From: a bacterium | GTDB taxonomy: Bacteria; UBA8248 | Reading direction: 5' to 3' | Assembly: GCA_965203325.1 (NCBI GenBank) | Contig: OZ241875.1 | Coordinates: 896,001-960,000 of the forward strand | Length of the DNA stretch: 64,000 bases | In this document: piece by piece, positions 1-64,000 of the stretch | Layout of the letters: each line of letters begins with the position of its first letter | Position numbering within the stretch: the stretch's first letter is position 1 | The notes under the pieces: model-generated | Told to the model about the DNA's origin: nothing | Databases searched by the model: none | The model's input: the letters and a program-made list of their open reading frames with translations, nothing else | Program-made: the position numbers and the translations under genes

Positions 1-2
1 CC

Positions 3-170
3 ATTTTCTTCCTCTTCCTGACCGCGCCCGTCGCCGCGCACCTGATCTCGCGGGCGGCGTATAAGCGCGGGCCCGACCTCTGCGACGAGACGACGCACGA
101 TGAATACGGAAAATACCTGGAGGGGCGAAAGGCGGAGGAAGAATCCCCGCAACGGTATGGAGACGCGTAG
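3..170 (+). CDS. mnhG: 3' end of monovalent cation/H+ antiporter subunit G (MrpG/MnhG), partial
   Basis: Frame 3 reads IFFLFLTAPVAAHLISRAAY...GDA* (TAG 168-170); FLTAPVAAH.ISRAAY is the typical MrpG C-terminal motif. 5' end lies outside the window. Confidence 0.8.
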   Translation: MFFLFLTAPVAAHLISRAAYKRGPDLCDETTHDEYGKYLEGRKAEEESPQRYGDA

Positions 171-226
171 CGAAACACCGCCGGGGCCGGTCGTCGGGAA
201 ACTAAACGCCGGACAAGCCTGCCTTG

Positions 227-479
227 GGGGTTGTTGAACAGACCCCTGCGCACCCCCTCGAATGAAGGCCGTAGGGGTCAGACATATATGTCTGACCCCG
301 TGGCCGCCCTTGTCATCGGCTCGAAAACCAACCCCCCCTACCCCCCCTTGTCAGGGGGGTAAAAAAAGGCGGCGCCCACCGCCGATAGAGGGGCTTTTGT
401 TTTTTCTTGCCCCCCTGACAAGGGGGGGTAGGGGGGGTTGCCTTTATCCCCTGAAAAGGGGCCCTTTTCAACATCCCCC
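227..479. mobile_element. MITE-like shell with IS1182-type ends containing a GTAG-REP (271-299) and a long G/C-tract hairpin (329-440)
   Basis: Ends ggggttgttgaaca / ttttcaacatcccc resemble the IS ends at 28276 and 29791; internal perfect palindrome ggggtcagacatatatgtctgacccc and arms caaccccccctacccccccttgtcagggg / cccctgacaagggggggtagggggggttg. Confidence 0.7.
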
Positions 480-606
480 CGGATGCGAATCCGGACCGAC
501 GCGATATGAAAGCGGAACACATCCCCGTCATTGCGCATTTGCGCCATCGCGCCTAAAATCATGCGCGTTCTTGCCGCCGGTACCCATTCATACAGAGGAA
601 TTACTC

Positions 607-1206
607 ATGAACAGATTCGCGAAGTATGCAGCAGCGCTCATCGCGGCGGCATGGCTGACAGCACCCGCCCTCGCCCAAGCCGCCGACTGGAGGATCGACC
701 CCACCCACACGACGGTCTCCTTCAAGGTACGCCACCTGGGCGTCACATGGGTGCAGGGGGAATTCCAGAGAGTGTCGGGAAAGGTCCGTTTTGACCGGAA
801 GAACCCCGGCGCCGCGGCTGCGGACATCGTCATCGACGCCGACTCGATCAACACGCGCAACGCGCGGCGCGACAACCATCTGCGGAACGACGACTTCCTG
901 CTCGTCGAGAAACACCCCACCATCACGTTCAAGTCCAAATCCGTGAAAAATGCGGGACCGGAGGGCCTTGAACTCGTCGGCGACCTGACCATCCGGGGCG
1001 TCACGAAAGAGGTGGTCCTCAAGGTGGCCGACATCAGCGGGGAGGTCACCACGGGGCGCGGGACCGTCAAGATGGGCGCGAGCGCCACCACGCGGATCAA
1101 CCGCAAGGATTTCGGGGTGAAGTACAACCGCCTGATCGAGACGGGCGGGCTCGTCGTGGGCAACGAGGTGCGCATCGCCATCGACGTGGAGTTGAACAAG
1201 TCATAG
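607..1206 (+). CDS. YceI family periplasmic lipid/polyisoprenoid-binding protein
   Basis: Start moved to ATG 607 (RBS gagga). Signal peptide, then WRIDPTHT..F.VRHLG, SINT.N..RDNHL, GDLTIRGVTK and INRKDFG motifs. Confidence 0.9.
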   Translation: MNRFAKYAAALIAAAWLTAPALAQAADWRIDPTHTTVSFKVRHLGVTWVQGEFQRVSGKVRFDRKNPGAAAADIVIDADSINTRNARRDNHLRNDDFLLVEKHPTITFKSKSVKNAGPEGLELVGDLTIRGVTKEVVLKVADISGEVTTGRGTVKMGASATTRINRKDFGVKYNRLIETGGLVVGNEVRIAIDVELNKS

Positions 1207-1414
1207 CGCGGGCAGGCTCCGCAGTGAAGGGATAAAAGTCTCAGGCGGAGCCCCCGAAAGCGCGCACTCATTCTGCGCCTGCGGCATAGGTTTCGCCGCT
1301 TGTTTTGGCGCTGTTTGTGGTATACTCGCGACTCCGAATTATGTCGGATTCACTGTGAAAACTGAAGACGCTTGACACACAAGCCCCCTTTGGGAAAACG
1401 AGGAGGATAATCCT

Positions 1415-2764
1415 ATGACCATGAAGAGAACGACTCTCTGGGCCATCGCGTTCGGCTTCGCGCTGGCCGTCCTGGCGGCGCCCCTCGGCGCGGTCGCGCT
1501 CGAGAAGAAACTCGTCATCGTGACGTCCTATCCGCCGGATACGACGACCACCGTCAAGAAGGCCTTCGAGAAGAAACACCCCGGCGTCAAGGTCGAGATG
1601 CTCAAGAAAAAGACCACCGCCGGCATCAAGTACTTACAAGAGACGGCTTCGAACAACCGCTCCGACATGTTCTGGGCATCCGCGCCCGACGCCTTCGAGG
1701 TCCTCAAGGGCGACAACCTCCTGCAGAAATACACGGTCAAGGTGAAGGGCATCCCCGAGAAGGTGGGCGCCTTCCCGATCAACGACCCCGAGGGCTACTA
1801 CAAGGGGTTCGCGGCGTCGGGCTACGGCATCATGTGGAACACCCGCTACTTGAAGGCCAAGAAGCTGCCGGAACCCAAGACCTGGGCCGATCTGGCGAAT
1901 CCCGTCTATCACGGCCACGTCGGCATGAGCGCGCCTTCGCGCTCGGGCACCACCCACCTGACCGTCGAGACGCTCCTGCAGGGCAAGGGCTGGGAGAAGG
2001 GCTGGGCGGAGTGGAAGGCCATCGCCGGCAACTTCAAGACCGTCACCGAGCGCAGCTTCGGCGTGCCCGACGGCGTCAACTCCGGCCAGTTCGGCCTCGG
2101 CATTGTGATCGACTTCTTTGGCCTCTCATCCGAGGCTTCGGGCTTCCCGGTGAAATTCATCTACCCGCCGGTGACGACGCTGGTGCCCGCGAACATCGCC
2201 ATCGTCAAGAACGCGCCGCATCCCAAGGCCGCGGCTGCGTTCATCGAGTTCCTGCTCACGCCCGCGGGACAGGAAGTGCTGCTCGACAAGAAAATCAGGC
2301 GGCTGCCCGTGAACCCGGCGACATACGCCAAAGCGCCCAAAGACTTCCCGAACCCGTTCAAGGACAAGTCCATCGGCGCCGCGGTCAAGTTCGACCTGCA
2401 GCTCTCCAAAAACCGCTACAACGTCATCAACTCGCTCTTCGACGTGATGGTCACCTACCGCTTGAGCGATCTGCGCGCGGCGACCAAGGCCATCCAGGCC
2501 GCAGAGGCGCAGATGGGCGGCAAGAAAAACATGGCGGCGAAGAAGCTGATCGACGAGGCCAAGGCGCTCGTCGCCAAGGTGCCGATCACCGCGGCCCAGG
2601 CGAGCAAGAAGGAATTCAACGCGATTTTCAAGAAGAAGCGCAAGAAGGCGACCACGAAGGTGACGGGACGCCAGGCGGAGATCGAACGCGAATGGGACGC
2701 GCAGGTCAAGGCCAACTACGCCAAGGCCAGGGCGCTGGCCGAGAAGGCGGCGTCCATGCTCTAG
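1415..2764 (+). CDS. ABC transporter substrate-binding protein (PgtC-like / Fe(III)-thiamine binding family)
   Basis: Signal peptide; GIMWN, W.DL..P.Y.G and SAPSRSGTTHL motifs; first gene of an SBP-permease-ATPase operon. Confidence 0.85.
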   Translation: MTMKRTTLWAIAFGFALAVLAAPLGAVALEKKLVIVTSYPPDTTTTVKKAFEKKHPGVKVEMLKKKTTAGIKYLQETASNNRSDMFWASAPDAFEVLKGDNLLQKYTVKVKGIPEKVGAFPINDPEGYYKGFAASGYGIMWNTRYLKAKKLPEPKTWADLANPVYHGHVGMSAPSRSGTTHLTVETLLQGKGWEKGWAEWKAIAGNFKTVTERSFGVPDGVNSGQFGLGIVIDFFGLSSEASGFPVKFIYPPVTTLVPANIAIVKNAPHPKAAAAFIEFLLTPAGQEVLLDKKIRRLPVNPATYAKAPKDFPNPFKDKSIGAAVKFDLQLSKNRYNVINSLFDVMVTYRLSDLRAATKAIQAAEAQMGGKKNMAAKKLIDEAKALVAKVPITAAQASKKEFNAIFKKKRKKATTKVTGRQAEIEREWDAQVKANYAKARALAEKAASML

Positions 2765-2794
2765 CCCTGAAGCCTGCGCGGAGAAGGGGAAAGA

Positions 2795-4510
2795 ATGTCT
2801 CTGGAAGCGATGGCGCGCGGCCAGTGGGGGCCGGCGGCGGTGGGCCTCATCGTCGGCCTGTTCCTGCTCGCCTTCCTGGTTGTGCCCGTCGTGAACGTGA
2901 TCTACGTCGCCTTCCAGGACCCGAATACGGGCGCGCTGACGCTTATCAACTTCGTCGACTTCTTCCGCAACAGCCTGTTCCAGGAATCCGCCATCAATTC
3001 GATCTACGTCGCCTTGATGGCGGTGGTGCTGGCGTCGATTTTTGCACTCCCGCTCTCCTATTTCACGACGCGCTTTAATTTCGGCGGGGCCATCCTCATC
3101 CAGACCCTGGGCGTGCTCCCGCTCATCATGCCGCCCTTCGTCGGCGCGGTGGCGATGCTCCTGCTGCTCGGCGAGAACGGCTCGGTGAACCTGCTGCTGG
3201 ATGAGTGGTTCGGCTTCACGATTCCCTTCATGGAAGGGCTGAACGGCGTCATCCTGGTGGAGAGCATCCACTATTTCCCGTTCATCCTCATGAACCTCTC
3301 GGCCTCGCTCAACAGCATCGACCGGTCGATGGAGGAATCCGCCCAGAACCTGGGCGCGAGCGGAGTTCGCCTGTTCCGGCGCATCGTGTTCCCGCTGGCG
3401 ATGCCCGGCTACGTCGCGGGCGCATCCCTGGTGTTCCTGAAAGTCTTTGACGACATCGGCACGCCGCTGCTGCTCAACATCAACAACATGCTGGCGCCCC
3501 AGGCCTACCTGCGAATCGCCTCCATCGGCATCTCGGACCCGATGGGCTACGTGATTTCGGTCATCCTCGTCATTTTCTCCCTGCTCGCGCTGTGGATCTC
3601 GTTCCTGGCGCTTCGGGGCAAGGACTACGCCACCGTCCAGAAAGGCGGCGGCGGGCTGATGAAGCGCGACCTGCGGCCCTGGGAGAAGGCGGGCTGCTAC
3701 GGGGTCGTCGTCTTCATCCTGCTTCTGGTGCTCTCACCGCACTTCGGCCTCGCCATCCTCTCGCTCGGCACGGTCTGGTCGTTCAGCGTGCTGCCCGACG
3801 CCTACACGTTCTCGCACTACATGCGCGTGGTCTCGGAATCATCCGAGTTCATCACGAACACGCTGCTCTACGCCGGCCTCGCCGCGGGCATCGACGTGGT
3901 GTTCGGCACGGCCATCGCCTACATCGTCCTGCGCACGAATCTGGCCGGCCGCAAATGGCTGGACTACGCCGCGATGGGGGCGGTGGCGATCCCCGGCGTC
4001 GTGCTCGGCATCGGCTATCTGCGCACCTTCTACGCGTTCAACGTGCCGATCATCGACAAGCCGCTGGCCTCGTGGTGGGTCATCATCGTCGTCGCCCTCG
4101 CCATCAGGCGCCTGCCCTACGCGCTGCGCGCCTGCGTCGCGGCGCTGCAGCAGTTGAGCGTCATGCTCGAAGAGGCCGCCGAGAACCTGGGGGCGACCAA
4201 GGGGCGCACCATCTACCGGGTCGTCGTGCCGCTCATGTCGGGCGGCATCGTCGCGGGTTTCGTCACCAGCTTCGCCACCGCGGCGGTCGAGCTTTCGACG
4301 ACCATCATGCTGGTCTCGCAGGAATCGGACGCGCCGCTCGCCTTTGGTATTTACGAGTTCATGCAGTCGGCGGCGGGACGCGGCCCGGGCGCCGCGCTCG
4401 GCATCATCGCCGTGCTCATCGTCGGAATCGCGACCTACGTCTCGCACCGCATCATCCAGCGCAAGGAAACGCAGCAAACGCCGGACATGGCCATCGTAGC
4501 GGGAGTGTGA
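2795..4510 (+). CDS. ABC transporter permease, FbpB type (two EAA loops)
   Basis: About 12 hydrophobic segments; two loops EESAQNLGA and EEAAENLGA. Confidence 0.9.
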   Translation: MSLEAMARGQWGPAAVGLIVGLFLLAFLVVPVVNVIYVAFQDPNTGALTLINFVDFFRNSLFQESAINSIYVALMAVVLASIFALPLSYFTTRFNFGGAILIQTLGVLPLIMPPFVGAVAMLLLLGENGSVNLLLDEWFGFTIPFMEGLNGVILVESIHYFPFILMNLSASLNSIDRSMEESAQNLGASGVRLFRRIVFPLAMPGYVAGASLVFLKVFDDIGTPLLLNINNMLAPQAYLRIASIGISDPMGYVISVILVIFSLLALWISFLALRGKDYATVQKGGGGLMKRDLRPWEKAGCYGVVVFILLLVLSPHFGLAILSLGTVWSFSVLPDAYTFSHYMRVVSESSEFITNTLLYAGLAAGIDVVFGTAIAYIVLRTNLAGRKWLDYAAMGAVAIPGVVLGIGYLRTFYAFNVPIIDKPLASWWVIIVVALAIRRLPYALRACVAALQQLSVMLEEAAENLGATKGRTIYRVVVPLMSGGIVAGFVTSFATAAVELSTTIMLVSQESDAPLAFGIYEFMQSAAGRGPGAALGIIAVLIVGIATYVSHRIIQRKETQQTPDMAIVAGV

Positions 4511-4513
4511 CCC

Positions 4514-5596
4514 ATGACATCAAATCACGCAGCCGGCGTCGTCATCGAGCAGCTGAGCCTCGCCTACGATACGACCGACGTACTGAGAGACGTGAACCTG
4601 CGCATCGAACCGGGCGAGTTGTTCACCTTCCTCGGTCCCTCGGGATCGGGCAAGTCGACCCTGCTGCGCGCGGTCGCGGGCTTCGGCCCGACGCCGCGCG
4701 GACGCATCCTCATCGGCGAGGACGACGTGACGAGGCTGCCCCCCTGGCGGCGCAACGTCGGCATGGTGTTTCAGTCCTACGCGCTCTGGCCGCACATGAC
4801 GGTGCGCAGAAACGTCGCTTTCGGTCTCGAGGAGCGCAGGACGCCCTCCGCCGAGATACCGAAGCGCGTCGACGCCGCACTGGACATGGTCGGTCTTCTG
4901 GAGCTTAGCGAAAGGCGACCGTCTCAGCTATCCGGCGGACAGCAGCAGCGCGTCGCCCTGGCCCGCACCATCGTCGTCGAACCCCGCGTGCTCCTGCTCG
5001 ACGAGCCGCTCTCGAACCTCGACGCCAACCTGCGCGTGCAGATGCGCCGCGAGATCCTGGATTTGCAGCGCGAACTCGCGCTCACCACCATCTTCGTCAC
5101 CCACGACCAGGAAGAGGCCAACACCATCTCGGACCGCATCGCCGTGCTCGACGAAGGCGTCCTCCAGCAGGTGGGAATGCCCATGGAGCTCTACGACGAG
5201 CCGGTGAACCGCTTCGTCGCCCACTTCCTGGGCACGGCGAACCTCATGGAAGGGCGCGTCGAGGCGGGGGCCGATGGGGCGCGCTTCGCCGCGTCGAACG
5301 GCATCGTCTTCCCGCTGGCGGGTGATTCCCACCCGGCGGGCGAGGAGCGGACCGCCGTGTTCCGGCCCCAGGACGTGGCCATCGCCGCATCCGGCGAAAC
5401 GGTGCCCGGAATCGTCCTGACCGGCCGGGTGCAGCACCGCGAGTTCCTCGGCAACCTGCTGCGCTACAGCGTCGCTATCGGCGATGACATCCTGCTGGTG
5501 GACGACACCCACCACCCCGGCCGCCGCGCCTTCGCCGTGGGTGATGAGGTCGCCGTGGGCCTCCGCGGCGAGCAGGTTCGCATCCTGGGACGTTGA
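4514..5596 (+). CDS. ABC transporter ATP-binding protein (PotA/FbpC-like)
   Basis: Walker A GPSGSGKS, signature LSGGQQQR, Walker B LLLDEP, VTHDQ, C-terminal TOBE-like region. Confidence 0.95.
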   Translation: MTSNHAAGVVIEQLSLAYDTTDVLRDVNLRIEPGELFTFLGPSGSGKSTLLRAVAGFGPTPRGRILIGEDDVTRLPPWRRNVGMVFQSYALWPHMTVRRNVAFGLEERRTPSAEIPKRVDAALDMVGLLELSERRPSQLSGGQQQRVALARTIVVEPRVLLLDEPLSNLDANLRVQMRREILDLQRELALTTIFVTHDQEEANTISDRIAVLDEGVLQQVGMPMELYDEPVNRFVAHFLGTANLMEGRVEAGADGARFAASNGIVFPLAGDSHPAGEERTAVFRPQDVAIAASGETVPGIVLTGRVQHREFLGNLLRYSVAIGDDILLVDDTHHPGRRAFAVGDEVAVGLRGEQVRILGR

Positions 5597-5821
5597 GAGG
5601 AGCGTTCTCCCGCAGGTCCTGACAAATCCAAACAGACAAAATTCAGTCTCCGCTAGAAGGGATTGTTGAAAAAGTCCCCCTGAGGAGGGAGGGAATCCCA
5701 ATCATCGAATTGTTCACCGCAAACCATCGCGCCCGCGGCGAACAAGACCTGCCCCGTCTGGCCAGGCGCGCCGCTCCAGACGCGCCTGGACGCCATCAGC
5801 CATATATGAGGAGGTGAACCG

Positions 5822-6481
5822 ATGGGCCGCAAACTCCTTGCCGAAGCAGTCGGAACCGCGTTTCTGCTCGCCGCCATCGCAGGCTCGGGCATCATGGGCG
5901 ACGCCCTCTCAAACGGGCAGGCGGGCGCCGCGCTCCTGCCGCACTCACTGGCGATAGGCGCGATCCTCTTCGTCATGATCACCCTGCTCGGGCCGGTCTC
6001 GGGCGCGCACTTCAACCCCGCGGTCACCATGGTCTTCGCCTTGAACGGGGATATGGAACAGCGCGAGGCCGCGCCCTACGTCGCCACGCAATTCCTCGCG
6101 GGCATCCTGGGCGTGCTCGCCGCGCACCTGATGTTCGACCTGGACATCGTCCAGGTATCGGCGAAACAGCGGGCGGGCATCGGCCAGTGGTCGGCGGAAG
6201 TAATCGCAACGGCGGGGCTGATATTCGTCATCATGGGCGGGCTGCGCACGAACGCGGCCCTCATCCCCGCGATGGTCGGGCTCTACATCATGGCGGCCCT
6301 ATGGTTCACGGCCTCGACCAGCTTCGCCAACCCGGCGGTCACCATCGCACGGGTCTATACCAACACGTTCTCGGGCATTCAGCCGTTCGACGCGCTGCCC
6401 TTCGTCATCGCCCAGTTCATAGGCGCGTTCTGCGGCTGGCGGCTGGCGTGTGCCGTCTGGCCCGGAGGGGATGACAACTGA
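5822..6481 (+). CDS. MIP/aquaporin family channel (AqpS-like)
   Basis: SGAHFNPAV and TSFANPAV NPA motifs; AE..GTAFLL...GSGIM N-terminus typical of AqpS-type channels. Confidence 0.85.
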   Translation: MGRKLLAEAVGTAFLLAAIAGSGIMGDALSNGQAGAALLPHSLAIGAILFVMITLLGPVSGAHFNPAVTMVFALNGDMEQREAAPYVATQFLAGILGVLAAHLMFDLDIVQVSAKQRAGIGQWSAEVIATAGLIFVIMGGLRTNAALIPAMVGLYIMAALWFTASTSFANPAVTIARVYTNTFSGIQPFDALPFVIAQFIGAFCGWRLACAVWPGGDDN

Positions 6482-6499
6482 TACGCGGGCGTGCCTTAC

Positions 6500-6797
6500 G
6501 GGGTTGTTGAAAACGCCCCTGAGAGGGTAATGGCAACCCCCTTGAAAGGGAAATTCCATAACGTCAACCCCCCCCTACCCCCCCTTGTCAGGGGTCAAAC
6601 GCGAGTGATGAACGAGCGTTTGCATAAACCATTGACGAGAAGCACATCGTCTTGCAAAACCTCCCTCTTCGGTCGGTTTTGACCCCTGACAAGGGGGGGT
6701 AGGGGGGGTTGCTTTCAAAGAGGGGATCGGGGATTCGCGCGAAAGCGGCCTTCCCGCTGAAGGTAATGTCTCCCGACGAGGGCTTCTCTACAGCCTC
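6500..6797. mobile_element. MITE-like shell with type-1 REPIN-like hairpin (6565-6711)
   Basis: Left end ggggttgttgaaaac, degenerate right end ttctctacagcc; G/C-tract inverted arms enclose an ~85-nt core also found at 7.9, 22.9 and 56.0 kb. Confidence 0.7.
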
Positions 6798-6916
6798 CCA
6801 AGCGCCCCCTCCCCTGAATCACACCTGAAAGTGCAAACAGGCTTGCCATTCCCGCGCCGATGGTGGATTCTCCCCCGAAATCTGAAACGGCCTCATCGAA
6901 TCTGGAGTCCATACGA

Positions 6917-7789
6917 ATGTCGGAACCGAATAGCGTTTTCATCGAAAGAGACGGCGTGCGGCTGCACGCCCTGGATCACGGGAGCGCGGGCGAGGACAAA
7001 CCCGTCCTCCTGATGCTGCACGGCGCGGCAGCCCATGCGCGCTGGTGGGATCACATCGCCCCCCATTACTCGGACTTGCTCCGGACCGTGGCGCCGGATC
7101 ACCGCGGCCACGGGGACACCGGATGGCAGGATGAATACATATTCGAGGACCTGCTGCGCGACGTGGCCGCCTGGGTGGAATGGGCCAAGGCGGAGAGCGG
7201 GCGAAAACCCTGGATGCTGGCCCACTCGATGGGCGGCGTCATCGCGCTGAACCTCTTCGCGCTCGAGCCGCCCGATATCGAAGGCTTGATCGTCGTGGAT
7301 TCCCCGCTTAAGACGACGGACGCGATCCTCGCCGAGGTGCGCGCCTTCGGGAACCGCCCCGCCAGACCCTGGGCGTCGAGAGAGCTTTTCGTCGAGAAAT
7401 TCAGGCTCCTGCCCGCATCGGACAAGGTGAACCCAGAGACCATCGCCCACATCGCGCGCCACGCCGTGCGGCAAAACGGCGACGGCACCTGGACGGTGAA
7501 GGCGGACAGGCGCTTTCACGCGGCCCGCCCCGAGACGGATCAGCGCGCCGGCTGGCAACGCGTCGAGACCCCCGCCCTGCTCGTGGCGGGGGAACTGTCG
7601 GATCGCCTCAAATCAGACTCTCTCGAATGGGTGCGCGAGAAAGTCCCCCACGTGGAGACCGCCGTCATCCCGGGCGCGCACCACCACGTCTTCATGGACG
7701 AACCCGACGAATTTATCCGCGTGACGCGCGCGTTTCTGGAGAGGAAGCTCGCCGCTGCGAGTGAGCAGGGCGCATCTCGGACGGTCTGA
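6917..7789 (+). CDS. alpha/beta fold hydrolase
   Basis: LHG oxyanion motif, DHRGHG, nucleophile elbow AHSMGG, C-terminal AHHHVF. Start chosen at MSEPN; ATG 6860 is an alternative. Confidence 0.9.
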   Translation: MSEPNSVFIERDGVRLHALDHGSAGEDKPVLLMLHGAAAHARWWDHIAPHYSDLLRTVAPDHRGHGDTGWQDEYIFEDLLRDVAAWVEWAKAESGRKPWMLAHSMGGVIALNLFALEPPDIEGLIVVDSPLKTTDAILAEVRAFGNRPARPWASRELFVEKFRLLPASDKVNPETIAHIARHAVRQNGDGTWTVKADRRFHAARPETDQRAGWQRVETPALLVAGELSDRLKSDSLEWVREKVPHVETAVIPGAHHHVFMDEPDEFIRVTRAFLERKLAAASEQGASRTV

Positions 7790-7814
7790 TGACTCCCTGA
7801 GATGCCCTTCTTGA

Positions 7815-8082
7815 GGGGTTTTTGAAAAACCCCTTACAAGGTAATGGCAACTCCCTTGAAAGGGAAATCCCATAAAGGCAACCCCCCTACCCCCCTTGTC
7901 AGGGGTCAAAACCGACCGAAGAGGGAGGTTTTGCAAGACGATGTGTTTCTCGTCAATGGTTCATGCAAACGCTCGCTCATCACTCGCGTTTGACCCCTGA
8001 CAAGGGGGGTAGGGGGGGTTGATTTTTCATTCGAGAGGGCTTCTCCTCTACCCCTGAAATGTGGTCTTTTCCAACAACCCCC
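7815..8082. mobile_element. MITE-like shell with type-1 REPIN-like hairpin (7879-8021, core inverted)
   Basis: Ends ggggtttttgaaaaac / ttttccaacaacccc; core is the reverse complement of that at 6597-6680; lies between convergent genes. Confidence 0.7.
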
Positions 8083-8096
8083 TGCGAAACGCCTCC

Positions 8097-9776
8097 CTAC
8101 TCCGTCACAGCCAAGGGCGCCATGGCTTCGATGTCGCTCACGCAGTCGATGACGACGGGCCTGTTCGCGCTGAAGGCCCGGTCGAGCGCGCTCTTGAGCT
8201 CACCCGGCTTCTCCACCCGGATGCCCAGCGCGCCCATGGATTCGGCGATCTCGGCGAAATTCACCTCGTTCAGCATCCAGAGCTCATAGGCCTGCTTGGT
8301 CTGCTCGCCGCCGTAGGCGCGGTCGAAGCCGCGCTTCGACTGGTTGCCCGAGGCGTTGTTGTTCACCAGCGTCACGGCGTTTATCTTCCAGCGCACGGCG
8401 GTCTCTATCTCCGAAAGATGGTACCAGAAGCCCGAATCGCCGTTGAAGGTGAGCACCGGCCGCTCGGGAACGGCGCACTTGGCCCCCAGGCCCGCCGAGA
8501 AGGCCCAACCCAAGTGGCCCGCGCTGCGCATGTAGCTCTGGTCGGGGTGCGAGAGGTCGTACATGCCGCCCATCCACATGCCCGAGTGGCCCGTATCGGC
8601 CAGCACGACGCAATCGGACGGCAGCGAGTCCGTCAACTCCTGGCAGATGCGCTCGGGGCGCATGGGCGCAGCGTCCGATTCGAGATACCCGGTGAACTCA
8701 TCGCGCCAGCCTTGCACGAAGCCCTGCGCGCGCTCCACCCAGCCCGCGCGCGAGGCGGCGGAATCCCCGCTCGCCGCGTCGATCATCTTCTGGAGGCTCA
8801 CTTTCGCGTCGCCCAGGACGGCGGCTTGAAGTGGGTAGTTCCGCGCAAGCGCTTCGGGTTCGATGTCGAGTTGAATCGCGGGCGTACCGATGGGCGGTAC
8901 GGCCCAGAAGTGGGTCGTCATGCCGCCCGTCTCGGTGCCGACGAAGAAAACGAGGTCGGCCGCGTTCACGACCCGGTTCGCGCTCTTTCTCGAATAGGTG
9001 CCCACCACGCCGACCGAGAGCGGGTGGTTGCCGGGGATGTTGTCCTTGCCGTTCAGAGAGGTCGCCACCGGGATGTTCAGCTTCTCGGCCAGGGCGATGA
9101 GTTCCTTCGAAGCGCTCGATGAGCGAACCCCGCCGCCCGAGACGATGACGGGCCGCTCCGCCTTCTCCAGCAGTTCGACCGCTTTTTTCACCCGCGCCAT
9201 TTCCGGTTCTGGCCGGTAGGGGGGAAGCTCCTTGAAGTCCTCTTCGATGATCACCTCCATCTCGGCCTCTTCGATGTCGAGCTGGCCCTCGTTGCCCGCG
9301 AACTGGAGGTGAACCGGCCCTGGACAGCCCGACATGGCGACGCGGAAGGCCTGGCGCAGCATGTCCGGGAAGCGCGAGGCGTCGTCCACCGTGGCGTTGA
9401 ACTTGGTCACGGGTTCAAAGGCGGGAACGTCGTCCACCTCCTGGTAGACCTTGCGGAACTTGGTCTCGGGTACGCGCCCGCCCGTGAAGGCGAGGACGGG
9501 GGCTTTCGCCAGATAGGCGTCTCTCAAGCCCGCCGCCAGGTTAAGCGCGCCGATGACCTGCGCCATGCAGACGCCCGGCTTCTTGCCCGCGCGGGCGTAG
9601 CCGTCCGCCATGTAGGCGGCGGATTTCTCGCCGTGCGTCTGGATGCGGGCGATGTTCGTGCGCTCTTCCATCTCGGCCATCGAGCGCCTGAGCACGGCGG
9701 GAACCAGAAAAGTGTGCGTAACGCCATAGCCCTTGAGCATCTCGGCCATGACCTGGGCGCCTGTCATTTTCGGCAT
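8097..9776 (-). CDS. thiamine pyrophosphate-dependent enzyme (acetolactate synthase large subunit-like)
   Basis: HGEKSAAYMADGYAR, GPVHL, ThDP motif GDSGF...NN. Confidence 0.9.
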   Translation of the reverse strand: MPKMTGAQVMAEMLKGYGVTHTFLVPAVLRRSMAEMEERTNIARIQTHGEKSAAYMADGYARAGKKPGVCMAQVIGALNLAAGLRDAYLAKAPVLAFTGGRVPETKFRKVYQEVDDVPAFEPVTKFNATVDDASRFPDMLRQAFRVAMSGCPGPVHLQFAGNEGQLDIEEAEMEVIIEEDFKELPPYRPEPEMARVKKAVELLEKAERPVIVSGGGVRSSSASKELIALAEKLNIPVATSLNGKDNIPGNHPLSVGVVGTYSRKSANRVVNAADLVFFVGTETGGMTTHFWAVPPIGTPAIQLDIEPEALARNYPLQAAVLGDAKVSLQKMIDAASGDSAASRAGWVERAQGFVQGWRDEFTGYLESDAAPMRPERICQELTDSLPSDCVVLADTGHSGMWMGGMYDLSHPDQSYMRSAGHLGWAFSAGLGAKCAVPERPVLTFNGDSGFWYHLSEIETAVRWKINAVTLVNNNASGNQSKRGFDRAYGGEQTKQAYELWMLNEVNFAEIAESMGALGIRVEKPGELKSALDRAFSANRPVVIDCVSDIEAMAPLAVTE

Positions 9777-9892
9777 TTGCAATTTCTCCTTGTCTTTACA
9801 CAAAATTTTCTTGGGACGATGAAATACGAAACCACCAGTTTCGGATTTTTCTGGGAATACCGGATAGAATTATCAGCTAAGGGCGAGAAAAG

Positions 9893-10795
9893 CTAGCCAC
9901 ACAAGGCATCGCGCACGGCGGCGGGAATCTCGCGCATGTCCTCCACCACGGCGGCGCCCGCCTCTTTCAGCAGCGCCTTTTTCCGCGCGGGGGAACCCTC
10001 GCCGCGCTCGATGATGGCCGCCGCGTGGCCGAAGCTCACGCCCTGCGGGGCGGACTCGTTCACCATCCCGGCGATGAAGGCGACCACCGGCTTGGTGAAG
10101 CCGCCATCATTCATGAGGCGCGCCGCGTCTTCTTCGGCGCACGAGCCGGGTTCTCCGAACAGGACGACGCACTCGGTATCCGGATCGTCTTGGAATATGG
10201 GCATGAGTTCAGAAAACGGCGCGCCCACCATGGCGTCCCCGCCGACGCTCACGTAGGTGCTCTGGCCGACCCCCTCGCGCGTCAGGAGCCAGCAGGTCTC
10301 GCTCCCCATCCCCCCGCTCCTGCTCAGCACGCCCACCGGCCCGCGCCGGAACAGGAGGTTCGTGACGGGCAAGTCCCCGCCCGTCCCGCCCATCTTGGCG
10401 CGTCCGGGGCTGATGATTCCTTGGCTGTTGGGGCCCACGAGCCGTACCTCCGCGCGCCGGGCATGGGCGATCATCCGCGCCACGTCGTGCTGCGGCACCC
10501 CTTCCGCGCATACGAGGATCATGCCGACGCCCGCGTCCGCCGCCTCGATGGCCGATTCCGCCGCAGCGGCGGCCGGCACGAACAGGACGGCGGCGTCCGC
10601 CGGGTGCTCCTGGAGGGCCGAGGCGAACGAGTCGTAGACGGGAACGCCGTCGCAATCCTCGCCCGCGCGTCCGGGCACGACGCCGGCCACGACATTCGTG
10701 CCGTACGCCCGCATGAAGCCCGTGTGGGCGCGCGCCTGCCAGCCGGTGATGCCGGCCACGACGACGCGCGTGGTCTCATCGACGAGGATGCTCAC
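9893..10795 (-). CDS. succinate-CoA ligase alpha subunit-like acyl-CoA ligase
   Basis: GTG start overlapping the upstream stop; GITG, GPNSQG, SRSG and phospho-His motif FGHAAA. Confidence 0.85.
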   Translation of the reverse strand: MSILVDETTRVVVAGITGWQARAHTGFMRAYGTNVVAGVVPGRAGEDCDGVPVYDSFASALQEHPADAAVLFVPAAAAAESAIEAADAGVGMILVCAEGVPQHDVARMIAHARRAEVRLVGPNSQGIISPGRAKMGGTGGDLPVTNLLFRRGPVGVLSRSGGMGSETCWLLTREGVGQSTYVSVGGDAMVGAPFSELMPIFQDDPDTECVVLFGEPGSCAEEDAARLMNDGGFTKPVVAFIAGMVNESAPQGVSFGHAAAIIERGEGSPARKKALLKEAGAAVVEDMREIPAAVRDALCG

Positions 10796-12039
10796 CGCGC
10801 ACCTCCCGCGCTCATCCACGACTCGCCGCGCTTCACGGCTTCCACCTGGGCGACGATGCGCTCGGCGGCCTCTTCGAGCGTCACCTCATCCCCAAGATAC
10901 TGAAGGCCCGGACAGCCCGCGGCGATCTCCCGCGCCTCCTCCCCGCCCGCGCCCGCGAAGCGCACGATGAAGGGGAATTCCGCGAGGTCGACCCCCGTTT
11001 CCTCTACCGCGCGGGCGATGGCGCTGACTTTCAGCTGGACGCGTGAGAAACTCGTGATGTTGCTGCCCGCGAGCGCACCCTTCACGTTCGGCATCCGGAG
11101 GATTTCTTTGGTGATCTCGTAATACTTCTCCTCAAGCGGCCCCGGCGTGATGTCGAACGCCGTGGCAGGCCTGCCGCCCAGGCGCGCCATCGTGTCGAGC
11201 AGATACAGGCCGCCCCCGCCCCCGCTCCACATGAGGGCGATCTCCCCGTCTTCTATCTCCGTGAAGCGCGCCGTGTTGAACGGAGGAATCCCCGCGTCTA
11301 TCTCCGCGACCCGCGCCTCGGCGGGCGTGGGCGGGCGCCAGCCGCCGCCTGAGTCCTCATCCAGCAACGCTTCCAGTTCGGGGTGGCGGAACAGGGCGTC
11401 CGCGTCCAGATCGAGTACGCACGCGGCGGCGATAACCTCATCCTTATCGGTCAGGACAAGCGGGTTGACCTCCAGAAGCCGCGCATCGGTGCGCCGGAAG
11501 AGCGCGTAGCAGGCCTCAATGGCCATCGCCGCGCGGTAGAGGCCCTCCCCGTGCACGCCCATCGCGCGCAGGAACGAGATGCACCGCTCCTCGCTCAGGC
11601 CATCCAAAATATCCACCTCGAGCCGCTTGAGGGCTTCGGGGTTTTCCTCCAGGAGCGCCTCGATCTCCACACCGCCTTCGGTGCTGAACATGACGAGCGG
11701 TCCGCGCGATGCGCTGTCGAAGGCGACCGAGAGATACCACTCCTGCGCTATCGAGACTTTCTCCTCCACCAGCAGGCGTTTGACGGGAAAATGGTGCACG
11801 ACGCGCCCCAGGAGTTTCCGGGCCGCTTCTTCCGCCTCACCGGGCGTATCGGCAGGTAGAATCGCCCCCGCCTTGCCGCGTTTTCCGGCGGGCACTAGGG
11901 CCTTCACCATCACGGAGCAGCCGACCCCGCGCGCAGCTTCCGCCGCTTCTTCCGGCGTCGTAACGGAGCGGCCACGGGGGACGCGCACGCCCGCGTCGGC
12001 AAGGAGCGCTTTGGCCCTGTCCTCGAACACGCGGGGCAT
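10792..12039 (-). CDS. succinate-CoA ligase beta subunit-like ATP-grasp protein
   Basis: VKALVPAGKRGKAG, EGGVEIE, LLEVNPL, SGGGG motifs; divergent from housekeeping SucC. Confidence 0.85.
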   Translation of the reverse strand: MPRVFEDRAKALLADAGVRVPRGRSVTTPEEAAEAARGVGCSVMVKALVPAGKRGKAGAILPADTPGEAEEAARKLLGRVVHHFPVKRLLVEEKVSIAQEWYLSVAFDSASRGPLVMFSTEGGVEIEALLEENPEALKRLEVDILDGLSEERCISFLRAMGVHGEGLYRAAMAIEACYALFRRTDARLLEVNPLVLTDKDEVIAAACVLDLDADALFRHPELEALLDEDSGGGWRPPTPAEARVAEIDAGIPPFNTARFTEIEDGEIALMWSGGGGGLYLLDTMARLGGRPATAFDITPGPLEEKYYEITKEILRMPNVKGALAGSNITSFSRVQLKVSAIARAVEETGVDLAEFPFIVRFAGAGGEEAREIAAGCPGLQYLGDEVTLEEAAERIVAQVEAVKRGESWMSAGGAR

Positions 12040-12070
12040 GGCTATCTCACCGGAACCGGAAGTAGTGTGT

Positions 12071-12865
12071 TTACAGGATGGCCACGGGGCGGACGGGCGA
12101 GCCCGTGCCGCCGCGCACCTTGAGCGGCAGACAGACGAAGAGAAATTCATGCGCGCGGGCTTGGCTCAACTCCTCTAGCACGGCGACTTCGAGCAGATGG
12201 ATGCCGCTGTCGACCAGCATGTGGCAGTGCACCGGCAGGGAGGGAGCGGGCAGCACCTCGACGGCGAAGTTATCGCTCCCCGCCATGAAGATTCCCTGGT
12301 CGGAGAGCCATTTGGCGGCTTCGAGGTCGATTCCGGGCACGCCGCCTTTTTGGTGATAGTAGTTCCGGCCCGGCCAGTGTCGCATGTGGCCCGTGCGTAC
12401 GAGGACGACGTCGCCCTCTTCTATCCTGACGCCCTGGGCTGCGGCCGCGGCTCCCAGTTCTTCTTTCGTTATAGGCCGCCCCGCCTCCAAAACGTCTTTT
12501 TTGAGGTATGCCGCCACGTCGATCATCACGCCGCGCCGCACCACGGGCGCCACGCTCTCGACCCCGTGGGCTTTCAAGCCTTCGGTCTTGCTCTGATGCC
12601 CGGCGGCGTCCAGCCCGCCGTGGAGCTTCATGTCCCGCGCGACGTGGCCCAGGGCGTCGATGTGCGTGCCCGTGTGGCCGGTGCAGAAGAACGTATCCAC
12701 CGCCGAGCACGCCCCGCCCGCGTACATGAAGTCGCCGTGTTCCCTGATCATCGAATACCCGAACGGGCCGTGCAGCGGCACGTGGGGCATTCCGGGGAAA
12801 AGCTCTACCCCTAAATCGAACACTCTGCTGCCGCGCGCGATGGCGCGCAGGTCTTCCATGTTCAT
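12071..12865 (-). CDS. cyclase family metal-dependent hydrolase (kynurenine formamidase-like)
   Basis: HTGTHIDA metal motif, VRTG, C-terminal GGTGSPVRPVA. Confidence 0.9.
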   Translation of the reverse strand: MNMEDLRAIARGSRVFDLGVELFPGMPHVPLHGPFGYSMIREHGDFMYAGGACSAVDTFFCTGHTGTHIDALGHVARDMKLHGGLDAAGHQSKTEGLKAHGVESVAPVVRRGVMIDVAAYLKKDVLEAGRPITKEELGAAAAAQGVRIEEGDVVLVRTGHMRHWPGRNYYHQKGGVPGIDLEAAKWLSDQGIFMAGSDNFAVEVLPAPSLPVHCHMLVDSGIHLLEVAVLEELSQARAHEFLFVCLPLKVRGGTGSPVRPVAIL

Positions 12866-12959
12866 GATTCCCCCATTGAAAATTTCAGGAATTGTATCAA
12901 AGACATACCTCTACGCTTTATTCCTTGCCCGAAACGAGTGTTCACAACTCCGGCTCGGG

Positions 12960-13607
12960 TTAGTCTTCTTCAATCACGCTGTCGCTGATCCCATATACTT
13001 CTGCGTAAATGTCCGAGAGGTTTCTGCCTTCGAAAGTCCAATGCCCACAGGGCGGAGCCGAGTAAGCCAGGTTCAAGGCTACCCTCGTTGCAGCCGTCAG
13101 AGACATTTCCTCGCCGCGAAACGACACCTTTTTCTCTCCAATCACGACCGCTTTCTCGTGTGCGCCTTTCGTGGACACAAGCTCCGAACCATCCGGAACT
13201 CCCATCTCTGTGAAATTGAAATTCGGTTTACGGTTGCGTCTTTGGAATTTCCTCGCATCCTCTTTCTCTTCGGAAGACAAATCTTTACCCATGTCACGCC
13301 CAATCTCCGGCGTAACGTCTCGGGCGTCCGGCCAGATTTTGAGCAGAGCCTCCACCTGAGAACTTTTTACCGAGAAGAACTCTCTCGAACGATTCTCTCT
13401 TTGCGGCTCGAATGCGGCATGGAGGGCTTTCTCCAGTTCATCCCCATTATTCTCGACCTCGACCGCGATGGCGCAATTAAACGCAAAGGGAACGCCCGTC
13501 GTATACAGCTCTTTCATTCTCGCCCGGAGGTTATCCCGCTTCGTCTTGCCGATCTTGACGAGACCGGGCATCGCCGGGTTGGTCAGGACATATACGATGA
13601 CGGACAT
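12960..13607 (-). CDS. GIY-YIG nuclease, T5orf172 family, with a C-terminal RAMA-like domain
   Basis: VYVLTNPAMPGLVKIG.T, R.KELY.TGVP..F, LE..LH..F...R....REFF; C-terminal SLTAAT...GHWTFEG; visibly lower GC than neighbours. Confidence 0.85.
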   Translation of the reverse strand: MSVIVYVLTNPAMPGLVKIGKTKRDNLRARMKELYTTGVPFAFNCAIAVEVENNGDELEKALHAAFEPQRENRSREFFSVKSSQVEALLKIWPDARDVTPEIGRDMGKDLSSEEKEDARKFQRRNRKPNFNFTEMGVPDGSELVSTKGAHEKAVVIGEKKVSFRGEEMSLTAATRVALNLAYSAPPCGHWTFEGRNLSDIYAEVYGISDSVIEED

Positions 13608-13869
13608 GATTTTTCCTTACTTAGCAACTTCTTTTTAGCTGCCACAAATCAGACACCTTGCCATACATACTTAAAGCGAAAAGAGCGTTTTCGTATCTGA
13701 GACCACTATCGACGAAGCGCCGCAGGAAGGTCTATTAACTTCTTCATTCCCTGACCGATAGCTCCGGATCGCGTTTGGGCTACTATAGCTTTGCGTCTCC
13801 CCATCGGGCAAGGTAAACAGGGATGGAGATGGAAACGCGGCTTATCGAACCTCCCCGGAGCAGGAACGC

Positions 13870-14292
13870 ATGAATCTGGCGGCGTATATTCACCCGGCTT
13901 TTCAGATAATCACCCTTTCGCTGGGCCTGGTCACGCTGGCGAACGGCCTGCGCGTGAGGCGCTCGCGCAAGGGGGGCGCCGGCCCCGAGACGGCGCGGAT
14001 CGCCCGACTGCACATGCGGCTCGGTCGGTGGTTTATTACTCTTTTCTCAGTGGGTTACGCACTCGGATTGGGGGGTATGCGCTTCGCCCTGGAAGGCCCC
14101 CTCTACGAGACGGCGCACAGCTATTTCGCCACCCTGACGCTCGTCCTGTTCTGGACGACGGCCTGGCTGGGCCGGAAGCTGAGGAAAAATCCGGGTAAAG
14201 ATGATCTAAGGCAGATTCATTCCTATTGCGGGTTTCTCGCCGTCTTCATCGCCCTGTTCGTCGCCGTTCTGGGGATGCGGCTGCTTCCCTAG
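13870..14292 (+). CDS. 4-TM membrane protein with His in the helices (DUF4079/cytochrome b561-like)
   Basis: Four hydrophobic helices with YIHP, RLH, TAH and QIH; ends GMRLLP. Confidence 0.55.
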   Translation: MNLAAYIHPAFQIITLSLGLVTLANGLRVRRSRKGGAGPETARIARLHMRLGRWFITLFSVGYALGLGGMRFALEGPLYETAHSYFATLTLVLFWTTAWLGRKLRKNPGKDDLRQIHSYCGFLAVFIALFVAVLGMRLLP

Positions 14293-14317
14293 CGTCTCCC
14301 GTGCGTATCATGACCGG

Positions 14318-15108
14318 TTACCAGCTAAACCTGTAGATGATCGCCAGGCGCGCGACACCGAGTTCTGCGTCGATATCGTAGGGACACGGTCGCCGGGGCA
14401 TTTCCGGCCCACAGCGGTTATCGCCCGAGCGATTGACGTAATGGGTGCTCCGCCCGAAATCCATATAAGAGCCTTCGAGCCGCAGCGTCCAGGATTCGTC
14501 CAAGGGGACTTCCAGACCCAAGCCGAGCGTCCAGCCGAACCCGGTCGATACGTCGCGAAATGAATCGTCAGGGTCCATCCGAGGCGGCGTGTCCACGCCG
14601 GAATCGATGTCAGTCACCGAGTTCTCGAACCGAGCGGCCGCAACCCCGCCGGATACGAACACCGTCACTGGGCCGATGGACCGCTCAACCCCAACACGCG
14701 CTGCGGCGACCCATCGAAATTCCGATACCACCGTCTCGTCCAGACCTTCCGGATCGAGTCTGTTCGACCTCGCCGATATATCCCCGAACATTGCGTCGAG
14801 TTCGAGTCTGAGCGGTACGCCACCAATCCGTAGCCTTTTCCCCGCCAGCGCGCCGGCGAGATAGCCCGAATCCTCATAACCGAGAACCGCTCCGGTATTG
14901 CCCCAGTTCGCGAAACCATCGACATCAGTGATTTTGTTCTTCGCTCGACCGAAGCCTGTTTGCGCGCCCACGTAGGTCACGCCCCACTCGAACCCCGCAT
15001 CATCCCCCCAGCGTTTGCCGGAGTGGCGAGCATCAGCGTCAACAAAGCGGAAAACACCACGACAGACTGACGCCATATGAAATATCGCCTTGAACTTGTA
15101 TGAAACAT
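14318..15108 (-). pseudogene. outer-membrane beta-barrel (Omp25/31-like porin), frameshifted at G6 tract 15004-15009
   Basis: Barrel domain (YVGAQ.G, GWTLGLG.E, WTLRLE..Y.DFG, C-terminal YRF) is in one frame, the signal peptide MFHTSSRRYFIWRQSVVVFSALLTLMLATPANA in another; the frames meet at gggggg. Confidence 0.65.
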
Positions 15109-15306
15109 TTTCATCCTTTTTTCTGTGTATTGTGGGCGTGCGCCATCATACCCACTTTCTCTCCAATCAAAAAACGTTGCTGCTCCCCTGATCTCTTCGA
15201 TTCTGATAGAATCGGACCGATGCCGCCGCTCTACGAGGCAGAATCCATGACGGTATTCCCCTTGATGTTGTCGCGCCGAATCCATCCCCCCAGGGGAGAA
15301 AGAACC

Positions 15307-16236
15307 ATGCTGAGAAAATCGAGGCTCGTCCTTCTCGGCGCCCTCCTTGTCGTCTCGATATGGGCCGCCCTTCCGGCTCTGGCGGCGAACGCACCCAAGA
15401 ACCCGTGCGCCGGAAACCCTTGCGCCGCCCAAAATCCCTGCGCGGCGAAGAACGCCTGCGCCAGGACGGAGAAAAACCCGCGCATCGTCAAACCGTCCAC
15501 CTCCCCTGCGGGCGGCGGGGCCCGGGCGGCTAGCAAAAAGCCGACCGTCACGCATCCGCCCTCTCTCTCCACCCCGAAGCGCGACGCCAGCGTGAAGGAC
15601 GCCGTCGCCCGGGGCAGGAAAATCTTCCGCAGCACCGGCTGCGTCAGCTGCCACCCCAGGGGCCGCACCATCCGGGGCACCGTCGTGGACGTCACGGGCG
15701 CGAGGCATCCGGTTCCCGTCCCGACCCTCATCGGAGCGTCGGAGCACTTCCCGCGCCTGAGTCCGGCGGGACATGTGGTGAGCGTCGGGCAGTTCAACGA
15801 CTGGTGCGCCAGGACGTTCATCGGAAACCCGCCCATGAACCCCTATTCGCAGGAATACAAGGACCTGGAAGCCTACGTGGCCTCCCTCTCGCCCGCGCGG
15901 TATGCGCGCATGCTCGAGTGGGAAGCGAAGCGCAAGGCGTTCATGAAGACGGTGCAACCCGCGGCCGGTGGCGCAAACCCCGGCGGAACCAACGCCGCCG
16001 CACCGAAGAATCCCGGCGGGGATGCGTCCATTGCGAGAAACCCAGGTGAACCTGCGAATCCGTGTGCGCCGAACAACCCCGGCGCACCAGCGAATCCATG
16101 CGCCGCCACGAACCCGTGCGCACCCCAAAGCCCAGGCGCGTCCAGTAATCCGTGCGCTGCACAAAACCCTTGCGCTCCCCAAAACCCGTGTGCCGCCAAG
16201 AATCCGTGCGCCAAAAATCCTTGCGCGAAGAAATAA
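15307..16236 (+). CDS. secreted monoheme cytochrome c (SoxA/TsdA-like domain) with Asn-Pro-Cys repeats
   Basis: RBS ggggag, ATG 15307, signal peptide ending ALA; CVSCH; FNDWC...EYKDLEAYVASL; 11 NPC repeats at the two ends. Confidence 0.75.
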   Translation: MLRKSRLVLLGALLVVSIWAALPALAANAPKNPCAGNPCAAQNPCAAKNACARTEKNPRIVKPSTSPAGGGARAASKKPTVTHPPSLSTPKRDASVKDAVARGRKIFRSTGCVSCHPRGRTIRGTVVDVTGARHPVPVPTLIGASEHFPRLSPAGHVVSVGQFNDWCARTFIGNPPMNPYSQEYKDLEAYVASLSPARYARMLEWEAKRKAFMKTVQPAAGGANPGGTNAAAPKNPGGDASIARNPGEPANPCAPNNPGAPANPCAATNPCAPQSPGASSNPCAAQNPCAPQNPCAAKNPCAKNPCAKK

Positions 16237-16336
16237 TGGTGGCTTGACCGGCATCATCGGGTGAGCAACCGGCGCGCCCGCGCTTGAGACTCAGCCTCCA
16301 ACCCGTATCGACGAGACCGCTGGAAGAGGACAGGAA

Positions 16337-17137
16337 ATGAAGTTTTTGAGGAAAAAGGGGGTGTGGGTCGCCCTGGCTTGCTCGCTGAGCCTCACCGCGC
16401 CCGCCGCCTCTCTTGCGGCCAGGAGAATCCCCCCGAATCCCGAAACGGCGAAGCAAAACGGCGGGGATTACTGGCGGGGCAAGAAAATTTACGGGGAAAT
16501 CTGCTTCTCCTGCCACGGGGTCAAGGGCGACGGCAAGGGGCCGATCTGGCGGACGGTGAGGCCGAGGCCCCAGGTGTTCATCAGCCCCTACATGAAGCGC
16601 ATGACGGACGACTACATGTTCGCCGTCGTGAAGTTCGGCAAGATGAACGTGCTCAAAAACCAGACAAAGGGCCACAAGGTGAAGAACGGCGTCCCCACCG
16701 CCATGCCCTCCTTCGGCGAATCGCTGGACGACGCGCAGATCCGAAAACTCATCAGGTGGGTGCGCGGCTTCAGCAAAGGGGAGCAGCCGAAAGACGAGGT
16801 GAGCCGGGAAATCTTCACCGACGCCTGCTCCCAGTGCCACGGCGAAAAAGGCCTCGGAAACGGTGCCCGCCCCGTGGAGGATCAGGACCCCGGAAAGCCG
16901 TTCATCAGCCACATCCAGCCGCCGCCGATGAACTATCACCTGCGAGAGCAGATGGCGCGCTTCAATGACGGGTTTCTCTTCTGGCTCATCAAGCTCGGAC
17001 GCATCGACGCCAGCGAGATAAAGAAGTTCAATTTCATGCAGTCCTACGGCCACCTGCTGAAAGACGAGGATATCTGGTCGGTCGTCCGCTACGTCCGGGA
17101 AGCGTTCATCAACGGAAAACCGCGAAAGAACAAATAG
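16337..17137 (+). CDS. periplasmic diheme cytochrome c
   Basis: Signal peptide; CFSCH and CSQCH; distal Met motifs TAMPSF and FMQSY. Confidence 0.9.
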   Translation: MKFLRKKGVWVALACSLSLTAPAASLAARRIPPNPETAKQNGGDYWRGKKIYGEICFSCHGVKGDGKGPIWRTVRPRPQVFISPYMKRMTDDYMFAVVKFGKMNVLKNQTKGHKVKNGVPTAMPSFGESLDDAQIRKLIRWVRGFSKGEQPKDEVSREIFTDACSQCHGEKGLGNGARPVEDQDPGKPFISHIQPPPMNYHLREQMARFNDGFLFWLIKLGRIDASEIKKFNFMQSYGHLLKDEDIWSVVRYVREAFINGKPRKNK

Positions 17138-17191
17138 GCGGGGCATAAAGGGGCTCTTTCGAATACCGCCGCCGCCGAGGAGTGATGAACG

Positions 17192-17620
17192 ATGCGCTTG
17201 TGGAGCCTTCATCCCAAATATCTCGATGCCAGGGGCCTCGTCGCCCTCTGGCGAGAAGCCCTGCTCGCCCAGTCGCTTCTGGCGGATGAGACGAAGGGCT
17301 ACCGCAATCATCCCCAACTTGAGCGGTTCCGCGCAGGCGCCAGACCCGCCGCCCTCATCGCCGAATATCTGAGAGCCGTGCGCGCGGAATCGCTTGCGCG
17401 TGGCTACCGGTTCGATAAAGGCAAGATAGGCCGCCTTCGAACTTCGAAACGACTGGACGTTACGAGCGGCCAGCTCGAATTCGAGTGGCGTCACCTGATG
17501 AAAAAGCTGGAAACCCGCGCGCCCGAACTACACGAAACATACCTGGTGGAGGCCTCGCCCGAACCCCATCCCCTTTTCCGCGTCACGCCCGGCGGAATCG
17601 CCGGTTGGGAGCGAGCGTAA
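17192..17620 (+). CDS. pyrimidine dimer DNA glycosylase / endonuclease V family
   Basis: MRLWSLHPKYLD..GLVALWREALLAQ and GYRNHPQLERF motifs. Confidence 0.85.
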   Translation: MRLWSLHPKYLDARGLVALWREALLAQSLLADETKGYRNHPQLERFRAGARPAALIAEYLRAVRAESLARGYRFDKGKIGRLRTSKRLDVTSGQLEFEWRHLMKKLETRAPELHETYLVEASPEPHPLFRVTPGGIAGWERA

Positions 17621-17703
17621 GGCTTCGTTTCAAGACAAGACGCGCCGCGCGGTTTGTGAGAAAATGCGCGCGTCGCCCGAAATCTCCGTTTCCTGGGAGT
17701 TTC

Positions 17704-18018
17704 ATGATGCGTTTCGACCCTGAGGCATCGCGCGAGGAAATCACCTCTTTTTGCGAACGCTGGCAGGTTACGCAGCTCGACGTCTTCGGCTCGGCGTTGC
17801 GCGAGGACTTCGGCCCCGATAGCGACATCGACTTCCTCGTCAGCTTCGAGGAAAGCGCGCGCCATACCCTCTTCGACATGGTTCGCATGGAAGGGGAATT
17901 GAAGGGGATTTTCGGGCGCGATGTGGACCTCGTCGAGCGCGCGGGGGTCGAACAAAGCCGTAACCATATTCGCCGCGAAGCCATCCTCCAGTCCACCGAG
18001 ACGATTTATGCGGCGTGA
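17704..18018 (+). CDS. minimal nucleotidyltransferase (MntA-type antitoxin)
   Basis: FGSALREDFGPDSDID (GSx10DxD), about 104 aa, overlaps the HEPN gene. Confidence 0.85.
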   Translation: MMRFDPEASREEITSFCERWQVTQLDVFGSALREDFGPDSDIDFLVSFEESARHTLFDMVRMEGELKGIFGRDVDLVERAGVEQSRNHIRREAILQSTETIYAA

Positions 18019-18346
18019 AGAAGCCTGGCTGATCGACATGCTGCAGGCGGCGCGCGAAGCGGCGGCGTTCGTCGACGGTTTGAGCTTCGCGGAGTTCAAG
18101 CAAAACCGCATGGCGCAACTCGCCATCCTGAAAGCCATAGAAATCGTCGGAGAAGCCGCCTCCCATGTCGGCCCTGACGCCAAAGAGGCGCATCCTGAAA
18201 TCCCATGGCCCGAAATCATTGGTATGCGAAACCGCCTTGTGCATGGATATTTCAACGTCAACCTGATGCGCGTCTGGGAAACCGTCCAGCAGGACATCCC
18301 CCAACTCATTTCCCGACTCGAACGGCTCGCGCCGCCGGGGTCTTAG
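18008..18346 (+). CDS. HEPN domain RNase toxin (HepT/DUF86)
   Basis: IVGEAA, PEIPW..IIGMRNRLVHGY with the Rx4H motif. Confidence 0.9.
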   Translation: MRREEAWLIDMLQAAREAAAFVDGLSFAEFKQNRMAQLAILKAIEIVGEAASHVGPDAKEAHPEIPWPEIIGMRNRLVHGYFNVNLMRVWETVQQDIPQLISRLERLAPPGS

Positions 18347-19179
18347 TCTATCGCTCCCCCATCCCCCGCCCAGACCTTGACGAGGGTGTGAAACTCCCCG
18401 TTTTCCCCGAACCGGTCGATTTGCTCGGGCAGGCCCGTCATCATCGCGCGGTCGAAGCGTTGCCCGACTTGTACGACGCCGCGCGCCTCCTCCGTCACCG
18501 CTGAGACCTCGCATACCGCGCCGCTCGCTTCCAAGTCGTCCATCAGCGCTTCATACGGCGCGCCCCAAAGCGGGAAGTGGAGCGATGCGCCAAGATCGGC
18601 GGCCAATTCACGAAACGCCTCGACGCGCCAATCGCGTATGTGTTCGAGATGCAGGTCGCCGAAAACGAAACGGGATATCTGCGGAATCACCCGGGCCGCC
18701 TCGGCGATGCGCTCCTCATACACTTCTCCCGGATGGAGGGGTACGCCCAGCAGCGGGACGCCCAGGTATTCCGCCTGTCGCGCCACCAGTTCGATATCGA
18801 GTTCCTGATGCGCGATTTTCCGGCTTGCCGCGTCGAAGGTGGTGAGCAGAACGATTGACCTTTCGTCCTCGCGCCGCAAGGCCCGCCAGGTGAGATAGCT
18901 GTCCTTGCCCCCGCTCCAGAAGAGCACGTCGGCGGGTCCGGTGGGAGGCGGAACGCCGGTCATCCAGGTGGGCCGGCGGGCGAGGCGGGGGCGTTCTTCC
19001 ACAGGCACCGCCTCATGCGCGTAGGGGCAGTGGCGGCAGCCGCTGCCGCAGCAACTCCCGCGCCGCCTGAGCCCGATCTCGGTGAAGACGCGCCACCCCG
19101 TCTCGGGATCGACGTAGTATTCCTCACCATTACGGCACGCGCGCTCATGGAGAGTCGCCCAATTGTTCTCGTTCATCAC
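18343..19179 (-). CDS. fusion of a Cys-rich DUF5522-like domain and a Dph6/PP-loop adenine nucleotide alpha hydrolase
   Basis: N-terminal Y.DPETG..VFT...L..RG.CCGSGCRHCPY; WSGGKDS PP-loop, FGDLHL, GENGEFHT. Confidence 0.8.
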   Translation of the reverse strand: MMNENNWATLHERACRNGEEYYVDPETGWRVFTEIGLRRRGSCCGSGCRHCPYAHEAVPVEERPRLARRPTWMTGVPPPTGPADVLFWSGGKDSYLTWRALRREDERSIVLLTTFDAASRKIAHQELDIELVARQAEYLGVPLLGVPLHPGEVYEERIAEAARVIPQISRFVFGDLHLEHIRDWRVEAFRELAADLGASLHFPLWGAPYEALMDDLEASGAVCEVSAVTEEARGVVQVGQRFDRAMMTGLPEQIDRFGENGEFHTLVKVWAGDGGAID

Positions 19180-19194
19180 TCGTTCCGGTGGGTA

Positions 19195-20139
19195 TCAGGC
19201 CGCGCCTGCGCCCAGACGCTCCCAGCCCGCGCCCTCGTGGCCGAAGGCGAAGGCGTCGGGATGGAGAATCTCCGCGAGAATCTCGGCGGATTCGACCAGC
19301 CTGGGTCCGGGGCGGTTGAAGAACTGGTTCCCGTCCGTGACGAACACTTCTCTCCTTCGGGCGGCTTCGAGGCGCGCCCACTCCGGCCTTTCTGTGAGTG
19401 CCGCCAACTCGCGTCGCGAGCGCGCGATGTCGAAACCGCACGGCATGAGCACGACAGCCTCAGGCCTGGCCTCCTCCAGCGCCGTCCATTCGAGCCACGC
19501 GGAGTGTTCGCCGGCGACGCCCAGGACGTCCTCCCCGCCCGCGATCTCCACGAGTTCGGGCACCCAGTTGCCCGCCGCCATGAGCGGATCGTACCACTCG
19601 ATGCAGGCGACACGCGGCCTTTTGCCCATCTCCCGCGCGCGCCCGGCGATGGCGTCCAGCCGCTCATGCAATTCCGCCAACAGCGCGTCGCCGCGTTCGC
19701 GGACTCCCAATGCCGCCGCCACCGAGGCGACGTCGCGCCAGACGTCTTCGAGCGCATTTGGCTCGAGCGAGAGAACGTCGGGCTCCGAGCGCACCAGTTC
19801 GCGCACGGCCGCTTCGACATCCTTGAGGCTCACGGCGCAGAGTTCGCATTGGGACTGCGTGACCACCAGATCCGGCGCGAGTTCGTCGAGCAGGGCGGTG
19901 TCGACGCTGTAGACCGAGACGGCGTCCTGCAGCACCGCCTTCACGCGCTCGTCAATTTCCTTGCTCGTGCCGTTCGGGTCGAATTTGGGCGCGGTGCAGG
20001 GGGGAAGCGCCGTGATTCCGGCGGGGTAGTCGCACTCGTGCGAGCGGCCCACGAGGCGATCGCCGCATCCCAGGGCGTGGATGATCTCCGTGCTGCTCGG
20101 CAGGAGCGATACGACGCGGTTCAAGAACCCGCCCTCCAC
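19195..20139 (-). CDS. BtuF-like cobalamin-binding protein, no signal peptide
   Basis: RVVSLLPSSTEI, VGRSHECDYP, TQSQCELCAV, GNWVPE, MPCGF, FNRPGPRL. Confidence 0.8.
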   Translation of the reverse strand: MEGGFLNRVVSLLPSSTEIIHALGCGDRLVGRSHECDYPAGITALPPCTAPKFDPNGTSKEIDERVKAVLQDAVSVYSVDTALLDELAPDLVVTQSQCELCAVSLKDVEAAVRELVRSEPDVLSLEPNALEDVWRDVASVAAALGVRERGDALLAELHERLDAIAGRAREMGKRPRVACIEWYDPLMAAGNWVPELVEIAGGEDVLGVAGEHSAWLEWTALEEARPEAVVLMPCGFDIARSRRELAALTERPEWARLEAARRREVFVTDGNQFFNRPGPRLVESAEILAEILHPDAFAFGHEGAGWERLGAGAA

Positions 20140-20278
20140 TTATGATGAAGTTCAACTTTGCGAATGCTAGCACACCATAAGCGCTCATGCCGTCGCTCGT
20201 TCTTCGTCACTTCGCCATAAATGCAAAAGGAGAAGCGAAGAATCAAGATTTTCCAGAGCATTCAGAAATGAATCCGCT

Positions 20279-20698
20279 TCAAGATTTCATCCCGTCGCTC
20301 AAGCGCCTCTCCACTTCCCGCGCCGCCCGCACCAACGCGGCGATGAGTTCCTCGCCCACATCCAAGGCGCCCTCATACTCGGCGAGGTTGCGCTTGCGGT
20401 GGGCTTCGTCCAGCACGCGCCACTGCGCCTGCGGCAAATCGACGGTGTGCTGGAGGCATTGAAAAACCAGATAGCGCGAATCGGAGCGATAGCCTCGCAG
20501 GCGCAAAGCGGCGAGCGCCAGCGCATGGGCGGCGTTGTAGGCCAGATCGAAACGGCTCTCCAGGCTTAAGTTTTCGCGCTCGGCGTCGTTCAGACGGCGA
20601 ACGCCCGAGCGGACGAGACCCTCGATTTCCTCATCGGCAGCCGGCTCGCTCTTGAGTCGGCCGATGCGCACCAGGTTATCGAGTTGCGGATGCGTCAT
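20279..20698 (-). CDS. HEPN-like protein (putative toxin partner of the upstream nucleotidyltransferase)
   Basis: RFDLAYNAAH and HRKRNLAEY (Rx4Y variant); overlaps the NTase gene. Confidence 0.65.
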   Translation of the reverse strand: MTHPQLDNLVRIGRLKSEPAADEEIEGLVRSGVRRLNDAERENLSLESRFDLAYNAAHALALAALRLRGYRSDSRYLVFQCLQHTVDLPQAQWRVLDEAHRKRNLAEYEGALDVGEELIAALVRAAREVERRLSDGMKS

Positions 20699-21338
20699 CT
20701 TCGCTCCCGATGAGGATGATATGCTCACCGGCGAGCACGTTCTTCAGAAAAGGGTTCCCGGCGGCTCTGCGTTCTTCGAACTCACGGGACGTGTAAAGCG
20801 TGGGGCTGATCCGGCGGGCGAGGCCGGTCTCCACCGGCGAGAGCGCCTCGTAGAGCTCTTCCAGCATCACGCCGTCGGCGACGACGAGCAGGTCGACGTC
20901 GCTACCCGCCGTTTCCGTCCCCTGTACGACCGACCCGTACACCAGGGCGAGCTCGATGCGGTCGGCGAGCGGCTCCAACACCCGCCGGACAGGTTCCGCC
21001 AAGGCGAGCGTCTTGCGCACGATGCCGCTCATCTCCTCGAACACCGGACAATCCGGATTGGCCTGGTAATGCTTCTGCCTGCCGATAGAAGTGACGCTCA
21101 CCAGACCGCTGGATGCGAAGCGCTTCAGTTCACGCTGCACGGCGCCGGAGCCGGACCCCGTCAAGCGAATCAACTCACTCGCGAAAAAACTCCGTCCGGG
21201 CTGTCCGAAAAGCAGCGCCAGGAGCCGCTGCTGCGTGGTGGTGAACAGCGCATCCGCGAGACCTGTGGATGCGGCGTCAGGCCCGGACGTCTTGCGGCGA
21301 GTCATGCGTGAAAGATGTGGCGAAGCCAAATTACCCAT
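20676..21338 (-). CDS. HTH-fused nucleotidyltransferase (putative antitoxin)
   Basis: N-terminal winged helix (ELIRLTGSGSGAVQREL) and YGS...SDVDL NTase motif; start uncertain (21305, 21338 or 21368). Confidence 0.8.
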   Translation of the reverse strand: MGNLASPHLSRMTRRKTSGPDAASTGLADALFTTTQQRLLALLFGQPGRSFFASELIRLTGSGSGAVQRELKRFASSGLVSVTSIGRQKHYQANPDCPVFEEMSGIVRKTLALAEPVRRVLEPLADRIELALVYGSVVQGTETAGSDVDLLVVADGVMLEELYEALSPVETGLARRISPTLYTSREFEERRAAGNPFLKNVLAGEHIILIGSEDDASATR

Positions 21339-21372
21339 AATGGGTATTATAATGCCTGATATGGGCATTATA
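21332..21372. promoter_or_regulatory. two tandem palindromes, putative auto-operator overlapping a TATAAT
   Basis: tacccataatgggta and tataatgcctgatatgggcattata at the 5' end of the HTH-NTase gene. Confidence 0.55.
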
Positions 21373-21427
21373 CAAGCGGGGATTCAACTTCTTTCACTAT
21401 TCGTCCGGGTCCACATTCTCTTTCCGC

Positions 21428-21814
21428 TCACGCCGCCTCGATGTCGGTATGAGCGAAGTCCTCGCCCTTGAACAGCAGCGGCTCGTCCATCAGGTCGGCG
21501 AGCGCGTAGGCGAAGCAATCTCCGAAATTCAGCGATGCCGGATGATTCCCCTTGCCGAAGCGCCGCCAGGCGCGCCGGGCCGCTTCCAAATGCTCCAGAC
21601 CAACGGGCACCAATTCGATTCCGGCGTCTCTCAGGAACAAATCGAGTTCGCCTCCCGCCGCCGCGCCGCCTCGACTTTCCAATACGATGGAAGTCTCCAG
21701 CACGTTGGCGACCGACATCCGGGGGTGCGCGGCCGAGGCGATGGCCTTCTCGTAGCGTTCCGCGTCCTGCTCACGGTAGAGAACGGCGAGGAGCGCCGAA
21801 CTGTCGACAATCAC
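21428..21814 (-). CDS. vapC: VapC PIN-domain toxin
   Basis: GTG start, IVDSSAL, LNFGDCFAYALA, LLFKGEDF. Confidence 0.9.
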   Translation of the reverse strand: MIVDSSALLAVLYREQDAERYEKAIASAAHPRMSVANVLETSIVLESRGGAAAGGELDLFLRDAGIELVPVGLEHLEAARRAWRRFGKGNHPASLNFGDCFAYALADLMDEPLLFKGEDFAHTDIEAA

Positions 21815-22068
21815 CTGGGCAATCCCCGCTCGTCGTAGAGCATGTCCCCATGTTCTACGGCGGGCGGCCCCGGACCCAGGAGCTTCGCACAACGCTCCGC
21901 GATGGCGCGCAGTTTTTGAGCGCGAACGTCTGCGTCGCGCAGCCTTTTCTCGCGCTCGAGACGTTCTTGCAGGGCAACCGTAATCGCGCCGGTCATCGTC
22001 TCGCCGGTCAGTCGGGCCAAATCAGCAGCGAGCTTACAGGTTTCCTCATTTTTAATATTGAGACCCAT
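21811..22068 (-). CDS. vapB: VapB antitoxin
   Basis: MGLNIKN.E...LA..LA..TGE..T.AI..AL.ERL, C-terminal YDERGLP; overlaps vapC. Confidence 0.9.
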   Translation of the reverse strand: MGLNIKNEETCKLAADLARLTGETMTGAITVALQERLEREKRLRDADVRAQKLRAIAERCAKLLGPGPPAVEHGDMLYDERGLPR

Positions 22069-22276
22069 TGCCGACTCCAAGGGTAGAAAAAATATTTCCT
22101 TTCTACCCTACATCAAATTGTGGGCATACGCAACGACATGGCGAGGGAGAGGAATAGCGCAAGGCTGGAGAACTGCGCACGGCGACCCGTCCCTCCCCTT
22201 GCCGGGCCGCCCGCCCCCTGCTAGCATCCGGGGAAATCCACTCATCACTTTTTCACGCTTCAGGAGGACGTGCGCA

Positions 22277-22801
22277 ATGGCGGAATTCACCGTAGCCAAG
22301 TTCAAGGACGTTTCCGAGGGTCTGCAGGAGGGCCAGTTCGCCATAGGCGAGAGGACGAAAGCGAGCGGTCTGGCGGCTTTGGACCCCATCTATCGAGATT
22401 TGCTGGACAAGCCGATCACGGTCACGCTGGGCCTCATCGGCCCCGACGGGCGGGTGAACATGACGCCCATGTGGTTCGACTACGAGGGCGACACCATTCT
22501 GGTGAACACCGCCTCGCACCGGCCCAAGTGCGGATGGATTCGGAACAACCCGCAGCTCACGATCCTCCTCGTGAACCCCGAAAACCCCTACCACTGGATG
22601 AGCATCAAGTGCACGGTGGTGAACGAGATACACGAAGACGGGCCGGGCGGCGAGCGGGCGACCGAGCAGCTCGACCGCATCTGGACGAAATACACGGGCG
22701 CGGACCCGCCCTATGCGCTCAGAGACCCCGCGATCGACGAGAAGCGCGTGCTCTTCGAGTGCCGCGTAGACAGGGTGGCCACGTTCGGAAAGCCAGCGTA
22801 G
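22277..22801 (+). CDS. pyridoxamine 5'-phosphate oxidase-like protein (PPOX class, possibly F420-dependent)
   Basis: RBS aggagg; G...DG.V..TPMWF, NT...RPK...IRNNP, NPY.W motifs. Confidence 0.75.
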   Translation: MAEFTVAKFKDVSEGLQEGQFAIGERTKASGLAALDPIYRDLLDKPITVTLGLIGPDGRVNMTPMWFDYEGDTILVNTASHRPKCGWIRNNPQLTILLVNPENPYHWMSIKCTVVNEIHEDGPGGERATEQLDRIWTKYTGADPPYALRDPAIDEKRVLFECRVDRVATFGKPA

Positions 22802-22845
22802 GGGGCCGGGTTCGCAGGTCGGACATATATGTCCGCCACACATAC

Positions 22846-23109
22846 GGGGTTGTTGAAAAAGCCTTTATCAAGGGAGCGAACGCTCCCTCCGTGGTCGCGT
22901 TCAACCCCCTAATTCCACTTGTCAGGGGTCAAACGCGAGTGATGAGCGAGCGTTTGCATGAACCATTGACGAGAAACACATCGTCTTGCAAAACCTCCCT
23001 CTTCGGTCGGTTTTGACCCCTGACAAGGGGGGGTAGGGGGGGTTGCCTTTATGGGGTTTCCCTTTTAGAGGGTTGCCATTCCCCTCTCAGGGGGTTTTTC
23101 AACAGCCCC
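22846..23109. mobile_element. MITE-like shell with type-1 REPIN-like hairpin (22902-23045); REP just upstream (22814-22835)
   Basis: Ends ggggttgttgaaaaag / ggtttttcaacagcccc; same ~85-nt core; between convergent genes. Confidence 0.75.
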
Positions 23110-23149
23110 TCATCGGTCGGCAGCCCCTCCTTCCTCAGTCGGGGCTGAC

Positions 23150-24280
23150 CTACCACACGCAACCGCGCGCGGCGACGGGGATCACGGCTTCGAGGACGCC
23201 TTCTTCCATGCCGCCGCGAACGCCGTGGTAGACGTCGTAGAGGTTGATGGTCGGGTCGCAGTGGCTTGGCTGGAACAGTAGCGTCTCGCCGATCTCGGGG
23301 CGCCTCGAAGCCGGGGACAACTCCAGCACGCCGTGTTCATCCGATGCCCGCGCGTGCACGGCGCCCTCGAGTTCCATGCAGGGCGCCAGCCCGCTGTCCG
23401 AGGAAAGCGCCTTGTGGCCGGCGTCCATCACCACGTGGCCGGGACCGGTCGCGCTCACCACGGTCGTCAGCACGAAAAGACTCGGCTGGAAGTCGTCATA
23501 GATTTCGGAATTCTCGCCGCCGATGCTGCCGTAGTGCGAATCCATGAAGAGATAACTGCCCGCCTGAAGCTCGTTCAACACGCCCGATTCCGCATCCCAG
23601 CGCCATGAACCCGTGCCGCCGCCGCTCCTGATTTCCAGCGGAAGCCCGGCGGCCTCGAACGCGTCCACCGTCTCGCGCATCCTGGCAATTGCCTCGGCGT
23701 AGACCTCGCGCCGCTCGGCGAAACCATCCACGTGCTGGGCCTTGCCGTGGTAGGCCTGAATCCCCTTGAGTTCAAGCCCTTTCGCCGCTTCCACGCGCCG
23801 GGCCAAATCCGCCGCCGCCTCTCCGGGAGCGACACCGCAGCGGCCCTGGCCCACGTCCACGTCGACGAGCACGCCGATTTCCGCTCCCGCCGCCGTCACG
23901 GCTTCTGAGAGCATCGCCACCCCCTGGGGGTGGTCCACCACCACCATCAGGTCCGTATGGCGCGCGAGCGCGGCCAGACGCCTGAGCTTCGAGACGGCCG
24001 TGACCTCGCTGCTCACGAGCACGTTCCCGACCCCGCCCGCCACCATCACCTCGGCCTCGCTCACCTTCTGGCAGCAAACCCCCACCGCGCCGAGCGCCAT
24101 CTGCTTTCTCGCGAGCCAGGGGCTCTTGTGCGTCTTGGCGTGGGCGCGGAGCCTGACGCCCGTCCCCGCGAGGCGCTTCGCCATCAGGGCGAGGTTCTCC
24201 TCCATGACGTCGAGGTCGACTATCAGGGCGGGCGTTTCGATTTCACGCACCGGCGTTCCGATGCTCTGGGTGGGGGGCAT
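23150..24280 (-). CDS. DSD1 / D-threonine aldolase family PLP-dependent enzyme
   Basis: TPAL.VDLD, LRAHAKTHK (PLP Lys), GGGTG, ELQAGSY, HCDPT. Confidence 0.9.
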   Translation of the reverse strand: MPPTQSIGTPVREIETPALIVDLDVMEENLALMAKRLAGTGVRLRAHAKTHKSPWLARKQMALGAVGVCCQKVSEAEVMVAGGVGNVLVSSEVTAVSKLRRLAALARHTDLMVVVDHPQGVAMLSEAVTAAGAEIGVLVDVDVGQGRCGVAPGEAAADLARRVEAAKGLELKGIQAYHGKAQHVDGFAERREVYAEAIARMRETVDAFEAAGLPLEIRSGGGTGSWRWDAESGVLNELQAGSYLFMDSHYGSIGGENSEIYDDFQPSLFVLTTVVSATGPGHVVMDAGHKALSSDSGLAPCMELEGAVHARASDEHGVLELSPASRRPEIGETLLFQPSHCDPTINLYDVYHGVRGGMEEGVLEAVIPVAARGCVW

Positions 24281-24452
24281 GGGAAATCCTTTTCAGGGAG
24301 AAATCGTTATTCTTCCTCATGAGAACATTTATTGGAGAATATCACCTGAATCGCGCGTCGGGAACCGGCTTGCCCGCCGCCCCCTCATGGCGCATGATGG
24401 ATTTTCATGATTTCAGATGATTTTTCGACTCGCAGCCGGAGGGTTTTTCTAC

Positions 24453-25343
24453 ATGCGCACCAAGGCGGACGATCTCCTCGAAGGCGCCATCGACGTTCAC
24501 GCCCATATCTTCCCCCAGGTATTCGTGGAAGAACCCGGGCGCGTGCTGGACCACGAATGGGCCGAACTCGCGCGCGACGTCGGCATGCGCGGCTTCGTGA
24601 TGAAGAGCCACCTGTGGCCCACCATCGCCCAGGCCAGGATTCTGAACGAGGTCTATCCGGGCGTCACCGCCTTCGGGGCCATCACGCTGAACGCCAACGT
24701 GGGCGGGCTTTCGCCCTTCGCGGCGGAAAGCGCGGCGCGCCTCGGCGTGAAGGTCATCTGGATGCCCACCTACTCCGCGGCGAACGACATCGAGGTGGGG
24801 GCCTACAGCAAGCGCATCGCTGAGGCTTATCAACAGCCCCCGCCCGCGCAGGGCCTGACCGTGCTGGACGCAGACGGCGCGATACGCCCCGAGGCGGACA
24901 CCATACTCGAAATCGCCCGCGACGCGGACGTGGCCGTGGCCACCGGCCATTTGTCGGCGGAGGAAGGCGTCGCCCTGGCGAGGCGCGCGAAGGAGATCGG
25001 GGTGAAAAAATTCATCTTCACCCACCCGATCATCTTCATCATCGACGCGAGCGAGGGGCAACTGCGCGAGGTGGCGGATTTGGGCTACATCGTTGAATTC
25101 ACCTGGATATCGGCCTTCCCCATGTGGCGCGACCTGGACCCCGTGAAAGTGGCCGAAACCGCGCGCGCCCTCGGCCCCGAGCGATGCGTGATGAGCACCG
25201 ACGCGCAACTCGACCTCAATCCCCCGCCGACGGAAATGCTGCGCATGTTCATCGCCACGATGCTGCGCCTGGGCTTCGAGGACGAGGAGATTCGCTGGAT
25301 GGTGCAGCGAAACCCCGCCCGCCTGATGGGCCTCGAAGAATAG
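24453..25343 (+). CDS. amidohydrolase-superfamily protein (DUF6282-like)
   Basis: GAIDVHAH, KSH, WMPT, ATGH, THP and STD metal-ligand pattern. Confidence 0.7.
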   Translation: MRTKADDLLEGAIDVHAHIFPQVFVEEPGRVLDHEWAELARDVGMRGFVMKSHLWPTIAQARILNEVYPGVTAFGAITLNANVGGLSPFAAESAARLGVKVIWMPTYSAANDIEVGAYSKRIAEAYQQPPPAQGLTVLDADGAIRPEADTILEIARDADVAVATGHLSAEEGVALARRAKEIGVKKFIFTHPIIFIIDASEGQLREVADLGYIVEFTWISAFPMWRDLDPVKVAETARALGPERCVMSTDAQLDLNPPPTEMLRMFIATMLRLGFEDEEIRWMVQRNPARLMGLEE

Positions 25344-25518
25344 AAAGCACTCACGTATAACACCGCAACAGATGATGCGTGAGGCAGTGCTGCCTTTCTG
25401 CTTCCAACCCTTCATTTTTTCTTGACTCCCCTGCGAAATTCCTTACAGAATCTTCACGTAGCGACGCCGCCTTCGTTGATAACATTTCAACAGGCACTTG
25501 AGGCGGAGAAACAATTCC

Positions 25519-26229
25519 ATGAACCAAGAAGATTCCATTCTCATCGTCGAGGATGAGAAGAACATCGCAACGCTCATCGACAAGTCTTTACGCCAGGAAG
25601 GTTTCCACACCATCATTGCTCATGACGGGGAGCGGGCCCTGCAACTGGCGCGCGAGTGGACGCCCGTTTTCGTCGTGCTCGATCTGATGCTCCCGAAAAT
25701 GAGCGGGTGGGAGGTGTGCAGGCGGCTCCGGGAGGAGTCCGAAGTTCCCATCCTGATGCTCACGGCCAAGGAGGGAGAGATCGACAGGCTTTTCGGCTTC
25801 TCGCTGGGCGCTGATGATTACGTCGTCAAGCCCTTCAGCCCGAGAGAACTCATCGAGCGCGTCAAGGCCATCCTCAGACGCACCAAAAACGCGCCCATGC
25901 TCCGGAAGACGAAACTCTCTTTCGGCAACCTTATTCTCGAACCCGAAAAACACAAACTCACCCGAAACGGCAAACCCATAGCGCTCACCCCCTCGGAATA
26001 CAAGCTGCTCCTGACGCTCATGAGCGCACCCGGGCGCGTTTTTTCCCGCCACGAACTACTCACCAGGCTCTACCATACTTCGGACGCCGTGGTCGCCAGA
26101 GTAGTGGACGTCCACATCGGAAAACTCCGTCGAAAAATCGAGGGCGACCCCACCAATCCCCGACTTATCCTCACCGTGCGCGGCGTGGGATATCGTTTTG
26201 CAGAAACGGAAGAACAAGGAGGTCATTAG
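25519..26229 (+). CDS. OmpR/PhoB family response regulator
   Basis: IVEDE, LDLMLP, GADDYVVKPF, VDVHI..LR, TVRGVGY. Confidence 0.95.
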   Translation: MNQEDSILIVEDEKNIATLIDKSLRQEGFHTIIAHDGERALQLAREWTPVFVVLDLMLPKMSGWEVCRRLREESEVPILMLTAKEGEIDRLFGFSLGADDYVVKPFSPRELIERVKAILRRTKNAPMLRKTKLSFGNLILEPEKHKLTRNGKPIALTPSEYKLLLTLMSAPGRVFSRHELLTRLYHTSDAVVARVVDVHIGKLRRKIEGDPTNPRLILTVRGVGYRFAETEEQGGH

Positions 26230-26230
26230 C

Positions 26231-27301
26231 ATGAAGAGTCGCCTGCTCTGGAAACTCCTGGCCATCAACCTTCCGGTCATCGTGCTGGTCACTTTGGTTG
26301 TCTGGCTGTCGATCGATTTCCTCGCCGCCGATTACTTCGCCGCCCTGATGCACAAATACAACATCTCGCCAACGGAAACGCACCGGATGTTCCTGGACGC
26401 CGTGCATCGTCACATCATCAACGCGAGCATACTTGCCATGATCATGACCGTCGCCTTGAGTTTCTTCCTCACCCGAAGGGTGTTGCGCCCGTTGTACGCG
26501 ATGGCGGAAGTATCCCGGAAAGTATCGCTGGGCGATTTCACCGCGCGCGCGGATATTACATCGAAAGACGAGATCGGTGAGTGCGGGAAGATGTTCAACC
26601 ATATGGCCGATAACCTGGAGAAAATCGAGAACTTGAGAAGGACCATGCTGGTGGATATCGCCCATGAGTTGAGAACCCCGCTCACTACGGTGCGAGGCTA
26701 CCTCGAAGGTCTGATCGAAGGCGTCATCCCGCCCGCCAAAGAAACGTTCTCCATGTTGAAGGAGGAAATCGTGCGCCTCGTGCGCCTGGTCCAGGACTTT
26801 CAACAACTCACCCGGGCCGAGGCCGCAAAGGTCTACTTGAGACGAGAAGAAATTCATTTGCCCCATCTGATCGAGCGCGTCATCGAACTCTATCGGTACG
26901 ATTTCGAATCCAAAAATATCGGTGTGAACGTGGACTTCGGCGGTGACGTCCCCCTCGTTCAGGCGGACAAGGACAAAATTGTTCAGGCCATTGGAAACAT
27001 CGTTCAGAACGCATGGCGGTACACGCCCGAGGGAGGTGCGTTCCGCGTCCGCGCGGATGCGGCCAGGGAAAAAGATATGGTAAGTTTCATTTTTTCAAAT
27101 ACCTGCGAGGAATTCCCGGAGGAAGACGTCGGCCTCATCTTCGAGAGGTTCTACCGCGCGGACAAATCGCGTTCACGCGAAAGCGGGGGTGCGGGCATCG
27201 GGCTGGCGATAGCGAAAGCTCTCGTCGAGGCGCATGGCGGCGAAGTGGGCGCATCGTATGACGAAGGCGTCATCCACATCTGGTTCAGCCTCCCCGCCTG
27301 A
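26231..27301 (+). CDS. HAMP-domain sensor histidine kinase (BaeS-like)
   Basis: Two TM helices, HAMP, AHELRTPL, NAWRY, FERFYR, GAGIGL. Confidence 0.95.
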   Translation: MKSRLLWKLLAINLPVIVLVTLVVWLSIDFLAADYFAALMHKYNISPTETHRMFLDAVHRHIINASILAMIMTVALSFFLTRRVLRPLYAMAEVSRKVSLGDFTARADITSKDEIGECGKMFNHMADNLEKIENLRRTMLVDIAHELRTPLTTVRGYLEGLIEGVIPPAKETFSMLKEEIVRLVRLVQDFQQLTRAEAAKVYLRREEIHLPHLIERVIELYRYDFESKNIGVNVDFGGDVPLVQADKDKIVQAIGNIVQNAWRYTPEGGAFRVRADAAREKDMVSFIFSNTCEEFPEEDVGLIFERFYRADKSRSRESGGAGIGLAIAKALVEAHGGEVGASYDEGVIHIWFSLPA

Positions 27302-27491
27302 TCATTCGGCTGACGATGGATTTGGCGTTTTTTCATCCACGAGCCAAGTTTTTTTGGTATTCTTTTCAAAGCGAATCCGCGTCCTGGAATGCGCCGAACA
27401 TCCGAAAGAACCGTCGGCTCGCTGGATGAATCCCGACGATCCATCTAAAGCCGCAAGAGCCGAGAACACACACCCGAAAAGGAACCAGGCC

Positions 27492-27956
27492 ATGCAAAAC
27501 CTCTACAAAACGCTCATGATTCTCCTCGCGGCATCTTTGCTGCCTCTCGCATCGACTGGCGTGTACGCCGCCGGGCCGAGCGTCATCACCCTCACCCAGA
27601 CGGGATGCCAGTTCACCGAACCCGAGGGGGAGGACCACGGCTTCAAGACCACGGGGGCGGCCGATTGCAAGGCCATCAACTCGAAAAGCGGGAAAAAGCG
27701 CCTCGCCGGCTCCAAAACCATCACGCTGAAGCCCGGCAAATACATTTTCCGGGTGACGAACAAGAACGTGCCCTATCCGCTCGGGTTTTATCTGCGCGGC
27801 GCAGGGGTCGGACGCCTTACGCTGCCGAAAGTCTCGGGGGGCGGCCTCACGAATGGGAAATCGAGGGACTACCACATCACGCTCAAAGAGGGCGACTATC
27901 ACTATTCCTGCCCCCTGAACCCGACGCCCGACTACAGGCTGAAGGTGACGAACTAG
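27492..27956 (+). CDS. secreted cupredoxin-like protein
   Basis: Signal peptide; TLKPGKY.F.V.N and L.EG.Y.YSCPLNPT beta-sandwich pattern. Confidence 0.6.
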   Translation: MQNLYKTLMILLAASLLPLASTGVYAAGPSVITLTQTGCQFTEPEGEDHGFKTTGAADCKAINSKSGKKRLAGSKTITLKPGKYIFRVTNKNVPYPLGFYLRGAGVGRLTLPKVSGGGLTNGKSRDYHITLKEGDYHYSCPLNPTPDYRLKVTN

Positions 27957-28275
27957 ACTTTCGCGCCAGCGAGAGAGCAGGCCGCGCGCGTCCTCTCGCG
28001 CGTCTATCGCGCTCGTCTCATCAACGAGCGCGTTTTGCGGAAGTCGCCACGTGTGGGGCCTGTTGGAAAAGCCGGTGTGCGGCCCCTACGAAGTCGCTTT
28101 ACACAAATGAGAACACCAAAATCACTCCCCCCTTGAGGGGGAGTCGAAGAGCTAAGGGCGAATGCCCGCAAGCGATTCGGTGGGGGGTATAATCCGGAAT
28201 GGCGATAAAATGCATTTTACCCCCCACCGCATCAGCCTTCGCACAAACCGCTCGGCTTCTGCGACTCCCCCTCAA

Positions 28276-29791
28276 GGGGCTGTTGAAAAACCCCGTTTTG
28301 AAGCGGGAGGTATGGCGTCTCACGCGGCTTGGGAGAGGGAGCCCAATCGGCGCGTGAGGCCGCGGGGAACGCGCATTCGGCGTCTCAAGGCGGCGCAGGC
28401 TCTCCACAGAGCGAACAAACGCGCCGCAACAGCGGCGGCGAGCCGCTTGAGGTTCACCGCAGCCGCCGTCAGGTAGGCCTGGATCCTTATGTTCGCAAGA
28501 CCCCGGCGCACCGCCCGCGCCAGGCCGTGCCAACTCTTCGCCTCGCCGTGATAGCCTTCGGAGCGACCCATGTGCCGGCGCCACAGCCGACCCTCCTCCT
28601 CCCCACGGCGCGCGTGGCGGCGGCGCGCGCGCAACAGCGCCGGATACTCATGCGGAACCAGCACCGTCCGGCTCGTGCGGGACTTCGACAGACAATCGGC
28701 CCTGAGCGCGCAACCCGCGCAATCGCGCGTCCTCGATACATAGTAGCGACCCCACTCCGTCTCCTTCCGGGGGCGCAGCGTCTGGCCCCCCGGACACTTC
28801 ACCACCTTGTGACGCTCATCGTAGCGGAACAGCTGCAACGGCACCCGGCTCTGGGAAGGTTCTTTCTTCGCCGGTATCACCGCGTCCACCCCCCGACGCT
28901 CCAATGCGCCGTACACCTTCGAGTACGCATAGCCCGAATCCGCCGTCACCACCCCGGGCGCGCGCCCCGTGAGTTCGCAAACCGCATCCAACTGCGGCTC
29001 CATCATCTCCCGCTCGTTCAACGTCCCCTCCGTCACCGCAACGTCGAGGACAACGCCCCGCTCATCGTCCACCACCGCGTGATGCTTGTAGCTCGGCTCG
29101 AACCCCGCCCGAGCGCTCTTGCGCGCCAGGCGAGCGTCGGGGTCCGTTCGGCTCACAGGACCCGAACCCCCGCCGCCGCCCTTCTTCCCGCCCTCATCCT
29201 CCGAGTCGTTCTCCCGCACCACCTTCTCCGCGTGGCGCGCCGCCAGACTCTCCCAGCTCACGTCCGCCCGGATCAACGAAGCGTCCATGTGCACCACCTC
29301 TCCCGTCGCCACCTTCGCCTCCACGCAAGCCTGAACCGTGCGGCGCAATATCTCCTTGAACCGCGCCTCCCCCCAGCGCTGACGGATACGCGTCAGGCTC
29401 GAATGGTCCGGCAACTCCTCGTCCAGCCTGTACCCGATGAACCACCGGATCGCCAGGTGCGCCTGCGCCTCGCGCAACAGACGCCGGTCGTGGGCGTAGC
29501 CCAGCAGCAGGCCCGCCAGCATCAACCGAACCACCACCTCGGGGTCCAGGCCCGGACGGCCATTGTCCGCGCAATAGCACTCCGCCACCTCCTCGCGCAG
29601 CCAGCTCAAATCCAGTACGCGGTCCACCTGCCGCAATATGTGATCTTCGGGAATCAACTTCTCCAGCGGGCCGGCCACGAACAAGTCCATCTGCTCGCGC
29701 CTCTTGCGGTCCAACATCGAGGGAACTCCCATCTCGGGCGAGGGGGGATACATCCATACGATCACAAAACCAGGGGTTTTTCAACAGGCCC
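28276..29791 (-). mobile_element. IS1182-family insertion sequence
   Basis: Inverted repeats gggg/gggcctgttgaaaaacccc around a single transposase ORF; 28269-28294 and 29773-29798 form a 26-bp IR with one mismatch. Exact ends are ambiguous. Confidence 0.9.
28320..29717 (-). CDS. IS1182-family DDE transposase
   Basis: LIPEDH.L, GRP..DP, PDHSSL.R.R.R, HMDAS, S.TDPDA, ADSGY, CP.G..L...C..C.L...C Zn region, EG.HGEAK. Confidence 0.95.
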   Translation of the reverse strand: MLDRKRREQMDLFVAGPLEKLIPEDHILRQVDRVLDLSWLREEVAECYCADNGRPGLDPEVVVRLMLAGLLLGYAHDRRLLREAQAHLAIRWFIGYRLDEELPDHSSLTRIRQRWGEARFKEILRRTVQACVEAKVATGEVVHMDASLIRADVSWESLAARHAEKVVRENDSEDEGGKKGGGGGSGPVSRTDPDARLARKSARAGFEPSYKHHAVVDDERGVVLDVAVTEGTLNEREMMEPQLDAVCELTGRAPGVVTADSGYAYSKVYGALERRGVDAVIPAKKEPSQSRVPLQLFRYDERHKVVKCPGGQTLRPRKETEWGRYYVSRTRDCAGCALRADCLSKSRTSRTVLVPHEYPALLRARRRHARRGEEEGRLWRRHMGRSEGYHGEAKSWHGLARAVRRGLANIRIQAYLTAAAVNLKRLAAAVAARLFALWRACAALRRRMRVPRGLTRRLGSLSQAA

Positions 29792-30133
29792 TTGAGGGTC
29801 GAGCTTCCCGAGGGGAAAGCTCGACGATGAGGTGAGGGTGAAAACCCGAAACCGAATCGGTGGGGGGAGATTTACTCTGTGGCATGTCCCCCCACCAACT
29901 CGCCTGCGGGCTTCGCCCTTGCCTCGTTGACTCCCCCTCAAGGGGGGAGTGAAGTCTCCTCCCTGCTCGGTCGGTTACATAACCCGAATTACAGAATCAG
30001 GTTTTTCAACAACCCCGCCTGGAGGAACGTCCTGCATCCCGGCCCGTGCGATGAATGAAAAATACCGGACGCGCTGGAGACGCACGCCCGCCTTGTCTTA
30101 TAATCATTTCATAAAATCTCGTTTACGTGGAAT

Positions 30134-31090
30134 ATGATCGGGAACCATATACCCACCCACATGAAGTCGTATGGAGAAACTTTCTTGAACCTCGAAAATT
30201 CTCCCACCGTCTGCGTTCTGGGATTCGGCATGGCGGGCAGGCCCATCGCCCGGGGACTGGCGGAGGCCGGGGCGTCGGGGGTGCACGTCTGGAAAAGACC
30301 GCCCTGGCGGCCCGAACACATCGACGCCTCCGATCACCCGGCGATACTCATCACGCAGTCCATGGAAGAGGCGCTCGAAGGCGCGGATTTCGTGCTCTCG
30401 CTCGTCACGCCGGAAAGCGCGCTGGAGGCGGCGCGCAGCGCCTCCCCCTTCATTCGGGACGCCGTATACCTGGATTTGAACACCACGACGCCCGAGGCGA
30501 AGAAAGAAATCGGCCGCGTCATCGAGGCCGGCGGAGGCAGTCCGGTCGACGGGGCGATTTGCGACCCCGCGGAAGTATACGGGCACGAAGTCGTCACCCT
30601 GATCTCGGGTCCCGAAGCCAGGCGCCTGAGCGAGGCCATGGCGCGCTACGGGATGCAGCTTCAGGTGCTGAGCGATCGCGTGGGAGACGCCTCCGCCCTC
30701 AAGGTCGTGCGCAGCGTGTTCACCAAGGGGCTGATGATGACTTTCCTCGAATCCATCGAGGCGGCGAGGCGCTGCGGGCTGGTGGAGGAACTCCTCGAAT
30801 CCATCGCCGGCACCGTGGAGGGCCTTCCGCTCAGGGACCTGGCCCTGAGCCTCGCGGGCACGAGCCTCATCGTCGCCGAAAGGCGCGCACAGGAGATGGA
30901 AGACGTCGTCTCGACGCTCGAATCGCTGGGCGTGGACTCGCACATCAGCGCCGCCTCGCTCGAAAAATTCCGCTGGCTCCAGGGGTTCGATTTCCACGAA
31001 GAACTCGGCGGCGTACCGCCGGAATCGGTCGAAGCCATGCTCCGCGCACTCGCGAAAATTTTCGACGCCTCCCCGAAATCGACAGGTTGA
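30134..31090 (+). CDS. NAD(P)-dependent oxidoreductase (3-hydroxyisobutyrate/6-phosphogluconate dehydrogenase-like)
   Basis: GFGMAG Rossmann motif, YLDLNT, GDASALKVVRSVFTKG, RRAQEM; start uncertain. Confidence 0.8.
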   Translation: MIGNHIPTHMKSYGETFLNLENSPTVCVLGFGMAGRPIARGLAEAGASGVHVWKRPPWRPEHIDASDHPAILITQSMEEALEGADFVLSLVTPESALEAARSASPFIRDAVYLDLNTTTPEAKKEIGRVIEAGGGSPVDGAICDPAEVYGHEVVTLISGPEARRLSEAMARYGMQLQVLSDRVGDASALKVVRSVFTKGLMMTFLESIEAARRCGLVEELLESIAGTVEGLPLRDLALSLAGTSLIVAERRAQEMEDVVSTLESLGVDSHISAASLEKFRWLQGFDFHEELGGVPPESVEAMLRALAKIFDASPKSTG

Positions 31091-31288
31091 AAAAACCCGC
31101 CTTCAGGTAAAAAGAATCTTGATTTTGTGCTTCTATACCCTTGATTTTCGGGAGCGGCATCTGCTAGCATCGCTCTGCGCTTGGGGGTATCCAGGCTGAC
31201 ATAATTCTCAGAAAAATGAATCGCCAGGGAGCCCGTTCCCTCGGGATTCGAATCGCAAGAATAATCATTTTTCGAGGAGGGATTATCC

Positions 31289-31600
31289 ATGACATTTGTA
31301 ATCGGGGAAAAATGCCTGGGCGAGCGCTATGCGACGTGCGTGAGCGTCTGTCCCGTAGATTGTATGCACCCCGGTGAATACAAAGGGGAGCCCTTCCTGA
31401 TCATCGACCCCGAGGAGTGCATCGACTGCGGCGTCTGCCAGCCGGAATGCCCCATTGACGCCATTCTGGAGAGCGAAGACGACGACCCCGTATGGGCGGA
31501 AATCAACGCGGAACTCACCGAGGAATTCAAGAACAACGAGCCGGTCGAGCCGCGCCCGGCGAACGACCCGCCGCGCAGGTCGGACAACGTGCTGCGCTAG
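31289..31600 (+). CDS. ferredoxin (FdxA/7Fe-type)
   Basis: RBS gaggag; CVSVCPVDC and CIDCGVCQPECP motifs. Confidence 0.9.
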   Translation: MTFVIGEKCLGERYATCVSVCPVDCMHPGEYKGEPFLIIDPEECIDCGVCQPECPIDAILESEDDDPVWAEINAELTEEFKNNEPVEPRPANDPPRRSDNVLR

Positions 31601-31617
31601 CTCCATCCTGCTGATTC

Positions 31618-31652
31618 AAACACCGCGGTCATCGGGCCGCGGTGTTTTTTAT
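31618..31652 (+). terminator. intrinsic terminator after ferredoxin
   Basis: caccgcggtc-atcg-ggccgcggtg followed by tttttt. Confidence 0.75.
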
Positions 31653-31713
31653 TTACGCCGAAGCGCGTTTTCATTCTTCCCGCCGCATGAAAACGCGGAT
31701 TTCCGAGGGAACC

Positions 31714-32694
31714 ATGGTTTTACGTCCACCCGCAAAAGACGGCCCGCTCATCGCGGTCGCCGGAACGCGCTTCGGGCCCCCCACGGTCGAGGAGGAAATA
31801 CTCTCGCCTCTGGGTTCCCGCCTGCGTCTGGGCATGGGAGCGGACGCTGAATCCCTGGTTGAACTCTGCGCGGAGGCGGAAGGCGTCATCATCGGCTCGA
31901 TTCCCGCCTTCACCGCAGAGGTCATCGCTCGGCTAAAGCATTGTAAAATTCTCGCGCGCGGCGGCGTGGGCGTGGACAACGTCGACCTCGAAGCCGCAAG
32001 AGCGAAGGGCATTCCGGTCACCTCCGTACCCGATTACTGCGTCGATGAGGTATCGGATCACGCCATGGCGCTCATCCTCTACTTCGCCAGAAAACTCGAG
32101 GGTGGAATAACGGAAGTGAAAAAAGGCGGCTGGGGCATCGCCGCGCTCCGGCCCATCGCCCCGCTTCGGGGCGCGACGCTGGGCGTGGTGGGAATCGGGA
32201 GGATCGGCGCGGCTCTCGCCGGAAAAGCGCGCGCCTTCGGCATGCGGATCATCGCGCACGATCCTTTCGCGTCAGAATCCGCTTTCGAGAAGCTGGAAGC
32301 CGAGAACGCCGCGCTCTCACGTATTTGGGAGGAATCCGACTATATCTCACTCCACGCGCCCTTGACATCCGATACGAGGCGCATTGTGAACGCCGAAGCG
32401 CTCGATCGCATGAAGAAAGACGCCGTCTTGATCAACGTGGCGCGCGGCGAACTCGTGGACGAGAATGCGCTGGCCGATGCCTTAAAGAGAAACGCCATCC
32501 GCGGCGCGGGCCTCGACGTGTTGGAAGTTGAACCCCCGCGTCCGAATCACCCGCTGCTCGCCCTTCCCAACTGCCGCGTCACGCCGCACAGCGCGTGGTA
32601 CAGCACGGCGGCTCTCGAGGACATGCGGCGAAAGGCGGCGACAGACGTGTTGCGCGTCCTGCGGGGAGAGGAGCCGCGCTATCCTGTGAAATGA
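31714..32694 (+). CDS. D-isomer-specific 2-hydroxyacid dehydrogenase (CtBP-like)
   Basis: GVGVDNVD, VPDYC, GIGRIG, HAPLT, INVARG, LDV..EP, TPHSAW. Confidence 0.9.
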   Translation: MVLRPPAKDGPLIAVAGTRFGPPTVEEEILSPLGSRLRLGMGADAESLVELCAEAEGVIIGSIPAFTAEVIARLKHCKILARGGVGVDNVDLEAARAKGIPVTSVPDYCVDEVSDHAMALILYFARKLEGGITEVKKGGWGIAALRPIAPLRGATLGVVGIGRIGAALAGKARAFGMRIIAHDPFASESAFEKLEAENAALSRIWEESDYISLHAPLTSDTRRIVNAEALDRMKKDAVLINVARGELVDENALADALKRNAIRGAGLDVLEVEPPRPNHPLLALPNCRVTPHSAWYSTAALEDMRRKAATDVLRVLRGEEPRYPVK

Positions 32695-32720
32695 TTGTCC
32701 TTCGGGGGTAGCCTGCCGCG

Positions 32721-33569
32721 TTATTTTTCAATCGGAAAACCGACGATGCTCCCCCACTCCGTCCAGGAGCCGTCGTAAATCTTCACATCTTCATAGCCGA
32801 GCAGATACCGCATGGCGAACCAGACCAGACTGGCCCGGTGGCTGAGGCGTCAGTAGAGGACGAGTTCTATCCCGTCATCGGCCGCTGCGCCCGCGCCGCC
32901 GAGAATCCGGGCAAGCTCCTCCTTGTCTTTATAGGTGTCGTCCTCATTCAGCAGTTCCCGGAAGAACAGGTGCGCGGCCCCCGGAATGCGCCCTGCGCGC
33001 TCGGCCCCGTGGTCGAAGCCGGGCGGGGGCATCACACGCTCGCCCCTGTATTCCTCGGGCGAGCGCACGTCGAGCAGCACCCTGCCCGGCGCGCCCAGCT
33101 TCTCTCGAATATCGTCCCTGCCCACGCTCAAGACCTCGCCCCCATCCGGAGCGGGGTGAGAGACAGGCCCGGCGTCAGGAACGTCAGTCGAAACAGGCAT
33201 ACCGTCGGCAAGCCACTTCTTCTTCGAGCCGTCGAGCAGCTTCAGATTCGTGAAACCCGCCATCTTGAGGACCCAGAACGCGTAGGTTCCGAACTGCACC
33301 GGCTCGCCGTACAGGACGATTTCATCATCCGGCCCGACGCCCATCCCGCCCAGACGTTCGGCCAGGGCCTCGGAGGTTGCGAACGCGCGGTCCGTCTCGT
33401 GCCAGAGCGCCCCTTTCCAGAACCACCAGTGCGCGCCCGGCACGTGGGCTTCGCGGTAGGAGGCGTCGTCGCCTGCGGAGGACACCTCGATGACGTGAAG
33501 ATTCGGATTTCCCAGGTTTTCTGAGAGCCACGCCCCCGAAACGAGCGTGGCGCCATCGGTTTGCGTCAT
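32721..33569 (-). CDS. two-domain sulfurtransferase (rhodanese), probable selenoprotein (Sec at TGA 32850-32852)
   Basis: Reading through TGA gives [16 protein letters not shown]...YDGSWTEWG...PIEK* (TAA 32721-32723), completing the rhodanese C-terminal signature; U sits at the catalytic Cys position. Confidence 0.85.
32819..32839 (-). promoter_or_regulatory. bacterial SECIS-like hairpin
   Basis: accgggcc-agtct-ggtctggt: 8-bp stem (two G-U pairs) with a G-containing loop, 10 nt after the UGA. Confidence 0.65.
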
Positions 33570-33607
33570 ATCTCTATACCCTCATGATGAGAAAATAATC
33601 CGGTAAA

Positions 33608-35032
33608 TCACCCGCCGACCATGGCCGGCTTCTTCCGCCGGATGTCCGGCGTGGCTTCCTCGAACGCATGGGACGCCTGCAGCACGCGCGCTTCCTCCCA
33701 GGGCGGCCCCACGATCTGGATCGATACCGGCAGGCCGTCTTCGCTGAAGCCCGAAGGCGCCGCCATGGTCGGGAAACCGAAGAGGTTGTAGGGGCCGGTC
33801 TGCGGTCTGCCGAGGCCCGTGAAGAGATGCTCCTTCCCGTTCACCGTGCCCATTATCGTCGCAACGGGCCCCGCGGGACAGGGATAGCCGGGCGCCAGGA
33901 GTATATCGATCTCATCGAACACCTTCGCCATCTCGCGGGTGAGCGTGCGCCGTTCTCTCATGGCGTGCATGTATTCTTCCAGCGTCACGCGGCTCGAAAT
34001 TTCCAGGCGCTCGCGGACGTCGTCGCCGAATTTTTCCGGATGCGTCGCGAGCCGCTCGCGGTGAACCGCCGCCAGTTCGGCGCTGGCGATGATGCGGCGC
34101 ACATCCCTCATTCTATCCGCGTTCGGATAACGCACCTCTACGACCACGCCGCCCAGAGCCTTCATGGTCTCTATCGCATTCTCGAAGCCTTTCTGCACCG
34201 AAGCGTCGTTTTCCGGGAGATAGAGGTCCTCACAGACCCCGAAGCGCATCCCCTCGACGCCCGCACCTATCAGGGCGCAGAAATCGGGCGTCTCGCGGTC
34301 TTTGGAGCCTGCGTCCGCCGGGTCGTAGCCCGCCATGGCCTGCAGCATGATGCCGCAGTCGCGCGCCGTCCTGGCGAGCGGGCCGGCGTGGTCGAGAGTC
34401 GGGGAGTTCGGAAAAATGCCGCGAAGGCTCACGCGTCCGTAGGTGGGTTTCAGGCCCATCGTGCCGCATGCGCTCGCGGGTCCCCGGATAGAGCCGCCCG
34501 TATCGGTTCCCACCGCGCCGGGACACATATAGGCCGCCACCGCAGCGCCCGAGCCGCCGCTCGAGCCGCCCGATACCCGCTCGGGATTCCAGGGGTTGCG
34601 CGCAGGGCCGTAGTGGGGGTTCACCGTGGTGGAACCCGCCGCGAACTCGTGCGTGTTGCATTTGCCGACGACGACGGCGCCCGCTTCTTTCAGCTTTCTC
34701 ACGCACTCGGCATCCGCCGCCGGCACGTTATCCGGGAAGAAACTCGACCCCTGCGTGGTGAGGACGCCGGCGGTATCGATGATGTCCTTGATGCCGACCG
34801 GCACGCCGTGCAGAGGGCCGCGGTAGCGGCCGCCCTGAATCTCACTTTCCGCCTTTGCCGCGTCCTCGCGGGCTTCGTCCGCGCACACGGTGATGAACGC
34901 GTTGAGTTCGGGATCCAGGGTCTCGATTTGCCGCAGATGCGCGTCCACCACCTCGCGCGGTGAGACCTCTTTGCGCTCGATACGCCCGGCGAGTTCATAT
35001 ATTGAGAGAAAATTCAGTCCATCGGCGCTCAT
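33608..35032 (-). CDS. amidase-signature family protein
   Basis: GPLHGVP..IKD, GGSSGGS, GTDTGGSIR. Confidence 0.95.
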   Translation of the reverse strand: MSADGLNFLSIYELAGRIERKEVSPREVVDAHLRQIETLDPELNAFITVCADEAREDAAKAESEIQGGRYRGPLHGVPVGIKDIIDTAGVLTTQGSSFFPDNVPAADAECVRKLKEAGAVVVGKCNTHEFAAGSTTVNPHYGPARNPWNPERVSGGSSGGSGAAVAAYMCPGAVGTDTGGSIRGPASACGTMGLKPTYGRVSLRGIFPNSPTLDHAGPLARTARDCGIMLQAMAGYDPADAGSKDRETPDFCALIGAGVEGMRFGVCEDLYLPENDASVQKGFENAIETMKALGGVVVEVRYPNADRMRDVRRIIASAELAAVHRERLATHPEKFGDDVRERLEISSRVTLEEYMHAMRERRTLTREMAKVFDEIDILLAPGYPCPAGPVATIMGTVNGKEHLFTGLGRPQTGPYNLFGFPTMAAPSGFSEDGLPVSIQIVGPPWEEARVLQASHAFEEATPDIRRKKPAMVGG

Positions 35033-35229
35033 TTCGACCTCCATTCCACCTGTGTGAATTTCATATCGCTGCTATCGAGTTGATGAAACGCCACCTTACC
35101 ACGACGAGGCTAACCGCGCCTTCACCACAAGAGTTTCCTTCTTATGTCAAACGCGCGCTGCGGAATCACTACTCTTGAGAGTCAAAGCCGACAGAAGAGG
35201 GGAAGTTTACCAACCGAGAAAGCACGTTT

Positions 35230-35648
35230 GTAGGGACAACCCTCCGTGGTTGTCCTCCACCAGGACAGGCACGGAGGCCTGTCCCTACGGGTCATTGAGG
35301 CAACATGGGAAAATTGTGGCTTTCGATGCAGGGACAGGTCGCGACCTGTCCCTACCATTTATCCAGCCAACAATTCGCGAATCGTCTCTGCAGAAAAGGA
35401 GCAACCCCCCCTACCCCCCTTGACAGGGGGGCAAGAAAAAACAAAAGCCCCTCTGCCGGCGGTGGGCATCGCCTTTTTATACCCCCATACAAGGGGGCCT
35501 TCTTTTTTTACCCCCCTGTCAAGGGGGGTAGGGGGGGTTGATTTTCCAGTCAAAAGGGCTGACCCCGCACGCATCAGCCGTCGCATAAATCGCTCGGCCT
35601 CATCGTCCGGCTTTCCCCTCGGGAAGCCCGACCCATCAAGGGAGGAGT
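35230..35648. repeat. REP cluster: GTAG-type REPs (35230-35288, 35328-35355), type-2 hairpin (35402-35540), type-3 fragment
   Basis: gtagggacaacc...ggttgtcct...cctgtccctac; gcagggacaggtcgcgacctgtccctac; G/C-tract arms as at 329-440. Confidence 0.8.
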
Positions 35649-35843
35649 ATTTCGACCTTCTAGCTCGCCTGGAATAATTCCTCTCTCCAATCGGAACAAC
35701 CGCTCCTCTCTCTTGGTGAGCCACTTGGCGGAAACACGCCGATTTGCTATGGATGTTTCCCTGTAGACGACGTGAAAAAGATTGCCCGCGCCTGTCGGGC
35801 GGAACGGTCGGCGGGGCGGCATCACCGCATGAGGTAAGTTTTC

Positions 35844-36995
35844 TTGAACGGCGATACTTACGACGCCCTGGTGGTCGGCGGGGGCATCAACGGGCTCTCG
35901 GCCCTTTATCATCTGAAGCGCCTGGGCGCTGCGCGCGTCGGGCTGGTGGAGCGTTTCGAGATCGGCCACGACAGGGGCAGTTCGCACGGCGCCGCCCGCG
36001 TCACGAGAAGCGCCTATGTCGCCCCCGAATACGTCCGCCTCATGCAGTGGGTGCATAAAGAAGAGTGGCCCAGGCTCGAAAAGGACACCGGCAAAAAACT
36101 CGTCTATTCCAATCCCGGGATATACACCGGGCCGCCGTGCGAGCGTTACCATTCCTACGTCCACGCGGTGGCGCAAGAGGGCGTGGACGTGGAACTCCTC
36201 ACCGCGGACGAGGCGCGCGGGCGGTTCCCCCAGTTCACCTTCGAGGACGCCGAGAGCGCCCTGCTCGACAAGACGGGGGGTTTCATATCCTCGATAGAGG
36301 CCATCGAATCGCTCGCCGCGCTGGCCCACGAGAGCGGGGCGCAAATCCATGAGAACACAGTCGTCCACGGATTCGACCCCTCGACCGACCCCGTAAAGGT
36401 CGAAACCAGCGCGGGAACCTTGGTGACCGAGCGCCTCGTCGTGGCGGCGGGCGCGTGGGCGAAGGATTTACTCCCGTTCATTCGGCCCAAGCTCAACATC
36501 GCCCGCCAGACGGTCGGGTACTTCACGCCCGAAGACGACCCGGACGCCTACCGGCCCGGCCGTTTCCCGGTCTGGGCCTACAGGGAGCAGGACGAGAACA
36601 ACCTGTTCTACGGAATGCCCGAATTCGGGCGCGCGGGCGTCAAGGTGGGCCGGCATCTGAGAGTCGGGGTGGATGACGACCCGGACAACCCGCCCGACGA
36701 GATCGACCAGGAGAAAATCGCCGACGTGAAGCGCTTCATGGCGCGCTTTTTCACTTGTAAGAACTGGACGCTCTCGGGCGCGGAGCACTGCCTCTACACC
36801 AACGCGCCGAATGAGGATTTCATCATCGACCTGCATCCCGAGAACCCGCGCATCGCGTTCGGGGCCGGCTTCTCGGGCCACGGATTCAAGTTCGGTCCGC
36901 TCACCGGAAGGCTTCTGGCCGAACTCGCATGGGAAGGAAAAACGTCCATACCCGATGCCGAACTGGCGAGGCGCCTTTTTTCACTCGAGAAATAA
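35844..36995 (+). CDS. monomeric sarcosine oxidase / N-methyltryptophan oxidase family flavoprotein
   Basis: TTG start with RBS gagg; GGGING, GSSHG..R..R, CLYT, GFSGHGFKF. Confidence 0.9.
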   Translation: MNGDTYDALVVGGGINGLSALYHLKRLGAARVGLVERFEIGHDRGSSHGAARVTRSAYVAPEYVRLMQWVHKEEWPRLEKDTGKKLVYSNPGIYTGPPCERYHSYVHAVAQEGVDVELLTADEARGRFPQFTFEDAESALLDKTGGFISSIEAIESLAALAHESGAQIHENTVVHGFDPSTDPVKVETSAGTLVTERLVVAAGAWAKDLLPFIRPKLNIARQTVGYFTPEDDPDAYRPGRFPVWAYREQDENNLFYGMPEFGRAGVKVGRHLRVGVDDDPDNPPDEIDQEKIADVKRFMARFFTCKNWTLSGAEHCLYTNAPNEDFIIDLHPENPRIAFGAGFSGHGFKFGPLTGRLLAELAWEGKTSIPDAELARRLFSLEK

Positions 36996-37390
36996 GGCTT
37001 TATCTCTCCTGATGAGGGTCCGCGTCCCTCCTGAGGCGTCGGGTATGGACCCCCTCAAAGCGAGCGCAGAAAGGCGAGCAGCGCCGCACTCCAAGTACGT
37101 CAGAATAGTCGACTCACACCCGTAAAATTTGATTTTTTCGATTTTTCTTCTTGACAAAATGCGAGTTTTGCCAGATAGTTAACTAATATTTAACTTTATT
37201 AAATTTATTTAACACCATGTGCAGGAGTTACTCACCATAAACTGTCAAACATTCATTTAACGCAAATTTTGGAAAGGGAAGATTGAGAGTTACATGAAAC
37301 AAGCACTGCCCCGCTGCCCCATTGCCGCCTGATTACCCCCACGATTCGGCGGCGGATGCGGGTGGCGGGGCGGCGGCTTTTCCGAAAGCC

Positions 37391-38215
37391 TTATGACGCC
37401 CCTTGCTCTATAAGCGCCCTCAGATTCTCCGCCGCCAGCCGCGCCGCCGTGCGGATGTCGGGCTTTGAGACGATCTGGCAGGTCAGCCAGCCGCCGTACC
37501 CTATCGAGCGCAGCGCCCCGATCACCTCGTCGAAGGGAATGTGCCCGCCGCCGGGGTAGAGGCGGTTGTTCTCGGCGATGTGCATGTGGCCCAGAAGCTC
37601 TCCCGATTCAACGATGGGGTCTGTGAACGACGCCTCATCCGCGTTCATGTGGTAGGTGTCGAGCATGAGAACCAGGGCCTCGTGACCGAGTTCCCGGCAA
37701 AGGGCGGCGCCCTCGGCCGCCGTGGTCACGTTGTTGATCCAGTGGCTGCACAGGGGCTCGAGATAGAGTCTGGCCCCCCGCGCCGCGGCCTCATCCGCAA
37801 GACCGAGGAGCGCATCGCGCATCCAGCCGAGAGAATCCTCGCGGCGCTCATCCTCGCAGAGATTCCCGCGTGAGGAACCGATCACCATGCCGCACCCGAA
37901 CCTCTGCGCCATATCAAGCGCATCCAGGTGGCGGCGGTAGGACACCGCCCTGATCTCGGGCACGGGGTGGCACAGCCATATCCTGTCCTGAAAGCCCATG
38001 GCCGCCGTGTGGATCATCGAAACCGAGAGGCCCCGGCTATTGATCTGCTTCTCTATATCGTCCAAATCGAGTTCAGCGGGCTTTCGCACCGAAAGCTCCA
38101 CGCCGCAGAATCCCGCCTCGGCGATGCAGTCGAGGTTTTCCTCAAGGGTCCCCTGCGCGCTGGGGAGGTTGGGGGTGGAGATATCCGGCGTAGCGATCTG
38201 ATAGCTGAGCTTCAC
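37391..38215 (-). CDS. sugar phosphate isomerase/epimerase (TIM barrel)
   Basis: GFCGVEL, LEPL, DTYHM, HIAENNR..PG.G. Confidence 0.85.
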   Translation of the reverse strand: MKLSYQIATPDISTPNLPSAQGTLEENLDCIAEAGFCGVELSVRKPAELDLDDIEKQINSRGLSVSMIHTAAMGFQDRIWLCHPVPEIRAVSYRRHLDALDMAQRFGCGMVIGSSRGNLCEDERREDSLGWMRDALLGLADEAAARGARLYLEPLCSHWINNVTTAAEGAALCRELGHEALVLMLDTYHMNADEASFTDPIVESGELLGHMHIAENNRLYPGGGHIPFDEVIGALRSIGYGGWLTCQIVSKPDIRTAARLAAENLRALIEQGAS

Positions 38216-38667
38216 TTTTGAGACTCCTCCTCTCCCATCGCGCCCCAGGACGCGGCGCGGTGCGGCGTTATCTCTATCATCCAGGCGTGGATCGTGATGG
38301 CGCCGCGGTACTGCGCATATTTTTCACGCAAGCGTTCGGCAGCCTTCTCGTAAGCTGCGGCGTCCGCATCGGCGTGGATGATCCGCGCGCTCCCGAAGAT
38401 GAGGGCGAAGCCGAGTTTCGCCCAGTCGTCCTCGTAGTGATCCACCAAAAACGAGACCTGCGCGTTCTCGCGGATGTTATCTAGCCTTTTGAGCCGCTCG
38501 ATGTCTTTTTTCTGCTTGCCGTCCACCGGAATGTATATTTTCCCGTCCACCACGGCGAAGACGACGGGCACGACGTGGGGCGCGGCGTCTCTATCCGCCG
38601 TCGCCAGCCGCGCCACGCGGGCGCGCTCCACGAACGCCCAGGCGTCATCTGAGAGCAGGGGCTTCAT
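38212..38667 (-). CDS. PPOX-class putative F420-dependent oxidoreductase (Rv0121-like)
   Basis: ARVARLAT.D...PHVVPVVF, D.K.K...LKRL.NI..N..VS.LVDHY.DDW, L..KY.QY. Confidence 0.8.
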   Translation of the reverse strand: MKPLLSDDAWAFVERARVARLATADRDAAPHVVPVVFAVVDGKIYIPVDGKQKKDIERLKRLDNIRENAQVSFLVDHYEDDWAKLGFALIFGSARIIHADADAAAYEKAAERLREKYAQYRGAITIHAWMIEITPHRAASWGAMGEEESQK

Positions 38668-40211
38668 GATTCCGCCTCCCCGTAGCCCCCGCCGCCCGGC
38701 GTGATGAGCGTCAGGGTGTCGCCCGGCTCCATGTCGGTGGTGACCTTGGGGTCGATTTCGCGCTCGTTGATGCGCACCTGCCCCCGCCCGCCGTGTCCGC
38801 CGCCGAACAGCCCCGGCGCTGCCGATTTCGTGCGCTCGGCCATGAACGAGACCGTGATGCGCGCGGGCGAGTCGTTCCGGAAGACGATCCGCTGCCCGCA
38901 GCCGCCCCGGAACTTTCCGGCGCCGCCCGAATCTCTCAGTATCGTCTTCTCGATTAAGGTGAAGGGCGTGATGCGCTCGATGACCTCGATCGGCGTGTGG
39001 GAGACGTTGCTGGGATAGCTCAGGCACGCATGGCCGTCCCCGCGCGCGGTGGCGCCCGTACCCCCGTTCTGGAAGAAAAGCCCCGCCGTCCGCACGCCGC
39101 GCTTGTCCAGCCCCGTGTAGTTCACGCACCAGAGCGGAGAGCCGCTCGCCGCGGGGACTTCTTCCGGGATAACGGGGGCGAGCGCCTCGAAGACGGCGGC
39201 GGGCAGGTAGTGGCCCACCAGCATCCGGCCTCCGCCCGCGGCGGGGTGGAGCGGCTCCAGGATGCTGCCCGGCTCCGTCCGCACGTCGATGGGCCGGAAA
39301 CACCCCTCGTTGTTGGGAACCTCGGGGCACAGCACGCATTTGATGGGGTAGACCGAATAGGCGTAGGTGTAGTTGTAGGCCACGTTCACGGCGCGATCCA
39401 CCTGGGGCGAGGAACCCGCGTAGTCGATGACCAGGGAATCGCCCGTTTTCTCTATCCGCGTCCGCACCCGAATGGGTTCCGCCAGGCCGTCGGTCTCGAT
39501 TTCGGACGCGAACTCCCCGTCGGGCAGGCGGCGCAGGGCGTCGCGCATGGCCTTCTCCGAGCGGCCCTGGATCTCCTTCGTCAGCGCGCGCAGATCATCC
39601 AGGCCGTATTCATCCAGCAGATCGCCCAGGCGTTTTTCCGCCAGGCGGTTCGCCGTGAGCTGGGCGTTGATGTCGCCCATCACCAAGTCCGGCACGCGCA
39701 CGTTGTAGCGGATGAGGTCGATGAGCGTCCGGTCGGGCTCGCCGCGCCGGTACATCTTCATCATCGGAATCTGGAGGCCCTCCTCGTAGACTTCTCTCGG
39801 GTCGGGGGAGCGGATTTTGCCGCCGATGTCCGGCAGATGGGCCGTGCTGGCGGAAAAGCCGATGAACTTCTCCCGGTAGAACACCGGCTTCACGATGTTC
39901 ACGTCGGGGAGATGGCCCGTCCCGTACCAGATGTCGTTGGTGATGAGGATGTCGCCGGGCTCCAGCGTCTCGGGCGGAAACGCTCGGAGAAAATGGCGAA
40001 CCGTTATCGGCAGCGTGCCGATGAACGAGGCGATGCTGGCCGAGGACTGCACGAGCGAGTGGCCCTGATCGTCGGTGATCACGCAGGAGAAATCGTTCGA
40101 CTCGCGCACCAGCGTCGAGAACGAGGTGCGCACCAGCGTCGCCGCCGCCTCGTCCACGATGCCGATGAGCCTTCGCCAGAGCACTTCCAGCGTGATGGGA
40201 TCGAACGCCAT
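38664..40211 (-). CDS. hydantoinase B / 5-oxoprolinase family subunit
   Basis: DPITLEV, RTSFS...RE..DFS, ND..YG.GHLPD, DSGGAG..RGG, TPGGGGYG. Confidence 0.95.
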   Translation of the reverse strand: MAFDPITLEVLWRRLIGIVDEAAATLVRTSFSTLVRESNDFSCVITDDQGHSLVQSSASIASFIGTLPITVRHFLRAFPPETLEPGDILITNDIWYGTGHLPDVNIVKPVFYREKFIGFSASTAHLPDIGGKIRSPDPREVYEEGLQIPMMKMYRRGEPDRTLIDLIRYNVRVPDLVMGDINAQLTANRLAEKRLGDLLDEYGLDDLRALTKEIQGRSEKAMRDALRRLPDGEFASEIETDGLAEPIRVRTRIEKTGDSLVIDYAGSSPQVDRAVNVAYNYTYAYSVYPIKCVLCPEVPNNEGCFRPIDVRTEPGSILEPLHPAAGGGRMLVGHYLPAAVFEALAPVIPEEVPAASGSPLWCVNYTGLDKRGVRTAGLFFQNGGTGATARGDGHACLSYPSNVSHTPIEVIERITPFTLIEKTILRDSGGAGKFRGGCGQRIVFRNDSPARITVSFMAERTKSAAPGLFGGGHGGRGQVRINEREIDPKVTTDMEPGDTLTLITPGGGGYGEAES

Positions 40212-42301
40212 TAACCGGCAACCTCGATGATAATATGGCCGCTGCCCTCTTTCCTGAAGCGCGCGTCTTCGGGAACCACGATGGTGGATTCGCGCTCCTC
40301 GACGATGGCGGGGCCTGAAAACGCCCGCCCGGCGGGCAGCGAATACCGGTGATACAAGCGCGCCTCCGAGAATCCACGCTCGGGACCTGCGTATATTCTT
40401 CTTGATCCTTTATCGAAATCCGTATCGTCTTTGAGGGGCGGGACTTCCGCCTCGGAGGGTCCGGGACCCAGCATGGTCAATCGCCAGGCGGCCACCTCCG
40501 CCGCCACGTTCTCGATTTTTCGCAAATACCGCCGCTCATAGGCGCGCTCGAATAGCTCCTGCATTTGCGCGCTATCGCGCACCGGCATCTCCCCAACTTC
40601 TGGCAGGGGAACGCTCACCGTGTCCGTCTGCCCCCGGTAGCGCATGTCGGCTGAGCAGAGAAATTCCCAGCGATCGTCCACCTCGATCCCCTCGCCGAGT
40701 GTTTCCGTCATCTGCGCAACCATCTCCCAATAAAGCGCCTCGACGCGCGCCCAGTCGACCGCATCCACGTCGGACACCAGGACGCGGACGGCGTCCGCCC
40801 TCGGCCGCGCCGCCAGGAGACCGGCCGCCGAGGCCACGCCCACGTCGGGCGGGCAGACGACCCGGCGGATGTAGAGTTTTTTCGCCATGTGGCAGGCATG
40901 AAGGGGTGCCGCGCCGCCGGTGGCGATCAGGGCGTAGTTCCTGGGGTCGCCCCCTTTTTCGGCGATGTGCACGCGCGCGGCGCTCGCCATCTGCTCGGTG
41001 ATGATCTCGTAAATCCCCCACGCCGCATCCTCGACGCTCATGTCGAGCTCACCGGCCAGAGACGAGACGGCCTCGCGCGCGCGTTCGGCCTCGAGCCGCA
41101 TGGCACCGCCCAGGAAGAAATCGGGGTTCAGATAGCCCAGGAGCAGGTTCGCGTCCGTGACGGTGGGCTGCGCGCCTCCCTGATCGTAGCAGGCGGGCCC
41201 CGGGGCCGCGCCGGCGCTTTGGGGGCCGACGCGGATCAATCCTAAGTCGCTTATCTGCGCGATGCTGCCGCCGCCCGCGCCGATCTCGACCAGGTCCACC
41301 GTGGGCGATAGGATGGGCAGGCCGCTTCCCTTCTGGAACCTCGATGTCCGCGCCACCTCGAAGCGGTTCTCCGTCGCGGGTTCGCCGTCCTCGATCAGGC
41401 ATATCTTGGCCGTGGTCCCGCCCATGTCGAACCCCAGGGCGTGGGCCTCGCCCAGCGAGCGGGCGATCTGCGCCGCCGCAAGCGCGCCGCCCGCAGGCCC
41501 CGATTCGATGATCCGCACCGGATGCTCGCGCACGCTTTCGACCGCCGCGAAGCCGGAATTGGAGAGCATGATGAAGAGATCGCCCGCGAAGCCCGAATCG
41601 CGCAGGCTGGCGAGCAGGCGCGTCAGGTACGCATCGGCGATGGGCCGCACGTAGGCGTTCGCCGCCGTGGTGGAGGCGCGCTCGTACTCGCCCGTTTCGG
41701 GGGCCACGTCGGATGAGATGGAAACGGGCGTATCGCCTGCGACTTCCCCGATAGCCGCCCGGGCCGCCCTTTCGTTCGCAGGATTCACCGGCGCATGGAG
41801 AAACGAGACGGCGATGGATTCCGCACCTATCTCAAGGAGTCTTTCCGCCTCGCGCTTCACGGCTTCCGCGTCCAAAGGAACCACCACCTCGCCATCCACA
41901 TGGGAGCGTTCGGGTATCTCGGCCCGCAACTCCTGCGGGATGAGGGGTTCGGGCATCTCCTGGTGCAGGTCGTAGAGGTCGAAGCGCTTCTCGCGGCCGA
42001 TCTCGATGACGTCCGAGAACCCCTGCGTGGTGATGAGGCCCGTGCGCGCGCCTTTTCTCTCGATGAGCGCGTTGGTGATGAGGGTGGTGGCGTGAACGAT
42101 GCCCGCGAGGTCGGATGCTTCCAGCCCGGCGGATTCGAGTATTGTCCTGAAACCCGAGAGCGTCCCCTCGGCGGGATCATCGGGCGTGGTCAGCACCTTG
42201 GCGATGTGGGCCGCGCCGCGCGCCTCGTCGATGAGCACGAGGTCGGTGAACGTGCCCCCGATGTCTATTCCCAGGCGAATGTTCAAATTGTTATCCATCA
42301 T
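40211..42301 (-). CDS. hydantoinase A / 5-oxoprolinase family subunit
   Basis: DIGGTFTD, SGPAGG, DMGGTT, IGAGGGS, GP.SAGA.PGPACY, PTVTDA. Confidence 0.95.
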   Translation of the reverse strand: MMDNNLNIRLGIDIGGTFTDLVLIDEARGAAHIAKVLTTPDDPAEGTLSGFRTILESAGLEASDLAGIVHATTLITNALIERKGARTGLITTQGFSDVIEIGREKRFDLYDLHQEMPEPLIPQELRAEIPERSHVDGEVVVPLDAEAVKREAERLLEIGAESIAVSFLHAPVNPANERAARAAIGEVAGDTPVSISSDVAPETGEYERASTTAANAYVRPIADAYLTRLLASLRDSGFAGDLFIMLSNSGFAAVESVREHPVRIIESGPAGGALAAAQIARSLGEAHALGFDMGGTTAKICLIEDGEPATENRFEVARTSRFQKGSGLPILSPTVDLVEIGAGGGSIAQISDLGLIRVGPQSAGAAPGPACYDQGGAQPTVTDANLLLGYLNPDFFLGGAMRLEAERAREAVSSLAGELDMSVEDAAWGIYEIITEQMASAARVHIAEKGGDPRNYALIATGGAAPLHACHMAKKLYIRRVVCPPDVGVASAAGLLAARPRADAVRVLVSDVDAVDWARVEALYWEMVAQMTETLGEGIEVDDRWEFLCSADMRYRGQTDTVSVPLPEVGEMPVRDSAQMQELFERAYERRYLRKIENVAAEVAAWRLTMLGPGPSEAEVPPLKDDTDFDKGSRRIYAGPERGFSEARLYHRYSLPAGRAFSGPAIVEERESTIVVPEDARFRKEGSGHIIIEVAG

Positions 42302-43263
42302 TCCGCGTTTACGAGTATCTCGCCGTTTCGGATGATCGGCTCGCCGTCGAACCAGACGGAAGGCGCGCGGATGATGGCGTCGAAATGGGTCTTGGCCTGC
42401 ACGTCGCCGCCGAGGTTCGCGGAGGTTCCGATGCCGATGTGGATCGTGCCGTTCACGCCCTCGTCGTTCAGCATCTCGCCCGTGAAATCCTTGCATTCGG
42501 GATTGAGGCCCATCGCGAACTGCGCGACGTTGTAGACCCACTTATCGTTCTGCGCGGCCAGAAGAGTTCTAAGGAATTCCGCCTGCCGCCCGCCGGTTAT
42601 CTCCCGCACAAAGCCCTCCTCGATTCGGAAAGTCACAGGCTCCTCAACCACCCCCACCCCGTAATAGGGGATGCTGCCGTCCACCACGAGCGTGCCGCTC
42701 GTCGTCCCGTCTAGAGGCGATGTGTTGGCCTCGATGTTCGGGACGGCGGTGAAGCCCGCGCCGTCGAGCACGCAGGCGTGGCTGTTGCCCGCGCGTCCTT
42801 CAAGGGAGAACGTGAGTTCGGTGCCCGCCGGATTGGTGACGCGCACCTCGCGCGCCTCGCTCAGGCGCGCCGCCAGGGCGTCGCAAAGCGGTTTTCTCGC
42901 CCTGAAATCCGCCATCAGTCCGCCGCGCTCCATCTGGCCGGGCGTGAACGCCGTCATCGAGAGCACGCGCGCGCCTGCGCCGATGGCCTCCCGCGTCGCC
43001 CGCGTATGGGCCAAGGCGTGGGTGACGGGCAGGAATACCACGTCGGACGCCCGCATCGCCTCCGCCACGGCGCGCGGGGGTTCTTCGTTGTCGATGCTCC
43101 GGGGCGGGCAGACGGCCATCGTGGCTCTAGCACCCAAGTCTCCCGCCTCGGCGCAAAGGGCCTGCGCGATGGGGAGACGCTCGGCGTCGGTGACGATGAG
43201 CACGTCCTCGCTTTCCTTCACGCCGGCGCAGTCGCCTACGAGAATTTTTGCGCCTTTTTTCAT
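42298..43263 (-). CDS. M29 / leucyl aminopeptidase-like metalloprotein
   Basis: GT.L.FSL.GR, GTLVVDG, DEG..GTIHIGIG, HFD motifs. Confidence 0.7.
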   Translation of the reverse strand: MKKGAKILVGDCAGVKESEDVLIVTDAERLPIAQALCAEAGDLGARATMAVCPPRSIDNEEPPRAVAEAMRASDVVFLPVTHALAHTRATREAIGAGARVLSMTAFTPGQMERGGLMADFRARKPLCDALAARLSEAREVRVTNPAGTELTFSLEGRAGNSHACVLDGAGFTAVPNIEANTSPLDGTTSGTLVVDGSIPYYGVGVVEEPVTFRIEEGFVREITGGRQAEFLRTLLAAQNDKWVYNVAQFAMGLNPECKDFTGEMLNDEGVNGTIHIGIGTSANLGGDVQAKTHFDAIIRAPSVWFDGEPIIRNGEILVNAE

Positions 43264-43416
43264 GAAAAATCCTTTACCTTCGAGCGGTGGACACGACGCC
43301 GCAACTGAGCGTCCCCCCGCATTGCTCGACTCGTGGAAGCCCAAAAACACGACCAGGCTACAAATGAGTCGTTGCGAAAATGAACCTGCCCATATTAAAG
43401 AGTAGGAATCTACACC

Positions 43417-44154
43417 ATGGGAATAACCGAGGCGAGTATGAGCGGAGAAAAACGCGCAGCCCAGGTATCGAGCTTAAACCGGAAGCGCCTGATGGATATC
43501 TACGAGCGTCTGTATGCGCGCTTCGGTCCACAGGACTGGTGGCCCGGCGAGACGACGCTCGAGGTCTGCCTGGGCGCCATTCTGGTCCAGAACACCTCGT
43601 GGGCGAACGCGGCGCGCGCGATCGGGAACCTCAAGAAAGAGGGCCTACTCACGGAGAACGCGCTCAAGAAGGTGCGGCGAGACCGCCTCGCACGCCTCAT
43701 CCGGCCCGCGCGGTTTTTCAACATGAAGGCCAAAAGAATCAAAGGGTTCATCGCCTACCTCTCGAAACACTATGGGGGAGACGTGGACAATTTTTTAAGC
43801 CTGCCGACCGAAGAACTGCACGAGGAACTGATGGGCCTGGACGGCGTGGGGCGCGAGACGGCGGATTCCATCACGCTCTACGCGGCGGAGAGGCCCGTTT
43901 TCGTCGTGGACGCCTATACGAAGCGCATCTTCTCGAGGCTCGGGCACTTCGAGGCGTCGAAAAACGGGGATAAGGACTACCTTGCCCTGCAGGAAATCCT
44001 CACGGCGCACCTGCCCCGTGAGACCCCCCTTTTCAACGAATACCACGCCCTGCTCGTGCGCCTGGGACATACCTTCTGCCGCCCCACGCCCAAATGCGAA
44101 GAGTGTCCGCTACGGGCTGTGTGTCCGTATCCGGGGGAGGAGACGCAGGAATGA
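43417..44154 (+). CDS. endonuclease III-related HhH-GPD DNA glycosylase with 4Fe-4S motif
   Basis: GPQ.WWP, GAILVQNT.W, L.GVGRETAD, VVDAYT.R, C.PTPKCEECPL...C. Confidence 0.9.
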   Translation: MGITEASMSGEKRAAQVSSLNRKRLMDIYERLYARFGPQDWWPGETTLEVCLGAILVQNTSWANAARAIGNLKKEGLLTENALKKVRRDRLARLIRPARFFNMKAKRIKGFIAYLSKHYGGDVDNFLSLPTEELHEELMGLDGVGRETADSITLYAAERPVFVVDAYTKRIFSRLGHFEASKNGDKDYLALQEILTAHLPRETPLFNEYHALLVRLGHTFCRPTPKCEECPLRAVCPYPGEETQE

Positions 44155-44223
44155 CGGGAAAGGCGAAAAATCGCTCCCGCATTGAGGGTCAATTCCGACC
44201 AATGAGATAGGACGTGATTCAGT

Positions 44224-44294
44224 GTAGGGGTCGCATATATGCGACCCTGGATTTCCCGCCTTCAAAACACGGGCCGCATATATGCGGCCCCTAC
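44224..44294. repeat. GTAG-type REP doublet (REPIN)
   Basis: gtaggggtcgcatatatgcgaccc ... gggccgcatatatgcggcccctac, an inverted pair between convergent genes. Confidence 0.85.
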
Positions 44295-44414
44295 AGAAAA
44301 CCGCAAACTCTCACTCCTTGGTGGGTTTGACTTCCTGCAACGATCTGGAATTGCCGCACACACCGCTCTCCCTCCGAATCACGCAAGGATACCGGCGCAC
44401 GAACCCCCCCCAAC

Positions 44415-45197
44415 CTACACGACAGGGCAGAATCCCCCGTCGATGTTCACCGCCGTTCCCGTGATGAAAGAAGCGGAGTCGGACGCGAGAAAACACGCCA
44501 TGTTGGCGTATTCCTCGGCCGTTCCCATCCTGCCGAGCGGTATGTCGCGCCCCGCTTCGGCGACGTATTCTTCGAACGAGAGCTCAGGCTTTTCACGCTC
44601 ATAGCGCCGCGCGATCTGATCCGTCACGATGCGCCCCGTGCACAACGCGTTCACGAGCACGTTGTGGGGAGCGCCCTCACCCGCCAGCACCTTGGTCATC
44701 GCCATGCCCGCGGCGCGCGATACGGACGTGGGCGCGCTCGTGGCGGGCGGCGCCTTTCCCGCCACGGTGACGACGTTGATGATGCGGCCCCAGCGGCGCG
44801 CCTTCATCGCGGGGAAAGCGAGGCGGCAGGTCCTGATGGCGCCGAAGAGTTTGAGGCCCAGGTCTTCCTCCCACATCTCGTCGCTTATCTCCTCGAACGG
44901 CCCCCGGGTGGAGGTGCCCGCGTTGTTGACCAGAATGTCGATTTGCCCCAGATCGTCGAGCGCCGCGGTCCACATGGCCTTGATCGCTTCGGCGTCGCCC
45001 ATATCGCACGAATAGGCGAACACCCTGCCCCCGGTGGCGGCTTCGATCTCCGCCCTCGTCTCCTCCAATACGTCGGGCCGCCTCGCGACGATGGCCACCT
45101 CCGCTCCCGATTCAGAGAACTTGAGCGCCATGCCCCGGCCCATGCCCCGGCTGCCGCCCGTGATGAGCGCTTTTTTTCCGTCCAGACGAATGTCCAT
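44415..45197 (-). CDS. short-chain dehydrogenase/reductase
   Basis: TGGSRGMG, LVNNAG, IDGG; atypical active site (SVSRAA instead of YxxxK). Confidence 0.9.
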   Translation of the reverse strand: MDIRLDGKKALITGGSRGMGRGMALKFSESGAEVAIVARRPDVLEETRAEIEAATGGRVFAYSCDMGDAEAIKAMWTAALDDLGQIDILVNNAGTSTRGPFEEISDEMWEEDLGLKLFGAIRTCRLAFPAMKARRWGRIINVVTVAGKAPPATSAPTSVSRAAGMAMTKVLAGEGAPHNVLVNALCTGRIVTDQIARRYEREKPELSFEEYVAEAGRDIPLGRMGTAEEYANMACFLASDSASFITGTAVNIDGGFCPVV

Positions 45198-45316
45198 GAG
45201 AAGACTCCTCGATGATTGGGTGGTTATGATTGGCGTCAAACAAGATGCAGGTCGAGAACTATCACTGCGCACGGAAACCCCATACATCCGCGAATCCGCC
45301 CGAACTGTCCCGTTAT

Positions 45317-45598
45317 GGGGTTGTTGAAAAAGCCCTCCTCGCCGGGGGCCAAAGGCAACCCCCCTACCCCCCTTGACAGGGGGGTAAAAAAGGCCGACGC
45401 CCCGGCAAGTGGGGGATATGAAAAAAGACGACGCCCGCCGCCGGCCAGGGGTTTGGCTTTTTCATACCAGCCGCCGGGTAGAGGGAGTTTTGCTTTTTCT
45501 TGCCCCCCTGACAAGGGGGGGTAGGGGGGGTTGGTTTTATGGGGTTTCCCTTTCAGAGGGTTGCCATTCCCCTCTCACGGGCCGTTTCAACAGCCCCC
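45317..45598. mobile_element. MITE-like shell with type-2 hairpin (45356-45533)
   Basis: Ends ggggttgttgaaaaag / gtttcaacagcccc; G/C-tract arms. Confidence 0.75.
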
Positions 45599-47284
45599 TC
45601 ATGAAATCTTCGGGAGGGGCTGCTCGCGCGTCATGACTTCCACGATGGCCGGCTTGCCCGCCGAGAGCGCCGCCTCGACCGCCCCGTCGAGGTCGGCGGG
45701 GGCTTCCACCCGCACGCCGAACGCGTCGAACGAGCGCGCCATCTCGGCGAAATTGGGGCTCTTGAAGTCGCAGCCGTAGGCCGCGCCGTAGAGGTTTTGC
45801 TGCTGGCGGTCTATCTGGCCGTAGGAGCCGTCGTTCAGGACGACCATCACGATATTCGCGCCGTATTCGCTCGCCGTCACGAAATCGCCGATCGTCATCA
45901 GGAACGCGCCGTCTCCCACCAGGCCGATGACGTCGCGCCCGGGGTATTCCATCTTGGCGACGATGGCCGTGGGCAGGGCGAAGGACATGGCGTTCCACAC
46001 GCCCGACTGCATGAAGGAAAACTGGTTCGTGAGAGGCACGTAGTAGCGCGCGAACATCTGGCAGTTCCCCACGTCGCTGACGACGATGGCGTCGGGCTTA
46101 ATGTGGCGGCTGAGCACCTCCATCAACAGCGCCGGATGGATCGGCGTCTCGCTCTCATGGCCCTCGATGACCTCCAAAGCCTGCCTCCTCAAATCCGCCT
46201 TGCCTTGCTCAATCTGCTCCCGCACCTCGGCTTTCATCCGCCCACTCTCGCCCTTCAGATGCTTCTCCAAAGCGCTCAGGAACATTTTGGGGTCTGCGAC
46301 TATCTCGTCCGCCCCGCCGTAGTGCGCATCCTCCGCGTCGTCGAAGCCGATGAAAATACGATCCTTTGGCGCATAGGGTTCGATGTGCTCGACCTCCGCC
46401 GTGGCGGCGCGCAAGCCGATGAACATCATCAGGTCGCACTTCTCGGTGACGCCGTCCATGAAGCCTGTGTTCCTGAAGGCGAAGTAATGCCCCACCGCCA
46501 GGGGGTGGTCCTCTGGAATCACGCCCATCGCGTCCTGGGGATAGATGACGGGAATCGAGAACTTATCGGCGAGGCGCGCGAGTTCTTCCATCGCCCCCTT
46601 GCGCATCACCCCCTTGCCCGCGCAGATGACGGGGTATTCCGCCGCCAGCAACCTGCGGGCGTACTGGGCGACGTCTTCCGCATTGGGGGCGACGACCTGC
46701 GCCGGCTGCGGCGCATATTCGGGCAGCGCGATGGGGGCATCCTGCAACAGATGGGGGCTGTAGTCGCTGAGCCTCGGTATCTCGACGTGCACCGGCCCCG
46801 GCCGGCCGCTTCTCGCGATGTGGAACGCTTTCGCCATGACGCCCGATATCTCCTCGATGCTCTTCACGCGCACGCTCCACTTGGTGACCTTCTGGAACAT
46901 CTCGACCAGGAAGTCGGGGTCGTCCACCCCGTGGAACGCTTCGCGAGAGGCATCCAGAGGAACGGAGCCCGTGATGTGCACCATGGGCGACGCAGCACCA
47001 TAGGCCTGGGCCACGCCCGCGATGGAGTTCGCGCCGCCCGGCCCCGCCGTGAGCAGGCATACGCCGGGTTCCCCGGTGAGCCGCCCGTAGGCGTCGGCCA
47101 TCAGGGAGGCGTTCGGCTCCTGTTTGCAGGTGACGAGGCCGATGGAGGGGGCAACTCTCAGCGCGTCGTAGAACTGAAGAAGATGCGAGCCGGGAAGGCA
47201 ATAGAGCCTCTTGACGTTTTCCCTGACGAGCGCGTCTACGACGATCTGGCCCGCGTGCGCGGGCGCACCGACTTCAAAAGGCAT
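45599..47284 (-). CDS. thiamine pyrophosphate-dependent enzyme (acetolactate synthase-like)
   Basis: LPG, QEPNA..MADAYGR.TG, TAGPG, GRPGPVH, GDGAF...ND. Confidence 0.9.
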   Translation of the reverse strand: MPFEVGAPAHAGQIVVDALVRENVKRLYCLPGSHLLQFYDALRVAPSIGLVTCKQEPNASLMADAYGRLTGEPGVCLLTAGPGGANSIAGVAQAYGAASPMVHITGSVPLDASREAFHGVDDPDFLVEMFQKVTKWSVRVKSIEEISGVMAKAFHIARSGRPGPVHVEIPRLSDYSPHLLQDAPIALPEYAPQPAQVVAPNAEDVAQYARRLLAAEYPVICAGKGVMRKGAMEELARLADKFSIPVIYPQDAMGVIPEDHPLAVGHYFAFRNTGFMDGVTEKCDLMMFIGLRAATAEVEHIEPYAPKDRIFIGFDDAEDAHYGGADEIVADPKMFLSALEKHLKGESGRMKAEVREQIEQGKADLRRQALEVIEGHESETPIHPALLMEVLSRHIKPDAIVVSDVGNCQMFARYYVPLTNQFSFMQSGVWNAMSFALPTAIVAKMEYPGRDVIGLVGDGAFLMTIGDFVTASEYGANIVMVVLNDGSYGQIDRQQQNLYGAAYGCDFKSPNFAEMARSFDAFGVRVEAPADLDGAVEAALSAGKPAIVEVMTREQPLPKIS

Positions 47285-47357
47285 ATTCGGCCTTCCAAAC
47301 GCTAAAAGGAATGATGAAAGGTTGCCGGAAATTGTCGATCTAATGGGGAGGTCTTAC

Positions 47358-47690
47358 TCATTCCTCCGCCTTGCTCGTCCGCCTGATGAGTTCATGAAGC
47401 GCCGCCATGTTTTCCTCGTGCTTCGCCATGGCTTCCCTGTGATTCTTGTCGATTTTTTCCATTGATTCCTTGTGATTCGCCATGAACTGTTCGTGGTTCT
47501 TCATGACTTCTTCGTGGTTCGTTCTCCCGCCCTTGATGAGTTCGTCGAGCGCCTTGTCTCGCATGATCGCCGCGCGGCGCATCATGAAAAGACCCCCGCC
47601 GATGAGGGCACACTGCGAAAACCCGACCACGGCCGCAACCAGCACGCCCATTTTCTGCACCGCCAGCGTCGCCATCTCGAATTCCGTCAT
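47358..47690 (-). CDS. small membrane-anchored protein with His/Met heptad repeats
   Basis: RBS agagagga; one TM segment, then NHEEVMK-NHEQFMA-NHKESME-KIDK-NHREAMA-KHEENMA. Confidence 0.7.
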   Translation of the reverse strand: MTEFEMATLAVQKMGVLVAAVVGFSQCALIGGGLFMMRRAAIMRDKALDELIKGGRTNHEEVMKNHEQFMANHKESMEKIDKNHREAMAKHEENMAALHELIRRTSKAEE

Positions 47691-47841
47691 TCCAAAGTCC
47701 TCTCTTTCATCGTCCTATCGCCATGGTAGCGGCCACGATGGGCGTTGACAAGTAAGCCCATCGCTCACTGCTAATCATGGCGTATTTCCTGGCGGCTTTC
47801 ATCTAGCGAATCAAATATCTGTAACCGGAAAATCCTAAAAT

Positions 47842-48921
47842 CTACGCGCCCGATTTCTCGATGTGCGCGCAGAGATAATCGCCCACTTCCCGGGTGTTCA
47901 GCGAACCGCCCAGGTCGGCCGTGGTCTTTTTCTCGCGGACGGCGGAGCGTATCGCCTCCCAAATCAGGTCCGCCGCCTTTTCCATGCCCAGCGTGCTCAG
48001 CAGGATTCTTCCCGTAAGACACACCGCGAAGGGGTTCGCGATTCCCTTAAGCGCGATGTCGGGCGCCGTGCCGTGGACGGGCTCGAACATGCAAACGCGC
48101 CCTGGGTGGATACAGCCCGACGCCGCCAGACCCACGCCTCCGACCAGCCCTGCGCAAAGATCGCTCAGGATGTCGCCGAACATGTTGTTGGTGACGATGA
48201 CGCCGAAATCCTCCGGCTTGAACAGGAGGTCCTGACAAAGGGTGTCGATGAAGTAGTGCTCTCCCTCCACGTCGGGGAATTCCTCGGACGTCTGCCAGAA
48301 TACGCGCTGCCACAAGCCGTGCGCGTGGATGATGGAGCCGTGCTTGTCCGCCATGGTCACCTTCGGGTAGCCGTGTTTACGCGCGTACTCGAAGGCGTAG
48401 CGGCAGATGCGCGAGACGCCCTTATAGGTGTTGACGTCCTCCTGGATGGCGACCTCATCCGGCGTCCCCTTCTTGAAGTTGCCGCCCACGCGCACGTTCA
48501 ACCCTTCGGTGTTCTCGCGCACGACGACGAGGTCGATTTCGGCATCTCTTTTCAGGGGAGAAAAATCCGGATGCAGCAGCGGCGCCGGCCGCAGGTTCAC
48601 GTACAGGTCGAGTTCGAAGCGGAGCGCGCGCAGGAGGTCGCGGCAGTTCACGTCTTCGGGGATTCTGGGGTCGAGGCCCGCGCTTCCGAACAGGATGGCG
48701 TCGTGTTTTTCCGCCAGGCCGCGCACCAGGCCGTTCACGTCCTCGGGCAGCGGGGTTCCGTGTTCGAGATAGTGGAGCGCACCGTAATCATAGATTTCCG
48801 GCTCGACATCCACCCCCTCGGCGCCCGCCGCCGCCCGGATCACCTCCGTCGCCACGGGCAGCACGTCGTGGCCCACGCCGTCGCCCAGGATGACGGCCAG
48901 GGAAACCGTTTTTCCGCTCAT
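47842..48921 (-). CDS. isocitrate/isopropylmalate/tartrate dehydrogenase family protein
   Basis: GDGVG, NLRP, VRENTEG, NMFGDILSD, FEPVHGTAPDIA. Confidence 0.9.
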   Translation of the reverse strand: MSGKTVSLAVILGDGVGHDVLPVATEVIRAAAGAEGVDVEPEIYDYGALHYLEHGTPLPEDVNGLVRGLAEKHDAILFGSAGLDPRIPEDVNCRDLLRALRFELDLYVNLRPAPLLHPDFSPLKRDAEIDLVVVRENTEGLNVRVGGNFKKGTPDEVAIQEDVNTYKGVSRICRYAFEYARKHGYPKVTMADKHGSIIHAHGLWQRVFWQTSEEFPDVEGEHYFIDTLCQDLLFKPEDFGVIVTNNMFGDILSDLCAGLVGGVGLAASGCIHPGRVCMFEPVHGTAPDIALKGIANPFAVCLTGRILLSTLGMEKAADLIWEAIRSAVREKKTTADLGGSLNTREVGDYLCAHIEKSGA

Positions 48922-48934
48922 GGGATTCCCCCGC

Positions 48935-50110
48935 CTAGAGGTGCTTGATGACCTTGATGCGCTGCACCGCGTCGCCCGCGAGGTGCGTCCAGACAATCGC
49001 GTCGCGCACGAGTTTTTCCACGCCCACGTCCTTCATGACGCCCGCGCCACCGTGGATGTCCATGCAGAGGTGGGTGACGCGCTGGATGACGTCCGTCGCG
49101 AAGTTCATGAGCAGGATGGTGTGCTTCATGTCGCGGTCCGCACCCTTTTCCAGGTCGCACGCGGTGCGCATGACGTAAGCGCGAAGCGCCTCGGTGAGCA
49201 TGTGCATCTCGGAGAGTTTGAGCTGAATGGCCTGGTGCTCGATGATATATTTGCCGCCCTGCCAGCGCGTCCTGGCCTGGTGCATCGCCATGTCGACCGC
49301 CGCCTGGCACACGCCCAGCCCGTTGGCGGAGAGCTCGAGGTCGCCGAATTCCGACGTATCGCCCTTTCGCGCCTGAACGCCGCGGTTCACCTCGCCCACC
49401 ACGTTGGCGTGCGGCACGCGGGCGTCCTCGAAGATGAGTTCCGCGTTCTGGTAAAAGCGCCAGCCGATCTTGTCGTACACCTTTCCCACGCGGAATCCCG
49501 GCGTATCCGAAGGTACGAGGAAGAGCGTGGTGCCCTGCGTGATGGGAACGTCGGGGTCGGTCCTGCCGTCGATGAAGAAGAGCTTGCCCACGCTCCCGTT
49601 GGCGATGTAGCGCTTCCGCCCGTTCAGCACCCACTCGTCGCCCTCGCGCACCGCCTGGAGCTTCCAGCCCGTCCGGGGATCGTCCGAGGGCATCCGGTTG
49701 TCAGAACCCGCCGATTCCTCGGTTCCGCCTTTGCCAAGCAGATAGGTATCGTCCTCAAGGAAGGGCTTCAGGAACCTGTCTTTTTGATCGTCCGTGCAGG
49801 AGGCGGCGATGAGGTGGCTCCACTTCCAGCACTGGCTGAAGGTTTTGGATATCGCGCTGTCGCCGCGCGCGATCTCTTCCATCACCAGCGCCTGGGTGAC
49901 GAAATCGATCCCGTGGCCCCCGCGTTCCTTCGGCACAACGGCGGTGCGGAAACCGAGTTTGGAGCCTTTCTTGATGATCTCCCAATCAAACGTCTCCCTC
50001 GGGTCGGATATCATGTCCCGCTCGAGCGATATGGGCGCGACCTCCTCGATCGCGAATTTCCTCGCCTTATCGCGCCACGCTGTCTGTTCCTCGTTCAAAT
50101 CGAAATCCAT
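48935..50110 (-). CDS. acyl-CoA dehydrogenase family protein
   Basis: TE..AGSD, LNGRKRYI.NG, K.GWR, R.Q.G, IHGGAG. Confidence 0.9.
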   Translation of the reverse strand: MDFDLNEEQTAWRDKARKFAIEEVAPISLERDMISDPRETFDWEIIKKGSKLGFRTAVVPKERGGHGIDFVTQALVMEEIARGDSAISKTFSQCWKWSHLIAASCTDDQKDRFLKPFLEDDTYLLGKGGTEESAGSDNRMPSDDPRTGWKLQAVREGDEWVLNGRKRYIANGSVGKLFFIDGRTDPDVPITQGTTLFLVPSDTPGFRVGKVYDKIGWRFYQNAELIFEDARVPHANVVGEVNRGVQARKGDTSEFGDLELSANGLGVCQAAVDMAMHQARTRWQGGKYIIEHQAIQLKLSEMHMLTEALRAYVMRTACDLEKGADRDMKHTILLMNFATDVIQRVTHLCMDIHGGAGVMKDVGVEKLVRDAIVWTHLAGDAVQRIKVIKHL

Positions 50111-50188
50111 AAAAATTCGCCCTCATCGGTGAAAGGAGGCCGGACTCTAGGACAAGTCAGGCCACAATATATTGAAACTATCGAAAAG

Positions 50189-51331
50189 CTAGACGGTGAC
50201 CCCCTGGCTCAGGGGCAAGAACGCCTCATCTCCTTCGCGCACGAGGTCGAGTTCCCGCTCCATCTCGCGCACGAGCGGAATAACGTGTTTTCCGACGTTC
50301 ATGCATTCCTCATGCAGGGGGAAGCCCGAGAGGATGAGCAAGTCGATGCCCGCCTGTTCGATCTCGATGATCTTCCGCGCGCACTGTTCATACGAACCCA
50401 CAATGGCGACGGCGGAGCCCGAGCGAATCCGGCCCATGCCCGCCCAGAGGTTGGGGCCCACCATCTCCTCGCGCGTGCGGGCCTGCTGATCCTTCGTGCC
50501 CTTGCTCTCGAACGAGGAGATGACCTTTCCGCGATGCGCCAGCACCTCGGGGTCGACCCGGCTCATCACCTCCTCGGCCGCCTCGAAGGCTTCCTCTTCC
50601 GTCTCGCGCGCGAATATCTGGAAGCGCGTCACGTACTTGAGCGGGCGCACCCGCCCCGCGCGCTCGCATTTCTCGTTCATGTAATCGACGCGCCCGGCCA
50701 CCTGCCCGGGCGTCTCTCCCCAGAAGACCGAATACTCCGCCCGGCGGATCGCGATATCCTGCGCGACTTCTGAAGCCCCGGCCATGAAGAAGGGAATCCT
50801 CGGCCTCTGCACCGGCCGGGGATACACGGTGGCGTCTTTCAATTTGTAGAACCTGCCTTCGAAGGAGTATTTCTCCTGCGTCCAGAGGCCCTCCAGGATT
50901 TCCAGAAATTCATCCGTGCGCTCATAGCGCGTATCGTGATCCAGCGTCTCGCCGTAGCTCGCAAGCGCGCCGCCGCCCGTCACGATGTTGTAGAGAATGC
51001 GCCCGCCCGTGAGTTCGTCGAGCGAGGCCATCATCCGCGCGCAGATGGCCGGGTCGATGATGCCCACCCGCACGGCGAGCAGCAGCTTTATCGTCCTGGT
51101 CGCCGGGCCGACCACCGCGGCGTTCACCATGCTGTCCCACGTCGGGGCCTGCGGCCCGTAGTGACCGCTCACCTGGGAGGTGGGCACCAGGATGGTGGTG
51201 AAGCCGCTGCGCTCCGCGTTTTGCGCGATGCGGGTGAAGGTCTCATAGCTGGGGGGATGATCGGCGAATTTCCGGCCGATGTAGGCGCTGTCGCCGTCGC
51301 AGGACATGTACCATGCAAGCTCTATGGCCAT
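50189..51331 (-). CDS. LLM-class flavin-dependent monooxygenase (SsuD-like)
   Basis: AE.SGF..ILVP, LLAVR, NIVTG, RYERT.EF, AGAS, PNLWAG, A.VGS, ILSG.P. Confidence 0.9.
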   Translation of the reverse strand: MAIELAWYMSCDGDSAYIGRKFADHPPSYETFTRIAQNAERSGFTTILVPTSQVSGHYGPQAPTWDSMVNAAVVGPATRTIKLLLAVRVGIIDPAICARMMASLDELTGGRILYNIVTGGGALASYGETLDHDTRYERTDEFLEILEGLWTQEKYSFEGRFYKLKDATVYPRPVQRPRIPFFMAGASEVAQDIAIRRAEYSVFWGETPGQVAGRVDYMNEKCERAGRVRPLKYVTRFQIFARETEEEAFEAAEEVMSRVDPEVLAHRGKVISSFESKGTKDQQARTREEMVGPNLWAGMGRIRSGSAVAIVGSYEQCARKIIEIEQAGIDLLILSGFPLHEECMNVGKHVIPLVREMERELDLVREGDEAFLPLSQGVTV

Positions 51332-51424
51332 GAGGCTCTCCCCGGGTGGATGAACTGTCCTTAATGGAGGAGCCAGTATATATCCTGAAAAGCGCTTTCG
51401 TCACATGAGATCGGCGATTCGCGC
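51205..51424. repeat. 220-bp imperfect direct repeat, copy 1 (upstream region and first 42 codons of the LLM gene)
   Basis: Aligns with 52031-52250 at offset 826. Confidence 0.95.
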
Positions 51425-51561
51425 ACGGGCGCGGCAACGGCGGTCTAGAGACAGGCTTCTTTGAGGTGTTTGGGGCAGGTTCGTTCGACAAACTCAGGAC
51501 AGGTTCTCGATACGGCACGCCGTCATCTTCTTGCGCCTCGGCGGGAGATGCAGCTGTACAG

Positions 51562-51795
51562 TTATCCCGATGTTCCCGTCGCCGCCACTTCCACGGTGTC
51601 GGCGGTCGCTTGAGGCCGTGGCGCAGATTCCCCATGCTCGCACAGGCTTTCGAGATGAAGTTCGATGGCTTCGCGGATTTCCGCCAAGGTCTCTTCCCGG
51701 GTGCGGCCAGTCGCGACGCAACCCGGTAGGTCGGGAACATAGGCGGCGTAGTTGTCGGGCGATTTCTCGATAACGACCGTGTATTTCATGCTCAT
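51562..51795 (-). CDS. hicB: HicB antitoxin
   Basis: Y.VVIEK....Y.AYVPDLPGC.A.G.T.EE....I.EAI..HL. Confidence 0.9.
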   Translation of the reverse strand: MSMKYTVVIEKSPDNYAAYVPDLPGCVATGRTREETLAEIREAIELHLESLCEHGESAPRPQATADTVEVAATGTSG

Positions 51796-51989
51796 GATCG
51801 CTCCTCCACTTGGGATTGCTTCAAGATGCTGTTCCATGTTCCCGGCGGTAGATCGTCTCCCGGTTTGCCTGCTATGGTCACCGTACCCGGTTTCACCGGA
51901 TGCCGGTACTGCCGGTGACTTCCCTTGGTGCGAACGAGCCGCCATCCGTCTTCCTCAATCAAGCGTATCGCATCTCTGACCTTCGGCAT
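51792..51989 (-). CDS. hicA: HicA toxin
   Basis: DGW...R.KGSH.QY.HP.K.G.VT, L..GT..SILKQ. Confidence 0.9.
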   Translation of the reverse strand: MPKVRDAIRLIEEDGWRLVRTKGSHRQYRHPVKPGTVTIAGKPGDDLPPGTWNSILKQSQVEERS

Positions 51990-52001
51990 GACCTACTCGT
52001 C

Positions 52002-52157
52002 TCAAGCTTCATGAACAACCCTCGTCCGCTCGCTGCGCTCCGCGTTTTGCGCGATGCGGGTGAACGTCTCATAGCTCGGGGGATGCTCGGCGAATCTCCG
52101 GCCGATGTAGGCGCTGTCGCCGTCGCAGGACATGTACCATGCAAGCTCTATGGCCAT
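52002..52157 (-). pseudogene. truncated 5' copy of the LLM monooxygenase gene (overlaps repeat copy 2, 52031-52250)
   Basis: MAIELAWYMSCDGDSAYIGRRFAEHPPSYETFTRIAQNAERS, then unrelated ERTRVVHEA*. Confidence 0.85.
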
Positions 52158-52257
52158 GAGGCTATCTCCGAGTGCAGTTCGTTTCCGTGATGGAGGAGCC
52201 AGTATATATCCTGAAAAGCGCTTTCGTCACATGAGATCGGCGATTCGCGCGCGGACT

Positions 52258-53118
52258 TCACTCCTCCAGAAACGCGCTTATCTGCCGTCGGTAGTCGGCG
52301 TCGTTCATGTATTTCTTCATGAAATCGCCTGCGGGGACGTTTTCGAGGTCTTCGGGTTGCACACCTTCTTTGAGCGCCTTCAGCGTGGAATAGGCCGCCC
52401 GGGCCGCCGCCATGATAGGCTGATGGCCCTGGAGTGCGACGCGCACGCCCTGACTCGCTAGATAATCCAGCCCCCGCACCTCCTTCGCACTCCCGCCCAG
52501 GATGATGGGGAGACTCACCGCAGCCGAGATGGCCTCCAGCTGTTCGCGGCTCTGGACGCCCACCACGAAGATGGCGTCCACACCCGCCGCCTCATAGGCC
52601 GTCACGCGCGCGACGGCGTCCTCCGTACCCGTGACGCGGGGCGCGCTCGTCCGGCCTGCTATCACCAGATTCGGGTCCTGGCGTCCCTCTAGCGCCGCGC
52701 GCATCTTGCCGGCGCCCTCTTCAATCGAGGTGAGCTGCGCGCCATCCGCGCCGAATGGCTGGGGCAGCACCGTGTCCTCTATCGAGAGGCCCGCCACGCC
52801 GGCGGTTTCGAGTTCCTCGACGGTGCGCTTCACGTTCAGCGCGTTGCCGTAGCCGTGATCCGCATCCACCAGCAGAGGCATCCCGGTCGCGCGGTTGATG
52901 CGCAGCGCCTGCGCCGCGAATTCCGTGAGTGTCAACAGGATGATGTCCGGCGCGCCCAGCACGGTGAGCGAGGCGGTGGAACCTGCGAACATCCCGACCT
53001 CGAAGCCCAGGTCCTCCGCCATGCGCGCGGTGAGTGGGTCGTAGACCGAACCGGGATGCACGCACCTCTCGCCCGAGAGCAGGGCGCGGAATCTCTCTCG
53101 TCTCGGCGTCCAGTTCAT
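52258..53118 (-). CDS. isocitrate lyase / PEP mutase family protein (oxaloacetate decarboxylase-like)
   Basis: DP..AR.A..LGF, LGAPD, VDADHGYGNALNV, IED, GRT. Confidence 0.85.
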   Translation of the reverse strand: MNWTPRRERFRALLSGERCVHPGSVYDPLTARMAEDLGFEVGMFAGSTASLTVLGAPDIILLTLTEFAAQALRINRATGMPLLVDADHGYGNALNVKRTVEELETAGVAGLSIEDTVLPQPFGADGAQLTSIEEGAGKMRAALEGRQDPNLVIAGRTSAPRVTGTEDAVARVTAYEAAGVDAIFVVGVQSREQLEAISAAVSLPIILGGSAKEVRGLDYLASQGVRVALQGHQPIMAAARAAYSTLKALKEGVQPEDLENVPAGDFMKKYMNDADYRRQISAFLEE

Positions 53119-53507
53119 ATGACTTCCCGCCCGCCGTCCGAGTAGGTCACCTTCATCGTGACCATGCCTTCGTTCAGCAGCCAGGGGCGTATGGTGAACG
53201 TGCGTGCGCCGCTCGCGTGCATGGGGTCCGATTCGGCGATCTTCCGCGCCTCCGCGATGGATTCTGCCCGGATGATGATCATCCCCTCCCCCTCCCAGCG
53301 CTGCTCGTCTTCCGTCCAGAAAGGCCCCGCGCCGAACATGATCCCCTTCTGTTCGAGTTCGACCTGAAATTTCAGGTGATCTTCGAGATTCTCCATCACG
53401 GGTCCCAGGCCGTTCGCGGGTTTTGTGAAGTAGACGTACATCTGTTTTTGCAGACAGCCCGCGCTTGCGTTCAGGACGTCCTGCGCACTGATTTGCGGCT
53501 CGCTCAT
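53115..53507 (-). CDS. YciI family protein
   Basis: L.DHL, GAGP, G.GM.IIRA.S..EA..IA.SDPMH..G.R.....PW. Confidence 0.8.
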   Translation of the reverse strand: MSEPQISAQDVLNASAGCLQKQMYVYFTKPANGLGPVMENLEDHLKFQVELEQKGIMFGAGPFWTEDEQRWEGEGMIIIRAESIAEARKIAESDPMHASGARTFTIRPWLLNEGMVTMKVTYSDGGREVI

Positions 53508-53684
53508 GGTTCGCTCCTGTATGAGAGATGATGATGTGAAATCAAGAGGGGCCACTATAGCATTTTTCAACGCGCCGACCAGCGGCCCGGGGCATATTCG
53601 CCGGCGCGTCGAGATAGACTCCGGTTACGTGGAGAATCCCGTCCGCCCGATAACCCTTCAGCCGCAAGATTGCGCTGTGCGCCG

Positions 53685-54542
53685 CTAGCCGAGCACCAGC
53701 ATCACCATCCCCAGGAGGATCAGACAGGCCCAACCCATGCGCCTGCGCAACTCGCCCTCGCCCAGCAGGATCGACCCCATCGCCACCGTGATAAGCACGC
53801 TGACCTCCCGCGCGGGCGCGACGTACACGATCGGCGTGAAGACGAGCGCCGTCAGCACCAGCATATACGCAAGCGGGGTGAACACGGCGATCCCGAGCAC
53901 GGCGAGCTTGTGTTCGCGCCAATGCTTCACGACGAGCTTCTTGCGCGTGAAGGCGTAGGGCATCAGGAACGTGGCGCGCGCGAAGTTCGACGCGTAATCG
54001 AGCAGCAACGGCGGGATGGCGAGCGCGCTGACCGCATAGGCGTCCCAGACCGTGTAGCTGCCGATGAGCACGCCGGTGGAAACCCCGAACAACAGCGAAC
54101 TCGTGCGCCGCGCGGAAGACCAGTCGAAGCCGCCCGTCAGGAACACGATGCCGACGATGATCGCCAGGCCGCCGACGGCGATCTGGACGGTCAGATTCTC
54201 GCCCAGGACGGAGACGGCGAACAGGGTCGAGAGGAACGGCCCGGTAGCCCGCGCAACCGGGTAGACCAGGGACAAATCGCCCCGGCGGTAGCCCTGCTGG
54301 AGAAGCAGGAAATAGGCCATGTGCAGTGCGGCGCTGCCGACGTAGAACCCGATCTCGCGCCACCCCATGAGGGGGCGCTCCATCAGATAAACAACCACGA
54401 CGACCGGCAGGTAGATCAGGACCGAGAAAACGGAAAACAGCCAGACGAGTTCCGGCCCGCCGTTGATGCGCTTGACCAGCAGGTTCCAGGTGGCGTGACA
54501 AAAAGCGGCGGTCAGCACCAGCGAGAGGGCAAGGAATGTCAT
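53685..54542 (-). CDS. EamA/DMT family transporter
   Basis: About 10 TM; HATWN, Y..GDLS.VYP.AR, VAPARE.SV. Confidence 0.9.
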   Translation of the reverse strand: MTFLALSLVLTAAFCHATWNLLVKRINGGPELVWLFSVFSVLIYLPVVVVVYLMERPLMGWREIGFYVGSAALHMAYFLLLQQGYRRGDLSLVYPVARATGPFLSTLFAVSVLGENLTVQIAVGGLAIIVGIVFLTGGFDWSSARRTSSLLFGVSTGVLIGSYTVWDAYAVSALAIPPLLLDYASNFARATFLMPYAFTRKKLVVKHWREHKLAVLGIAVFTPLAYMLVLTALVFTPIVYVAPAREVSVLITVAMGSILLGEGELRRRMGWACLILLGMVMLVLG

Positions 54543-54600
54543 GGAGACACTTTACGGTCTGGAGAGCGGACGCGCCAGACGCATCCACCTGAAACGCGCT

Positions 54601-54750
54601 TCAGGCCAGTGCCCTGTGAATCGTTTCGATGCTGATGAACATTCTCAGCGGTCGCGTCGGCAAGGGCTGAAATCCCATGGCGGCGTAGAACGCGCGGCGT
54701 TTTTTCGAGTTGATCGGTTCTATGGATATGCTTTGTGGAACTGATATGTC
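54601..54750 (-). pseudogene. remnant of a GNAT toxin (TacT/AtaT-like)
   Basis: IEPINSKK joined directly to AFYAAMGFQPLP..PLRMFI, which resembles a GNAT-toxin C-terminus; the core domain is missing. Confidence 0.55.
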
Positions 54751-54751
54751 C

Positions 54752-54976
54752 TCAGCTGTCACGCGCCACCCGCGCTTCGTGCAGGGCCATCGCCTCGCGC
54801 AAGGCTTCGGTCGGCTCTTGGGGCGCATCGAGGGCGGCGAGAACCACGGCGCGGTCATCAGCCCTGAGGAGCGTGCGCTCATGATCGGCAATCGTGAGCC
54901 GGGCGCGCTCTAAAGCTGTGCCGGTCATGAAAGTCGCCTCGTCGATGGCGTCGTTATGGTTAGGGAAATTCTGCAT
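54752..54976 (-). pseudogene. DUF1778/TacA-like antitoxin lacking the N-terminal RHH region
   Basis: FM..TALERA...I.DHE...L...D......ALD.P.EP.EALR.A resembles the DUF1778 C-terminal half. Confidence 0.6.
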
Positions 54977-55102
54977 GGTCTCGCCTCCTTGGTCTTCCTG
55001 TAATGTACGGCATATTGCCGGATACTGTAAGTCTTGAATTATTCCAGCGGCAGAGTAAAGAGAGAGTGAGGAGCGAAAATGGCGAATGCGAGTTTGGGAA
55101 TT

Positions 55103-55284
55103 ACTCCCCCTTGAGGGGGCTGTGTAGGTCGGACATATATGTCCGACGTATACGCGACCCTGCCTTTTCGCCTTCCAACGACGGGCCGCATATATGCGGC
55201 CCCTACAATCAATTCCACCCGGTGAGGGAGGGATTGCCGGAATGACGAACGAAGTCGTAGGGACAGGTCGCGACCTGTCCCTAC
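55103..55284. repeat. REP cluster (type-3 end fragment, GTAG doublet 55124-55206, GTAG REP 55257-55284)
   Basis: actcccccttgagggg; gtaggtcggacatatatgtccgac...gggccgcatatatgcggccctac; gtagggacaggtcgcgacctgtccctac. Confidence 0.8.
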
Positions 55285-55347
55285 TACAAAACCAAGTACC
55301 TATCCTGTACTGTGGGATTTGCTCCCGAGCACAGGGATATTCACTTC

Positions 55348-55845
55348 TTAAATCCGTGAACCCGCATCCTCCTCCCGCCGCACCGTGCCGCCCACGGCGA
55401 TGGCCGCGCTCAAGAGGATGAGGTTCTTGATGATGTATTGCCCCTCCAGCGTCGGCGCGAAGGGGATCTGCGTGAAGCAGACCTCGGGCAGCAGGAACAG
55501 CGGCAGAACCGTCCCCGGCATCTGAAGGAAGAGCAGAAAGAGCGCGACGCGGATGAGCGGGCGGAAGAGCAACCCCACCCCTATCGCCACCTCCCACCAG
55601 CCGAGCAGGGGGATGAAGAAATCGGGCGGAAGCCAGTAGACCGTGCGGCGCACGAGTTCGGCCGCGGCGCTCAGCCCCAAGGGCTTCAGGATACCGAACC
55701 AGATGAAGACGACGGCGAGCGAGATTCGCAGGAACAGCCGCCCGTAGCGGTTCATCCAGCCCGAGATGTGGCGATCGATTTCGTTGATGTATGCGATCAA
55801 GGGAACTCCGTCCCGGCGGCGGGCTTTGGAGCGCAACTGCTTCAT
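55348..55845 (-). CDS. DoxX/DUF417-like membrane protein
   Basis: LRISL..VFIWFG.LK, E..IG..L, EGQYIIKN. Confidence 0.75.
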   Translation of the reverse strand: MKQLRSKARRRDGVPLIAYINEIDRHISGWMNRYGRLFLRISLAVVFIWFGILKPLGLSAAAELVRRTVYWLPPDFFIPLLGWWEVAIGVGLLFRPLIRVALFLLFLQMPGTVLPLFLLPEVCFTQIPFAPTLEGQYIIKNLILLSAAIAVGGTVRREEDAGSRI

Positions 55846-55916
55846 CGAATATAGCCGCTTATCGCTCGCGGGGAAATGGACGTAAGTCTCGAAATCTTCC
55901 GGGCGAGACGTTTTGC

Positions 55917-56184
55917 GATTGTTGAAAAAGCCTCGTCGGGGGATAAAGGCAACCCCCCCTACCCCCCCTTGTCAGGGGTCAAACGCGAGTGATGAACGAG
56001 CGTTTGCATAAGCCATTGACGAGAAACACATCGTCTTGCAAAACCTCCCTCTTCGGTCGGTTTTGACCCCTGACAAGGGGGGGTAGGGAGGGTTGGTTTT
56101 CATGCAGTTGAGAGTGCATCCTTCGATACGCGGCTCCGCCGCTACTCAGGATGAGAGAGACGTGAGGCCTTTTTCAACAATCCC
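55917..56184. mobile_element. MITE-like shell with type-1 hairpin (55950-56095) and a further REP-like motif near 56120-56155
   Basis: Ends gattgttgaaaaag / ctttttcaacaatccc; conserved ~85-nt core. Confidence 0.75.
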
Positions 56185-56369
56185 GCTTCTCCCCTCCCCT
56201 TCACCAAACTCCCGGAGAGAGAAAACGCAAAAGCCATCAATTCCGCAAATTGAAAAACGCGCGGCGTTCGCGCATAATTTCCTCACATTCTACTCATGCG
56301 GAAACGCGGAAAGAGCGGGCGGCCCCGTCTCGGGAGCCGCGGCCTCATTCTCAAACTCAGGAGGTAAGT

Positions 56370-58097
56370 ATGATTATCGAACGTGATCTGCCCGTCGAGA
56401 TGGATGACGGGGTGGTGCTGCGGGTCGACGTATTCCGGCCCGACACCAAGGCGAAGGTGCCCGTCGTGATGGCCGGCGGCCCCTACGGGAAGGGCGTCAA
56501 GTACCAGGAACACTACAAGCCGCTCTGGGACTCGCTGGTGAAGATGCACCCCGACATCCTGGAAGGCTCCCAGCACCGCTGGCTCACCTGGGAGACGGTG
56601 GACCCCGAGATATGGGTGCCCTGGGGCTACGCCTGCGTGCGGCTCGATTCGCGCGGCGCCGGCCGCTCGCCCGGCTATCTGGATATCTTCTCCCCGCGCG
56701 AGACCAAGGACTTCGCCAACGCCATCGAATGGGCGGGGCAGCAGAAGTGGTCGAACGGCAAGGTGGGTCTCAACGGCGTCTCCTACTACGCCATCAACCA
56801 GTGGCAGGTTGCCGAATTACAGCCCAAGCACTTAACAGCCATGATCCCCTGGGAGGGCGCCGCCGACCACTACCGCGACTGGGCGCGCCACGGGGGCATT
56901 CTTTCGAACAAGTTCATGGAAATCTGGTATCCGCGCCAGGTCGAGGCGGTGCAGCACGGAAACCCCAAGGGCCCGCGCGACCACTGGATGGAGACGCGCT
57001 CGACGGGCCCCGCAACGCTTCCCAAGGAAGAACTCAAGGACAACCGCGCCGATACGCTCGCGAACTTCCTCGCGCGCGAGATGGACGACGACTGGTACCG
57101 CTCCCGCTCGCCCGACTGGTCGAAGGTGAAGGTGCCCTTCCTGAGCGCGGGGAGCTGGGCGGGCTTCGGCCTCCACCCGCGCGGGAACTTCGAGGCCTAC
57201 ACCCAGGCGGCCTCGGAAGAAAAATGGCTCGAAGGCCATCCGGGCAGGCACGAGGAGTGGTTCTATCTCGAATACGGCATGGAGCTCCAGAAGCGCTTCT
57301 TCGATTATTATCTCAAGGGCGAGCAGAACGGCTGGGAGAAAGAACCCCGGGTGTGGCTGAACATCCGCCGTCCGTTCACCGACGAGGTGGAACTGCGCAA
57401 GGAGCACGAGTGGCCGCTCAAGGGCACGAAGTGGACGAAGCTCTACCTCCACGCGGGCGGCAAGGGCAAGCTCGACTTTAACTCGCCCAAGGCGAAACGC
57501 TCGAAGACCTTCCGGGCGCTCACGCGCGGCATCACGCTCAGGACGGCACCGCTCAAGGAGGAGACCGAGATCACCGGCCCGATGTCGGCCAAGCTCTTCA
57601 TCTCCTCCTCCACGGTGGATGCGGACCTGTTCGTCACCGTCCAGGCGTTCTCGCCCAAAAACCGCGAAGTCTACTTCCAGGGCACGGTCGACCCCAAGAC
57701 GCCGCTCGCCCAGGGCTGGCTGCGCGCCTCGCACCGGAAGCTGGACGAGGAGCTGTCCGAACCCTGGCGGCCCTACCATACGCACGACGACAAGATGCCG
57801 CTCACGCCGGAGCGAATCTACGAGCTCGACGTGGAAATCTGGCCCCAGTGCATCGTGCTGCCGAAAGGCTTTCAGCTCTCCATCAACATCGCAGGCCAGG
57901 ACTTCGACCGCCCCGGCCCCGCGGTGCAGGCCTACGTGCCCTCGCGCGGCTCGGGACCGTTCCTGCACGATCACCCTGTCGACCGCTGCAAGGAAGTCTT
58001 CGGCGGGCGCACCACGCTGCATTCGGGACCGAACCACCAGTCCTACCTGCTCGTGCCGATCATCCCGAAACGCCGGCCCGGCGCGGTGGCGAGGTAA
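56370..58097 (+). CDS. CocE/NonD family hydrolase
   Basis: RBS aggagg; M.DGV.L..DVFRP, PYGK, DSRG.G.S.G, WSNGKVG..GVSY, C-terminal jelly-roll EITGP. Confidence 0.9.
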   Translation: MIIERDLPVEMDDGVVLRVDVFRPDTKAKVPVVMAGGPYGKGVKYQEHYKPLWDSLVKMHPDILEGSQHRWLTWETVDPEIWVPWGYACVRLDSRGAGRSPGYLDIFSPRETKDFANAIEWAGQQKWSNGKVGLNGVSYYAINQWQVAELQPKHLTAMIPWEGAADHYRDWARHGGILSNKFMEIWYPRQVEAVQHGNPKGPRDHWMETRSTGPATLPKEELKDNRADTLANFLAREMDDDWYRSRSPDWSKVKVPFLSAGSWAGFGLHPRGNFEAYTQAASEEKWLEGHPGRHEEWFYLEYGMELQKRFFDYYLKGEQNGWEKEPRVWLNIRRPFTDEVELRKEHEWPLKGTKWTKLYLHAGGKGKLDFNSPKAKRSKTFRALTRGITLRTAPLKEETEITGPMSAKLFISSSTVDADLFVTVQAFSPKNREVYFQGTVDPKTPLAQGWLRASHRKLDEELSEPWRPYHTHDDKMPLTPERIYELDVEIWPQCIVLPKGFQLSINIAGQDFDRPGPAVQAYVPSRGSGPFLHDHPVDRCKEVFGGRTTLHSGPNHQSYLLVPIIPKRRPGAVAR

Positions 58098-58145
58098 GAG
58101 TAAAGCGGCTCGGGCGCACCCAAGCCGTCAGGATGAAACACAAAG

Positions 58146-58180
58146 ACCGGGGGTGGGGAGAGATTCCTCACCCCCGGTTT
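58146..58180 (+). terminator. terminator-like hairpin after the CocE gene
   Basis: accgggggtgggga...tcctcacccccggt followed by ttt. Confidence 0.55.
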
Positions 58181-58226
58181 GTGAAGGGCTCAGGAGCGCC
58201 CTTCAACAACTCCTCTGAGGGCCCGT

Positions 58227-58339
58227 TTGACACTGAAAATATGACGGCTTATGTTTGTCTTGAGGCGTAATCCTGGATGACAAGACAGGGTTACCCATCA
58301 TTCCGAGACCCACGCTCCGGCGTGGGTTTTCGCGTTTTT
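58227..58339 (+). ncRNA. candidate orphan sRNA with sigma70 promoter and intrinsic terminator
   Basis: TTGACA-17-TATGTT (58227-58255), hairpin gtaatcctg/cagggttac, then gacccacgc-tccg-gcgtgggtt-ttcgcgttttt. Confidence 0.4.
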
Positions 58340-58368
58340 GGGTTCATGGGTGGAACCCGGAACTGACA

Positions 58369-58910
58369 GGGGCTGTTGAATAACCCGGTGTACGGCCCTC
58401 ACGGAGAGCGCTCCCCACGGAGGATAATTCCCAAAGTATTCACTCCCCCCTTGAGGGGGAGTCGATGAGGTGAGGGTGTAAACCCGAAACCGAATCGGTG
58501 GGGGGAGTTTTTTCCTGTGGCATGTCCCCCCACCACATCGGCCTTCGCACAAACCGCTCGGCCTCTGTCGGGCTTCCCGAGGGGAAAGCCCGACCCCCTC
58601 AAGGGGGGAGTAGATTCTTTCACTTTGGCAGGAGGTGAGAAATCCCTCCTCGCCTTGAAAACCAACCCCCCCTACCCCCCCTTGTCAGGGGGGCAAGAAA
58701 AAACAAAAGCCCTTCTACCGACGGCGGGGGTCGCCTTTTTATACCCCCCTGTCAAGGGGGGGGTAGGGGGGGTTGCCTTTCATGCAGGTGAGAGAGCAAT
58801 CAAACCGACCGAGGAGGCGCCGCCCCGTAGGGACATCGCGACCTGTCCCTACAAGAAGCGATGTGGCTTTGTTCGTCATTCCGAGCGACGAGGGCTTTTT
58901 CAACAGCCCC
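58369..58910. mobile_element. MITE-like shell with type-3 (58442-58611), type-2 (58663-58775) and GTAG (58827-58852) modules
   Basis: Ends ggggctgttgaataac / ctttttcaacagcccc. Confidence 0.75.
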
Positions 58911-58973
58911 TGATGGACCGGTCGAGAATATAGGAACCCGGCGAAGTCACCTGCCTGCAACTCGCCTTATATC

Positions 58974-59049
58974 TGGTGGGCGGGAGAGGGTTCGAACCTC
59001 CGGCCTACGCCTTGTAAGGGCGCCGCTCTGCCAGCTGAGCTACCCGCCC
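58974..59049 (-). tRNA. tRNA-Val (TAC)
   Basis: gggcgggtagctcagctggcagagcggcgccct-tac-aaggcgtaggccggaggttcgaaccctctcccgcccacca: 76 nt, cloverleaf, encoded CCA. Confidence 0.95.
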
Positions 59050-59147
59050 AAGGGGGTGTTGGTTCAGAAACGGCGCGTGGAGAATAGCATCTTGCGTGTC
59101 CGGCGACCAACCCTCGGAGCCGATGCGAATCGGGTTTTGGAACGCGG

Positions 59148-60269
59148 CTAAACCTGGAGTTCTCCGTCCTTGGAGAAGAGCTTTCCGTCCACGTAGACCT
59201 CGCCGCCGTCCCTCAAATCGCACACCATGTCCCAGTGGAGAGCGGAGTTGTTCTTCGACCCACTCTGGGGATAACCCTTGCCGAGCGCCAAGTGCAGCGT
59301 GCCGCCGATCTTCTCGTCGAACAACGTGTTCTTGGTGAAGCGCTGGATGCCGGCGTTCAGGCCGAAGGCGAACTCCCCCACCCGCTTCGCGCCGTCGTCC
59401 ATGCCGATCATCGATTTCAGGAACGCCTCGTTCTTTTCCGCCGACGCCTTGACGACTTCCCCTTTCTCGAACTCGAGCGCCACGCCCTCCACCTCGCGCC
59501 CCGAGATGCAGGCGGGGAAGGAATAGCGGATTTTTCCGTCGATCCTGTTCTCTTGCGGACCGGTGAAGACTTCCCCGTCCGGGAAATTGTTGTGCCCCGA
59601 GCAGTTCATGAACGGACGCCCCGCGATGCCGACCCTAAGGTCGGTGCCCGGCGCCCCGATTTCCACGACTTTACGGCCCTTGAGATAACGGATGACGCGC
59701 GCCTGGTGCCCCTCCTGCGCCCGCCAGCGCCTGATGCCGCCCGCTTCATTCGCGAAACACGCGCTGAATACGAAATCCTCGTATTCGCGGATGCCCATTT
59801 CGGCATCCTGGGCGTAGGCCTCGGTGGGGAACAGGGTGAGCGTCCACCGTAAGCCCCCCTTCCCCTTCTTCTCGTGCTCTGCGGCGCGCTTCATGAACGT
59901 CTCCATGACGGGCTGTCTGGCTTTGGAGGCGAGCGCCTGTTTCTTGGGGTCCGCACCCGAGAGCCGCCGGGTGTTCGTCTCGGAGAGTATGGAGATGACG
60001 ACGTCCAGGTTTTCGATCTCGAATTTCCGCACGGGCGAGAGGAACTCCAGCTGTCTGCGGGTGGCGCGCTCGTAGAAAATCTCTTCCAGCCCCGGCAGCG
60101 ACACCTCGGCGGAGACGTAAGCGCCGCGCCGGACGCACTCGGCGTAGAGCGCGCGAATCAGCGGAGCGGCGGCCGTGCTGCCCCGGATGCCGACGAGATC
60201 GCCCCGCTTTATTTTTGAGGAATACCCCGTGATGATCTCCGCCATCCGCTCCACGCGCACATCTTCCAT
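59148..60269 (-). CDS. aminopeptidase, M29 family (AmpS/AmpT)
   Basis: A.AQDA.M, N.PDGEVFT.P, GEFAFG.N, LFDEKIGGT.HLALG, S.LHWDM. Confidence 0.9.
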   Translation of the reverse strand: MEDVRVERMAEIITGYSSKIKRGDLVGIRGSTAAAPLIRALYAECVRRGAYVSAEVSLPGLEEIFYERATRRQLEFLSPVRKFEIENLDVVISILSETNTRRLSGADPKKQALASKARQPVMETFMKRAAEHEKKGKGGLRWTLTLFPTEAYAQDAEMGIREYEDFVFSACFANEAGGIRRWRAQEGHQARVIRYLKGRKVVEIGAPGTDLRVGIAGRPFMNCSGHNNFPDGEVFTGPQENRIDGKIRYSFPACISGREVEGVALEFEKGEVVKASAEKNEAFLKSMIGMDDGAKRVGEFAFGLNAGIQRFTKNTLFDEKIGGTLHLALGKGYPQSGSKNNSALHWDMVCDLRDGGEVYVDGKLFSKDGELQV

Positions 60270-60328
60270 CGCTTTCTCTCCCGTAATGATTTGTTCCGGT
60301 AACGCTGTAGACGGCCTTACCCAACCCA

Positions 60329-60580
60329 CGGCCCGCCATGAACGACGCGGGGAGCCGCGATACCTTGGGCCATCATACAACAAAACGGCGGCTCCGACCC
60401 GCCCCGGCCTCGATCTCCCGCCACCGACGGACGATTCCACCTCCGCCATGCACAAAGGCTGCGCCGCATTGCTTCGCCTTGAACCCGCCGGGATGGCGGA
60501 TGATCCTGCTTGCGCCCGCCGCCACTTGGCCGTCTTACGCGGCGGAGGAACTTACCTTTCAACCACATCCATGCGGGCCG
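60329..60580 (-). ncRNA. candidate ~250-nt structured RNA
   Basis: Closing stem cggcccgccatg/catgcgggccg plus internal stems cctccgcc/ggcggagg and ggagccgc/gcggctcc; strand is tentative. Confidence 0.4.
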
Positions 60581-60590
60581 TTAGAAATTA

Positions 60591-60619
60591 TTGACAATTC
60601 GACCCTTCGAACCTATTTT
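60591..60619 (+). promoter_or_regulatory. putative sigma70 promoter of the cytochrome c-molybdoenzyme operon
   Basis: TTGACA-17 nt-TATTTT in an AT-rich patch upstream of 60755. Confidence 0.45.
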
Positions 60620-60754
60620 TAATTATATAGGCGTGAGTTAAGCGCACCACCTGACACACGAGTTCGACCCCCGTTCGGGGGATAAGAGAAAGGAGTTCCA
60701 GCAAGGCTCGGCCCACCAACATAGGAGCTAAGACTGTCCGGGAGGAGAACAATT

Positions 60755-61495
60755 ATGAAACAGTGGCACTCATTCCCCGTTCTCGTCGGTTTTCTCTTCT
60801 CTTTCTTGTTGACAGCCACGCTCCTTTTCCCCACCGGAACCAACGCTTTCGATCGCGATTCCAAATGGGATTCCGTCTATTCGAAGGGCAGCCGGCTCTA
60901 CCTGATTCACTGCGCGGCCTGCCACGGGAAGAACGGCAAAGGAGGCGTGGGTCTCCCCCTGAACCTGCAAAGCTTCCTGTCCGTCGCCCCCGAAGGCTAC
61001 ATCCGCCGCTCCATCTTCTACGGGCGGCTGCCGCGCCAGATGATCCCGTACGGGACTTTCCTGAAAAAAGAAGACATCGAAGCCATCGCGACCTATGTGC
61101 GAAGCTGGCAACTCCGCGACTACGTGGGGATCGATCAAAAGCGCGTGGCGGGGTCCATATCCCGCGGAAAGGAGTTCTTCGACGGGATGTGCTCCGGCTG
61201 TCATGGGCGGGACGGCCTCGGCGGCCCCCAGGTGGGTGGAGGCCACGTGACAAACGCCATGGCGGGCTACGCCGGACCCGCCCTGAACAACCAGGGTTTT
61301 CTCAAATCCGCCACCGACGGCTACATCAAGGCGACGATGATGCAGGGCCGGGTCGGTACGCCGATGGGCGCCTATCTCAAGGGAAAGCAGGGCATGGTGG
61401 AGCTGACCGAGGAGGAGATTAACGACATCGTCGCCTACATCCGCACCTGGGAAAAACGCGATTCGGGACCCGTAGACCCCTGGAGGGACAAGTGA
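60755..61495 (+). CDS. diheme class I cytochrome c (c4/CcoP-like)
   Basis: RBS ggagga, signal/TM segment, CAACH and CSGCH, distal Met in QMIPY and TPM. Confidence 0.9.
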   Translation: MKQWHSFPVLVGFLFSFLLTATLLFPTGTNAFDRDSKWDSVYSKGSRLYLIHCAACHGKNGKGGVGLPLNLQSFLSVAPEGYIRRSIFYGRLPRQMIPYGTFLKKEDIEAIATYVRSWQLRDYVGIDQKRVAGSISRGKEFFDGMCSGCHGRDGLGGPQVGGGHVTNAMAGYAGPALNNQGFLKSATDGYIKATMMQGRVGTPMGAYLKGKQGMVELTEEEINDIVAYIRTWEKRDSGPVDPWRDK

Positions 61496-64000
61496 TGCCG
61501 AAATTCAATCGCCGTGCGTTTCTGCAGTCGTCCACCGCGCTCGCCACCGGGCTCGCCATGGGCGGGGCCCTGACCCGCGACAAGGAGCTGTTCCAGCTCG
61601 TCGGAGAGGCGGAAGGCGCCCAGGACACGCGGAAGCTGGTGCCCACGCAATGCCCCTACTGCGGCGTGGGTTGCCACACCTACTACGTCGTCGAGAATGA
61701 AAAGATCGTGGCGTGCATCCCGGACAAGGACTCCCCCGTCAACCTGGGTCTGCAGTGCATCAAGGGTCTCACGGCCGCGGAGTCCCTCTACGTCGACCGG
61801 CTGGAGGAGGTCCTGATCCGCAAGGACATGTCCAACCCGCTGACCGGCCACGTCTCGAAGACGAAAGGGCGCTTCGATGACGACGTCTTCCGGGTCGGCA
61901 CGTGGGAAGAAGGTATGGACATCGTCTCGAACATGGTCGTCGGGGTCGTGAAGAAGCATGGGGGAAACTCCGTGGGGATCTACCAGTCCGGCCAGTTGAC
62001 CATGGAGGAGCAATGGCTGGACAACATCTTCTACAAGGGCGTCCTCCAGTCGAACAGCATCGAGGCCAACGCCCGGATGTGCATGACCTCGGCCGTGACG
62101 GGCTACATCCACAGCCTCGGGAGCGACCACCCGCCGGGGAACTATTCCGACATCGAAGACGCCGACTTCATCAATCACTGGGGCCATAACGCGCGCGGCT
62201 CGCACCCCGTGCTGTTCTGGCGCGTGGCCGCCACCAAGGAGAAACGCAACATCCCGACCATGGTGGTCGACCCGCGCTACACCGGCACCATGGACGGCTA
62301 CGCGCAGATCAACCCCAACAACAGCCTCTCGATCACCATCCGCCCCAACGGCGATCTTTCTCTTCAGAACGCCATCGCCCACGTCCTGATGAAGGAGTTC
62401 CCCCAGGCCGTGGACGAGGCCTTCATCCGGCAGCACACGGACGGGTTCGACGATTACCGCGAAGGCATCATGGCCCGGTACAGCCCGGAGCAGGTCATCG
62501 ACCGGACGGGGATCGCCCCCTCCGTGGTCCGGCGGATAGCCTCGATCTGGGCGGACGCCACCCTGAAAGGGAAGCGGCGCAAGAAAGGCGGCGTCCTCTC
62601 TTTCTGGGGGATCGGGTACAACCAGTCGCTCCACGGACAGCACCGCAACATCAACATCATCAACCTCCACCTGCTGACCGGGAACATCGGCCGGCCGGGC
62701 GCGGGGCCCTTCTCCATGACGGGCCAGCCCAACGCCATGAGCGAACGCCTGATGGGCGGCCTGACCGGGCGGCTTCCGTTCAACGAGGGCATCAAGAACG
62801 CCGCGCATCGCAAGAAGATCAACGAGGCCTGGGGCCTCCCGCCGGGACGGCTCGACGTCACCGCCGCCGCCCCGAACAAGGGCATGACCATCGGCATGTT
62901 CGAGCGCGCCATGAAGGGCGACATCAAGATCATGCAGTTCGCCTACGCCACCCACGTGGACCTGCCGGAGGTGGACACCCTCATCCGGCCCGCCATCACC
63001 AAGACGTTCACCTACATGGTGGAGGCCTACCGGCACGCCCCGAACCTGCTCTACGGCGACGTCATCTTCCCCGCCGCCACCCACGGGGAGAAATGGGGCG
63101 TGTACCAGAACAGCGAGCGGAAGATGTACGTCACCGACAAGGCCATGGAGCCGCCCAAAAACTGCAGGCCCGATCTGGACGTCATCATCGACGAGGGCAA
63201 GTCCATCGCCAAAAAGCTCGACCTGGACGCGGAGAAGATATTCCCCTACGAGAGGAAAGCGGACGGCTACTATGACCCGGAGGAGGTCTACCGGGACATC
63301 ATACGGGCGAGCAAGGGATCGGATGCGGATTTGACGGGAATGCTGGAGGTGGAGAAGCGGGACAAGCTCTCTCCCTACGAGCAGCTTCGGAAGCGCAAGG
63401 GGATCTTCTATCCCGCCCCCACGTACGAGATCGCCAAAGGGGGAGGCATCGCGCGCAAGTACATGGCGCAGGAGAAGGGCTGGAAGGACAAGCCCTACAG
63501 CGCCTTCCGCCGCAAGGACGGCAAGGCGAAGTTCAAGCTCACCGAGCAGGACTATTCGCGCGCCAAGGAGCTGACGGACATCTTCGCGAAAGCGGGCAAG
63601 GACCCGGATTTCTACGCCGTGGACCATTACGACGTGCTTATCCAGATGCGCGACGACGGGTTGACGCCGGAACTGCCGGATTTCGACTACTACGGAAAGA
63701 CCATGGCGGAGATCAAGAAGGCAGACAAGTACCCGTTCTGGCTGAACCTGGGGGTCGTCTTCGAGCACTTCCACACCACCAAGACGATCCGGGCGGCCAC
63801 CACCCGCCGGCTGGTGCCGGAACAGTATCTCGAAATGAATCCCCGCGACGCCCGGAAACTGGGAATCGAGGACGGGGAATGGGTCCGGGTCGTGACCCCT
63901 CGGGGCAGCTACGAGGCGCGGGCCAGCATCGGCACGAAGAGCAAGGTCAAGCCCGCGCGCAACAAGGTCATGCCGGGGCAGGTGTTCTCCCCGTGGAACC
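61495..64000 (+). CDS. Tat-exported molybdopterin oxidoreductase of the NapA/NarB nitrate reductase clade (partial, runs off the window)
   Basis: TGATG coupling to the cytochrome; MPKFNRRAFLQ Tat motif; CPYCGVGC...NLGLQCIKG Fe-S motif; SGQ, NARMCMTSA, TGQPNAM, EHFHT. Absent from the ORF track, consistent with no stop inside the window. Confidence 0.85.
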   Translation, partial: MPKFNRRAFLQSSTALATGLAMGGALTRDKELFQLVGEAEGAQDTRKLVPTQCPYCGVGCHTYYVVENEKIVACIPDKDSPVNLGLQCIKGLTAAESLYVDRLEEVLIRKDMSNPLTGHVSKTKGRFDDDVFRVGTWEEGMDIVSNMVVGVVKKHGGNSVGIYQSGQLTMEEQWLDNIFYKGVLQSNSIEANARMCMTSAVTGYIHSLGSDHPPGNYSDIEDADFINHWGHNARGSHPVLFWRVAATKEKRNIPTMVVDPRYTGTMDGYAQINPNNSLSITIRPNGDLSLQNAIAHVLMKEFPQAVDEAFIRQHTDGFDDYREGIMARYSPEQVIDRTGIAPSVVRRIASIWADATLKGKRRKKGGVLSFWGIGYNQSLHGQHRNINIINLHLLTGNIGRPGAGPFSMTGQPNAMSERLMGGLTGRLPFNEGIKNAAHRKKINEAWGLPPGRLDVTAAAPNKGMTIGMFERAMKGDIKIMQFAYATHVDLPEVDTLIRPAITKTFTYMVEAYRHAPNLLYGDVIFPAATHGEKWGVYQNSERKMYVTDKAMEPPKNCRPDLDVIIDEGKSIAKKLDLDAEKIFPYERKADGYYDPEEVYRDIIRASKGSDADLTGMLEVEKRDKLSPYEQLRKRKGIFYPAPTYEIAKGGGIARKYMAQEKGWKDKPYSAFRRKDGKAKFKLTEQDYSRAKELTDIFAKAGKDPDFYAVDHYDVLIQMRDDGLTPELPDFDYYGKTMAEIKKADKYPFWLNLGVVFEHFHTTKTIRAATTRRLVPEQYLEMNPRDARKLGIEDGEWVRVVTPRGSYEARASIGTKSKVKPARNKVMPGQVFSPWN

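Follow-up and report, generated by a model that had tools for sequence, protein, structure and literature searches.

The window, by which we mean the whole stretch of 64,000 nucleotides of a UBA8248 bacterium that was analysed, carries on its minus strand a coding sequence (32721..33569) that, judged from its sequence, is an intact two-domain rhodanese gene of the CysA/SseA type. It starts with an ATG at 33569, 9 nt downstream of a GAGGG (33579..33583, minus strand) that is likely the ribosome-binding site, and runs for 239 codons up to an in-frame TGA (32852-32850). As an earlier, sequence-only reading of this DNA had noticed, the frame stays open past this TGA for 42 more codons, without a further stop until a TAA (32723-32721), and when TGA240 is read as selenocysteine (Sec) the product has 282 residues. 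Two stretches of the read-through protein match PF00581 (E 1.8e-29). The YDGSW.EW signature that had been located beyond the TGA was found as YDGSWTEW at residues 265-272; it belongs to an 11-residue stretch (residues 262-272; 32754..32786, minus strand) that fits the C-terminal rhodanese signature [AV]xx[FY][DEAP]G[GSA][WF]xE[FYW], one of the two signatures given in PMC6856128. The other one, the N-terminal [FY]xxxH[LIV]PGAxx[LIVF], fits a 12-residue stretch of the protein except at its last position, which is W.

The six residues of the active-site loop, U-R-L-S-H-R, are encoded at 32835..32852 (minus strand), and the first of them is the TGA (32850..32852, codon 240), predicted to encode Sec. 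In the alignments this codon falls on the C of YCRIAER in 1UAR and of YCRIGER in 3AAX, and PMC6856128 describes the Cys of this loop as catalytic in CysA2. The Thermus-type rhodanese 1UAR aligns with residues 8-282 (E 1.8e-60) and the mycobacterial CysA/SseA proteins 3AAX and 3HWI match with E about 1e-54. These proteins share with the product of the window's gene the catalytic column, the Arg at loop positions 2 and 6 and the C-terminal signature, but they have a Cys in CRIAER or CRIGER loops instead of URLSHR. The placement of residue 240 was taken from the sequence match with 1UAR.

An amidase-signature gene (33608..35044, minus strand; PF01425, E 3.8e-118) lies 38 nt upstream on the same strand, and the two genes possibly share a transcript. 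The adjacency to an amidase gene, also pointed out earlier, thus holds at this locus, but it is kept only within the genus, since an amidase gene is found within 1.5 kb in 19 of the 20 full-length genus orthologs and in none of 8 Cys relatives. Within the genus, unrelated genes in convergent orientation are conserved almost to the same degree, and the amidase was not accepted as a demonstrated functional partner. A scan of 18 ORFs next to 6 Cys relatives did not point to a common pathway: luciferase-like, S24/HTH, CCG, NMT1, MFS and M20 proteins appeared once each, and CREG/DUF2470 in two. The region of the window between 30134 and 40211 is of a catabolic type, with a DUF1932 dehydrogenase, a ferredoxin, a D-2-hydroxyacid dehydrogenase, the amidase, a sarcosine-oxidase-like flavoprotein, a sugar epimerase and a hydantoinase B, and a 481-aa ORF (28320-29765, minus strand) looks by eye like an insertion-sequence transposase. 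Rfam, at the gathering threshold, gave only one tRNA in the window, and a promoter and terminator scan gave nothing above chance.

The pairing of TGA with Cys at the catalytic column, which the sequence-only reading had proposed to look for, is clear among the relatives. The genus includes 22 other genomes, 20 of which carry a full-length ortholog with 74-92% protein identity to the window's gene and one TGA each; in another genome the ortholog is split across two contigs, with the TGA present, and an incomplete one retains only residues 247-282, at a contig end. Column 240 is TGA in 21/21 full-length genus copies, the window's gene included. A codon-blind motif search over 51 genomes of the class gave matches in 42 of them: all 22 matches within the genus have TGA, and all 25 outside it, in 20 genomes of the same class, have TGC or TGT. 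Neither Cys nor a different stop turned up at column 240 in any genus member among the 51 class genomes of this search. The genus orthologs are kin and not independent events, and thus no P-value is given. The 42 codons after the TGA vary synonymously among the 21 orthologs and end at a stop common to all of them; this synonymous variation indicates that they are under protein selection.

The databases hold both forms. Full-length proteins account for 99 of the 120 best database matches, all of them with C-R-x-S-H-R, and the other 21 end one residue before the TGA position, which bears out the expectation that gene callers would truncate this rhodanese. An exact pattern requiring the TGA was run on one genome per species for 185,579 species. 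Of the 24 loci that it returned, 21 are orthologs (74-92% identity) and one is a Frankiaceae gene from another subfamily; the remaining two were dropped, there being no rhodanese at either. A similar pattern gave 3 loci in the JGI metagenomes, all 90% identical. With these exact patterns the URLSHR Sec form was not found beyond the genus in the 185,579 species genomes or the JGI metagenomes; being exact, the patterns would miss variants. Concerning the sequence itself, one contig from a sequencing run (X8), which may be the source sample, covers 32600-33133 with no difference. Contigs of relatives from two RNA libraries (X1 and X2), which do not show transcription, also cross the TGA, and none of the 40 differences listed, with 121 more outside the listing, falls on it; these contigs were not taken as evidence.

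A SECIS-type hairpin with a 9-bp stem and a folding energy of -12.0 kcal/mol (32819..32839, minus strand) starts 10 nt after the TGA, where the sequence-only reading had placed a hairpin of 8 bp. Counting the TGA as positions 1-3, it occupies positions 14-34. The stem is unbroken over its 9 bp, including several G-U pairs, and the GUC loop (32830-32828) begins 19 nt after the TGA; an alternative fold has 8 pairs and a 5-nt AGUCU loop. The legend of Figure 2 in PMC13188914 gives four criteria for such elements, which ask for a loop of 3-9 nt, a stem of 4-16 bp, a G in the first two loop positions, a spacing of 16-37 nt and an energy of at most -7.5 kcal/mol. We applied them with our own script, and the hairpin of the window falls within every limit (3 nt loop, 9 bp, G first, 19 nt, -12.0 kcal/mol). 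The script accepted 21/21 TGA orthologs and 0/6 Cys relatives; of 2457 Cys codons sampled genome-wide it also accepted 226, but an equally strong hairpin at the same spacing follows only 12 of the 2457. The earlier reading had held that close relatives with Cys only and no conserved hairpin would speak for a simple nonsense mutation; instead, TGA and hairpin are kept together in 21/21 orthologs. None of the refuting outcomes named by that reading was observed.

Compared with shuffled sequences the folding energy is unremarkable (z -0.6 to -1.4) and, these scores not being significant, they were not counted as support. Conservation and position do exceed chance, and the signs of selection on the RNA are better evidence than folding energy. 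An invariant run of 30 nt (32811..32840, minus strand) lies over the hairpin in 21/21 genus orthologs; it is the longest of the gene, the next longest having 14 nt. Among invariant residues with four or more codons, 5 of 5 are fixed on one codon in the hairpin versus 9 of 82 elsewhere, and codons 241-243 and 254-282 vary synonymously among the genus orthologs. The loop needs the Ser codon AGT, which makes up 5% of the Ser codons genome-wide. The SECIS of fdhF from E. coli (NC_000913.3) likewise has GTCTG at positions 23-27, at the same offsets from its TGA, and likewise forms a short stem within the coding region; the gene and the stem sequence are unrelated, however, and the stem of the window is an unbroken one of 9 bp with G-U pairs.

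The genome contains the Sec machinery that the sequence-only reading had suggested to look for, every component scoring over its cut-off: selA (C1:1932543; 571 bits, cut-off 268), selB (C1:1934868; 393 bits, cut-off 242), selD (C1:1726679; 333 bits, cut-off 125), which itself contains an in-frame TGA, and a canonical tRNA-Sec(UCA) (C1:1876711; 75.9 bits, cut-off 47), the sole tRNA with a UCA anticodon that was found. TGA is a normal stop genome-wide, where it ends 805 long ORFs, followed by a strict hairpin in 15 cases. A genome-wide heuristic gave 408 read-through candidates, 48 of which were chosen by motif and hairpin; 39 of these match families across the TGA, and 9 were rejected (8 without a family match and one consisting of two separate genes). 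Together with SelD and the rhodanese of the window, there look to be about 41 candidate selenoprotein genes, a lower bound, and most of them have a short hairpin at a similar spacing. The candidate families include AhpD/CMD-like, UGSC, OsmC, DsbA, deiodinase-like, GrdA, GrdB-like, SelW-like, Trx, Grx, Prx, ArsC-like, DsrE and DUF3179 proteins.

Since the TGA stands at the catalytic Cys of the relatives and is followed by a conserved RNA hairpin, Sec is very likely encoded here, and we predict with high confidence that codon 240 is decoded as Sec, which supports the earlier idea of a Sec enzyme with a U-RLSHR loop. From what is known of bacterial decoding, SelB together with Sec-tRNA would bind the G-U loop and deliver Sec at UGA240. 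Without Sec insertion a 239-residue product would be released that, because the C-terminal signature is encoded 3' of the TGA, would have neither the active site nor this signature. With good confidence, the full-length product can be predicted to be a CysA/SseA-type rhodanese that moves sulfane sulfur via a putative selenosulfide on residue 240. As in other members of the family, the selenolate would take the outer sulfur of thiosulfate or of a persulfide, and the sulfur would then pass to a thiol or to another acceptor, i.e., a two-step exchange in which a selenosulfide replaces the persulfide.

Sulfane-sulfur transfer is probably also the main activity of the enzyme. The Arg at loop positions 2 and 6 suggests a thiosulfate-type rather than a mercaptopyruvate-type enzyme. 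URLSHR keeps R2 and R6 of the thiosulfate-type motif CRxGx(R/T), with Ser replacing Gly at position 4, and because the loop departs from this motif as given in PMC6856128, any substrate is a guess. An assignment as MST does not fit, since the loop differs from CG(S/T)GVT and the NF008557 model gives 86 bits (cut-off 250). A possible alternative, to which we give a minor share of our confidence, is that Sec is inserted but the enzyme acts mainly with a thioredoxin-like partner to reduce persulfides or polysulfides, or as a selenium carrier through a perselenide. Such a role would also fit the recoding; only the substrate would be different. Most of the other candidate selenoproteins are indeed thiol-oxidoreductase-like (AhpD/CMD, DsbA, Trx, Grx, Prx, OsmC), the loop deviates from the canonical CRxGx(R/T), and selenium carriage by rhodaneses is mentioned in PMC9369223. 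On the other hand, the loop and the two signatures are the same as in the Cys relatives, which are annotated as sulfurtransferases, and the rhodanese gene is not adjacent to the sel genes.

It is very improbable that TGA240 is a true stop, whether through a nonsense mutation or in a deliberately truncated, inactive rhodanese. TGA does end long ORFs in this genome, and a form of 237-239 residues is present in the databases, but the same TGA is kept in 21/21 orthologs, down to 74% identity, the 42 downstream codons are conserved as protein up to a shared stop, and the genus members searched have neither Cys nor another stop in its place. Just as improbable is that a variant code, or a special tRNA, places Cys or Trp at UGA240. 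The ancestral enzyme would be restored by Cys, and ARAGORN gives an odd 95-nt tRNA-Cys(ACA), but this tRNA looks spurious because its stem is mispaired, the only UCA-anticodon tRNA found is the canonical tRNA-Sec, tRNA-Trp has CCA, TGA is a normal stop genome-wide, and Trp would abolish the active site.

Returning to Sec as the residue encoded by TGA240, its origin was approached through the living relatives. Two quick trees place all URLSHR genes together in a single clade (SH-aLRT 100) within the CRxSHR Cys sequences, and the window's gene shares about 60% identity with its Cys relatives. The genome has two further two-domain rhodanese genes, the second one (C1:236264-237100) with TGA at the catalytic column, the loop UQTGYR and a 7-bp hairpin, and the third one (C1:2304265-2305095) with Cys and the loop CQGGYR. 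The UQTGYR rhodanese is 43% identical to the CQGGYR one and 29% identical to the window's gene; in the quick trees it lies far from the URLSHR clade and groups with the Cys paralog, both paralogs being long branches. Since the two Sec genes are 29% identical, against about 60% between the window's gene and its Cys relatives, separate conversions are the simple reading.

The hairpin may also have been within easy reach. Each of 25 Cys genes of the class has 5-8 of the 9 pairs of this stem in register; the complete stem and G at position 23 both occur in 0/25, and the codon at the loop position is Thr (ACN) in 19 of 20 Cys genes of the same family. The conserved His-Arg-Ala...Val-Trp codons would account for the 5-8 pairs that the stem already has in Cys genes and, as we infer from living sequences, one C-to-G change, from Thr ACT to Ser AGT, would supply the G-U loop and so give the GTCTG of E. 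coli fdhF at identical offsets. The distribution and the tree suggest a single origin of the Sec form, out of a Cys ancestor at the root of the genus. We thus lean towards a recent, separate and genus-confined switch from Cys to Sec in the CRxSHR subfamily, whose origin would be readable from living relatives. Both selA and selB were detected in four genomes, Cys-bearing or neighbouring, from the family and class, and therefore the retention of Cys is not forced by missing machinery.

The Frankiaceae gene recovered by the TGA pattern belongs to a MAG (CAYNDD010000442.1, 453-492); it encodes a rhodanese of the CRIGER type whose catalytic column is TGA, and has a short hairpin with an AGT loop. 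No selA, selB or tRNA-Sec above cut-off was found in this fragmented genome, and the TGA may be an error, a pseudogene or a further conversion.

Sec sulfurtransferases had been reported before, as the sequence-only reading stated. A predicted Sec "rhodanese-related sulfurtransferase" of the COG2897/SseA family, with 3 Sargasso genes, was listed in 2005 (PMC1088965), and the same family appears in tables of PMC1976440, PMC2398784 and PMC9312934. Its members likewise have two domains, Sec predicted at the catalytic Cys and a SECIS just 3' of it. Five rhodanese selenoprotein forms are distinguished in PMC13188914, where the Sargasso one is "form 4, UxxG". Compared by these motif labels, the window's gene, with U-R-L-S, is UxxS and of the CRxSHR subfamily, whereas its paralog UQTGYR (C1:236264-237100) fits form 4. 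The rhodanese-like form 1 has the UxxS label in common with the window's gene. Form 3 (CxU, NF041203 rhodanese_LYCAU) and ExtH (NF040901) also combine a rhodanese domain with Sec, but the window's gene scores 35.8 of the 115 bits and 51.2 of the 200 bits set as their respective cut-offs. The published lists of Sec rhodaneses, as far as they were accessible, do not show the CRxSHR subfamily with Sec.

BSepDB counts three UBA8248 genomes, under the titles Nitrospinota, Nitrospinaceae or Nitrospinae, among its ten richest in selenoproteins, with 48-54 genes (PMC13326102, 2026). The accessible supplement text has no match for rhodanese, sulfurtransferase or UBA8248, and the rhodanese of the window may well be in that database already. 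A literature search, with subscription journals mostly outside its coverage and URLSHR not among its queries, turned up no biochemical work on a natural Sec rhodanese; in the published tables that were available Sec rhodaneses stand as predictions. Thus, a Sec rhodanese is not new in kind, and the gene itself would not surprise a specialist, but the URLSHR form is likely a separate, genus-confined switch.

The recoding allows the annotation to be corrected, given that the databases hold this protein as an inactive stub of 237-239 residues. Having Cys orthologs at about 60% identity and an fdhF-like hairpin, the gene lends itself well to expression in E. coli, where the contribution of selenium to sulfur transfer could be studied. 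As the Cys relatives have most of the stem, the easy origin of a SECIS in coding sequence becomes testable: if the proposed switch is true, a few point changes could suffice to create such an element within a gene, and two independently converted Sec rhodaneses and a Cys paralog in one genome would make a compact test case for the birth of a SECIS and the role of Sec in sulfur transfer.

Some other loci of this genome are worth recording. The stems of the tRNA-Cys(ACA) (95 nt; C1:3497434-3497528) and the tRNA-Ile(TAT) (C1:3687864-3687954) given by ARAGORN are mispaired, and both are likely false. Near C1:274175 (plus strand), a motif search found RLCH, with Cys instead of Sec, in what we take to be a formate-dehydrogenase-like motif, even though the genome is rich in candidate Sec genes. 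The gene at C1:2265222-2265674 encodes a sulfur-transferase-like protein (TIGR01244/PF04273) with a TGA in H-U-K-A-T-G-R-A, apparently at the catalytic Cys.
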